This document shows, piece after piece, positions 1 through 32,098 of a DNA stretch of 32,098 nt (within the stretch, counting starts at the first letter, position 1; each line of letters opens with the position of its first letter). The DNA is from a virus. The position numbers were made by a program, and so were the translations under genes. The stretch spans positions 1 to 32,098 of the IMG/VR virus record IMGVR_UViG_3300045988_100140, one strand, 5' to 3'. The notes beneath the pieces were generated by a model that made no database searches, was not told the origin of the DNA, and was given only the letters and a program-made list of their open reading frames with translations.

Positions 1-55
1 TAACAGCAGAGGGCAAAGTCGAACAGGCTTTGTCCTCTCTGTTTTGGCAAAAGTC
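1..55. repeat. Terminal direct repeat, left copy (identical to 32044..32098)
   Basis: taacagcagagggcaaagtcgaacaggctttgtcctctctgttttggcaaaagtc occurs exactly at both window ends. Confidence 0.95.
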
Positions 56-113
56 CGAGAGTTACATTGAAGATCAGCAATGTAACCAAGTCATTTATGA
101 AATCGAGGTGTAA
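3..113 (+). CDS. C-terminal part (36 codons plus TAA) of the wrap-around gene that starts at 31851; putative tail terminator / tail completion protein
   Basis: The frame is continuous with 31851..32098 through the 55-nt repeat (...LTAEGKVEQALSSLFWQKSESYIEDQQCNQVIYEIEV*). The stop is 2 nt before the major tail gene. Confidence 0.7.
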   Translation, partial: TAEGKVEQALSSLFWQKSESYIEDQQCNQVIYEIEV

Positions 114-115
114 CA

Positions 116-676
116 ATGGCTGATAAAGTTAAATTTGGTATCTCGAATGTCCATTACGCAGTGCTCGACACCGATGGGAACACCTACGGCACACCTGTAG
201 CAATCCCCGGCGCTGTGAGCCTGTCTATGGAACCTTCCGGCGATACCACTCCGTTTTATGCGGATAATATCCAGTATTTCGTAGCCGTCGCCAATAGCGG
301 CTATACCGGAGACCTTGAGGTTGCGATCTTCCCGGATTCGTTCCTCACGGATATTTTTGGCTACACGCAGGACACCATCAGCAAGGTGATGATCGAGAAC
401 GCCAATGTACAGCCCAAGCCTTTCGCGTTGCTGTTCCAGGAGGAGGGTGACGCCAATGGCACCAAGTTTGTGCTATATAACTGCACCTGCACCCGTCCCT
501 CTCGTGAGCTGAATACCACTACGGAGAGCGTGGAGCCTCAGACACAGACCGTCAGCATCACCGCTTCTCCGCTGTCTAACGGCAACTCTCTTGCCTACAC
601 CACGGCGGAGACCCCTGCAGAGACACTCAACGGCTGGTACAAAACCGTATTCCAGCCTGCACAGGTGGGGGGCTGA
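116..676 (+). CDS. Major tail protein (phi13-like family by eye)
   Basis: 186 aa, starting MADKVKFGISNVHYAVLDTDG.... A gaggtg SD lies upstream. The gene sits between the head-tail joining genes and the chaperone/tape-measure genes. Confidence 0.85.
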   Translation: MADKVKFGISNVHYAVLDTDGNTYGTPVAIPGAVSLSMEPSGDTTPFYADNIQYFVAVANSGYTGDLEVAIFPDSFLTDIFGYTQDTISKVMIENANVQPKPFALLFQEEGDANGTKFVLYNCTCTRPSRELNTTTESVEPQTQTVSITASPLSNGNSLAYTTAETPAETLNGWYKTVFQPAQVGG

Positions 677-677
677 T

Positions 678-1019
678 ATGAACAAGATCATCGAAATCGA
701 TGGCAAAAGCGTGGGGCTTTGCGCAAATGCGCTGACCCCTCGCATCTATCGGCACAAGATCGGGCGGGATATCGTCCGAGATCTGCAAAAGCTGCAGGCG
801 GCGGCAACCTCGGAAGATGGTAGCTTTTCCGTGAGCGACCTTGAAATCTTCGAGGATGTCGCTTTTATTATGGCGCGGCAGTACGACGCAAGTATCCCGG
901 ACAATGTTGATGAGTGGCTTGAGCAATTTGAGATGTTCTCGATCTACAAGGTGCTGCCCGCCATCTTGGAGCTGTGGAGCCTTAACAATAAGACTACCGC
1001 AATACCAAAAAAAAAATAA
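678..1019 (+). CDS. Tail assembly chaperone (G-like, short product)
   Basis: ATG at 678 follows the major tail stop directly (MNKIIEIDGKSVGL...). It is a small acidic protein directly upstream of the tape measure and ends ...IPKKK* in an A10 run. The 591 start in the ORF track overlaps the major tail gene and is unlikely. Confidence 0.8.
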   Translation: MNKIIEIDGKSVGLCANALTPRIYRHKIGRDIVRDLQKLQAAATSEDGSFSVSDLEIFEDVAFIMARQYDASIPDNVDEWLEQFEMFSIYKVLPAILELWSLNNKTTAIPKKK

Positions 1020-1225
1020 AACAAACGGTGCGTGAACCCACCGGGTCTACCTTTATGCTCCGCTGCGCTGAATTGGGTTTGACCGATGAAGCGCTGTCGG
1101 ATATGACCTGCGGCATGGTCTACGATTTGATGATCGAAAAGGCCAATGACGCAGAACAATATGCCATAAAGGGCAGGCCCGGCGGCTTGCGCGATTTCTT
1201 CGCAGGAGGTGGTAAGATTGGCTGA
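678..1225 (+). CDS. Tail assembly chaperone, -1 frameshift fusion product (GT-like)
   Basis: Frame 0 (678..1016) joins the -1 frame (1016..1225; ...KIKQTVREPTGSTFMLRCAELGLTDEALSDM...). This matches the conserved G/GT arrangement upstream of siphovirus tape-measure genes. Confidence 0.6.
1007..1016 (+). promoter_or_regulatory. Slippery A10 run (A AAA AAA heptamer) for a programmed -1 frameshift of the tail chaperone
   Basis: cca aaa aaa aaa taa in frame 0. The -1 frame stays open from the run (aaa ata aaa caa acg gtg...) to 1225. Confidence 0.6.
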
Positions 1226-3560
1226 AAATGTTAAAGGCATTGTTGTTGAGATCGGCGGCGATACTAAAGGATTATCCAAGGCCATTAGTGAGCTGAATGG
1301 CGAAATCCGCGGTACGCAGACCGAGCTTGACAAAGTCAATCGCCTGCTGAAACTTGATCCTACCAATATAGACCTGCTCAAGCAGAAAGAGCAGCTCCTT
1401 GGGGATCAGATTAAGAAAACAGAAAACAAGGTTGAAAGTCTCCGCAATGCCAAAAAACAGGCAGACGCCGAAATGGCAAGCGGGACGGAAGTAAACCAAA
1501 AGCAATACCGTGAGCTGGTAAGAGAGCTTGAAAGCGCCGAATTGAAGCTGAAAAGCCTGCAATCAGAAGCGTCAAAGAGCCATGCATCGCTGGCGCATGT
1601 TTCTACCATAACCGGAGAAATATCCAGTAAGGCGGGGAGCGTAGCCAAGAGTTTTGCGCCGATTTCCGTGGCACTCGCCGGTGTCGGCGTTGCTGCCGGT
1701 AAAGCGTCTATTGAGTTTGAAAGTGCTTTTGCTGGCGTCGAAAAAACCGTTGACGGAACCGAGGAACAGCTTGCGGCGCTCCGGCAGGGCATCTTGGACA
1801 TGGCTGAAGAAATACCCGCATCGACCACCGAGATCGCAGCGGTTGCGGAAGCAGCTGGACAGTTGGGCATTGCCACTGATGATGTGCTTGACTTCACCCG
1901 CGTTATGATCGATTTGGGTGAAGCAACCAACCTCTCATCTGACGAGGCTGCATCGTCTCTTGCCAAGTTTGCCAATATTACTGGAACCACTGCTGACGAG
2001 TATTCCCGACTTGGCAGCACAATTGTTGACCTCGGCAATAACTTTGCCACAACCGAGCGGGATATCGTGGAAATGGGAACCCGTCTTGCATCTGCCGGAA
2101 CCATAGCCGGATTGTCAGAACAGGATATCCTCGCTCTATCAACGGCGATGTCCTCCGTTGGAATTCAAGCCGAGGCTGGCGGTACAGCAATGACCCAAAC
2201 GCTGTCTGCCATCAGCAAGGCCGTTTCCGATGGCGGAGACGATCTTAAGACATTTGCTAAAATCGCCGGAGTTTCCGCAGATGAATTCGCTAAAATGTGG
2301 AGCGACGACCCCATTAAAGCTATCCAAGGATTTATCGGTGGACTGGGCGACATGAACGCCAACGGCGAAGATGTGCTTTCTGTGTTGGACGAGCTGGGTC
2401 TTTCCGGAATTCGACAATCCAACATGCTGCAGTCTCTTGCTTTAGCATCTGGGGTGCTCGGCGACGCCGTTACTACAGCAAATAACGCGTGGGAAGAAAA
2501 TGTTGCGCTATCCAACGAAGCAAGCAAGCGTTACGAAACGACAGAAAGCCAAATGAAGATCCTGCGGAACGGGCTTAACAACCTGGCTATCTCAATCGGG
2601 GATATCCTACTGCCGATTATCAACAAAATCGTCGGCGGGTTGCAAAATGCAATCAACTGGTTTTCCAACCTCGATAGTAGCACCAAAAAGACAATCCTTG
2701 TCATTGGCGGCCTTATCGCTGCTATTTCCCCGGTTGCCGGAATAATATCCGGTATAGCCGGAGCAATAAGCAAACTGACCGGGACTGTAATACCTGCGCT
2801 GACCAATGCCATCAACTTTTTGATAGCCAACCCAATAGTGCTGATCATCGCTGCGATCGTTGGGCTGGTTGCGTTAATTGCAACAAAGGGTGACGAAATA
2901 CAGGCAATCTTGCAGAAAGTTGATGATTTCCTGCAGAGCGTATTCACAACCGACTGGACGCAATCTTTCGGAATTCTCGGCAATATCCTTAATGCGTTTT
3001 TTACAACCGTAAAAAGTGTTTGGGACAGCATCAAGGCGGTCTTTGATGGCATCATCGATTTTATCCGCGGCGTTTTTACCGGAGATTGGGAAAGAGCGTG
3101 GAAAGGCGTTCAGGAGATTTTTGCAGGGCTATTTAAGGGATTGGTTGCCATTGCAAAAGCACCGCTTAACGGAATCATCGCCCTGATCAATATGGTTATT
3201 GATGCAATCAACTGGATGATAAACGGGATAAACTCTATTAGCTTTACCGTGCCAGATTGGGTGCCGGTCTTGGGCGGAAAGACGCTTGGATTTAATATTC
3301 CCAACATTGGAAAGCTCGCGTATCTTGCCAAAGGCGGTATCCTTTCCTCCGGAAGCGCCATTGTTGGCGAAGCCGGTCCGGAACTGCTCACCATGGCGGG
3401 CGGTCGTGCCCATGTTATGCCGCTGAATGGCGACGCAGGAAAAGGCGGAATTACCATCGAGATGAACAACACTTTTAATGGCTACGACAGCGCAGCCGGT
3501 GAAGCTGCTGCTCGTAACTTAGTGCAGGCAGTAAATCGTGCGCTTGGGAGGGCTTATTGA
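1209..3560 (+). CDS. Tail tape measure protein
   Basis: 783 aa with a coiled-coil N-terminus, a TP901-type TMP core by eye (...EIAAVAEAAGQLGIATDD...), and Gly/Ile-rich hydrophobic segments. AGGAGG at 1204..1209 fits a TTG start at 1218 better than the GTG at 1209. Confidence 0.9.
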   Translation: MVRLAENVKGIVVEIGGDTKGLSKAISELNGEIRGTQTELDKVNRLLKLDPTNIDLLKQKEQLLGDQIKKTENKVESLRNAKKQADAEMASGTEVNQKQYRELVRELESAELKLKSLQSEASKSHASLAHVSTITGEISSKAGSVAKSFAPISVALAGVGVAAGKASIEFESAFAGVEKTVDGTEEQLAALRQGILDMAEEIPASTTEIAAVAEAAGQLGIATDDVLDFTRVMIDLGEATNLSSDEAASSLAKFANITGTTADEYSRLGSTIVDLGNNFATTERDIVEMGTRLASAGTIAGLSEQDILALSTAMSSVGIQAEAGGTAMTQTLSAISKAVSDGGDDLKTFAKIAGVSADEFAKMWSDDPIKAIQGFIGGLGDMNANGEDVLSVLDELGLSGIRQSNMLQSLALASGVLGDAVTTANNAWEENVALSNEASKRYETTESQMKILRNGLNNLAISIGDILLPIINKIVGGLQNAINWFSNLDSSTKKTILVIGGLIAAISPVAGIISGIAGAISKLTGTVIPALTNAINFLIANPIVLIIAAIVGLVALIATKGDEIQAILQKVDDFLQSVFTTDWTQSFGILGNILNAFFTTVKSVWDSIKAVFDGIIDFIRGVFTGDWERAWKGVQEIFAGLFKGLVAIAKAPLNGIIALINMVIDAINWMINGINSISFTVPDWVPVLGGKTLGFNIPNIGKLAYLAKGGILSSGSAIVGEAGPELLTMAGGRAHVMPLNGDAGKGGITIEMNNTFNGYDSAAGEAAARNLVQAVNRALGRAY

Positions 3561-4381
3561 TGAGAAAATTTAAGCTCCAAAACAACGTAGGCGCCGAGTG
3601 GGATTTGATGGACAAGGCGGCGTATTTCAACGTACCCGACGGCTTGGGGTTTGAAAAAGAGATCTCTGCAATGCAAGCGGGGTACTCTTGGCTGATTACC
3701 GAGGACTATTTGGGGCAGAAATCAATAAGCGGAGAAATGGTGTTCTTTTCGTATGAAAAATACCAGTCTTTCATATCGTTTGTGACAAAAGACCCGCTTA
3801 CCCTTCTCTACTCCCCTGTTTCAAAATGGTATCGGATAAACTGCAAGGTTCAGATTGCGCAAAAATCGGAATTCAAATCCGGCTATCTTTCCGTTCCTAT
3901 AACATTCCTTTGCCTTGGGACATGGCATGAAGCAATCGTCGTTTCGCAAGCTCAGCCACCAAGCGAGAATTTGAAAAAGTACAGCTACACTTACCCATAC
4001 ATTTATGCCGAAACGGCGGCGGGGACAGCGAGAATTAAAAATGGTGATTTGGTTTCCCCCTGTAAGATCCATATTTTCGGGCCCGTCACAAATCCGAATT
4101 GGGTGCTTACACAGGGCGGGAAGCGCCTGCTTACCGGTCGGGTGGTCGCCGCAATTCCGGCAGGGAATAAAATCGTTATAGATGCTGATCCGGCAACGAT
4201 GGAGATAGCCGAATACTCCGTATCGGGAGAATTTGTTCAAAACCTCTATCAAAGCAGCGACTTTTCGACAGCTCGTTTTATCTATGCGCCAGCCGGAGAA
4301 AGCACCCTCGCTTTTTCCCACGAGGGAACTGCCGACATCTCGGCATCTGTGGAGGTGGAGAAACTTGCATACTCTGTATAA
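3557..4381 (+). CDS. Distal tail protein (Dit) / siphovirus tail component
   Basis: 274 aa. The ATG overlaps the TMP stop, and the gene is the first after the TMP. MMRKFKLQNNVGAEWDLMD... resembles phage tail family proteins. Confidence 0.75.
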   Translation: MMRKFKLQNNVGAEWDLMDKAAYFNVPDGLGFEKEISAMQAGYSWLITEDYLGQKSISGEMVFFSYEKYQSFISFVTKDPLTLLYSPVSKWYRINCKVQIAQKSEFKSGYLSVPITFLCLGTWHEAIVVSQAQPPSENLKKYSYTYPYIYAETAAGTARIKNGDLVSPCKIHIFGPVTNPNWVLTQGGKRLLTGRVVAAIPAGNKIVIDADPATMEIAEYSVSGEFVQNLYQSSDFSTARFIYAPAGESTLAFSHEGTADISASVEVEKLAYSV

Positions 4382-5402
4382 ATGCGAAGTTTTTGCGAGA
4401 GACTACACTTTCCGAAGCTTCGCCCCGATAGAAAGTCCGGAGATCCAGTTTGACTACTTGACGCTTGAAAAAACGAGTATCAAGGCTGTTAAAATAGACG
4501 CCAAAAAGGGAGACTTTTTAAGCGTCAGCGACCAAAATGGGAAAGTTGTCTATCAAGGAATAGTGGACGATGTTAATTATGACAAAAGTGGCGTAACCAT
4601 TGCGGCGCAGCCGCTCTTGTCTATTTTTGACGCAGATGTGTATTTTCAGAGGTCGCAGTCCTCAAAGATCGAACAGTTTATCGCTGGAATCATTACAGAT
4701 AACTTTGTAAGCAGCGACGACAATCTCCAAAATATCAGCGGCCTGTCGGTAACGACGACTACAGAAACGAGCGGAGCGCTTAACCTCAAGGATAATATCC
4801 ACAATTTATACGAGATAATCACCAAGGCGCTGACCGCTTACGGCATTGTTGTATCTGTCAGCCTTGACCCGCAGAAAAAGACCTTGATCACCACCGTCGG
4901 GAAGATATCAACAGAGGCTGTTGTCGAAGCTGACCTAAAGTCTGTGATCGAGAAGAATATCATCATCGGTGACAGCTATGGACAGCTGAACAAGGTCATT
5001 ATCTACAACAAGGCCGATGAAACTCAAAAGGTCACTTATTATCTGCACCCAGATGGGAAAATTGACACAGAGGATACAGAAAGAATAACCCCTGTGTTTT
5101 TTGCAAACCAATTTCTTGAAACGGACGGAGAATTTGCCACCGCAGCTTATCAAAAAGCCTATGATGCTTTATCTCCGCAAAAGTACGACAACATGATAGA
5201 GATCACCGTTCGGAATGATTGCTCCGTGATAGATGCCTATATGGAGATCGGCACAGAAGTAACCGTTTTAGACGAAGATAAATCATACGGAACGATACTG
5301 ACAGGGATTGCCCGGACAAGCGAGACAACAAAGCTGACCTTTGGTGTTGTCCGAGCTGATTTGACAAAAATACTGATATTAGAGAGGAGGTCAACCACTT
5401 GA
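4365..5402 (+). CDS. Tail protein, Gp37-like / Tal-equivalent baseplate hub
   Basis: TTG at 4365 follows ggaggtggag (MHTLYKCEVFARDYTF...). The ORF-track start at 4233 would overlap Dit by about 150 nt. It is the second gene after the TMP. Confidence 0.6.
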   Translation: MHTLYKCEVFARDYTFRSFAPIESPEIQFDYLTLEKTSIKAVKIDAKKGDFLSVSDQNGKVVYQGIVDDVNYDKSGVTIAAQPLLSIFDADVYFQRSQSSKIEQFIAGIITDNFVSSDDNLQNISGLSVTTTTETSGALNLKDNIHNLYEIITKALTAYGIVVSVSLDPQKKTLITTVGKISTEAVVEADLKSVIEKNIIIGDSYGQLNKVIIYNKADETQKVTYYLHPDGKIDTEDTERITPVFFANQFLETDGEFATAAYQKAYDALSPQKYDNMIEITVRNDCSVIDAYMEIGTEVTVLDEDKSYGTILTGIARTSETTKLTFGVVRADLTKILILERRSTT

Positions 5403-7006
5403 TAACCCTTTTACAATACAATGGATCAACAATAACTCCGACAGATGATGCTTATTTTTACGATAAAATGGTCAACGACAGCGGTATCTTTGAAGGCGTT
5501 ACCGTAACATCGCAGGGCGGCAATATCCTCAACATTTCTGACGGTAGAGGAATTATCCTCGGTAGAAACTTCGTCGTTGAGGAACAGACTGTAAATGCAA
5601 CGCTTCCGGGCTCTGCCTCGGTTACAGGGCGCTTGTTAATTCAAATCGACATGTCCGCAACCGATGCACCGATCTCTTTTGTAACGCAAGCGGCGTCCCC
5701 GCTTCCGACCCTCGTACAGGAGGATATCAATGCTGGGGGAACGATCTATCAGCTGCCGATTGCTACATATACAGCGGAACCTACGCTGATAAGCAATCTG
5801 AAAAATATAGCCCATAAAGTCATATCGAATGCGACAGAGATATCAACTCTCCAGCTGACAGCTTCCGGTTGGTCTGGGGCGGAAAGCCCATATACTCAAT
5901 CGGTAAGTATTCCTTCGGCGACGGAGTACAGCAAGGTCGATATCCAAATGGACTACACAGCCATTGATATTATGCTGGACAGCGGAACTGCTGCAATTTA
6001 CATTTCCAACACAAATGGCGCTCTTACTGCTTATGCTGTTGGGGAAAAGCCAATCTCCGACATGAACGTTCAAGTAACTATTAGTTCATCAATTAAAAGT
6101 GGAAAAGATCCCCCTAAAAATAGTGCATCAGGAAAAATCGAACTCCATTCCGAATTAACCGGTCAAAGTGTAAAGCCGGTAGAATCCGAATCAAAAAGCG
6201 GGATAGCTTTTTCAAATTCGGCAATGGTCGATAAGGTCAGCCCCAAAAATGGGGAATGCAAAAGAGTAGCTGATATTAGAACCGATGCATCTCCGGAAAG
6301 TGCCTCTTGTGTTGAAAGCTCTGCAAGACAGTTAGCGGTTATCGAAAGCGAGGCGAACGGTGTCGGCGTCACCGTCAACAAGCAAGAACCAAAAGAACAT
6401 ATTGAGATTACAAAGCCCAGCCCAAACGGAACAGAAATAATCCTCAACCCGAATAAGACCGGCGAGAAATTTGACCTGTTCCAATCGGTACCTACCGGTC
6501 ATGATGTGGTGCTTAATCCTATCCTGTTCGCAGAGGGACTTGCCCTTGCGCTTCCTGTTCCGCCGGGGACAGCAGCAATCGTTAACAAGATAACCGGTTC
6601 GGAAAGTGTTAAATTGGTTCAGCCAATCCCGACAGGTGATGATGTCCTGCTGATGAACGGTTCGGCTGCACATTCTGCCTCCGTAAAAAATAGCGGAAAG
6701 GCAAGCATCGGTGACTGCGTTGGTGGGAAATCTGACGGTGCGGTTTCTGCTAAAAACTCTGCAATCCCGGAAACCTTATCTTCTGTCTCAGCAAGCCAGA
6801 TGTCCGCACTAAAAGCGGTATCTGACATGCAGCCGCAGCAGATCGGGCTTGTGGATATGCTTAGCATTTTGGGCATGAAAATGCTTTGGAAAGCAGAAGC
6901 TGCAGCGGTTATCCCATGGGAATATCCTGTCCAGAATGGTGATGTTCTTTCCGTTACTCAAGTTTATAGCGCAATTCAAAACGACGCAGTATTGGAGGTG
7001 ACTTAA
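5399..7006 (+). CDS. Tail fibre / receptor-binding module protein with a periodic Gly-containing C-terminal half
   Basis: 535 aa. TTG start follows gagaggagg and overlaps the previous stop. The N-terminal domain is typical of Firmicutes prophage tail proteins by eye. The C-terminal half is Ser/Gly/Pro-rich and repetitive. Confidence 0.6.
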   Translation: MITLLQYNGSTITPTDDAYFYDKMVNDSGIFEGVTVTSQGGNILNISDGRGIILGRNFVVEEQTVNATLPGSASVTGRLLIQIDMSATDAPISFVTQAASPLPTLVQEDINAGGTIYQLPIATYTAEPTLISNLKNIAHKVISNATEISTLQLTASGWSGAESPYTQSVSIPSATEYSKVDIQMDYTAIDIMLDSGTAAIYISNTNGALTAYAVGEKPISDMNVQVTISSSIKSGKDPPKNSASGKIELHSELTGQSVKPVESESKSGIAFSNSAMVDKVSPKNGECKRVADIRTDASPESASCVESSARQLAVIESEANGVGVTVNKQEPKEHIEITKPSPNGTEIILNPNKTGEKFDLFQSVPTGHDVVLNPILFAEGLALALPVPPGTAAIVNKITGSESVKLVQPIPTGDDVLLMNGSAAHSASVKNSGKASIGDCVGGKSDGAVSAKNSAIPETLSSVSASQMSALKAVSDMQPQQIGLVDMLSILGMKMLWKAEAAAVIPWEYPVQNGDVLSVTQVYSAIQNDAVLEVT

Positions 7007-9267
7007 TGGCAGACGTCAAGTTAAAAGATATTGGCGGTGAAGAAAAGACATACAGCGGTGTCAAACATATCAAGGTGCCAAGCAGCACAGGTGAACATGT
7101 CGAATTTGATTTGGAGCCAACGCTGCAGGAAAAATCTATTGAGAACAAGAAAAACGGAGTAACAGAGGTATCCGCAGATACAGGGTATGACGGGCTTTCA
7201 AAAGTCACGGTAAAAACATCAGTCCCGCCGACCATGCAGGACTATCGTTTCCTTACCCCCTCCCGACAGCCGCAGAAAAGTGACTGGGAAGATGGTGCTG
7301 CAAGCTACCCGCTGTTCTATTCGACCGCAAACGATACCGGCGATATTCTGAACGGATTGTTAGGCGCTGTCGGATTTGTGGACGGACAGCCTCCAGTTGT
7401 CAGTATTGCAAACTTCGGCGGCTTTACTCCGACCGGGATCCCTTCCGACGCACGGCCTTTTTATTCGTGGCAGGAGCTGAACGCTGAACAGTTGTCAGCA
7501 TATCAGTTCGGAGCGCTTTCCTATACCTATGCCGATACCGCAGTTCTTCCGGTCGGTTGGTCTTATCCCGTATCGGGAGAGGGCGGTAAGATCGCCTCGT
7601 TTATATCCATCGACACCGATACTGCCAGACTGCCGATCGGCTCTGATGTTTATGACAGCGAACATTTCAATAATTATTTCTATGAGCTTTTCACGCTGGC
7701 GAGCATCAAGGACAAAGCCGTTTCGGTCACACAAAACGGGACGACCACCATCAGGGCAGATCATGCCGCCCTTGGTATTCATCAGGTCGACTTGACGGTT
7801 GATTTGGCAACGGAAGAAAAAACCGTAGCATTAGACATGGGAGATGGTGATCAAGTGGTAGAGCCTTCCGATGGCAAAACGATATCCAAGTTGACAGTGG
7901 AAAAACCCGTAACACTGACCGCCGAAAATATCAAGGCTGGTGTTAATATCGGCGGAGTAGACGGAACCTACCTTGGCAGCGGCGGCAGTGGTGTACAGCC
8001 GGACTGGTTACAGAATGATGCCGCAGCAGCGGACTATGTAAAGAACCGTCCGGGTGGGTATTACGGAACCGAGCTTGCGGCTATTTCAATCAGCTTTGAT
8101 GGTGATACAACCGGCAAAAGCACAGCGACGCTTGGCGACACCCCATTTGTAAAGGTCTCCGATGATATCATCATCTTCAAAGAGCAGCTATTAGGCGGAA
8201 CGCTGTCTATGATGCAGTCGGGAAAACAGCTTACTATTACCATAAGCGAAGACCAGATGGCAGAAGTAGAAGTTTTGCCGGATGGTATTATGCTTGCTGG
8301 CGCAGCGATTTCCCTAAACAAGGATCTTACGGTAGACGAAACAACTACACTGACAAAGGGCACATGGTTTGCGCGTTTCTCGGATACAACCTATGTTTCT
8401 GGTCTCAATACCCCATCATACAAGCCTGTTTTCCGCTTCAGTAAGGATTTTATTCCTTATACCACGCCAAACTGGACGCAGAACAATCCTGACGCCGAAA
8501 GCTATATCAAGAACAGACCCGGCGGGTACTATTTTGGCAACGGTCTGTCGTCACAAACCTTTGAATACGATGGAAACAAAGAGGGGAAAACGACCGATGG
8601 CAATTATGTACTGGTAGATGGCACTGTTGGGGTAAGCTCCGGGGCGCTTTTGTATCAGCAGTTCGTTGGTGCTGAGATCACAATAAACAATAATGGAGAG
8701 CTTTCAACAGAAAAGGTGCATTGCAGCAGTCATTGGAGTTCTACAATATTTTTTGAGGGAGACGGGACCTTCTCACAAGCGATTGAATGGAATGACGCCG
8801 GACTTTGGTTCAAAGACACTCGGAACGCCGAGGGACAAGGGAAATATGTTTCGAAGCTGGTGCTTCAAAGCAGCGGTAATGATGCTCAGTTCCCGGAATA
8901 CTACCTTACCGATGAAGTGGTCAAGGTGCGAAATACTTGGTTGAATTATATTTTGACCGATGCTCAAAAGAAATTCACAAGTGACAGCATCGGCGCTGTC
9001 TCGTTCTACGGTAGCGGGTTGCATTCGGATTCTGAAAAAGAGACCGCCAGAAACAGCATTGAAACCCCAAAAGGGGGCGGGAGAGCACTATGTACGAGAC
9101 CCGGTGACGGAGGGTTTACAAATGGAGAAAGAGCTGTTCTTCGATCGTATATTGAAGTACCGGAGGGTGATAAAAACTCTGTCATACTGTATTCTGCGTC
9201 CAATAAAAAATACAAAATAACAGTTGATGACAATGGTAACATTACAGCAACTGAAGTAACACAGTAA
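7006..9267 (+). CDS. Tail fibre protein
   Basis: 753 aa. It carries two copies of the motif W-x-QN-x(6)-Y(V/I)KNRPGGYY. The C-terminus (...KKYKITVDDNGNITATEV) is typical of phage fibre tips. Confidence 0.7.
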   Translation: MADVKLKDIGGEEKTYSGVKHIKVPSSTGEHVEFDLEPTLQEKSIENKKNGVTEVSADTGYDGLSKVTVKTSVPPTMQDYRFLTPSRQPQKSDWEDGAASYPLFYSTANDTGDILNGLLGAVGFVDGQPPVVSIANFGGFTPTGIPSDARPFYSWQELNAEQLSAYQFGALSYTYADTAVLPVGWSYPVSGEGGKIASFISIDTDTARLPIGSDVYDSEHFNNYFYELFTLASIKDKAVSVTQNGTTTIRADHAALGIHQVDLTVDLATEEKTVALDMGDGDQVVEPSDGKTISKLTVEKPVTLTAENIKAGVNIGGVDGTYLGSGGSGVQPDWLQNDAAAADYVKNRPGGYYGTELAAISISFDGDTTGKSTATLGDTPFVKVSDDIIIFKEQLLGGTLSMMQSGKQLTITISEDQMAEVEVLPDGIMLAGAAISLNKDLTVDETTTLTKGTWFARFSDTTYVSGLNTPSYKPVFRFSKDFIPYTTPNWTQNNPDAESYIKNRPGGYYFGNGLSSQTFEYDGNKEGKTTDGNYVLVDGTVGVSSGALLYQQFVGAEITINNNGELSTEKVHCSSHWSSTIFFEGDGTFSQAIEWNDAGLWFKDTRNAEGQGKYVSKLVLQSSGNDAQFPEYYLTDEVVKVRNTWLNYILTDAQKKFTSDSIGAVSFYGSGLHSDSEKETARNSIETPKGGGRALCTRPGDGGFTNGERAVLRSYIEVPEGDKNSVILYSASNKKYKITVDDNGNITATEVTQ

Positions 9268-9284
9268 GAAAGTGAGGATTTACT

Positions 9285-9728
9285 ATGATTAGTACTAAGC
9301 TCGCAAACAACATTCTGAACGCATTCTATGGACGCTTTGGTAGTGGTGGAACTGCCCTTATCCCTACCAGCAACGCTTGCTACCTCGGCTTCTCGAATGC
9401 AGCACCAACATTCAGTGAAGCAGGAGAGTGTACTGCTTTCCCCGAGCCTGCAGCAAGCACCGGCTACAAGCGTCTGAAAGCCGAAATGGACGCAGCAGCA
9501 GCCGGATCCATTACCAATGGCAGCACGAACCTTACTTGGGACGCACCAAATGAGGGGCAGCAGTTCGGAAAGGCAACCCACATCGGTCTGTTTTCTTCTG
9601 CTGAACCTGGTGATCTTCCCATCATGGTAATGGCTCTGACTGCGGAAGTCACGCTGGGGCTGAAGAACACCCTTATCCTTTACAAGGGCAAGCTGACCAC
9701 TTCTTTGACGGCGACTGATGCAACCTAA
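9285..9728 (+). CDS. Hypothetical protein, tail-fibre module
   Basis: 147 aa with a gtgagga SD. It lies between the fibre and lysis genes. No family recognised. Confidence 0.65.
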   Translation: MISTKLANNILNAFYGRFGSGGTALIPTSNACYLGFSNAAPTFSEAGECTAFPEPAASTGYKRLKAEMDAAAAGSITNGSTNLTWDAPNEGQQFGKATHIGLFSSAEPGDLPIMVMALTAEVTLGLKNTLILYKGKLTTSLTATDAT

Positions 9729-9751
9729 AATTTGAGAAAGGCGGCGAAAAT

Positions 9752-10456
9752 ATGTGCACAATCTTAGGAAACCCAATTACTGTTGGTGGCTACGGAAGAA
9801 ATGTAATCGCATCGGTAGCCTCCGGTGCGGTTGTTACCGCTAAAAACGGCAATAAGACGGTAACCGCCGTGTCTGTTGACGGAACCGCAAAATTGTCTTT
9901 GACCAAGGGGACTTGGAGCATTAGTGCTGTTACGCCTGATGGATATTATTCCAAAGCGCAAACCGTAACGATCCCGATTCCCGTTGACATGTCGACCCTT
10001 TATCCGCCAGAGATAGTTTTGTTCGATGGAAAAATCAGCGCTGAGGTCAATCCTGCTCTGACGCTTGTTTCTCCTCTGCCTCCGGCAAGCGATGAACAAG
10101 GCGGAAATGTAGCTAAAGTAGTTGGGACAGCACCGAATGCATACATCGCACTTACCTTCTATAAGAGCTTGGAGGTAGCAAAGTTGCCCTATGCGGGCTT
10201 CCAGATTGATGACCATGACTTGCTCGTAATCGGGAACGATTATGAGTTTTCCGAAAAGCCCGGAACCGGCCCGGACGCAGACCTTTCAGTTATTTTCTCC
10301 GACGGAAGCGAGACCCTTGTTACAATCCCGTACTCGGAGCGGAAAACGGTCAGTCTGTCCGGGAAAACAGGGTTGGTAAAGATTTGCCCTCAATATAATC
10401 CCCCAAAGGGAGCAGGCGTGGAAACGATCACCTATATTAAATTATCAAACAAATAA
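9752..10456 (+). CDS. Hypothetical protein, tail-fibre module
   Basis: 234 aa with an SD-like aaaggcgg upstream. Composition is beta-rich. No family recognised. Confidence 0.65.
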   Translation: MCTILGNPITVGGYGRNVIASVASGAVVTAKNGNKTVTAVSVDGTAKLSLTKGTWSISAVTPDGYYSKAQTVTIPIPVDMSTLYPPEIVLFDGKISAEVNPALTLVSPLPPASDEQGGNVAKVVGTAPNAYIALTFYKSLEVAKLPYAGFQIDDHDLLVIGNDYEFSEKPGTGPDADLSVIFSDGSETLVTIPYSERKTVSLSGKTGLVKICPQYNPPKGAGVETITYIKLSNK

Positions 10457-10474
10457 CCAAAGGAGACCGCCGAT

Positions 10475-10795
10475 ATGGACGATCCAATCACCCGCGCGGA
10501 ACACGCAGAGTTTGCAAAACGCATGGAGGACGAAAACCGGCGGCAGAACCACCGGATCGACAATCTCGAAAATAGCGTGAAAGCATTTGGAGAGATTGCC
10601 AACAGCGTGAATCGCTTAGCGACAAACATGGAAACGATGACAACCGAATTAAGCCGACAGGGCGAACGCCTTGAAACGCTGGAAAGAAAGCCGGGGGATA
10701 GCTGGAATGCTGTCCTCCGATCTATTTTAACCGGAATCGGTGCGGCGATTGCGGTTGCCATTGTAGCAGCCATTGCAAACAACATCATTAAGTAA
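10475..10795 (+). CDS. xhlA: XhlA-like lysis-associated membrane protein
   Basis: 106 aa with an N-terminal coiled coil (EHAEFAKRMEDENRRQNHRIDNLE...) and a C-terminal TM helix (ILTGIGAAIAVAIVAAIA). It lies directly upstream of the holin and amidase, as in PBSX xhlA-xhlB-xlyA. Confidence 0.75.
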   Translation: MDDPITRAEHAEFAKRMEDENRRQNHRIDNLENSVKAFGEIANSVNRLATNMETMTTELSRQGERLETLERKPGDSWNAVLRSILTGIGAAIAVAIVAAIANNIIK

Positions 10796-10802
10796 AAGGA
10801 GC

Positions 10803-11120
10803 ATGAACATGAACGAATTTGTTACTTGGACGACCCTCGGAACCTATGCCGGTGCAGTAATGATGGTAACCATCATCACCCAGTTTTTGAAGCAGACCCC
10901 GCTTCGGAACATCAACACACAGCTTCTTTCTTACATCGTAGCGGCTCTTATCCTGATCGGAGCGGAAGCGTTCAATGACGCATCTGTAACGGCTCAGGGC
11001 GTTATTCTCTGCCTTCTGAATGCGGTTATTGTTGCTCTTGCTGCAAACGGCACTTACGATGCGGCTACTATGAAAAAGAAACAAGCAGAGTATGTTCATG
11101 AGGAGGAAGAAGATGCCTAA
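10803..11120 (+). CDS. Holin (three predicted TM segments)
   Basis: ATG at 10803 follows aaaggag. The protein is 105 aa with three hydrophobic helices and a charged C-terminal tail (KKKQAEYVHEEEEDA). It overlaps the start of the lysin gene. Confidence 0.7.
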   Translation: MNMNEFVTWTTLGTYAGAVMMVTIITQFLKQTPLRNINTQLLSYIVAALILIGAEAFNDASVTAQGVILCLLNAVIVALAANGTYDAATMKKKQAEYVHEEEEDA

Positions 11121-11814
11121 AGTGTATCTTTCTCCTGAACGCAGACCAGCTCCCCATGCCCCATACTACGGGTTCCCCGGCGTGTATGAACATGATGTGT
11201 GTGTAGAGATCGGCGCTTATTGCGCCGATGCTCTCACCCGCTGCGGCTTTGATGTGATGGTCGCGTCTCCCGATAAGACCATGCAGGAGCGTGTCGCCGA
11301 AAGTATCGCTTGGAGATCAGATCTCCACATGCCCATTCATACCAACGCCAGCTCTTCCACGCTGAAAGAGGGTTCCGCGCAAGGCCCGACCGTCCTGCGC
11401 TACGGCAAAGCCGGAGGAATCAGCGACCGAGCCTGTCAAATGGTCTACCGCAGGCTTATGGAGATTTACCCCCGCAACACCCACCGAGGGGTCTATCAGA
11501 AGGACGAGTTTTATGAGATCGGCAGAACCCCTATGCTTTCGATCTATCCCGAAATCGCATTCCATGACAATGGACAAGATGCCATTTGGATTGTACAGAA
11601 CAAAAAACGAATCGCCGAGGCACTCTGCAAAGGCGTGTGCGACTGGTTCAGCGTGACCTACAAGGAAGAAGAAAAGCCACAGACCGACTGTGACAAACTG
11701 CTTGCCGAGCTGGAGGAAGTCAAAGAAAAATACAGAACCGAACACGCATCAGTTCAGGCATTGCGTGGCAGAATTTTAGCCGCCATCGAGCAATACGATA
11801 CGGCGGCTGAATAA
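11113..11814 (+). CDS. Endolysin, N-acetylmuramoyl-L-alanine amidase (Amidase_3-like)
   Basis: ATG follows gaggaggaagaag. MPKVYLSPERRP...EHDVCVEIG...DLHMPIHTNASSS fits the MurNAc-LAA zinc amidase pattern. The C-terminal ~50 aa look coiled-coil rather than like a known wall-binding repeat. Confidence 0.85.
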   Translation: MPKVYLSPERRPAPHAPYYGFPGVYEHDVCVEIGAYCADALTRCGFDVMVASPDKTMQERVAESIAWRSDLHMPIHTNASSSTLKEGSAQGPTVLRYGKAGGISDRACQMVYRRLMEIYPRNTHRGVYQKDEFYEIGRTPMLSIYPEIAFHDNGQDAIWIVQNKKRIAEALCKGVCDWFSVTYKEEEKPQTDCDKLLAELEEVKEKYRTEHASVQALRGRILAAIEQYDTAAE

Positions 11815-11834
11815 CTCACTTTGTAACTCACTTT
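11812..11834 (+). repeat. Two tandem TAACTCACTTT direct repeats (candidate integrase arm-type sites, P arm)
   Basis: TAACTCACTTT at 11812..11822 and 11824..11834, about 100 bp left of the tRNA-like core. Confidence 0.6.
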
Positions 11835-11927
11835 TATTCCTAAAGTGTGTTTTTTATTCTTTTTGCGTAGGAAAAGAGAACGAAAAACCCGCTTAAACGC
11901 TGCATTTCCTGCATAGAGTGTTTAATG

Positions 11928-11958
11928 CGTGTGGGTTCAAGTCCCATCTTCCGCACCA
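11928..11958 (+). other. attP core candidate: 3' fragment of a tRNA gene (T-arm, 3' acceptor strand, discriminator A and CCA)
   Basis: gtggg-ttcaagt-cccat forms a T-arm, followed by cttccgc-a-cca. No matching 5' acceptor strand (gcggaag), D-arm or anticodon arm lies upstream, so this is only a fragment. It is adjacent to the integrase. Confidence 0.65.
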
Positions 11959-11966
11959 ACGAGAAA

Positions 11967-12003
11967 GCCAGTAACCATGCGGGTTACTGGCTTTTTTCTT
12001 TTT
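11967..12003 (+). terminator. Rho-independent terminator after the tRNA fragment and lysis operon
   Basis: gccagtaacc-atgcg-ggttactggc is a perfect 10-bp stem followed by ttttttcttttt. On the opposite strand it also sits just after the int stop. Confidence 0.75.
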
Positions 12004-12008
12004 CAAAA

Positions 12009-12031
12009 AAACTCACAAAATAACTCACTTT
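12009..12031 (+). repeat. AAACTCACAAA plus TAACTCACTTT direct repeats (candidate arm-type sites, P' arm)
   Basis: They share the AACTCAC core and the orientation of 11812..11834. The second copy is identical to the P-arm copies and overlaps the int stop codon. Confidence 0.55.
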
Positions 12032-13110
12032 TTTCCCTGCTGTCCAAGAATTGATGTAAACACACTATCAAGAGCACTGGTTATTTGCCGATCCATGCCG
12101 GATACAGCGTGGCCATAAACGCCGAATGTGTCCATACTCTTGGAGTGCCCGACCAATTTCTTTACCCAACCCTCCGGGAGGGACTGTGCAAGGGAAACGA
12201 AAGTATGGCGCAGCTCGTATGGTGTCGTTTTCGGAATCCCGTTTGCTTTGCAATATCTTTGGAAAAACTTGCGATAGGTTTCTGTTGTCGGCATTTGGAA
12301 CAGATACAGGCCGTTTGACTTGGATGCTTGATCTTTTACAATCGCCTCTGCGATTTCGCCCAAATAAACGCTGCGTATCGCATTTTCGTTTTTGCCTGTA
12401 GTAATTTCATTATCCTCGTTTATCGACCGCCTTACCTCCAATCTGCCCTGTTTAAAATCATTCCGCATGATGCCGCGCAATTCCCCAGGCCGCAGACCGG
12501 TCAAAACCTCAAGGCGATAAGCATTTATATACGGGTCTTTTACCAATTTCCCCTTGTAGATCGTCGTATCAACGGAGAAAAGCGTTACAATATCCTCCGG
12601 CTGCAAAATGTTGCGAACGCCAACGGGAGCGCCTTTGGGAATTGTTATGTCCTCCGGGGCAAATCCGGTTATTTTCATTTTCCGCAGATATTTGCAGAAA
12701 GAAACCATGTCGGCACGGATACTTTGAAGATACTTTTTCGACAATTTCCCGTTATTGTAGGCATAGTCGATAACCTTTTGCAAAATCCCATCGCAAAGTG
12801 CATCTGCCTTTAGGTGACCTATCCTTGGGTCAACCCATGTTTTCCAGCGGCTTTCCTGTGGCCGCCAATTCGATTGGGAAGTCCGGATTTTAAGCTGCTC
12901 CATATAGCTTTCGTGCAGCTCTGATAGGCGCAGCTTCGTGCCGCAGATGCCAGATGCCAGCCAGTCATCTGCTTTTCGGTTCGCTTCTCTCTGCCCTTCC
13001 CTTCCAGGTCGACTGCTTGTAAATGTTTTTCTTATGCCATCTTTCTGCACGGCGATCTGCCAGCGGTTCTGCTTCTCAAGCCACTTTGCCGTATTTGTCC
13101 TTTCTTTCAT
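12025..13110 (-). CDS. int: Tyrosine recombinase / phage integrase
   Basis: 361 aa. The N-terminal arm-binding-like region is MKERTNTAKWLEKQNRWQIAVQKDG.... Catalytic motifs are ...LRPGELRG..., ...YELRHTFVSLA... and ...LVGHSKSMDTFGVYGH. SD caggaggg. Confidence 0.95.
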   Translation of the reverse strand: MKERTNTAKWLEKQNRWQIAVQKDGIRKTFTSSRPGREGQREANRKADDWLASGICGTKLRLSELHESYMEQLKIRTSQSNWRPQESRWKTWVDPRIGHLKADALCDGILQKVIDYAYNNGKLSKKYLQSIRADMVSFCKYLRKMKITGFAPEDITIPKGAPVGVRNILQPEDIVTLFSVDTTIYKGKLVKDPYINAYRLEVLTGLRPGELRGIMRNDFKQGRLEVRRSINEDNEITTGKNENAIRSVYLGEIAEAIVKDQASKSNGLYLFQMPTTETYRKFFQRYCKANGIPKTTPYELRHTFVSLAQSLPEGWVKKLVGHSKSMDTFGVYGHAVSGMDRQITSALDSVFTSILGQQGKK

Positions 13111-13128
13111 TTTCCCTCCTGATAGACA

Positions 13129-13160
13129 ACCGCCCTCGTTTCCGGGGGCGGTGTTTTTTT
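13129..13160 (+). terminator. Hairpin plus T7 tract (canonical only on the + strand) between int and the upstream lysogeny gene
   Basis: accgccc...gggcggt stem followed by gttttttt on the + strand. On the minus strand it reads as an A-run, the hairpin, then ttgtctatc. Confidence 0.5.
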
Positions 13161-13701
13161 ATGCCATTACATCATATACAACCACGCCGTTCATAATCAT
13201 CAAGAGGGTGTTATCCTCATTGGCGTCGTTGACCACTGTGACTGTTACATATTTCCCGGTTACGCCAAACGCCTCTACTGCATCAACAGCGGAATTGCAA
13301 AGAGTGACCATGCTATCACGCATTTTTACCCATGGCTCATATGTATCATCATAGCCAGATGCTTTTGCTTGAGCAATTTCGGCAGCAGCGCCATCGGATT
13401 TTACATAGATTGTAATGCTGCCATCGTCATAGTCGACATCATATTCAACCGATGTTCCGTCTGAATTCTTATCGAGAATAGCTTTTAGGGACGCTGCAAT
13501 AACAGACATATCAACGTCACTGTTTTTCTCCTCTTGCTGTTGCTGCTGGTTTTGCTGATTGTCTTGTTTGTCTTTGCCCTTTTCTCCACCGGCAAGCGCT
13601 CCGATGATTGCAATGACGATAACGATTAGGATTATTGCCGTTACCGTCGTTTTTTTCTTCTTTGGCTTGATCTCCGGTGTTGTTTTCTCCATTTCCTCCA
13701 T
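13159..13701 (-). CDS. Membrane-anchored hypothetical protein (N-terminal TM helix, Gln/Glu-rich linker, extracytoplasmic domain); superinfection-exclusion candidate
   Basis: 180 aa. KKKKTTVTAIILIVIVIAIIGALAGG is a single TM helix, followed by a QQNQQQQQEE linker and a ~120-aa domain. SD ggaggag. The gene lies between int and the repressor genes. Confidence 0.7.
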   Translation of the reverse strand: MEEMEKTTPEIKPKKKKTTVTAIILIVIVIAIIGALAGGEKGKDKQDNQQNQQQQQEEKNSDVDMSVIAASLKAILDKNSDGTSVEYDVDYDDGSITIYVKSDGAAAEIAQAKASGYDDTYEPWVKMRDSMVTLCNSAVDAVEAFGVTGKYVTVTVVNDANEDNTLLMIMNGVVVYDVMA

Positions 13702-13725
13702 AGTCTTCTCCTCCAGTACTGATTA

Positions 13726-13747
13726 TTGTACACTTTACTGTGTACAA
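13726..13747. promoter_or_regulatory. Perfect inverted repeat TTGTACAC-N6-GTGTACAA (operator candidate) abutting a minus-strand TATAAT
   Basis: ttgtacactttactgtgtacaa. A minus-strand TATAAT lies at 13752..13747. A second palindrome, agaacatctgttct, lies at 13760..13773. Confidence 0.5.
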
Positions 13748-13772
13748 TTATATTTGGAAAGAACATCTGTTC

Positions 13773-14183
13773 TTAATCCCGAATTAACCCGTAGTTAAGG
13801 TTCTTTGCATCGATCAGGACGAGGTATAAGATCATCATCGCCAGCAGGACGAATATAACTACAAAAAGCATGTTGGACAGCTTCCGGCGCTGGCGCACCT
13901 GCTCTTTCAGCACCTCTATCATTTCTTCGCTGCTCTGGCTGTCGGCTTTGTTATAGACTTCCCGAACAAAATATTTATCGAGAGATATGTGCAGCGCTTG
14001 ACAGATGGAAGCAACGAGAAAAAGACTCGGATTTTTGGTCGGCTCTGAAAGTAGCCGAGAGATCGTCCTTTCGACCGTCCCGGCGTTATCGGCTAAGTCC
14101 TTGTGGGTCATGCCCTGCTCCTGCCGTTTTGCGGAGACCTCCAGTAAGAAGTTATCCCAATTCCTTTCTTCGTCAGAATTCAC
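13773..14183 (-). CDS. XRE-family HTH regulator with a C-terminal transmembrane helix (membrane-tethered)
   Basis: 136 aa. GTG start follows aggag. The HTH is ...QGMTHKDLADNAGTVERTISRLLSE.... The C-terminal hydrophobic helix is MLFVVIFVLLAMMILYLVLI, followed by a short tail. Confidence 0.8.
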   Translation of the reverse strand: MNSDEERNWDNFLLEVSAKRQEQGMTHKDLADNAGTVERTISRLLSEPTKNPSLFLVASICQALHISLDKYFVREVYNKADSQSSEEMIEVLKEQVRQRRKLSNMLFVVIFVLLAMMILYLVLIDAKNLNYGLIRD

Positions 14184-14286
14184 AAACTCATCTCCTGTTT
14201 TTTGTTACCGGACACTTTTGCCCGAAAAACATGACAGATTTTGCGCCGAAACCGCCGAATTTGGCGGTACAGATTGATAATGCGAT

Positions 14287-14309
14287 CTGTTACAATTGAA
14301 TTGTAGCAG
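14287..14309. promoter_or_regulatory. 23-bp near-perfect palindrome (operator candidate)
   Basis: ctgtTACAATTgAATTGTAgcag is symmetric about 14298 with one symmetric mismatch pair. It lies in the intergenic region upstream of the membrane-tethered XRE gene. Confidence 0.5.
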
Positions 14310-14371
14310 ATATCGGTTGAATTTGGAAGAATTTTTATTTGACAATAATCGACAAAAGAGGAGGAACACCA

Positions 14372-14515
14372 ATGGATTGGAACATGGCGTTAGAACAGCT
14401 GATTTTACGAATGACTCCTGAACAATGCGAAAGCGCTATTTCTCAAATAGCAGAGAAATGGCCTTATATACTTTCTCGGCTTCCTCCGGAGAAAGAGACC
14501 GGGAAAGATCCATAA
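14372..14515 (+). CDS. Possible 47-aa small ORF (MDWNMALEQLILRMTPEQCESAISQIAEKWPYILSRLPPEKETGKDP)
   Basis: A strong SD (agaggagg) lies 7 nt upstream of the ATG. The ORF is absent from the ORF track because it is under 60 aa. Its 3' ~80 nt are antisense to the C-terminus of the repressor gene. Confidence 0.3.
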   Translation: MDWNMALEQLILRMTPEQCESAISQIAEKWPYILSRLPPEKETGKDP

Positions 14516-14798
14516 GCTTTTTGTTGGCAGGATGCAGCTCACCATCGGTGGGCTGTTTTTCTTTGCCCAAAAGATAATCCACGCTTACACCGAAGTAATC
14601 GGCAACTTTTTGCAATGTTGCCTGCCTTGGAATTGTTCCCTTACTCCATCGCGTAACCACAGAACGCATAAAACCCAGTTCTTCAGCAACGGCTGATGGG
14701 GATTTCCCAATTTTATTACAAAGAGCAACATAGTTAATATAAAACAAACGCAACACACCCTTTTTGTGCAAATGGTAGAAAGTAAACAAAAGGTACAT
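14436..14798 (-). CDS. cI-like repressor, XRE-family HTH
   Basis: ...LCNKIGKSPSAVAEELGFMRSVVTRWSKGTIPRQATLQKVADYFGVSVDYLLG is a classic XRE HTH. It is divergent from the Cro-like gene. The first ~17 codons look non-native, so the true start may be the internal TTG at 14747 or a neighbouring GTG/TTG. Confidence 0.8.
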   Translation of the reverse strand: MYLLFTFYHLHKKGVLRLFYINYVALCNKIGKSPSAVAEELGFMRSVVTRWSKGTIPRQATLQKVADYFGVSVDYLLGKEKQPTDGELHPANKKLMDLSRSLSPEEAEKVYKAISLLFEK

Positions 14799-14805
14799 TT
14801 CCGCC

Positions 14806-14834
14806 TTGACTGTTGCGTATGTTTACACTATAAT
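14806..14834 (+). promoter_or_regulatory. Early rightward promoter (PR-like): TTGACT-17 nt-TATAAT
   Basis: ttgact (14806..14811), a 17-nt spacer, then tataat (14829..14834). It lies upstream of the Cro-like gene and the whole early operon. Confidence 0.7.
14812..14828 (+). promoter_or_regulatory. Operator-like 17-mer O1 (GTTGCGTATGTTTACAC) filling the PR spacer
   Basis: It matches the reverse complement of 14920..14936 at 14 of 17 positions. Confidence 0.45.
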
Positions 14835-14906
14835 GAAAACATAAGCAACAAGCGCAACGCAAAGCGGGCACTTAAGGTGCCATACTTCATTATCCCTCGC
14901 AAGGAC

Positions 14907-14935
14907 ATGATAACACTTTGTGTAAACTTTTGCAA
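14907..14935 (-). promoter_or_regulatory. Candidate leftward repressor promoter: TTGCAA-17 nt-TATCAT on the minus strand
   Basis: -35 at 14935..14930 and -10 at 14912..14907, read on the minus strand. It faces the PR-like promoter. Confidence 0.45.
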
Positions 14936-14936
14936 C
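14920..14936 (-). promoter_or_regulatory. Operator-like 17-mer O2 (minus-strand GTTGCAAAAGTTTACAC)
   Basis: An inverted copy of O1 (14/17). It overlaps the -35 and spacer of the candidate leftward promoter. A weaker third copy lies at 14842..14858. Confidence 0.45.
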
Positions 14937-14965
14937 ACAAATATAAAGAAAGGAGAAAAGTTTAG

Positions 14966-15160
14966 ATGCCTGCACAATGGACCGGCGATGTGGTCGGCAA
15001 GATGCACAACAACAGAATCACAATGGCACAGCTTGGAGAAAAGCTCGGCGTTGGAAAGGCGTATGTTTGTGCGATACTAAACGGCCGCCGCAGCCCAAAG
15101 GACGCAGAACAGCGCTTTAAAGCTGCACTGGACGAGCTTATTAAGGAAAGGGAGGAGTAA
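14966..15160 (+). CDS. Cro-like small HTH regulator
   Basis: 64 aa with SD aaaggag. The HTH is ITMAQLGEKLGVGKAYVCAILNG. It is the first gene of the rightward operon. Confidence 0.7.
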   Translation: MPAQWTGDVVGKMHNNRITMAQLGEKLGVGKAYVCAILNGRRSPKDAEQRFKAALDELIKEREE

Positions 15161-15688
15161 ATGGAAGAAAAAACGATCACAATCATCGCCCTTGCTGTGA
15201 TGTCAATAGCAACCATCGTATTTATCGCAATCAATAACCATAAGGAGCAAAAGCGATATCAGCTGCCGGAGCGGAAAGGAATAGTGCCAGACCCGCCCTA
15301 CATTCCACCTCGCCCGAAGTCTGCGCGGGAAATCGCAAGAGAGTATGCGAAATCCGGCAGTCCCATCAGGAAACAAGAACTGCGAAGAATGCTACGCCTA
15401 CAATTGGCCGCGGTGACAAACGCCTATCAAAAATGGGAAAAGTACGGTCCGAATGAACTCACATCTCTTACGAATGCAATGATAGCACTCGTTGATCTGA
15501 TAGAGCGGTTTGGGCTGATGGAGGAGGACAATGCCGAAGAAGATCGATACATATCGGAAACTGCGGGCGCTGATGCTGGAGCTTGGGCACGATCAAACGA
15601 CCCTTGCCAAGCGGACAGGCATGACCCGCCAGCAGATCAGCGACAGAATGACCGGAAAGGTGCCGTGGTCGCTGGAAGAAGCCTATAA
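15161..15688 (+). CDS. Hypothetical membrane protein; the 3' third overlaps the next gene out of frame
   Basis: 175 aa with an N-terminal TM helix (ITIIALAVMSIATIVFIAI). The last ~52 codons overlap 15531..15809 and look compositionally odd (Ala/Asp/Arg-rich). Confidence 0.5.
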   Translation: MEEKTITIIALAVMSIATIVFIAINNHKEQKRYQLPERKGIVPDPPYIPPRPKSAREIAREYAKSGSPIRKQELRRMLRLQLAAVTNAYQKWEKYGPNELTSLTNAMIALVDLIERFGLMEEDNAEEDRYISETAGADAGAWARSNDPCQADRHDPPADQRQNDRKGAVVAGRSL

Positions 15689-15809
15689 AGTCTGCGACAC
15701 CTTATTTATCGCAATCAAGGACATTAGAAAGTATTTCCCCCCGAACGGGGCGGAAGAAAAGGAGGATAAACATGGAATTCGCAACCAACACATTTATCCG
15801 GTGGTTTAA
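15531..15809 (+). CDS. HTH DNA-binding protein (XRE/Cro-like)
   Basis: 92 aa. A strong SD (ggaggagg) precedes it. HDQTTLAKRTGMTRQQISDRMTGK is an HTH. Confidence 0.75.
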   Translation: MPKKIDTYRKLRALMLELGHDQTTLAKRTGMTRQQISDRMTGKVPWSLEEAYKVCDTLFIAIKDIRKYFPPNGAEEKEDKHGIRNQHIYPVV

Positions 15810-16005
15810 CCCGAATGAGATCGTACCCAGCAAGGACGAGCATTACCTGTGCCAGATATCGCCAACCCACTATGCTACCTTGCTATTCAGCACCAAGCAT
15901 CAGGCGTTCAATGTCAGCGGAGATAATCTGGAGACCGCTATCGAAGTCCAGTGGTGGGCATTTCTGCCGGAGCTGCCGCAGAAAGAAACGGAAGATGAAG
16001 AATAA
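15772..16005 (+). CDS. Hypothetical protein (DUF551-like by eye)
   Basis: 77 aa with SD aaaggagg. Trp-rich, with an acidic tail. Confidence 0.6.
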   Translation: MEFATNTFIRWFNPNEIVPSKDEHYLCQISPTHYATLLFSTKHQAFNVSGDNLETAIEVQWWAFLPELPQKETEDEE

Positions 16006-16207
16006 GGCAGCCGTAGCCCTCTACCATTTCCTCATCACCGCCATGATTGCCGCATTAGTTACGCTGACGATCTTTGCAGGGGCACCACATGGTCTGACCT
16101 ACGATGACCGGCAGCACATCGGCGGAGGAGATGCAGGAGAGGCAGACGGAGCATCAGAGTATGTCGGCGGGAGGATCTACCCGCCGGAGACAGGAGGAGT
16201 GACATGA
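15995..16207 (+). CDS. Small membrane protein
   Basis: An ATG internal to ORF 15815..16207 gives MKNKAAVALYHFLITAMIAALVTLTIFAG... (70 aa, one TM helix). The upstream part of the ORF overlaps the preceding gene. Confidence 0.45.
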   Translation: MKNKAAVALYHFLITAMIAALVTLTIFAGAPHGLTYDDRQHIGGGDAGEADGASEYVGGRIYPPETGGVT

Positions 16208-16323
16208 ACAGGAAGCAGAAAGCGGAGATCATCGAGTGGGTTAAGGAGGGGTTGACCGTCCTTCTGGCATTTGTGACCATGATCGGCTGGCTGATTATCT
16301 TTATGGGGGTGGCACCCCAATGA
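16204..16323 (+). CDS. Small membrane protein (39 aa, below the ORF-track cutoff)
   Basis: SD aggaggag lies 5 nt upstream. MNRKQKAEIIEWVKEGLTVLLAFVTMIGWLIIFMGVAPQ*. There are ATGA-type overlaps with both neighbours. Confidence 0.45.
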   Translation: MNRKQKAEIIEWVKEGLTVLLAFVTMIGWLIIFMGVAPQ

Positions 16324-16676
16324 CGCAGAACGAGCGAATCAAGGCCATTCGGGAAGCATTCCCCGGATACAATAAGCCTCTAGACAGCATGTGCAAGAAA
16401 CCGGGGTATTACGGAATTCGGCGGACAGCCGAAGCGGAAGCGCTGATATCGGACAAGCCCGGCAGGAAGCGGGAAGCAAACTATAAGCTGTCTGTCCGTA
16501 TCCCGCTGGAGTTCGTAGACATGGCAGAGTTCCGGCAACAGCTTATCGAAATGGGCTATTGCAATTTCACGGCATGGGTGCTGCGCTGTATCCGCCGCCA
16601 GCAGGAGGAGTACAAAAAAAGAAAGGCCCCCGCCAAAGACGGGAGCCAATCCACCACCACAAATATACAGGATTAA
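16320..16676 (+). CDS. Hypothetical protein
   Basis: 118 aa, translationally coupled to the preceding gene, with a basic C-terminus. No family recognised. Confidence 0.65.
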   Translation: MTQNERIKAIREAFPGYNKPLDSMCKKPGYYGIRRTAEAEALISDKPGRKREANYKLSVRIPLEFVDMAEFRQQLIEMGYCNFTAWVLRCIRRQQEEYKKRKAPAKDGSQSTTTNIQD

Positions 16677-16690
16677 AGGAGGAATGTCAA

Positions 16691-17278
16691 GTGCTCGTAT
16701 ACAAAGGAACAGATAAGGACATGAAGTGCCGAGGCTTTCAATTTGAGCTCGGCAAGGAATATGAAGAAGCAGAAGCAAAGCTTTGCAAAAAAGGATTTCA
16801 TGGATGCGAATATCCGCTTGATGTGTTCGCGCATTACGCCCCTGCTGATAGCCGGTTCTTCGTGGCTGACCTTGATGGTGTGACGGACGAAACGGAAAGC
16901 GGCGATACCAAGCGGGTTGGAACCAAAATCAAGCTCCGGGCGGAAATCGGCATTGCCGGCATCGTAAATGCTGCGGTTGAGTACATAAAAGAGCGGGCTG
17001 AGGAATCCGAGGACGCTACCGGCTACCGGAGCGCAGCTACCAACACCGGCGACCAGAGCGCAGCTACCGTAGAGGGCAAAGAGTCTGTTGCTGTCGTGAC
17101 CGGTCGAGAGAGCAAGGCGTCCGGCGCACTTGGCTGCTGGCTTGTTCTCACTGAAAGGGAGGTCTGGAATGGTGAAACCTATCCTATTAAAGAGGTACGC
17201 GCTGTAAAGGTAGACGGCGAGACCATAAAAGCTGGTGTTTTTTACAAGCTGAAAAGCGGAGAGGTCGTAGAAGCATGA
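16691..17278 (+). CDS. Conserved phage protein, DUF7666-like by eye
   Basis: GTG at 16691 follows aaaggagg. VLVYKGTDKDMKCRGFQFELGKEYEEAEAKLCKKGFHGCEYPLDV... is followed by G-x-x-S-A-A/V repeats and the tail ...VDGETIKAGVFYKLKSGEVVEA. Confidence 0.65.
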   Translation: MLVYKGTDKDMKCRGFQFELGKEYEEAEAKLCKKGFHGCEYPLDVFAHYAPADSRFFVADLDGVTDETESGDTKRVGTKIKLRAEIGIAGIVNAAVEYIKERAEESEDATGYRSAATNTGDQSAATVEGKESVAVVTGRESKASGALGCWLVLTEREVWNGETYPIKEVRAVKVDGETIKAGVFYKLKSGEVVEA

Positions 17279-17472
17279 ATCAATATTTCGTACCGGATCA
17301 GCCGATACCGGATTATGTCGATCATTATGACAACGAACCTCACATCTGCCCGGAATGCGGGTGCGAAATCAATGAGGCCATATACATCAAGGACGGATAC
17401 GTGATCGGCTGTGAACACTGCATCAAGGAATTTGACGCAGGAGACATCGAAGCCGACAAGTATTTCGAGTAA
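17275..17472 (+). CDS. Small zinc-ribbon protein
   Basis: 65 aa with a CPECGC...GCEHC (CxxC...CxxC) arrangement. ATGA overlap with the previous gene. Confidence 0.65.
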   Translation: MNQYFVPDQPIPDYVDHYDNEPHICPECGCEINEAIYIKDGYVIGCEHCIKEFDAGDIEADKYFE

Positions 17473-17482
17473 GGAGGATAAA

Positions 17483-18190
17483 ATGATCAAATTCAGACCG
17501 CTGCGAGCGGACGAGGTTGACCTTCGGGTTGACCGCTATACATCGAGAGGGGCTGTTCTCCTCTGCTATAAGGACGCACGGTGCGACATGCGCATTCTGG
17601 ACGAAACGGTGGGCGCCGAAAACTGGCAGCGGGAGCACTACGAGTGCAAAGGGAACCTGTTCTGCCGGGTGGGAATTCGAATTGATCCACAGCATGACGA
17701 ATGGGCATGGAAAGCTGACTGCGGAGCCGAAAGCTACACCGAAAAGGAAAAGGGCGAAAGCTCCGACAGTTTCAAACGCGCCTGCTTTAACTGGGGCATC
17801 GGGCGCGAGCTTTACACCAAAATCAACATTGTTGTCCAGATGAAAACCCAAAAGAACGCCAACGGCAAGTTTGAACCTGTGGACAGCAACGACAAGTGGG
17901 CGCGGTTCACGGTGGCGGAGATGGAAGTACACGGCGAACAGATTACATATCTAACGGTAGCAGACAAAAACGGCAACATCGTATTTAGTTATGGTCAGCC
18001 CGGCGAGCCGGTTGAGGATATTACTGCCACCTGCGACCGCTGCGGAAGAAACATCACTCCGATCATGAAAAAGGACGGCTCCATATGGCCTGTCCGTGAG
18101 ATTGTCCCCTACACGGAGAAAATGTTCGGACGCCACTTGTGCGGGCCTTGCATGAAAGCCGCAAAGGAGGCCGAAAAGAATGGAGCTTGA
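17483..18190 (+). CDS. Single-strand annealing protein, Rad52/Sak-like, with a C-terminal zinc ribbon
   Basis: ATG follows taaggagg. ...DARCDMRILDETVGAENWQ...SSDSFKRACFNWGIGRELY is the Rad52/Sak signature by eye. CDRCGR...CGPC lies at the C-terminus. Confidence 0.8.
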   Translation: MIKFRPLRADEVDLRVDRYTSRGAVLLCYKDARCDMRILDETVGAENWQREHYECKGNLFCRVGIRIDPQHDEWAWKADCGAESYTEKEKGESSDSFKRACFNWGIGRELYTKINIVVQMKTQKNANGKFEPVDSNDKWARFTVAEMEVHGEQITYLTVADKNGNIVFSYGQPGEPVEDITATCDRCGRNITPIMKKDGSIWPVREIVPYTEKMFGRHLCGPCMKAAKEAEKNGA

Positions 18191-18527
18191 CCTGTGGATT
18201 GAACTGCAACAGAAATCGGCACAGCTTAATACATCCGTTAAGACCTTGCGAAATTCGGGAAGCGAGTATGCTGCAGCGGAGCGGGACTATAAAGTCCTTC
18301 TCCGCACCGAGTGCTTAAAGCTGAAAGACGAAGGTGTTGCCATCGGCCTGATCGACAAGACCTGCTACGGGATACCGAGCGTGGCAGAAGCAAGGTTTAA
18401 GCGAGATGTTGCCGAAGCAGTCTACAAGGCGAACTTAGAGGCCATCAACAGCCTTAAACTGCAAATCAGGATCATCGATAACCAAATCGGCAGAGAATGG
18501 GGACAGGCTGGGAGGTGTGACGGTTGA
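18180..18527 (+). CDS. Hypothetical protein (recombination module)
   Basis: 115 aa, helical, and overlapping both neighbours. Confidence 0.65.
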   Translation: MELDLWIELQQKSAQLNTSVKTLRNSGSEYAAAERDYKVLLRTECLKLKDEGVAIGLIDKTCYGIPSVAEARFKRDVAEAVYKANLEAINSLKLQIRIIDNQIGREWGQAGRCDG

Positions 18528-18862
18528 AAAACGACTGGGGCGCAGAGCTTGACCGAAACGGATACGCTCCAAGCATCGTGCAGTCCGATACCTCCCGATG
18601 CTTCCTGTGCCAGCGCAGCGGCGTAAAGCTCGACCGGCACGAAATCTTTGGCAACGCCATGCGATCCAAAAGCAAGCGCATGGGGCTTTGGGTTGCGCTG
18701 TGCCACGAGCCTTGCCATCTGACCCATGCACACGGCTGTGCAGAGGTGACGGATTGGCTGCACCGGCTGGGCGAGCAAGCCTGCATCGACAACTATGATT
18801 TCACGATCCCGATGTTCCGGGAGGAATTTTACGCTAACTATTTGGAGGAGACAGAATGCTGA
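18524..18862 (+). CDS. Cys/His-rich hypothetical protein (possible metal-binding nuclease-like)
   Basis: 112 aa containing CFLCQRSG...HEIFGNAMRSKS...LCHEPCH. Confidence 0.6.
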   Translation: MKNDWGAELDRNGYAPSIVQSDTSRCFLCQRSGVKLDRHEIFGNAMRSKSKRMGLWVALCHEPCHLTHAHGCAEVTDWLHRLGEQACIDNYDFTIPMFREEFYANYLEETEC

Positions 18863-19251
18863 ACAAAGCAATCCTTACAGGGCGGCTGACGAAAGCCACC
18901 GAGCTGAAACAGACCCAGAACGGCAAGAGCGTATGCAGCTTTACCATCGCCGTAGACCGCAGCCGTGACCGGGAAAAGACCGATTTTATCCCCATCGTAG
19001 CATGGGGCAAGACCGCAGAATTCATCAGCCAATGGTTTGGCAAAGGAGACCTCATTACCATCGCCGGACGCATCGAAGTCCGCAGCTATGAGGACAAGGA
19101 CGGAAACAAGCGCACCGCCACAGAAATCATCGCAGAGGAAGCCTTTTTCGGCGGAAGCAAGAACAACGGCAAGACCGAGGAAAAGCCCGCAGAGAGCGAG
19201 CATGGCGGTTTTGAAGAAGTTGAGGACGACCCGAACGACCTCCCTTTCTGA
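18856..19251 (+). CDS. ssb: Single-stranded DNA-binding protein
   Basis: MLNKAILTGRLTKATELKQTQNGKSVCSFTIAVDR...IVAWGKTAE... is an OB fold. The acidic tail ends DDPNDLPF. Confidence 0.95.
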   Translation: MLNKAILTGRLTKATELKQTQNGKSVCSFTIAVDRSRDREKTDFIPIVAWGKTAEFISQWFGKGDLITIAGRIEVRSYEDKDGNKRTATEIIAEEAFFGGSKNNGKTEEKPAESEHGGFEEVEDDPNDLPF

Positions 19252-19267
19252 CGGGAGGTGAGGAGGA

Positions 19268-19966
19268 ATGGCAAAGGAATACTTCTGCGCGTACCACAGT
19301 TATCTGAAGTCCATACGAAACCTATCTGACGCAGAGTGCGGGAGGCTCTTTAAGGCGCTGCTTCAATACAGTGCTGGAGAGCAGCTTATCAATCTTCAGG
19401 GCAGAGAAGGAATCGCTTTTGACTTTATCTGCGAGCAAATCGACAGAGATAACGAAAAGTACGCCGAAAGATGTAAGACTAATCGGGAAAACGGAGCAAG
19501 AGCAAACGCTACCGAATGCCCCCAATCGGTACCGAACGGTACCGAACGCCCCCGAACGGTACCGAACGCCCCCCAAGGAAAAGGAAAAGGAAAAGGAAAA
19601 GGAGAAAGAAATACTTCCTCCGGAAGTAATCCCCCCCTTACCCCCCCAAGGGGTCATTTGGAGGTATCGGCAGAATTGTCGGAAAGCTGGAACGGCTTTT
19701 GCGAGATGCGAAAGAAGATCAAGAAGCCTCTCACTGATCGGGCGGAAAAGATGATCCTGAACGAGCTGGAACGTCTTGCGCCGGGAGATGACACGACAAA
19801 GGGTCTGATCCTTGACCAGAGCGTTAAGCATTGTTGGCAAGATGTTTACAAGCTCAAATCTGCCGAGGTTCAGACAAAGGATAATCCGAGTTTTGACCTT
19901 GAAGAAGCAGAGCGGTTGATGGACGGAAACACAACGATGCGGCAGACGATGGAGGAGAATGCATGA
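19268..19966 (+). CDS. Replisome-organiser-like protein (DUF6291-like N-terminus, DnaD-like C-terminus by eye)
   Basis: 232 aa. MAKEYFCAYHSYLKSIRNLSDAECGRLFKALLQYS.... The central linker is encoded by tandem DNA repeats. Confidence 0.65.
   Translation: MAKEYFCAYHSYLKSIRNLSDAECGRLFKALLQYSAGEQLINLQGREGIAFDFICEQIDRDNEKYAERCKTNRENGARANATECPQSVPNGTERPRTVPNAPQGKGKGKGKGERNTSSGSNPPLTPPRGHLEVSAELSESWNGFCEMRKKIKKPLTDRAEKMILNELERLAPGDDTTKGLILDQSVKHCWQDVYKLKSAEVQTKDNPSFDLEEAERLMDGNTTMRQTMEENA
19508..19630 (+). repeat. Iteron-like tandem repeats inside the replisome-organiser gene (candidate ori)
   Basis: GGTACCGAACG occurs at 19529, 19539 and 19559, plus a degenerate gctaccgaatg at 19508. CCGAA(C/T)GCCCCC occurs three times. 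(GGAAAA)4 lies at about 19577..19600. The inverted repeat acttcc-tcc-ggaagt lies at about 19612..19628. Confidence 0.7.
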
Positions 19967-20643
19967 GTGACCAAACAAGAGCATTACGCTATAAGCGCCC
20001 TGCGCTGGCATCGATGGGAGCGCAGGCAATAACGGCAGAACTCGATGACATCGTGGAGGCGTGTGACGGCATCAGATACTATGTGGAGCAGGCTGATGAC
20101 GACGAAACGCTTTTGAATGCGCTCGATGGAGATGAAGACGCAGAGTGGGAGTTCCGAATGGCGTTTGCTGATCTGGCAGCGCAGGCAGACCAGCTCCAAA
20201 CGATGCTTTACGAGCAAGATTTTGAGGACTTTTACAGGGACTTTGACGATGCGACAGTCGCATTAATCGGGAACCGATACGACTTGGTCGGCTACGACAC
20301 CGATGAGGAAGATTACTTTTCCCTAACCAGCTACGAAGAACGCCTCGCAGAAACGGAGGCAGGGAAACGGCTTTGTAGATTGACAAAAGCGGAAATGATA
20401 TCCCGTATCGGTTGGGCCTTTGGCATCACACTGGCGTTTTTCGACCTCCGGCAGCGGTACGACTATCTGAAAGCGACATTCGACATCCTGCGCTATGAAA
20501 ACACATCGCTCATCGAAACGATCAAGGAAATCGAGAAAGCATACGAGGCGATGGCAGAGGACGGATTCCACGAATGGGAGGAAAGCACGAAACACTTTAA
20601 TCGGTTGATTTGCGCTCTCCCAGACAGAGCGTGGATCGAGTAG
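19963..20643 (+). CDS. Acidic hypothetical protein
   Basis: 226 aa. The N-terminal two-thirds are visibly Asp/Glu-rich (DDDETLLNALDGDEDAEWE...DFEDFYRDFDD...YDTDEEDY). Confidence 0.7.
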   Translation: MSDQTRALRYKRPALASMGAQAITAELDDIVEACDGIRYYVEQADDDETLLNALDGDEDAEWEFRMAFADLAAQADQLQTMLYEQDFEDFYRDFDDATVALIGNRYDLVGYDTDEEDYFSLTSYEERLAETEAGKRLCRLTKAEMISRIGWAFGITLAFFDLRQRYDYLKATFDILRYENTSLIETIKEIEKAYEAMAEDGFHEWEESTKHFNRLICALPDRAWIE

Positions 20644-20651
20644 GAGGAAGC

Positions 20652-21220
20652 ATGAAAATCACAATCCCCGAAATCCCGCCATCGCTGAACAAGTACGCAG
20701 GACGGCTGAACGGCTGGGAGTACCGAGCAGAAAAGCAGAGATGGATCGGCCTGATGCGAGCTTACTGCAAAAAGCAAAAGCCGATGGACAAGGCCATAGT
20801 GACCATCACCTATGGGGAATCAGACGAGACAAGCAGAGACCGTGCAAGATGTGCGGGAAGCCGGTCAACAGCTCTCACCCGAAAACGGTTTATTGCGAAG
20901 AATGCAGGAAAAAGGCTGCGAATGAGTGCGCAAAACGGAGCGCAAGGAAGTATTCGACAAAAAAGACATGCGAATACTGCGGGAAAGAGTTCCGCGCCCG
21001 GACATCGCAGAAATACTGCTCGCAGGCGTGTTATCGAAAGGCGGTTGCAGAGGGCAAATATAAGCGCACGAAGAACTGGCTGCGCCGCCGTGATGGGAAA
21101 ATCGACATCGAAATACGCATAGCGGGTAAGACATCTGACCGGCTGGAGGGTGTTGACTATTACGATGCGAGAGAGATTTGGCCCGTGGCTGGCTTGGGCA
21201 GGGATATGCAGCACTGGTAA
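20652..21220 (+). pseudogene. RusA-like Holliday-junction resolvase gene disrupted by a frame change and carrying a double zinc-ribbon segment (pseudogene, sequencing indel or chimera)
   Basis: In frame 0 from 20652, MKITIPEIPPSLNKYAGRLNGWEYRAEKQRWIGLMRAYCKKQKPMDKAIVTITY is RusA-like and then degrades into Arg/Ala-rich sequence. The -1 frame continues ...GIRRDKQRPCKMCGK...CEECRKKA...CEYCGKEF...YCSQACYRKA...RRRDGKIDIEIRIA to 21220. The switch point is near the G4 run at 20814..20817. Confidence 0.5.
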
Positions 21221-21290
21221 CGGTGGACGGAAAACTGCTTAACACGATCCCGCAGATAACAAAATTCTTTGGATTTGGGAGGGAGGAAGT

Positions 21291-21593
21291 ATGAAAGACT
21301 GGATAGCTGCAATCACCATAATTGCCTGCTGCGCAATCCTGTTCTGGACAATGGGACAGCTAATGTCTGTTGATGAAGCGTGCAGCGAGGAAGAAGAGAA
21401 ATCTGCAAAAAAGAAAATGAAAACAGGAACAACTATTTGCATCATCGGTATTGCGCTTTTCTTAATCGTCCCATCTTCGGAAACGGTGATGAAGATGGTC
21501 ATAGCCAAAAATGTGACCTACGATGCCGTAGACGCTGCAAAAGATGTGGTAATCCAAGTTTACAACGATATTTTGGCGCTGTTCCAAAAGTAA
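21291..21593 (+). CDS. Small membrane protein
   Basis: 100 aa with SD gggagggagg. Two hydrophobic helices flank an acidic/basic loop. Confidence 0.6.
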   Translation: MKDWIAAITIIACCAILFWTMGQLMSVDEACSEEEEKSAKKKMKTGTTICIIGIALFLIVPSSETVMKMVIAKNVTYDAVDAAKDVVIQVYNDILALFQK

Positions 21594-21604
21594 GGAGGTA
21601 CAAC

Positions 21605-21964
21605 ATGGACGCACTGGAATTTATCAAGGAAGCAAAGAGAATGTGCCAAAGCTATGAGAAGTGTGAAGCCTGCCCGGTTTATGGCGATGGATATGATGAT
21701 TGCCGCATTGACGCTATGCAAGATATTGATGAGGAGATCGCTGTGGATATCGTGGAAAAGTGGGCGCAGGAACACCCGGAAAAGACCCGGCAGAGCGAGT
21801 TTTTGAAGCTCCTCCCGCAGAATGTGGTTCCCAAGATGAATGGCGATGTGCTTGATATTTGCCCAGCGGTGTTTATAAGTGGAGGCTTGATGGTCTATTG
21901 TCCAAGAACAAGTTGCCAGAACTGCAAGGCGGAGTTCTGGAAAGGGGAGGTGGCACCAACGTGA
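21605..21964 (+). CDS. Cys-rich hypothetical protein
   Basis: ATG follows taaggagg. 119 aa. The C-terminus is ...NGDVLDICPAVF...CPRTSCQNCKAEFWKGEV. Confidence 0.65.
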   Translation: MDALEFIKEAKRMCQSYEKCEACPVYGDGYDDCRIDAMQDIDEEIAVDIVEKWAQEHPEKTRQSEFLKLLPQNVVPKMNGDVLDICPAVFISGGLMVYCPRTSCQNCKAEFWKGEVAPT

Positions 21965-22545
21965 AAATTCCAAAAGAATATGGCGATAAAGTAAAGCGTT
22001 ATATCGCGCTCCACGAAGAAAGTGAAAAACTTTTTGAAGAAGTGTCGGAATGGCTGAACGAATATAGCGCCGATGGCGTATATATCAATTCGCTGTTTAT
22101 TACAACGGCGCCTACAGGACAACTTCAAAACGACGATGAATACTGCGATCAGTGGGCTGGATATTGTGAAGATGATTTCAGCGGAAACTACTACCATCAA
22201 ATTGAGGGGAGTGAAGAAAATGAAGTAGCAGAATGGATGAGATGCACACATAATCACATAGATGTGTCGGATTATTGGTACTGCAAATCAGGCAGCAAGA
22301 AGGTTGGTTGGAGAAGGGGCACACGGCAGAATTGGTATATGGAAAGGAACCCGGATGCAAAGCTGGACAAAAATGGGGTGTTAAAAATATGCCCAAGAAA
22401 GTTTGATCGCAATTTCAACGGATGGCCAATTGGATGCGAAAAAGATAGATGCGATAAGCCCATGTGCGACAGATGCAGAGGAACTTACTGGGAGCATGAG
22501 GTTGTGTTCAACGAAAATGGGCGGCTCCGCAGCCTCTTGGAATGA
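21961..22545 (+). CDS. Cys-rich hypothetical protein; its C-terminal domain is paralogous to the preceding gene
   Basis: GTG at 21961 (GTGA overlap) follows ggaggtgg. The C-terminus is ...NGVLKICPRKF...CEKDRCDKPMCDRCRGTYWEHEV. Confidence 0.65.
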   Translation: MKIPKEYGDKVKRYIALHEESEKLFEEVSEWLNEYSADGVYINSLFITTAPTGQLQNDDEYCDQWAGYCEDDFSGNYYHQIEGSEENEVAEWMRCTHNHIDVSDYWYCKSGSKKVGWRRGTRQNWYMERNPDAKLDKNGVLKICPRKFDRNFNGWPIGCEKDRCDKPMCDRCRGTYWEHEVVFNENGRLRSLLE

Positions 22546-22562
22546 AAGGAGGACAAATCGGA

Positions 22563-22820
22563 ATGAAAAGCGAAGACATTACAAAACTCCCGTATGCACC
22601 ATGGCTCGAAGACGCAATCCGAACTTTGACAGAGCACGATGTTTGCTCGGCTTGCATTGTCGCAAAATTTGACGAAGGGGACACCATGACCGGCTACTGG
22701 AACGCAGATGCACAAGATAAGGCAATTTTCGCCCATAACATCCAGAGCGATATTGTTATGGACATCGTGCAGCAGAACGCCGGAATCATAAAAGAGGCGA
22801 TGGAGGAGGGCGATGAATGA
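22563..22820 (+). CDS. Hypothetical protein
   Basis: ATG at 22563 lies about 10 nt after aaggagga. An alternative ATG at 22542 overlaps the previous stop. 85 aa, acidic. Confidence 0.6.
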   Translation: MKSEDITKLPYAPWLEDAIRTLTEHDVCSACIVAKFDEGDTMTGYWNADAQDKAIFAHNIQSDIVMDIVQQNAGIIKEAMEEGDE

Positions 22821-23257
22821 TAGACTACAAAAAGATCTGCAAGTGGGAGCTGGGTCGATATTACGAAAAGCTGCTTGCCATCGAAAGCCTGCAGGACGAG
22901 ATCGACACGCTGAACGCCCGCATGGAGGGCATCAGATCTCCGGCAAGAGATGCCACACCTGTGCAGGGCGGCAGCTCGACCGCCGAGGAGCGCATCATCA
23001 ATGCCATCTGCAACAGGGATAACCTAACCGTCAACCATGAGCTGGTTAAATGGCAAGTGCGCCAGATGGAGAGAGGGCTTTCTGTGCTTACCGACCAGCA
23101 GCGCAGGATCCTTGAGGTTGCTGTTATGCGTAGAGAGCACAACGCCATCGACAGACTGTGCGACGAGCTGCACATCAGTAAATCGGAGCTGTACCGCAGA
23201 GAAGATGAAGCGCTCCGGAGATACACTATTTGCCGATACGGTGTGACCGAGCTGTAA
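22817..23257 (+). CDS. Late-gene transcriptional activator (RinA/ArpU/DUF722-like, sigma region-4-type HTH)
   Basis: 146 aa. ...VLTDQQRRILEVAVMRREHNAIDRLCDELHISKSELYRREDEALRRY is an HTH at the C-terminus. It is the last gene before the packaging module. Confidence 0.7.
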   Translation: MIDYKKICKWELGRYYEKLLAIESLQDEIDTLNARMEGIRSPARDATPVQGGSSTAEERIINAICNRDNLTVNHELVKWQVRQMERGLSVLTDQQRRILEVAVMRREHNAIDRLCDELHISKSELYRREDEALRRYTICRYGVTEL

Positions 23258-23433
23258 AACTTGGGACAAATTCGGGACGCGAAACAGGCCTAAATATATT
23301 ATAATATATAATGGGCGAAGCCCATACAGCAAAGGAGGAATAATGGAAGCTACTTGTTGGAGCTGTGGCAAAGAAATCCTAAAGAGGAAACTGAAAATAA
23401 ACGCAAAAAGCGCCGGGGGCATCCCGGCAACCT

Positions 23434-23505
23434 GCTCCCGTAGCTCAATGGTAGAGCAGCTGCCTTGTAAGCAGCTGGCTGTGGGTTCAAATCCTACCGG
23501 GGGCT
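23434..23505 (+). tRNA. tRNA-Thr (anticodon UGU), no encoded CCA
   Basis: Hand-folded cloverleaf: acceptor gctcccg/cgggggc (one G-U pair); D-arm gctc-aatggta-gagc; anticodon arm gctgc-cTTGTaa-gcagc; variable loop tggct; T-arm gtggg-ttcaaat-cctac; discriminator U. 72 nt. Confidence 0.9.
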
Positions 23506-23585
23506 ACATTCTCTCCTTTTCAAAAACCTCCTTGTTATTAAAACTTTCCCCGCAGTTTTGGCTTTGGCATTTTACATGGGGACAC

Positions 23586-23617
23586 AAAAAGAGCAAGCAT
23601 TAGCCTGCTCTTTTTTG
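23586..23617. terminator. Bidirectional rho-independent terminator
   Basis: The gagcaagc-atta-gcctgctc hairpin (one mismatch) is flanked by aaaaa on the left and tttttt on the right. It separates the + strand tRNA from the convergent minus-strand cassette. Confidence 0.7.
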
Positions 23618-23626
23618 TTGCGATAG

Positions 23627-24067
23627 TTACCAAGACAGCTTCCTCAAAAAGTCGATGTCTGACCATGAAATACCATATTTTAGCTTAATGTCTTTTACGG
23701 AAGTGCAATTGGACTCATATGCCGGGATTTCGGATAAGCGCTTTACTTCGTTGTCCGTGAGGCTGTCGAAAATGTCACAGAGTTTTAAGCGGCTTTGGTA
23801 AAGGTCCTTCGATCTATACATGCCATATGCTTCGTCCCAATCTTTCGCAGGCACCTTGTTTTCCTCGATCTCTTCAAGTTTGGCGATGCAGCTCTTCCTG
23901 ATCCGCTCGCAAGCCTCTGAACGGATATTCCTGCTTTTTTTTGCTGCCTCCTCAATCAGGGACTCGATAACTGCTGACATCGTACAACCCTCCTTTTCTG
24001 CGAGTGCGGAAAGCGCGTTTTTCGTCCCCTCTGAAACTCTTACATGAATGATTTCTGTTTTGTTCAT
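23627..24067 (-). CDS. Ribbon-helix-helix (CopG/Arc-like) domain protein with an uncharacterised C-terminal domain
   Basis: 146 aa. SD ggagg lies 7 nt upstream. The N-terminus MNKTEIIHVRVSEGTKNALSALAEKEGCTMSAVIESLIEEAAK fits the RHH beta-alpha-alpha pattern. Confidence 0.8.
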   Translation of the reverse strand: MNKTEIIHVRVSEGTKNALSALAEKEGCTMSAVIESLIEEAAKKSRNIRSEACERIRKSCIAKLEEIEENKVPAKDWDEAYGMYRSKDLYQSRLKLCDIFDSLTDNEVKRLSEIPAYESNCTSVKDIKLKYGISWSDIDFLRKLSW

Positions 24068-24079
24068 CGTGATGCCTCC

Positions 24080-24346
24080 TTAATCTTCAACGATTGTAAA
24101 TACACTTTTGGGGATCCAAGTGGTCCAGCCCTTTACGGAACCGTCGATAGCGCCGGAGGAAAGGCGAACCTTCATCGCTTTTTCGCTCTCGCCGAGAACT
24201 TCTTCAACGTTTACGAAAACACAGCCGTCCTCTTCGTATCTGGTGCCGAGATCGGGATTTCTGCGGGTGTAGTCGATAAATACATTGTACGCCTTGGCGG
24301 TATCCTCGGTCTTGTCGTAGAACCAAGATTTAAGTTTAATCTCCAT
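24080..24346 (-). CDS. Hypothetical 88-aa protein, first gene of the antisense cassette
   Basis: SD caaggagg. MEIKLKSWFYDKTEDTAKAY...SEKAMKVRLSSGAIDGSVKGWTTWIPKSVFTIVED. No family confidently recognised. Confidence 0.75.
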   Translation of the reverse strand: MEIKLKSWFYDKTEDTAKAYNVFIDYTRRNPDLGTRYEEDGCVFVNVEEVLGESEKAMKVRLSSGAIDGSVKGWTTWIPKSVFTIVED

Positions 24347-24385
24347 GTTTGTTCCTCCTTGTGATTGGCTTCCTTTACTGTCTTT

Positions 24386-24414
24386 ATTATATCATGTGTA
24401 TATACATTTGTCAA
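24386..24414 (-). promoter_or_regulatory. Perfect consensus sigma-A/sigma-70 promoter (TTGACA-17 nt-TATAAT) driving the antisense cassette
   Basis: On the minus strand the -35 TTGACA is at 24414..24409, followed by the 17-nt spacer aatgtatatacacatga and the -10 TATAAT at 24391..24386. The spacer contains the palindrome TGTATATACA (24397..24406). Confidence 0.75.
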
Positions 24415-24583
24415 CACAAAATAGCACATAGTTTAATAATAATTGCACAAATTTCTAAAGTGAAATATGGCGTGTTATACAAAAAAGGAAGCCCGGCACA
24501 GGAAACACCGGGAGGGACAGGGCGGGTAATGATAAAAGGAGGACACATGGATTTACAAAAAGCAGATAGCAGTGTGCCACATT

Positions 24584-24994
24584 ATGACCGGCTCAACAAT
24601 AACCTATGCAAATGGCGCAAAAGTGGAAACGGCATATGTAACCAACCTTGATGATCCTGACCTCGTTATAAGGACTGCGCCAAATCTATCTTTGGCAATA
24701 AAAGCCGCAAATGAAACATACCTAAAAGAAAAAAAGAAAGTTTTACAAAAGAACCAATACCCGGATTATGTTTTGACGGCAGCGATGGCAAACACATACG
24801 CAAGCCGAGGGGTAGAATACAAGCTGCGAAAATGCGATTGCGTGAAAATATCAGCATTAGATGATCAGAAAGAAAAGAAAAAAGCCATATTCGGCGGCGG
24901 TCTTTTGCTGTCAGAACGAGCGGCAGCAGAACAATGGACGCTATCGGATAGGGAGTGGGAAATTGTTCGGAGTTTGGGCAATGGTTCCGTTTGA
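24584..24994 (+). CDS. Hypothetical protein upstream of the HNH gene (start uncertain)
   Basis: The ORF track starts it at GTG 24572, and the first ATG is at 24584 (MTGSTITYANGAKVETAYV...). Neither has a good SD. The only strong SD (aaggagg, 24536..24542) serves an out-of-frame ATG at 24547. Confidence 0.5.
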   Translation: MTGSTITYANGAKVETAYVTNLDDPDLVIRTAPNLSLAIKAANETYLKEKKKVLQKNQYPDYVLTAAMANTYASRGVEYKLRKCDCVKISALDDQKEKKKAIFGGGLLLSERAAAEQWTLSDREWEIVRSLGNGSV

Positions 24995-25232
24995 CTATAA
25001 TTCTCCCAAGTGGCGGAGAAAGCGGCACCAGATATTAAGGCGTGATAACTATATGTGCCAGCACTGCAAGAGATACGGAAAAGCAGTACAGGCAACAACC
25101 GTCCACCACATCCGGCACGCAGACGAGTACCCAGAACTGGCATACGATGAAAAGAATTTAGTAAGCCTGTGTGAGGGTTGCCATAACAAGCAGCACCCGG
25201 AAAAGTCCACAGCAGCAAGGGGCAGGTATTGA
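24981..25232 (+). CDS. HNH endonuclease (packaging-associated)
   Basis: The internal ATG at 24981 gives MVPFDYNSPKWRRKRHQILRRDNYMCQHCKRYG...VHHI...LVSLCEGCHNKQH (83 aa). It lies immediately upstream of the terminase genes. Confidence 0.9.
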   Translation: MVPFDYNSPKWRRKRHQILRRDNYMCQHCKRYGKAVQATTVHHIRHADEYPELAYDEKNLVSLCEGCHNKQHPEKSTAARGRY

Positions 25233-25328
25233 TACCCCCCCTATCCGTTGCGCCTTCCGCCTCTCTATGGGGACCGGCGGGGGGAACTCTTTCCAACTCT
25301 GCGGCATAATTTTGAGAAAGGGGAAGCC

Positions 25329-25694
25329 ATGAAAAAGGATAAATGGGTAGAAACTATCGAAAAACAGATGGAAAAGCTCGGCACGGCTGACCCGTCATAT
25401 CAATCTGCGGTTGAAACGCTGGCAGAGATCCTTGAGCAGCGGGACAAGACAAAGGCAGAGTTCAAAAAATCCGGCGGTAAGTCTGTCATCGAATACACGA
25501 ACAAGGGGAATGCAACCAATATGGTGAAGAACCCATTGCTAATCCTGTGGGACGACCTCAACAAAAGCGCACTGGCATACTGGCGCGAATTGGGGCTTAC
25601 TCCTTCGAGTTTTCGCAAAATGACCGGCGGAGTAAGGGAAAAGGAGGAAAAGGGCGGTCTTGCCGCTGCCCTTGCAAGCCTTGAGACAGATTAA
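25329..25694 (+). CDS. terS: Terminase small subunit (P27 family by eye)
   Basis: ATG at 25329 follows gagaaagggg. 121 aa. ...[40 protein letters not shown]. Confidence 0.85.
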
Positions 25695-27420
25695 GGGAAA
25701 GAACTGGGAGACTGTGCTTGAGTATTCCGAAAGCATCAGAGACGGAAGAAAGGTGGCCTGCAATGAATTGCGGCAGGCCGTTGACCGTTTCTTTGCCGAC
25801 CTCGATAATGACGAGTACGACTTTGCGACAAAAGGGCCGGAGTTTTGCATTCAGATTATTGAAAAGACGCTTTGCCACCAGCAAGGCGAAAAGATTGATG
25901 GCACACCGCTCCGAGGTATGCCGTTCATGCTGGAGCCATTCCACAAATTCATCATTTACAATCTTCTTGGGTTTAAGCTGAAAGGCACCGATGTAGTGCG
26001 ATTCCACGAAGCCCTTATTTTTATACCAAGAAAGAACATCAAGACAAGCTTTGCCGCATCACTTGCTTGGGCGCTTTCGCTTTGGTATCGGCGGTCTGGG
26101 TCAAAGACATACATATCGGCTGCAGCGTTGATGCAGTCCCTTGAGAGTTTTAACTTCCTCGATTACAACATCAGATTGATGGGCGAGGACGAGAAGCATG
26201 GCGGCTCTATCAAGATTATCGACAACAACAACGAACACTCGATGGATGCGGAGCTTGCGGACGGCTCGTTTTTCATCCGGGCACTGGCGGCAAACCCGGA
26301 CGCACAAGATTCGCTTAACTGCAACATTGCTATTTGCGATGAAATCCATGCTTTTACGAAGCCGAAGCAGTACAACCTTTTCAAAGAAGCGATGAAAGCC
26401 TACAGCAACAAGCTGCTGATTGGCATTTCGACTGCCGGTGATAACGAGCAGGGTTTCCTCGGGCAAAGGCTGCAGTATTGCCGGAAGGTGTTGGACGGCA
26501 CTGTAAAGGACGAGCAGTATTTCATCTTCATATGCTGCGCAAACCCGGACGAGGAAGGGAACATCGATTACACAAACCCGCTGGTACATGAGATGGCAAA
26601 CCCGGCCTATGGGGTCTCCATCAGACCGGAGGAAATATTAAACGACAGCTTGCAGGCACAGAATGACCCGCAGCAGAGAAAGGACTTTTTCGCCAAATCC
26701 CTCAATGTCTATACGAGCGCAATCAAGTCCTACTTTAACTTGGACGAGTTCCGCGCGAGTGATCAGAAGTATGGCTGGACGATGGACGAGCTGGCGCACC
26801 TGCCTATTAACTGGTACGGCGGTGCTGATCTCTCAAAGCTGCACGACCTGACCGCTGCGGCGCTGGTCGGCAATTACAAAGGCGTCGATATCGTGATCAG
26901 TCATGCGTGGTTCCCGGTCGTGCAGGCTTACAAAAAAGCCGACGAGGACGGTATCCCGCTTTTCGGGTGGGCAGACGATGGACTATTGACGATGTGTAAC
27001 AGCCCGACGGTCAACCACGCCGATGTGGTCAACTGGTTTATCGATATGCGGCGGCGTGGTTTCAAAATTCGACAGGTCGGTCATGATCGGAAATTCTGCC
27101 GGGAATATTTCATCGGCATGAAATCCGCGGGATTTAATATCGTTGACCAGCCGCAGTATTTTTACAAAAAATCCGAGGGGTTCCGCTACATCGAGCAAAG
27201 CGCAAAAAACGGAACGCTTTACTATATGCACAGCGAAGCCTATGAGTATTGCGTCGGGAATGTTTCCGCAATCGAAAAGACCGACGACATGATCCAATAC
27301 GAAAAAGTGAGACCGACAAACAGAATTGATGTGTTCGATGCCTCTGTATTTGCAACCGTCAGATATTTGGAGGCTCTCGATAAATCGAAAGCAGCAAAGA
27401 GATGGTGGGGTGATGAATAA
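25660..27420 (+). CDS. terL: Terminase large subunit (Terminase_1 type)
   Basis: 586 aa. ...[17 protein letters not shown] (Walker A-like) ...AICDEIHAF (Walker B-like), plus a C-terminal nuclease domain. The TTG start overlaps the terS end, and the exact start is uncertain. Confidence 0.95.
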
Positions 27421-27422
27421 CC

Positions 27423-28610
27423 ATGGCTAATTTTTTTAATCGCTTCCGCTCACGGGATAAGCCCCAAAAGCGGAGCGCGGTTTGTTTCTGCGACCAAAAT
27501 AACTGGAGCGACTTGACCTGCGCCGGTTATACGGATTTGGCTCACAATCCGGAAATATGCGCAGCGGTTGACCGGATTGCATCGCTGATCGGAAGCATGA
27601 CGATCTATTTGATGCAAAACACGGAAAACGGCGATGTCCGTGTCAAGAACGGGCTTTCCCGCGTTGTTGACATCGAGCCAAACGACTATATGGGCCGCTT
27701 GAATTTTATCCAGTGGATTATCAAAACGATGATGCTGGACGGACGAGGGAATGCTGTTGTACTGCCAAAAACCCGAAAGGGATATCTCCGCAGGCTCGAT
27801 CCAATCCCGGCGGCGTTTGTGGCATTTGTGCCGGAAGGAGATAGGTACTACAGCATCGAGATCTCCGGGAAATCTTATGACCCGCAAGATGTTTTGCACT
27901 TTGCGATCAATCCAAGTAACTATTACCCGTGGCAAGGGACTGGCTTTAATGTCGTTCTTGCCGATGTTGCCAACAACCTCAAGCAAGCAGCGGCGACGGA
28001 AAAGGGGTTCATGCGCAGCGAATGGAAACCGTCCTTGATTGTAAAAGTTGATGCGATGGCGGACGAGTTTTCCAGCCCAGAGGGGCGCGCGAAGCTCCTC
28101 GAAGAATTCGTTTCCTCCAACATCGCCGGTGAGCCTTGGCTCATTCCGGCGGAACAATTCTCGGTGGAACAGGTACGGCCCCTTACCCTCTCCGATCTGG
28201 CTTTGGCAGACTTCGTAAAACTGGATAAGACTACGGTGGCAACCATTCTCGGTGTGCCGCCTTTTGTTTTGGGAGTCGGAGAATTTAAACGTGACGAGTG
28301 GAACAACTTTATTTCCTCACGCATCATGCCGATTGCTCAAATCCTCGAACAGGAATTCAGCCGAAAGCTGCTTTACTCGCCGGATCTGTTTTTCCGCTTT
28401 AATGTGCGCTCGCTCTATAACTACTCGCTGGACGAGACCATTAAAGCGGGCGCTGAAATGGTCGACCGCATGGCAATGACCAGGAACGAGTGGCGTAGCT
28501 GGGTTGGACTTCCTCCGCACGAGGGCATGGACGAGCTTTTGGCCCTTGAAAACTACATTCCCGCTGACCGCCTAGGCGATCAGAAAAAACTAAACGGAGG
28601 AGGTGAGTAA
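27423..28610 (+). CDS. Portal protein (HK97 family)
   Basis: 395 aa, immediately after terL. The sequence pattern is typical of HK97-type portals by eye. Confidence 0.95.
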   Translation: MANFFNRFRSRDKPQKRSAVCFCDQNNWSDLTCAGYTDLAHNPEICAAVDRIASLIGSMTIYLMQNTENGDVRVKNGLSRVVDIEPNDYMGRLNFIQWIIKTMMLDGRGNAVVLPKTRKGYLRRLDPIPAAFVAFVPEGDRYYSIEISGKSYDPQDVLHFAINPSNYYPWQGTGFNVVLADVANNLKQAAATEKGFMRSEWKPSLIVKVDAMADEFSSPEGRAKLLEEFVSSNIAGEPWLIPAEQFSVEQVRPLTLSDLALADFVKLDKTTVATILGVPPFVLGVGEFKRDEWNNFISSRIMPIAQILEQEFSRKLLYSPDLFFRFNVRSLYNYSLDETIKAGAEMVDRMAMTRNEWRSWVGLPPHEGMDELLALENYIPADRLGDQKKLNGGGE

Positions 28611-29186
28611 ATGGTAGGAGCAAGACAGGCGATTTGCAGAAACGGCGATTTTAAGACCCGCGCTGCCGATGGGAACCTCTACATTGAGGGGTATTTTGCA
28701 ACATTTACCGGCGAGTACAGAATGTGGGACAAAGCTGTTGAGCGGATTGACCGAGAGGCATTTGACGGAACGCTCGGCGATGATATCCGCGCCTTGGTCA
28801 ACCATGACACGACCATCGTGCTCGGTAGAACAACATCCGGAACGCTGACCCTCCGCGTTGATGATATCGGCCTTTGGGGGTCTATCCTCGTCAACCAAGC
28901 CGACCAAGATGCGATGAACGCCTACGAGCGAGTAAAGCGCGGCGATGTTTCGCAGTGCTCTTTCGGGTTTGACATTATCAGCGAAGAAACTGAAATTCGT
29001 CCCGATGGCGCAACTGTGTGGACACTGAAAAAGGTCAAGCTGTACGAGGTCTCGGTCGTAACGTTCCCTGCATACGAGGACACGATGGTTGAGGCACGAA
29101 GAAAAGACCTTGAAAAGATCAACGAGCGCAAGCTTGAACAATGGAGGGCAGATGCTCTCAAAAAGCTAAAAGGAAAGGGGTGCTGA
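28611..29186 (+). CDS. Prohead maturation protease (HK97 family, S78)
   Basis: 191 aa. ...IEGYFATF...IRALVNHD...VLGRT...SQCSFGF...LYEVSVVTFPAY. Confidence 0.9.
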   Translation: MVGARQAICRNGDFKTRAADGNLYIEGYFATFTGEYRMWDKAVERIDREAFDGTLGDDIRALVNHDTTIVLGRTTSGTLTLRVDDIGLWGSILVNQADQDAMNAYERVKRGDVSQCSFGFDIISEETEIRPDGATVWTLKKVKLYEVSVVTFPAYEDTMVEARRKDLEKINERKLEQWRADALKKLKGKGC

Positions 29187-29187
29187 T

Positions 29188-30879
29188 ATGGCACTGAAAG
29201 CAATTATGATCGGCCACAAGCTGGAGCTGAAAAGATCTGCACTTGCGGAACTGACTGCAAAAGATGCGGAATTTGAGACCCGCTCGGCTGAGATTGAAAA
29301 GGCAATCGGCGAAGCAACTACAGACGAGGAGCAGAGTGCGGTGGAGGAGGCTATGACCAAGTACACTGAAGATCTCGACGCTCACAATTCAGAAAAAGAA
29401 AAACTGTCCGCAGAAATCGAGGGGCTTGAAAAAGACCTCGAAGATGCAGAGAAAGACCAGCCCGAACCCAAGGGCGAACCGGAACCCAAAAAGAAAGACG
29501 AAAGGAATGATTTCACCATGAATACCATCAACATTCGCTCCCTCCCCATGAATGTACGAGCCTTTGATGCGCTGCCCAAGGAGCAGCGCGATGCCATCGT
29601 AGCCCAGCCCGACGTGCAGACCTTCTTTTCCGAGCTGCGAAACGCTGCCCGTAGCAAACGTGATATCACCGGCGGTGAGCTGACTATCCCCATCGTATTC
29701 CTCGACCTAATTGCCGAGAATATGTACCGCTATTCCAAGCTGATGCGCCGCGTCCGTATCCGGAATGTCAATGGAGAAGCCCGTCAGACTATTGCCGGTA
29801 CTGTCCCCGAAGCGGTTTGGACTGAGATGTGCGGTGCTATCAACGAGCTGACCTTCAGCTTCAATCAGATCACACTCGACGGCTTTAAGGTAGCCGGTTA
29901 TGTGCCCGTTTGCAACTCTCTGCTTGAGGACAACGATGTAAACCTCGCCTCTTGGATCGTGGAGATGCTGTCCGAGGCTATCGGTCTTGCAAAAGATAAA
30001 GCAATCCTTTATGGCAAGGGCTCCGGTCAGAAGATGCCCCTCGGTATTGTGACCCGTCTGGCACAGGAGAGCAAGCCGACCGACTATCCCGCTACCGCTC
30101 CCGCTTGGGTCGACCTGCACACCTCCAACATCATCACCATTCCTACCGCTTCCACCGGCGAGGCTTTCTGGGCTGCTCTGGCTGTTGCTGCCGGTAACAC
30201 CTTTACTCGCTACTCCCGCGGCGAGCGCTTCTGGGCAATGAATAGCAAGACCCTCGCTACTCTGCAGTCCAAGGCGATCCTCGCCACCGCCCTCGGTCGT
30301 TATGTCACCTTTGATGGCATGACCATGCCCATCATCGGCGGCGATGTGGAGATCCTTGAATTTATCCCCGACGGCGATATCGTTGGCGGCTACGGCGATC
30401 TGTACCTGTGGGCGCAGCGCTCCGGCATGACCATTGAGGCTTCCCGCGAGGTTCAGTTCATTCAGGACAACACCGTGTTCCGTGGCAAGGAGCGTGCTGA
30501 CGGTATGCCCGTTATTCCCGGCGCTTTCGTTGCCATCAACATCAACGGTTCTGCGGTTACCACCTCCATGACCTTTGCGGCAGATAACGCCAACAACGCC
30601 AAGCTGTCTGCTCTGACTGTCGGCAGCCTGTCTCTCAGTCCCGCATTTGACGGTGATGTTCTGAGCTACACCGCTACAGCTTCCGCTGCGACTTCCGCTG
30701 TGAACGCCACCACCGAGGTTGCCGGTGCTCAGGTCGCGATCTCTTACAACAACGCCAATGTGAAAAACGGCGGCACTGTTACTTGGCTGGCTGATGGCAC
30801 TGCCCATCCTCTGACCGTAACCGTGAAGAACGGCAACGAGACCGTAGTCTATACCGTCAATGTAACCAAGGCTTCCTAA
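29188..30879 (+). CDS. Major capsid protein (HK97 fold) with an N-terminal coiled-coil delta/scaffold region and a C-terminal cadherin-like/Ig-like beta-sandwich extension
   Basis: 563 aa. The N-terminal ~110 aa are acidic coiled coil. The core is HK97-like. The last ~93 aa (30598..30876) read LSALTVGSLSLSPAFDGDVLSYTATA...TVTVKNGNETVVYTVNVTK. Confidence 0.9.
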   Translation: MALKAIMIGHKLELKRSALAELTAKDAEFETRSAEIEKAIGEATTDEEQSAVEEAMTKYTEDLDAHNSEKEKLSAEIEGLEKDLEDAEKDQPEPKGEPEPKKKDERNDFTMNTINIRSLPMNVRAFDALPKEQRDAIVAQPDVQTFFSELRNAARSKRDITGGELTIPIVFLDLIAENMYRYSKLMRRVRIRNVNGEARQTIAGTVPEAVWTEMCGAINELTFSFNQITLDGFKVAGYVPVCNSLLEDNDVNLASWIVEMLSEAIGLAKDKAILYGKGSGQKMPLGIVTRLAQESKPTDYPATAPAWVDLHTSNIITIPTASTGEAFWAALAVAAGNTFTRYSRGERFWAMNSKTLATLQSKAILATALGRYVTFDGMTMPIIGGDVEILEFIPDGDIVGGYGDLYLWAQRSGMTIEASREVQFIQDNTVFRGKERADGMPVIPGAFVAININGSAVTTSMTFAADNANNAKLSALTVGSLSLSPAFDGDVLSYTATASAATSAVNATTEVAGAQVAISYNNANVKNGGTVTWLADGTAHPLTVTVKNGNETVVYTVNVTKAS

Positions 30880-30892
30880 GGGGGGTTAAAGC

Positions 30893-31174
30893 ATGACAGA
30901 CGCTGATATCCTTGTGATTTTGAAAGTCGATTTGCAGCTTTCCACCGCAGCGCTTGACGATTATCTCTTGGCGCTGATCGCGTCTGCCAAAGAATACATT
31001 GCCACCGAGGGTATCGTGCTCTCCGCCAGTATGGGTGATGCCGTGCTGGTGGAGATGTACGCCGCTTACCTCTACCGGCAGCGTAGAGAAAAAGTAGTGG
31101 CAATGCCGCGCATGCTGCGCTGGGCGCTTAACAACCGACTGATGGAGCAGAAAGCGGGTGCCGCAAATGGATGA
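30893..31174 (+). CDS. Head-tail connector (gp6-like / Phage_connect_1)
   Basis: 93 aa. MTDADILVILKVDLQLSTAALDDYLLALIASAKEYI.... It is the first gene after the capsid gene. Confidence 0.8.
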   Translation: MTDADILVILKVDLQLSTAALDDYLLALIASAKEYIATEGIVLSASMGDAVLVEMYAAYLYRQRREKVVAMPRMLRWALNNRLMEQKAGAANG

Positions 31175-31478
31175 TCTCCTTGACCTTATCTTGGAAGAAT
31201 ACACCATCAACGATATTGGAGTACAGATCGCAACCGAGACGGTGACGCAGGTGTGGGCGCGGGTTCAGTCTGCAAGCAGATCAGAATTCTATTCCGCTGG
31301 GCAAAGTGGATTGCAGCCGTCTTTGGTAGCTATTACGCCCATCGCAAACTACGCCGGGCAGAAGATCGCGGAATGGCGTGGAAAGCGGTATTTTATCTAT
31401 CGCACTTATTTTGCGACCGGCAGCGACGAAATCGAGCTGTACCTTGAAGAAAAGGTGGGCGTTGATGAAAACGATTAA
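31167..31478 (+). CDS. Head closure / head-tail adaptor protein
   Basis: ATG at 31167 (the ORF-track GTG at 31158 is an alternative). About 103 aa. ...VWARVQSASRSEFYSAGQSG...IYRTY.... Confidence 0.75.
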   Translation: MDDLLDLILEEYTINDIGVQIATETVTQVWARVQSASRSEFYSAGQSGLQPSLVAITPIANYAGQKIAEWRGKRYFIYRTYFATGSDEIELYLEEKVGVDEND

Positions 31479-31854
31479 ACCGGACGAGCTGGCAACGGCA
31501 ATCATGGACGAGCTGCACGCCTATGACCAAAAGGTTACGGATGGCATAAAAAAAGAGATCCGCCAAGTGGCGAAAGAGTGCAGACAGGATATCGTTGAGC
31601 ACAGCCCTGTCGATACCGGCAAGTACAAATCCGGTTGGAAAGATAAAGTGAAGTACGAAGATGCGTCCAATATCCGCATTACGGTTTATAACAAAAAAGA
31701 CCCGTATCTCACCCATCTGCTTGAACATGGTCACGCCGGTCCCGGCGGAATTGCGAAAGGATCTGCGAGACCGTTCCCACACATTGCCCCCGCCGAGCAG
31801 CGGGCGGAAGAAAAGCTTATGCGCAAAGTAAAGGTGGTGGTGAAAAGGGCATGA
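31465..31854 (+). CDS. HK97 gp10-family head-tail joining protein
   Basis: The internal ATG at 31465 gives MKTIKPDELATAIMDEL...SPVDTGKYKSGW...HLLEHGH (129 aa). Confidence 0.75.
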   Translation: MKTIKPDELATAIMDELHAYDQKVTDGIKKEIRQVAKECRQDIVEHSPVDTGKYKSGWKDKVKYEDASNIRITVYNKKDPYLTHLLEHGHAGPGGIAKGSARPFPHIAPAEQRAEEKLMRKVKVVVKRA

Positions 31855-32098
31855 CGCTGCAAGAGGTCAATTCCCTGTTAAAACAGACGAGAATGCCCGT
31901 GGCTTACGGTTATTTCAATAAGCCGCAAAAGTTACCGTACATTCTCTATCGTGTCTCCTATGCCAATAATTTTGGCGCTGACAACGTGGTGTATCAACCG
32001 ATCAACCACATACAGATCGAGCTATACACAAAAGATAAAGACCTAACAGCAGAGGGCAAAGTCGAACAGGCTTTGTCCTCTCTGTTTTGGCAAAAGTC
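31851..32098 (+). CDS. Putative tail terminator / tail completion protein; truncated by the window end and continuing at 3..113
   Basis: ATGA overlap with the previous gene. MTLQEVNSLLKQTRMPVAYGYFNKPQKLPYILYRVSY.... The total is 101 aa when joined across the 55-nt repeat. Confidence 0.65.
   Translation, partial: MTLQEVNSLLKQTRMPVAYGYFNKPQKLPYILYRVSYANNFGADNVVYQPINHIQIELYTKDKDLTAEGKVEQALSSLFWQK
32044..32098. repeat. Terminal direct repeat, right copy (identical to 1..55)
   Basis: Exact 55-nt match to the window start. It lies inside the coding frame of the gene starting at 31851. Confidence 0.95.

What the first reader, a model, noticed from the sequence alone, without database searches (positions are those of the whole stretch)
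13159..14309. Lysogeny module contains a membrane-tethered XRE regulator and a membrane-anchored protein, each preceded by strong palindromes
Between int and the cI-like repressor lie two additional minus-strand genes.
- The first (13773..14183) has a canonical XRE HTH at the N-terminus, followed by a single C-terminal TM helix (MLFVVIFVLLAMMILYLVLI) and a 12-aa tail.
- The second (13159..13701) has an N-terminal TM anchor, a poly-Gln/Glu linker and a ~120-aa outward-facing domain.

Their upstream regions carry three palindromes:
- a 23-bp near-perfect palindrome (14287..14309)
- a perfect TTGTACAC-N6-GTGTACAA repeat abutting a minus-strand TATAAT (13726..13752)
- agaacatctgttct (13760..13773)

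A DNA-binding repressor fold anchored to the membrane is unusual for a phage immunity region. It suggests a membrane-coupled signal, such as release by proteolysis, sensing of envelope stress, or sensing of incoming phage DNA injection. The partner protein is in the position where Sie/Ltp-type exclusion proteins sit in Firmicutes phages.
Basis: partly seen in the sequence, partly recalled or inferred. Interest (0 to 1): 0.62.

Follow-up and report, generated by a model that had tools for sequence, protein, structure and literature searches.

The report
Membrane-anchored regulator upstream of phage integrase
A gut phage carries a DNA-binding regulator anchored in the cell membrane by its tail, from a large unstudied family that sits just upstream of the integration enzyme in many unrelated phages; the neighbouring "partner" gene is swappable surface-protein cargo, and one of the three palindromes matches the host DNA-damage (LexA) switch site.

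Summary
Both minus-strand genes, both hydrophobic segments and all three palindromes are at the stated coordinates and are conserved in about 75 related gut phages.

1. **The regulator.** The 136-aa XRE protein belongs to a broad, unannotated family: an HTH, a long helix, one membrane helix and a short tail with the motif D..N...G[WFYL][IVF]R. In at least 8 phage lineages the gene lies just upstream of the recombinase (tyrosine or serine type), on the same strand. In three lineages its end overlaps the recombinase start. The best reading is a membrane-bound, self-regulating regulator of the integrase operon.
2. **The 180-aa protein.** It is not a dedicated partner. It occupies a hypervariable slot that holds at least 10 unrelated membrane, lipoprotein or secreted cargo genes.
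3. **The 14-bp palindrome.** It is an exact Gram-positive LexA box (GAAC-N4-GTTC). It is the only one in the genome and is kept in 77 of 77 sequences. It lies inside the conserved promoter for the cargo and integrase genes, which argues for SOS control rather than constitutive exclusion.
4. **The 23-bp palindrome.** It consists of two opposed extended -10 elements, one for the regulator and one for a conserved divergent 47-codon gene.

I found no evidence for signal-dependent release of the regulator. This scan had already noted the same kind of protein on another phage (e1-1970259).

The parts
13773..14183 (-). Tail-anchored XRE regulator (HTH-TM), 136 aa. GTG start at 14181-14183, RBS AGGAG at 14192-14196 (read on the minus strand).
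   Evidence: ORF list. Pfam HTH_3 above the gathering score. 86-96% identical in 76 IMG/VR loci. Member of a broad family with a conserved tail motif.
13977..14132 (-). XRE-type helix-turn-helix domain (residues 18-69).
   Evidence: Pfam HTH_3 E=1.3e-7. The family profile matches solved DNA-binding XRE domains best: prophage Lp1 protein 11 (3b7h, 4e-11) and SinR (2e-9). No RodZ match.
13812..13871 (-). Single C-terminal membrane helix (residues 105-124), preceded by RQRRK.
   Evidence: Kyte-Doolittle 19-residue mean 3.3. AlphaFold models one continuous helix over residues 74-134. Positive-inside bias across the family.
13776..13811 (-). 12-aa external tail DAKNLNYGLIRD carrying the family signature D..N...G.[IV]R.
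   Evidence: D125 and G132 are the only invariant columns in a 36-sequence alignment at 21-71% identity to the window protein. The motif directly follows a membrane helix in 58 of 147 representative hits.
14285..14311 (.). 27-bp palindrome made of two opposed extended -10 elements: TGTTACAAT (14288-14296, plus strand, towards the 47-codon ORF) and TGCTACAAT (reverse complement of 14300-14308, towards HTH-TM).
   Evidence: Kept in 74 of 75 loci, with one symmetric double change. In relatives at 45-71% identity the two TGnTAnnAT elements persist while the outer symmetry is lost.
14210..14223 (.). Candidate HTH-TM operator in its own 5' leader: GGGCAAAAGTGTCC on the minus strand (GGACA-N4-TGTCC in most relatives), about 40 nt before the start codon.
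   Evidence: Same position in L153, which has two copies of TGACAAAYTTGTCC 22 bp apart. The clade with a different recognition helix has CCCC-N4/5-GGGG twice instead. No other good copy in the window.
14372..14515 (+). Divergent 47-codon ORF with a GAGGAGG RBS; its 3' end overlaps the 3' end of the cI-like gene.
   Evidence: Intact in 74 of 75 loci in three alleles that share a ..M[TS]xEQ.. core. Small divergent ORFs also precede distant HTH-TM genes in L093 (47 aa) and L090/L092 (35 aa).
13747..13776 (-). Predicted promoter for the cargo and integrase genes: TTAAGA-N18-TATAAT. The -35 overlaps the HTH-TM stop codon.
   Evidence: Promoter scan, 10 of 12 matches. TTAAGA-N17-19-TATAAY is present in 75 of 77 sequences, whatever the cargo.
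13760..13773 (.). LexA (Cheo/SOS) box AGAACATCTGTTCT, with core GAAC-N4-GTTC at 13761-13772, overlapping the -35 and spacer of the cargo/integrase promoter.
   Evidence: The only exact GAAC-N4-GTTC in 32 kb. Present in 77 of 77 sequences and in the 45-71% relatives L153, L154 and L079. Consensus as given for B. subtilis and Clostridium in PMC4234289.
13726..13747 (.). Operator-like inverted repeat TTGTACAC-N6-GTGTACAA, immediately downstream of the TATAAT (about +1 to +20).
   Evidence: GTAC-N10-GT[AC]C at fixed spacing in 76 of 77 sequences, with variable central bases, for almost all cargo types and all cI alleles.
13159..13701 (-). p180: membrane-anchored surface protein. Membrane helix at residues 19-38 (13588-13647), Gln/Glu linker, alpha/beta ectodomain (13162-13518). 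One of many alternative cargo genes.
   Evidence: Present in 33 of 76 loci as two alleles (97% and 68%). The slot holds at least 10 unrelated clusters. A lipoprotein homologue lies in a chromosomal gene cluster.
12025..13110 (-). Tyrosine integrase, last gene of the leftward unit.
   Evidence: Pfam Phage_integrase and PHROG 1. The hairpin at 13129-13152 has its T-run only on the plus strand, so it need not stop leftward transcription.

Best explanation
The region is the leftward arm of a temperate gut phage. The gene order is: small 47-codon gene, divergent promoter, tail-anchored XRE regulator (HTH-TM), swappable surface-protein cargo (here p180), integrase.

**HTH-TM.** It is a membrane-bound DNA-binding regulator of the transmembrane-transcription-regulator kind, but with only a 12-aa conserved external tail. 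It most likely binds palindromic sites in its own leader and promoter region. By doing so it sets the level of its own transcription unit, which in many lineages directly includes the recombinase.

**The second promoter.** In this clade a second promoter sits between HTH-TM and the cargo. It carries a host LexA box and a further operator-like repeat. Cargo and integrase are therefore probably raised by DNA damage.

**p180.** It is independent accessory cargo exposed on the cell surface, not a partner of the regulator.

**What is shown and what is inferred.**
- Shown: architecture, family, conservation, synteny, and the sequence match to the LexA consensus.
- Inferred: DNA binding, self-regulation, LexA control, and any role of the membrane anchor.
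For: - **HTH-TM is the constant part.** It is 86-96% identical in 76 loci, while the neighbouring cI and cro alleles range from 41 to 98% and the cargo varies. It is therefore not the immunity repressor and not tied to p180.
- **The family is broad.** There are 226 representative clusters at E<=1e-3. Many proteins of 120-200 aa align over their full length. D125 and G132 are invariant, and the charge distribution indicates an N-in topology.
- **The HTH resembles DNA-binding XRE domains,** such as SinR and the 434 repressor.
- **Synteny with recombinases in independent lineages:**
  - the window clade, with a tyrosine integrase or a serine recombinase (L154);
  - L090/L092 and L093-95;
  - all 17 motif hits in IMG/VR. 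These form four groups, two next to tyrosine integrases and two next to large serine recombinases.
  - In L093, L140 and L143 the recombinase start overlaps the HTH-TM stop.
- **Lineage-specific palindromes precede each HTH-TM gene**. The site about 40 nt before the start changes from GGACA-N4-TGTCC to CCCC-N4/5-GGGG together with the recognition helix, ERTISRLL to EKNISKFF.
- **LexA box.** It is exact, unique in the genome, kept in 77 of 77 sequences, and lies in the spacer of a conserved promoter.
Against:
- The leader of the HTH-TM mRNA also folds unusually well as RNA (z=-3.1). The window's variant of the -40 site keeps pairing as G-U, so these palindromes could be RNA hairpins rather than operators.
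- The operator motif was defined after seeing the data.
- The 27-bp palindrome is largely explained by two -10 elements and need not be a protein site.
- Some family members lie in chromosomal contexts without a recombinase, so the link to integrases is not universal.
- The reason for the membrane anchor and for the invariant tail is unexplained.
Confidence: 0.55

Rival explanations
1. HTH-TM is itself a prophage-encoded defence or exclusion factor. A DNA-binding head held at the membrane would capture or sense incoming phage DNA, or trigger membrane damage. It would sit in the accessory-gene zone next to the integrase like the other cargo.
For: It lies in the zone where surface and accessory genes accumulate. 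The invariant membrane-proximal tail suggests a function in or at the membrane beyond anchoring. Chromosomal copies lie near tRNA genes and lysis-gene remnants.
Against: Unlike the real cargo, it is the constant element of the module. It has lineage-specific palindromes in front of its own gene, as self-regulating repressors do. Its reading frame overlaps recombinase genes in three lineages. I did not run the PADLOC library, so a match to a known defence family is untested.
Confidence: 0.12
2. The membrane anchor makes HTH-TM a signal-responsive switch. An envelope or infection signal, or regulated proteolysis (for example by FtsH or a site-2 protease), would release or destroy the DNA-binding head and so couple integrase and cargo expression to membrane state.
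For: The tail motif (D, N, G, R) is more conserved than the HTH across the family, which suggests a specific external or interfacial interaction. Tail-anchored topology is supported. Known transmembrane regulators work this way (PMC10269533).
Against: There is no sensor domain, only 12 external residues. No conserved protease or partner gene lies nearby. The neighbouring membrane protein is not conserved. No data on processing exist.
Confidence: 0.15
3. The XRE-like head does not bind DNA. It would be a protein-binding module held at the membrane, as in RodZ, which binds MreB. Alternatively it would tether phage DNA for replication or segregation, as phi29 p16.7 does, rather than regulate transcription.
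For: RodZ shows that an XRE-type HTH followed by one membrane helix need not be a transcription factor (established knowledge, not tested here). The size and module order mirror p16.7 in reverse.
Against: The family profile finds DNA-binding repressors (SinR, 434 cI/Cro, CylR2, HipB) and no RodZ chain in the PDB. Pfam assigns HTH_3, and HTH_25 is not among the hits listed. The gene lies in the lysogeny arm, not among the replication genes.
Confidence: 0.08
4. The palindromes in the HTH-TM leader and downstream of the cargo promoter act as RNA structures (RBS sequestration or transcript stabilisers), not as protein operators, and HTH-TM acts on targets elsewhere.
For: The 119-nt leader folds at -34.4 kcal/mol, z=-3.1, with 0 of 200 shuffles as good, and the fold pairs the RBS and start codon. 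In the window's copy of the -40 site, the A-to-G change keeps a G-U pair in RNA.
Against: L153 has two copies of the same 14-mer exactly 22 bp apart, and one (GACAAATTTGTC) leaves no loop for a hairpin. RNAalifold gives only -5 kcal/mol with a poor alignment. With the predicted start site, the left arm of the 13726-13747 repeat would not be in the cargo transcript. There is no Rfam match.
Confidence: 0.2

Closest known systems
Transmembrane transcription regulators (one-component, membrane-bound: ToxR, TcpP, CadC; BcrR of Enterococcus faecalis is the XRE-type example), as surveyed in PMC10269533
   Same: A cytoplasmic N-terminal DNA-binding domain joined to membrane helices. The helix-turn-helix domain is the commonest head in that survey.
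   Different: Those proteins have a periplasmic or intramembrane sensor (BcrR has four helices). This family has one helix and a 12-aa conserved tail, is often only 120-150 aa, and is phage-borne next to recombinases. None of these features is mentioned in the passages of that paper that I searched.
Phage and ICE XRE repressors (434 cI/Cro, SinR, ImmR of ICEBs1, prophage Lp1 protein 11, PDB 3b7h)
   Same: The head domain matches at E 4e-11 to 1e-3. It lies in a lysogeny arm and has palindromes in front of its own gene.
   Different: It has no soluble oligomerisation or peptidase domain. It is membrane-anchored, and it does not vary with the immunity type of the phage.
LexA-controlled promoters in mobile elements (integron integrase intI; phage 186 tum; CTXphi; GIL01). 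Named from established knowledge; the LexA consensus is from PMC4234289.
   Same: A host SOS box overlaps the promoter of a recombinase or accessory operon.
   Different: Here the box lies between a phage regulator gene and a variable surface-cargo slot followed by the integrase, and it is combined with a second operator-like repeat at the start site. LexA binding is untested.
Superinfection-exclusion genes between integrase and repressor in Firmicutes phages (Ltp of TP-J34, Sie2009 of Tuc2009, orf203 of Sfi21)
   Same: p180 shares the position, the size (about 180 aa), the N-terminal anchor and the external domain.
   Different: There is no homology in the ectodomain. PHROG Sie hits cover only the anchor and linker (residues 4-80, E 2e-5). 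The fold has no significant PDB match. The predicted promoter is LexA-controlled rather than constitutive.
   Same: An XRE-HTH, coiled-coil and membrane-helix protein directly upstream of the phage recombinase, next to swappable membrane cargo.
   Different: It is a different genome and different cargo (HIRAN-like).

Membership tests
XRE / Cro-C1 helix-turn-helix (Pfam PF01381 HTH_3) | Profile match above the curated gathering score | tested here: met
   32.0 bits against a cutoff of 23, residues 18-69.
Transmembrane transcription regulators (TTR) | Cytoplasmic DNA-binding domain plus at least one membrane-spanning helix in one polypeptide | tested here: met
   HTH_3. Hydropathy 3.3 over residues 105-124. 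K+R 3.7 before and 0.9 after the helix in 58 relatives. This is prediction only.
Transmembrane transcription regulators (TTR) | Extracytoplasmic or intramembrane sensor domain | tested here: not met
   Only 12 residues follow the helix. They are conserved (D125, G132 invariant) but do not form a domain.
Transmembrane transcription regulators (TTR) | Binds target DNA and regulates transcription while in the membrane | not testable with these tools
   The only support is indirect: lineage-specific palindromes before the gene.
Gram-positive LexA (Cheo/SOS) box | GAAC-N4-GTT[CT] sequence | tested here: met
   GAACATCTGTTC at 13761-13772 is the only exact match in the window. Consensus from PMC4234289.
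Gram-positive LexA (Cheo/SOS) box | Overlaps a promoter and is conserved in relatives | tested here: met
   It lies within TTAAGA-N18-TATAAT. The box is present in 77 of 77 sequences and the promoter in 75 of 77. It is also present in relatives at 45-71% identity.
Gram-positive LexA (Cheo/SOS) box | Bound by host LexA; gene induced by DNA damage | not testable with these tools
   The host is known only as a Clostridia-like gut bacterium. No expression data were available.
Sie/Ltp-type superinfection exclusion proteins (for p180) | Membrane- or lipid-anchored protein with an external domain, encoded between integrase and repressor | tested here: met
Sie/Ltp-type superinfection exclusion proteins (for p180) | Sequence or fold relationship to a characterised Sie or Ltp protein | tested here: not met
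   PHROG 4980 and 8545 hits cover only residues 4-80. Best PDB fold match E=0.013. The BFVD matches are uncharacterised proteins. No tblastn match among 50,697 deposited phage records.
Sie/Ltp-type superinfection exclusion proteins (for p180) | Expressed from the prophage and blocks infection | not testable with these tools
   The LexA box in its promoter argues against constitutive expression.
RodZ (HTH_25, membrane helix, C-terminal domain; binds MreB) | RodZ-type head and extracytoplasmic C-terminal domain | tested here: not met
   No RodZ chain among 45 PDB matches of the family profile. HTH_25 is not among the Pfam hits listed. There is no C-terminal domain.

The most novel reading that the evidence does not exclude
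The tail-anchored XRE family is a dedicated, membrane-coupled controller of phage recombinases in gut Clostridia phages. Its invariant 12-aa external tail (D..N...G.[IV]R) would read a signal at the outer face of the membrane, or govern turnover of the protein. Integration and excision, and the display of surface cargo, would then be tied to the state of the cell envelope in addition to the SOS signal read through the LexA box.
Probability: 0.15. Interest if true: 0.8.

Novelty: new variant of a known kind. Interest (0 to 1): 0.55.

Why it matters
How temperate phages of gut Firmicutes control integration, excision and their surface-modifying cargo is largely unknown, and most of these phages are uncultured.

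- **A testable candidate.** A regulator family that is constant across immunity types, linked to both tyrosine and serine recombinases, and anchored in the membrane is a concrete candidate for that control.
- **A possible new minimal design.** It would also be an unusually small form of membrane-bound transcription factor: no sensor domain, only a conserved 12-residue tail.
- **Direct predictions.** The LexA box predicts that DNA damage, for example from antibiotics, switches on the integrase and whichever surface protein sits in the cargo slot. The cargo slot is a ready catalogue of candidate lysogenic-conversion or exclusion proteins.

Tried and rejected
1. **Small-ORF mimicry.** I tested whether the 47-codon protein mimics the juxtamembrane helix of HTH-TM, as SinI mimics SinR. 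The profile-profile comparison gave 0.3% probability. Rejected.
2. **Known RNA element in the leader.** Rfam found only tRNAs, and RNAalifold was weak.
3. **Fold assignment for the p180 ectodomain.** The best PDB match was E=0.013 (PA3611, type II secretion pilotins). The BFVD matches are unnamed proteins. No assignment.
4. **Deposited phages.** There is no p180 match, and HTH-TM matches only in four unannotated faecal phage records.
5. **Host identification.** The genome collection gave only two loci, one in a Helicobacter pylori assembly (probably contamination) and one in an Absicoccus MAG. A metagenome contig with the integrated prophage shows Clostridia-like neighbours.
6. **Family survey across a phylum.** A sample of 301 genomes from the phylum of the Absicoccus MAG gave few full-length hits. 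I had no handle for a Clostridia genome.
7. **One shared motif for all three palindromes.** GTACAATT occurs once, and GGACA-N4-TGTCC occurs only at 14210 above chance level. No common operator was found.
8. **Palindrome 13726-13747 as p180-specific.** My first count suggested this. Rejected: its GTAC...GTAC core accompanies nearly all cargo types.
10. **Broad alignment as a locus query.** I replaced it with a DNA pattern for the tail motif.
Full report
**Setting.** The window is a complete 32,098-bp virus record with terminal repeats. It is in the circular attP form. In order, it carries:
- lysis genes up to 11814;
- a tRNA 3' fragment near 11930-11960 (sequence; ARAGORN finds no whole tRNA there);
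- the integrase at 12025-13110(-);
- p180 at 13159-13701(-);
- the XRE protein at 13773-14183(-);
- a small plus-strand ORF at 14372-14515;
- a cI-like HTH gene at 14436-14798(-), with no Pfam domain beyond the HTH;
- a repeat-rich switch region at 14740-14940;
- a cro-like gene at 14966-15160(+).

A relative integrated in a 137-kb metagenome contig is followed by a LytTR two-component system and a clostripain-type peptidase. The host is therefore a Clostridia-like gut bacterium.

**Check of the observation.**
- The 136-aa ORF starts at a GTG behind an AGGAG. It matches Pfam HTH_3 above the gathering score (32 against 23 bits).
- Its residues 105-124 have a mean hydropathy of 3.3, and 12 residues follow.
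- p180 has a hydrophobic segment at residues 19-38 (mean 3.0), a Gln/Glu-rich linker, and a domain that AlphaFold models with pLDDT about 90.
- Homologues of that domain occur behind a lipoprotein signal (P0103, LVAC) and behind a zinc ribbon plus a membrane helix (P0104, P0105). This fixes the domain on the outside of the cell.
- The three palindromes are real. Only 12 perfect inverted repeats with 8-nt arms, at 9 distinct places, occur in the whole window.

**The XRE protein is the constant element; p180 is not its partner.**
- A scan of IMG/VR gave 76 related loci. The XRE protein is 86-96% identical in all of them apart from one 47% relative (L075).
- The adjacent cI-like and cro-like genes fall into several alleles (41-98% identity).
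- p180 is found in only 33 loci, as two alleles of 97% and 68%.
- Clustering the genes between the XRE gene and the recombinase gave at least 10 unrelated families. All have membrane helices, lipoprotein signals or secretion signals. Some loci carry a different integrase.
- The slot is therefore a cargo position, and p180 is one occupant.
- A lipoprotein homologue of p180 lies in a chromosomal cluster of seven co-directional genes, nearly all without a recognised domain.
- The ectodomain fold has no significant match in the PDB (best E=0.013). It has only weak matches to unnamed viral proteins. No relative exists among deposited phages. PHROG "superinfection exclusion" hits cover only the anchor and linker.

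**A broad family with a signature tail.**
- An exhaustive HMMER search of 1.8 billion representatives found 226 clusters at E<=1e-3. Many are proteins of 120-200 aa that align with residues 17-135 of the query.
- They share the HTH, an "NPS" turn, a long helix, one hydrophobic helix, and then D..N...G[WFYL][IVF]R, often ending in Y.
- In a 36-sequence alignment at 21-71% identity to the window protein, the only invariant columns are D125 and G132 of that tail.
- Among 147 representative hits, 115 have a hydrophobic segment and 58 have the motif directly after it. K+R averages 3.7 in the 12 residues before the helix and 0.9 after it, so the head is cytoplasmic.
- Neither Pfam nor NCBIfam has a model for anything beyond the HTH.
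- The family profile matches solved DNA-binding XRE domains best: prophage Lp1 protein 11, SinR, CylR2 and 434 repressor. No RodZ chain is among its 45 matches.
- AlphaFold models the part after the HTH as one helix over residues 74-134, with low confidence in residues 76-85.
- I found no paper that describes such a protein in a phage. The general class of transmembrane transcription regulators is reviewed in PMC10269533.

**Linkage to recombinases.** The family sits upstream of a recombinase, on the same strand, in many independent lineages.
- P0222, P0297 and P0309 are 24-32% identical to the query. In other prophages they lie after a cI-like gene and a small divergent ORF, and before a tyrosine integrase, with 0-2 small membrane genes between.
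- P0046 (45% identical) is followed by one gene and a large serine recombinase.
- A DNA pattern for the tail motif found 17 places in IMG/VR. All 17 are family members in four further groups. Pfam confirms tyrosine integrases for two groups and large serine recombinases for the other two.
- In L093, L140 and L143 the recombinase start overlaps the end of the XRE gene, which implies one transcription unit.
- Two common chromosomal members (P0258, P0274) have no recombinase. They lie near tRNA genes and are divergent from a 154-156-aa protein that itself begins with an XRE-like HTH. They may be remnants of mobile elements.
I checked the arrangement independently here.

**The palindromes re-read.**

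*(a) 13760-13773.*
- Its core, GAACATCTGTTC, is an exact match to the LexA operator of Gram-positive bacteria: GAAC-N4-GTTC in B. subtilis and GAACnnnnGTT[CT] in Clostridium (PMC4234289).
- It is the only exact match in the window.
- It lies across the -35 and spacer of a predicted promoter, TTAAGA-N18-TATAAT, whose -35 overlaps the stop codon of the XRE gene.
- The box is present in 77 of 77 sequences and the promoter in 75 of 77, whatever cargo follows. Both persist in relatives at 45-71% protein identity, including the one with a serine recombinase.
- Other family lineages lack it.

*(b) 13726-13747.*
- It starts right after the TATAAT, so it would cover the transcription start.
- Its outer GTAC...GT[AC]C bases keep a fixed spacing in 76 of 77 sequences, while the centre varies. 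It does not follow the cI allele or the cargo type.
- It looks like an operator, but its binder is unknown.

*(c) 14285-14311.*
- It is kept in 74 of 75 loci, with one symmetric double change.
- Its two arms read TGCTACAAT towards the XRE gene and TGTTACAAT towards the small ORF. These are two opposed extended -10 elements, 3 bp apart.
- In relatives at 45-71% identity these elements persist (TGCTATGAT and TGGTATAAT), while the outer symmetry is lost.
- The palindrome is therefore largely a compact divergent promoter, though a protein site is not excluded.

**Candidate operators of the XRE protein.**
- About 40 nt before the start codon, most relatives have GGACAAAAGTGTCC. The window has GGGCAAAAGTGTCC at 14210-14223.
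- L153 (71% identical, recognition helix ERSVSRLL against ERTISRLL) has TGACAAATTTGTCC and TGACAAACTTGTCC, 22 bp apart.
- The 45% clade (helix EKNISKFF) has CCCCGTACGGGG and CCCCAATTTGGGG instead.
- Other lineages have their own palindrome arrays before the gene: TGCAATTTAAATTGCA repeated in L143, a 22-bp palindrome in L092, and a 24-bp palindrome (one mismatched pair) in L087.
- This is what self-regulating XRE repressors look like. However, the motif was chosen after seeing the data, and the leader also folds well as RNA (z=-3.1, with the RBS paired). Both readings remain open.

**The small divergent ORF.**
- The 47-codon ORF at 14372-14515 has a strong RBS and is intact in 74 of 75 loci. 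Its three alleles share a ..M[TS]xEQ.. core.
- Small divergent ORFs also precede distant family members.
- It has no family match and no profile similarity to the XRE protein.
- It belongs to the same promoter unit, but its role is unknown.

**Synthesis.**
- The best-supported picture is a leftward unit in which a membrane-anchored XRE regulator controls its own expression and, through co-transcription, that of the recombinase.
- In this clade, a second promoter with a LexA box adds DNA-damage control of cargo and integrase.
- p180 is surface cargo. An exclusion or receptor-masking role remains possible. If the LexA box works, p180 would be made mainly after induction, which fits protection of progeny or of the induced cell better than standing immunity of the lysogen.
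- The purpose of the membrane anchor and of the invariant tail is the open question.

**Limits.** All functional statements are inferences from sequence, conservation and gene order. 

Noticed in passing
window 14339-14360, and L153, L154, L075, L079 at the aligned position (alignment A7): A block TGTCGA[AT]TATTGTC, about 45-60 nt upstream of the HTH-TM -10 element, is invariant in all five aligned sequences. This includes relatives at 45% protein identity and a locus where the small ORF beyond it has been replaced. It is more conserved than the coding sequence, and its binder or role is unknown.
   Followed up: partly
window 14436-14798 (-): The cI-like repressor has only an HTH and a short tail, with no S24 peptidase domain, so RecA-stimulated self-cleavage is unlikely. 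The only LexA box in the genome is at the cargo/integrase promoter, not at an antirepressor. How the prophage is induced is unclear.
   Followed up: no
L078 (NZ_JAHXLB010000019.1, Helicobacter pylori strain SHZY19 contig_19): A 23.6-kb contig of an H. pylori assembly encodes an 88% identical HTH-TM protein. This is most likely contamination of that assembly by a Firmicutes phage or prophage, not an H. pylori element.
   Followed up: no
L083 5251-5721(-) and L087 4326-4790(-): Chromosomal family members are divergently paired with a 154-156-aa protein that begins with its own XRE-like HTH. A palindrome lies between the two genes (near-perfect 24-bp in L087, one mismatched pair; a weaker one in L083), which looks like a miniature two-repressor switch near a tRNA gene.
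   Followed up: partly
L080 10794-11171 and relatives (cargo cluster c12; cluster c25 in L075 shares the N-terminus): One alternative cargo gene encodes a secreted protein with a His-rich motif, HIDHSTGEYHYHHGYPAHQH, followed by a C-terminal membrane helix. It may be a metal-binding surface protein.
   Followed up: no
L144 3342-3956 (reverse-complement coordinates) and other loci of the 46-kb phage group: An unrelated phage group, with its own HTH-TM lineage, carries cargo built like p180: a basic N-terminus, a membrane helix, an NQQQQEEQSEE linker and a folded domain. There is no sequence similarity to p180 (no BLAST hit at E<=10). The architecture appears to have arisen more than once.
   Followed up: partly
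window 13129-13152: A GC-rich hairpin between p180 and the integrase has its T-run only on the plus strand. It would terminate rightward transcription into p180 but not leftward transcription into the integrase.
   Followed up: no
window 11930-11960: A tRNA 3' end (T-arm, acceptor strand, CCA) without a 5' half lies between the lysis genes and the integrase, consistent with an attP core that targets a host tRNA gene.
   Followed up: no

Follow-up and report, generated by a model that had tools for sequence, protein, structure and literature searches.

An exchangeable antisense two-gene cassette of a temperate phage resembles self-repressed counter-defence operons

A two-gene antisense cassette lying between the late activator and the packaging genes of a temperate phage is exchangeable cargo. 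Judged from its context, its architecture appears to match best that of self-repressed counter-defence operons with a small effector gene ahead of a regulator-effector fusion. The window analysed here is the whole 32,098-nt stretch of the viral record IMGVR_UViG_3300045988_100140; the cassette comprises genes A and B together with a promoter and a terminator of their own. Tentatively, we take it to be an acr-aca-type module that acts early, in counter-defence or in establishment, a reading that was not among the functions listed in the initial annotation (a toxin-antitoxin-like pair, a superinfection-exclusion or anti-phage module, or a regulator of the late switch).

The two minus-strand ORFs reported in the initial annotation were present at the coordinates given in Table 1, 12 nt apart, and each ATG was preceded by GGAGG at a distance of 7 nt. 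The promoter upstream of A scored 12/12 and carried an extended -10 TG (TGA-TATAAT). It was the sole exact TTGACA-17-TATAAT on either strand of the 32-kb window, for which shuffled sequences gave an expectation of 0.01, and transcription would start near 24379. Within its spacer, the perfect palindrome TGTATATACA is a putative operator for one ribbon-helix-helix (RHH) dimer of B. Distal to B, RNA folding confirmed a hairpin with the stem GAGCAGGC/GCTTGCTC (23610-23591), A6 on one flank and T5 on the other (-19.9 kcal/mol, z = -5.2; none of 200 shuffles was as stable). Promoter, palindrome and hairpin had all been described before and were borne out. The hairpin was absent from the output of a simple terminator scan, and an Rfam STnc320 match coincides with it. 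Base composition did not differ between the cassette and its surroundings.

Table 1. Positions of the cassette, its parts and neighbouring features in the window.
Feature	Position (nt)	Strand	Remarks
Integrase gene of the phage	12025-13110
ArpU-like DUF1492 gene	22817-23257
tRNA-Thr	23434-23505
Two-way intrinsic terminator	23586..23616	none	A6, 8-bp G+C-rich stem, loop TAAT, T5
Exchangeable cargo	about 23620..24486	minus	Homology breaks relative to relatives
Gene A	24346->24080	minus	88 aa; GGAGG at 24358-24354
Gene B	24067->23627	minus	146 aa; GGAGG at 24079-24075
B, RHH-like N-terminus	24055-23933	minus	About residues 5-45; weak profile matches
B, helical X domain	23923-23630	minus	About residues 49-146; all helical in AF2 model
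Sigma-70-type promoter	24386..24414	minus	TTGACA 24414-24409, 17-nt spacer, TATAAT 24391-24386
Perfect palindrome, 10 bp	24397..24406	none	Within the promoter spacer; putative operator
Conserved backbone element, 47 bp	24487..24533	none	Hairpin CCCGGCACAGGAAACACCGGG; right-hand slot border

We compared the promoter among 14 copies of the cassette. The -35 hexamer was invariant, and the palindrome was unchanged in 12 copies; L004 and L073 carried TGTGTACACA, a symmetric double substitution by which the palindrome is preserved. On its 3' side, the five bases of the spacer varied freely, with five versions among the 14 copies. At the sequence level, this comparison shows that operator symmetry is conserved while adjacent spacer bases drift. 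The symmetric change lends comparative support to the autoregulation at the palindrome proposed in the initial annotation, with B as the protein that would bind there.

The cassette is situated as described earlier, with the ArpU-like gene and the tRNA on one side and HNH, TerS, TerL, portal and capsid genes downstream on the other, in a phage that is temperate and carries HTH repressors besides the integrase. BLASTN against L002, L004, L015-L020, L023, L033 and L058 defined the edges of the cargo. The 26-bp core of the 47-bp element at the right-hand border was found in 53 of 55 related phages, always just 5' of an HNH or methyltransferase-like gene. At the other end, the segment 23506-23619, which contains the terminator, is a module common to unrelated antisense cassettes of L018, L019, L058 and L065. 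Among the 55 relatives, the A-B pair was present in one (L071), the standard tRNA-phosphoesterase spacing was seen in 41, and the slot was mostly filled by other genes. Presence or absence among close relatives and sharp homology boundaries, combined with the cassette's own promoter and terminator, uphold the moron-type architecture suggested before. BLASTN of the region against deposited phages returned ArpU and the tRNA only. A weak Rfam D12-methyl RNA match at 24473-24524 (E = 0.38) failed to recur in four relatives and is therefore probably due to chance.

The products of the sister antisense cassettes are small, very acidic proteins, in some cases accompanied by a DNA-binding protein. That of L019 encodes a 90-aa protein (pI 4.5) and a 47-aa RHH protein 57% identical to the N-terminus of B; that of L058, a 61-aa protein (pI 4.05) and an HTH protein; that of L065, proteins of 187 and about 74 aa plus the same HTH protein as in L058; and that of L018, a lone 90-aa protein (pI 4.2). 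The same slot is occupied in L066, L068 and L070 by two plus-strand genes that, by eye, look like a toxin-antitoxin system of the DUF4065/Panacea type; it is thus not reserved for counter-defence.

Gene A belongs to an unnamed family of 84 clusters at 50% identity. As stated in the initial annotation, it could not be assigned: no named family matched it in searches of Pfam, PHROGs, PADLOC and NCBIfam. phrog_12732, whose function is unassigned in PHROGs, was matched by 44 of 61 family members, and a Pfam scan of the same 61 gave scattered single matches only. The AF2 model of A (pLDDT 73) predicted a small beta-barrel. Foldseek against PDB retrieved only generic SH3, Sm and Tudor barrels (E > 0.4), and the best match in BFVD, a phage SNF2 helicase, was not significant (E = 0.046). 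Nothing was found by tBLASTn against deposited phages and plasmids, and nothing relevant in the literature on the WIPKS motif and phrog_12732. A weak match of A to PDCD5 in a PDB profile search was judged to be chance, and four long repetitive proteins matching the C-terminal motif of A (P0051, P0076, P0083 and P0088) were discarded, as they look like low-complexity artefacts. The family has a median pI of 5.5 and is mostly mildly acidic, A itself only mildly so; its members carry diverse N- and C-terminal extensions.

The start of B had been called a clear RHH motif. Ten RHH-type Pfam families matched residues about 2-67 (E = 7.5e-4 to 0.1), all below gathering scores; RepA, RelB and YlcI of NCBIfam matched below cut-off; MazE7 in PDB was matched weakly (E = 0.009), and the RHH portion showed similarly weak matches to RelB, VapB and FitA. 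These matches are weak but consistently point to an RHH-like N-terminus. In the AF2 model (pLDDT 80), B is all helical and two RHH helices are seen; a monomer cannot form the strand pair. Foldseek retrieved generic helical bundles only, and a weak match of the X domain to an internalin cap (PDB profile search) was judged to be chance. Public pipelines label B 'RelB/DinJ antitoxin', which overstates the evidence.

B was seen only together with A. The X domain occurs also in a 169-aa X-HTH protein (P0009), encoded directly 3' of an A homologue in L008-L010. A and X are thus found together again in another phage, where X is joined to a DNA-binding domain of a different kind. Comparison of the two arrangements, RHH-X here and X-HTH in L008-L010, shows at the level of domain matches that the DNA-binding domain has been swapped on X. 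A domain designated Y was found as HTH-Y in L091, alone in L012 and L007, and fused to A in P0019; another, Z, was found as HTH-Z in L089 and alone in L086. To judge from these arrangements, the regulator gains and loses effector-like domains.

A was the first gene in each of 19 operons of its family that we inspected, 25-73 nt downstream of the best promoter-like site. Promoters scored at least 10/12 in 13 of the 19 and 12/12 in four, that of the window included. Eleven of the 19 carried an inverted repeat, of differing sequence, within the spacer or extending across it, for example a 22-bp palindrome in L008/L005 and repeats of 16+16 in L090, 7-1-7 in L089, 7-3-7 in L086, 8-4-8 in L080 and L012, and 6-1-6 in L013 and L085. 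As far as these operons can be compared by sequence, the design of promoter plus inverted repeat is shown to be family-wide. A DNA-binding gene was located beside A or within three genes 3' of it in 13 of 20 contexts, and several of the intervening small genes encode acidic proteins. The partners of A homologues include at least six unrelated kinds of DNA-binding protein, and A homologues may also stand alone.

For the self-repressed counter-defence operon that we favour, we infer the following role and timing of expression. Upon entry of phage DNA, host RNA polymerase would fire the consensus promoter without any phage factor, and A and B would be co-produced from one short transcript ending at the hairpin. 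B would dimerise via its RHH N-terminus, bind TGTATATACA between -35 and -10 and drop the promoter to a low level that would persist in the lysogen. The payload would be A, as a small beta-barrel binding protein, and possibly also the X domain of B, each of which may bind and block a component of host immunity or of nucleic-acid handling. Of the characters of acr-aca loci, a strong host-type promoter with an inverted repeat in its core, a DNA-binding gene last in the operon and variable cargo at the locus were seen. Neither A nor B showed likeness to known Acr, Aca or anti-restriction proteins in Pfam, NCBIfam, PHROGs, PADLOC, PDB or BFVD. Location on the minus strand of a temperate phage would be compatible with expression from the prophage, too.

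In AcrIE10, a bifunctional Acr-Aca encoded second in acrIE9.2-acrIE10, an RHH regulator at the N-terminus is joined to an Acr domain of five helices; an inverted repeat covers -35/-10 of the operon (PMC13530269). Like that operon, the cassette has two genes, a second protein combining RHH with a small all-helical C-terminal domain, and an inverted repeat in the core promoter. However, no sequence or fold similarity to A or B was detected; acrIE9.2-acrIE10 is self-repressing, whereas self-repression of A-B is proposed from sequence; and the former resides on Klebsiella (enterobacterial) plasmids, the latter in a phage whose hosts are Clostridia-like gut bacteria. Aca14, an Aca of the RHH type, has its inverted repeat placed over the -10, and a homologue of AcrIF25 has an HTH in place of the RHH (bioRxiv 10.64898/2026.07.27.740549). 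By architecture, B resembles Aca14 as an RHH-like protein encoded last in an operon of small genes whose promoter has an inverted repeat, but the repeat of A-B lies in the spacer rather than over the -10, and B has an extra domain of ~100 aa. AcrIF25 parallels X in the exchange of RHH and HTH on an otherwise homologous protein.

AcrIIA1 of Listeria prophages, a 149-aa protein, joins an HTH autorepressor to an anti-Cas9 C-terminal domain. B is comparable in size, in its proposed logic of an N-terminal DNA-binding autorepressor with an effector domain, and in its strongly promoted prophage operon with a putative small effector, but it has an RHH in place of the HTH and showed no similarity in PDB searches. 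The morons of lambdoid phages are likewise equipped with their own promoter and terminator, have sharp boundaries and are carried by some close relatives but not by others; unlike them, the A-B slot has conserved 5' and 3' border modules common to several antisense cargos, and the A-B promoter is proposed to be self-repressed. If the cassette does act in counter-defence, A would represent a new effector family of about 84 sequence clusters, none of them annotated, and B would be a second natural RHH regulator-effector fusion, in phages of poorly studied gut Firmicutes. The consensus promoter with a spacer inverted repeat and the bordered cargo slot would then serve as two search handles.

Of the functions proposed in the initial annotation, a toxin-antitoxin pair is still a live competitor and the main one, whereas membrane exclusion and regulation of the late switch are poorly supported. 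The cassette would then be a toxin-first type II toxin-antitoxin or abortive-infection module, with A as the toxin, X neutralising A and the RHH repressing at the palindrome, for prophage stability or protection against other phages; we consider this somewhat unlikely. The modules higBA, brnTA and hicAB are toxin-first, and their antitoxins also swap RHH and HTH domains. Gene order, sizes and the 12-nt spacing of A-B are as in these three, and the cassette shares with HigBA, BrnTA, HicAB and the three-part omega-epsilon-zeta systems a small first gene followed by an RHH/HTH protein, a promoter palindrome and mixed modules. Two adjacent small genes under a single promoter and terminator, one of them encoding an RHH-like protein, would suit such a pair; so would the weak likeness of B to RelB, VapB, FitA and MazE7, its antitoxin label in public records, and the similar pair found in the same slot of three relatives. 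The repeated A-X pairing with another DNA-binding domain and the DNA-binding protein that follows A, directly or past 1-3 small genes, in 13 of 20 contexts also agree with it, and neutralisers could be represented by the A-Y fusion and by the acidic proteins encoded in between. Indeed, a toxin-antitoxin pair would look the same with regard to the link between A and a DNA-binding partner and to the occurrence of B only with A.

Several observations argue against this alternative. A matched no toxin family in Pfam, NCBIfam or PADLOC, and its fold matches were generic small beta-barrels only (E > 0.04). The A family is mostly acidic to neutral, in contrast to the basic RNase-type toxins, and bears varied extensions at both termini. 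In L086/L087 and L096, A has no obvious coupled partner, the gaps being 255-311 nt (255 nt in L086 and 311 nt in L096). Location outside the known toxin families, acidity and the occasional lack of a coupled partner also distinguish A from the first proteins of HigBA, BrnTA and HicAB. In addition, the sister antisense cassettes have no toxin-like member but very acidic proteins with a DNA-binding partner or none, and X is a folded domain of ~100 aa (pLDDT about 80). Should the toxin-antitoxin alternative be correct, A would represent a novel group of toxins whose neutralisers are unusually varied.

An extended form of the counter-defence reading, improbable as a whole, would unite several claims. 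The A family together with X, Y and Z would be new counter-defence effectors of phages and integrative elements of gut Clostridia; B would be a target-sensing autorepressor like AcrIE10, its promoter being released when X binds a host target or A; and the antisense slot, flanked by the 47-bp hairpin element on one side and the shared terminator on the other, would serve as a site dedicated to the exchange of cassettes. If such a dedicated exchange slot exists, further effectors could be mined by position alone.

Alternatively, A might be the antagonist of a repressor, as in SinI/SinR-like or antirepressor-repressor pairs, binding X and lifting repression in a switch for late genes or the lysogeny decision. 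Co-inheritance of A and X despite the swap of the DNA-binding domain suggests a physical A-X link, the predicted small barrel of A is a binding-type fold, and the cassette stands back-to-back with the conserved element ahead of the packaging genes. However, a scan of the window for operator copies found none of good quality beyond the cassette's own promoter; the only near copy, with one mismatch (24095-24104), is inside the cassette at the A/B junction. Lack of the cassette does not keep most close relatives from completing their life cycle, and pairing of A homologues with so many unrelated DNA-binding proteins, or with none, is ill-suited to a core switch. A switch of this kind is quite improbable, and the role in the late switch put forward in the initial annotation is accordingly unlikely.

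Very improbable, finally, is a lysogenic-conversion or superinfection-exclusion pair expressed by the prophage for the benefit of the host and acting on incoming phages or host physiology: a host-type promoter and a terminator antisense to the lytic genes of a temperate phage would accord with it, as would the A/X-HTH pair of L008 in a block co-oriented with a cI-like repressor gene, but no PADLOC defence model was matched, and a promoter of maximal strength under tight self-repression would be odd for a constitutive prophage gene. Because A and B, their translations read by eye, have no evident signal peptide, membrane segment or other hydrophobic stretch, the membrane-based form of exclusion is unlikely.

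Some neighbours of A homologues agree with the counter-defence reading. An ArdC-N-like gene lies 3' of A in L079 (23.6 bits, cut-off 22.6) and is the sole link to known Acr, Aca or anti-restriction families. A gene for an SNF2-like helicase lies 5' of A in L084, and genes for integrases or serine recombinases are found beside A in L012, L014, L086 and L089.

Both minus-strand genes of the antisense operon described in the initial annotation were found: a 12-nt gap separates ORFs A and B, and a GGAGG precedes the ATG of each by 7 nt. The exact TTGACA-17-TATAAT promoter reported ahead of them is the single exact occurrence on both strands of the 32-kb window (0.01 expected from shuffled sequences), and the palindrome in its spacer was located as well. 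The hairpin proposed to end the operon has a fold energy of -19.9 kcal/mol (z = -5.2); with a T-run on each strand, it should be able to stop transcription both ways. A simple terminator scan of the window did not pick up this hairpin. The setting is that of a temperate siphovirus, which also encodes HTH repressors and a Rad52-type recombinase; human faecal phage contigs are the closest deposited sequences. After tRNA-Thr, the order is cassette, HNH, P27-type TerS, TerL, portal, protease and capsid.

Features of the cassette, its borders and the surrounding phage genome
Feature	Position	Strand	Remarks
Tape measure	1209-3560		
Amidase	11092-11814		
Tyrosine integrase	12025-13110	minus	
ArpU-like DUF1492 gene	22817-23257		
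tRNA-Thr	23434-23505		
Left-hand border segment	23506-23619		terminator included
Terminator hairpin	23616-23586		A6-GAGCAGGC-TAAT-GCTTGCTC-T5; 10 nt past B stop codon
Cargo (BLASTN)	~23620-24486		
ORF B	24067->23627	minus	146 aa
ORF A	24346->24080	minus	88 aa
Near copy of operator	24095-24104		TGTAAATACA; one mismatch
Promoter TTGACA-17-TATAAT	24414-24386	minus	score 12/12; extended -10 TG
Perfect palindrome	24397-24406		TGTATATACA; in promoter spacer
Right-hand border, 47-bp element	24487-24533		hairpin CCCGGCACAGGAAACACCGGG; T-run on minus strand
First 14 methyltransferase-like codons	24529-24570		MIKGGHMDLQKADS
Methyltransferase-like ORF, C-terminal half	24572-24994	plus	140 aa; GTG start
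Major capsid protein	29188-30879		Phage_capsid

The N-terminus of B had been called a clear ribbon-helix-helix (RHH) motif. Residues ~2-67 matched ten RHH-type Pfam families, including MatP_C, NikA-like, RHH_1, RelB, RHH_5, VapB, RepB-RCR_reg, DUF6290 and FitA, at E = 7.5e-4 to 0.1, all below curated cut-offs; the NCBIfam matches (RepA, RelB/DinJ and YlcI) were likewise below cut-off, and the PDB match was MazE7 (E = 0.009). Because the pattern IHVRVS-(helix)-(helix) fits the RHH fold, we accept it as probable rather than clear. For the other ~100 residues (domain X), an all-helical fold is predicted (pLDDT about 80), and structure and PDB profile searches gave no significant match to a fold or sequence. 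Among 5.8 billion proteins, the only homologue beyond near-identical copies was P0009 (169 aa), which has X at its N-terminus (42% identity over 50 aa; pairwise E = 2e-12, profile E = 2.7e-25) and an HTH_3 domain after it. Its gene sits 12 nt 3' of a homologue of A in an unrelated phage (L008-L010); the A-X link thus persists despite a swapped DNA-binding domain.

The initial annotation could not assign A to any family, and Pfam, NCBIfam and PADLOC gave no match. A complete HMMER search of 1.84 billion representative proteins delimited a family of 84 clusters, of which 46 reached E <= 1e-10. Almost all are stand-alone and 75-95 aa long, and the conserved signature is W8, Y20-N21, E-x-E-K-A (53-57), G65, G69-S70 and G-W-x-x-W-I-P-K-S (73-81); 44 of the 61 members tested matched phrog_12732, which has no function assigned. 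AF2 predicted a four-strand sheet preceded by a strand and a helix, in that order (pLDDT 73 for the best model, the other four being poor). Foldseek retrieved small beta-barrels alone (SH3, Hfq, Tudor, integrase C-terminal domain), all non-significant, as was the best viral match, a phage SNF2 helicase (E = 0.046). Extra C-terminal domains occur on P0004, P0019, P0071 and P0072, and a GGRG-type N-terminus on P0021 and P0089. An N-terminal helical motif of ~35 aa (consensus MK.Y.LS.IMK.AW.LVK....ISS.LKKAW.EAK; no Pfam match) marks an A subfamily in L080, L082, L085, L088, L089 and L091-L095, with P0017, P0037 and P0091 as members.

We examined about 20 distinct genomic contexts of A homologues. 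A is typically first in its operon, often adjoins a tyrosine integrase (L012) or a serine recombinase (L014, L086/L087, L089), follows lysis genes in L013 and L090, and heads an early or replication block in L079 and L083. A gene for an HTH_3 or RHH protein of 47-194 aa lies 3' of A in 12 contexts, directly or past one to three small genes (several acidic), and in a thirteenth (L007) an RHH gene is directly 5' of A. The neighbourhood search proposed initially showed that the A-X pair recurs (L008-L010) and that a DNA-binding gene accompanies A in 13 of 20 contexts. The gene after A in L079 is ArdC-N-like (23.6 bits versus a cut-off of 22.6); an SNF2-like helicase precedes A in L084, and a gap of 255-311 nt follows it in L086/L087 and L096. 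Two further domains are found both free and fused: Y is fused to an HTH in L091, free in L012 and L007 and fused to A in P0019 (E = 5e-14), and Z is C-terminal to an HTH regulator in L089 and free in L086. Both are small and acidic (motifs EY..E..YDE.GE...GGD.W for Y and DGCT...A..H.K.G for Z), with free copies after A and fused copies C-terminal on the HTH regulator. In two unrelated elements, a 379-aa AAA_5 (MoxR/McrB-like) ATPase gene is directly 5' of the A homologue (L008 6222-7361, L081 2212-3351).

The promoter design was compared in 19 A-family operons. In every one of them, the best promoter-like site is found 25-73 nt before the start codon of A; 13 of these sites agree with the consensus at 10 or more of the 12 positions, and those of the window, L013, L079 and L089 at all 12. 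Eleven operons have a locus-specific inverted repeat in or across the spacer, for example 16+16 in L090, 9+9 across the -35 in L091, 8-4-8 in L080 and L012, 7-1-7 in L089, 7-3-7 in L086, 6-1-6 in L013 and L085, and in L008/L005 a 22-bp perfect palindrome with a second copy of the same half-sites ~70 nt upstream. The two L008 operators (7560-7690; half-sites TACGCT-N4-AGCGTA), of which the 22-bp palindrome overlaps the -10, lie 5' of the A/X-HTH pair, and we predict them to be a clean candidate site for P0009. Among 14 copies of the A-B lineage there are seven promoter variants; the -35 is unchanged in all, and the palindrome in 12. In L004 and L073 it is TGTGTACACA, with paired positions 4 and 7 altered together; among the 14 copies, the five spacer bases on its 3' side come in five variants. 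This points to selection on palindrome symmetry, on the basis of one compensatory event, not many. The rest of the window contained no other good operator copy. The sole near copy, at the A/B junction (the end of gene A, just 5' of the ribosome-binding site of B), may be a further site for B or may have arisen by chance; 4 of 100 shuffles gave at least two matches.

In 55 related IMG/VR contigs, selected by an ArpU-like protein 73-94% identical to that of the window, the standard arrangement (41 of 55) is ArpU, tRNA, a 263-aa metallophosphoesterase-like gene, a conserved hairpin element and HNH. A-B is present in one (L071); searches with A or B yielded further copies (L002-L004, L015-L017, L073-L078), and the exact A protein is recorded from 138 contigs. 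The left-hand border segment is common to different antisense cassettes, encoding a 90-aa protein (pI 4.5) and a 47-aa RHH protein with 57% identity to the B N-terminus (L019), a 61-aa protein (pI 4.05) and a protein with a C-terminal HTH (L058), 187-aa and ~74-aa proteins with the same HTH protein (L065), or one 90-aa protein (pI 4.2) and nothing else (L018). Plus-strand accessory genes (DUF559-like, methyltransferase-like, Rha-like) fill the slot in some relatives. In L066, L068 and L070 (about 4540-5973) it holds a plus-strand pair of 130-aa and 333-aa proteins; on visual inspection, the latter combines a DUF4065/Panacea-like region with a zinc ribbon and an HTH, and the two resemble a toxin-antitoxin module of the DUF4065/Panacea type. 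By these comparisons, the cassette is an exchangeable cargo in a bordered slot. L068 has an additional Rha-like 215-aa gene, tRNA-Thr is missing from L002, L015 and L016, and some relatives (L058 1584-2321, L004 6677-7414) have, between the ArpU-like gene and the tRNA or cassette, an insertion of a 245-aa gene that faintly matches DUF559 (Vsr-like endonuclease).

The maximal-strength promoter, a putative operator placed so that a bound dimer would block RNA polymerase and a short two-protein transcript point to a cassette whose strong initial expression has to be ended by the product of its last gene. The promoter would fire the transcript early, and a B dimer on the palindrome would then block RNA polymerase. 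In AcrIE10, which is encoded by the second of two genes in an operon whose -35/-10 region carries an inverted repeat, an N-terminal RHH regulator is joined to a five-helix effector domain (PMC13530269); Aca14, an RHH-type anti-CRISPR-associated regulator, has an inverted repeat over the -10, and a homologue of AcrIF25 has an HTH in place of the RHH (bioRxiv 10.64898/2026.07.27.740549). The AcrIE10 and Aca14 loci are close architectural precedents for A-B. Since firing and shut-off match this published acr-aca logic, and since the very acidic sister cargos without a toxin-like partner, the ArdC-N-like neighbour, the positions of A next to integrases or heading early blocks and the movement of effector-like domains on and off the regulator all lean the same way, we tentatively rank first a self-repressed early counter-defence or establishment operon that would act on a presumed target. 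A toxin-first toxin-antitoxin pair, second in rank and rather unlikely, would account for the tight A-regulator link, A-X co-inheritance, the swapping of neutraliser-like domains and the labelling of B as an "antitoxin" in public records, but A showed no toxin homology in Pfam, NCBIfam or PADLOC, its charge (median family pI 5.5) is unlike that of basic RNase toxins, it sometimes stands on its own, and the sister cassettes have no toxin-like member. An antagonist-repressor switch is improbable, as the operator is confined to the cassette and relatives dispense with the cassette. Least probable is exclusion or conversion expressed from the prophage, given that A and B show no evident membrane features when their sequences are read and no match to PADLOC defence models. 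Although A and B are uncharacterised, units of this kind are known, namely autoregulated accessory operons whose regulator is fused to a further domain. The generalisation across the A family, like the bordered antisense slot, gives useful leads rather than surprises.

The core of the 47-bp element is kept in 53 of the 55 relatives, always directly 5' of an HNH or methyltransferase-like gene; it could be a late-promoter/leader element, a stop for antisense transcription or packaging-related. If cos lies between HNH and terS, as we presume from HNH-terminase cos phages, the cassette would be ~1 kb from one genome end and transcribed inward from there. The ~270-aa methyltransferase-like gene (phrog_21498) is intact, with a DNPPF motif, in L020 and L033. 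In the window, a 316-nt internal deletion leaves its first 14 codons out of frame with the rest, so the gene is probably a pseudogene. The major capsid protein has a C-terminal Cadherin-like beta-sandwich domain (residues 480-561), possibly serving in capsid decoration or adhesion.
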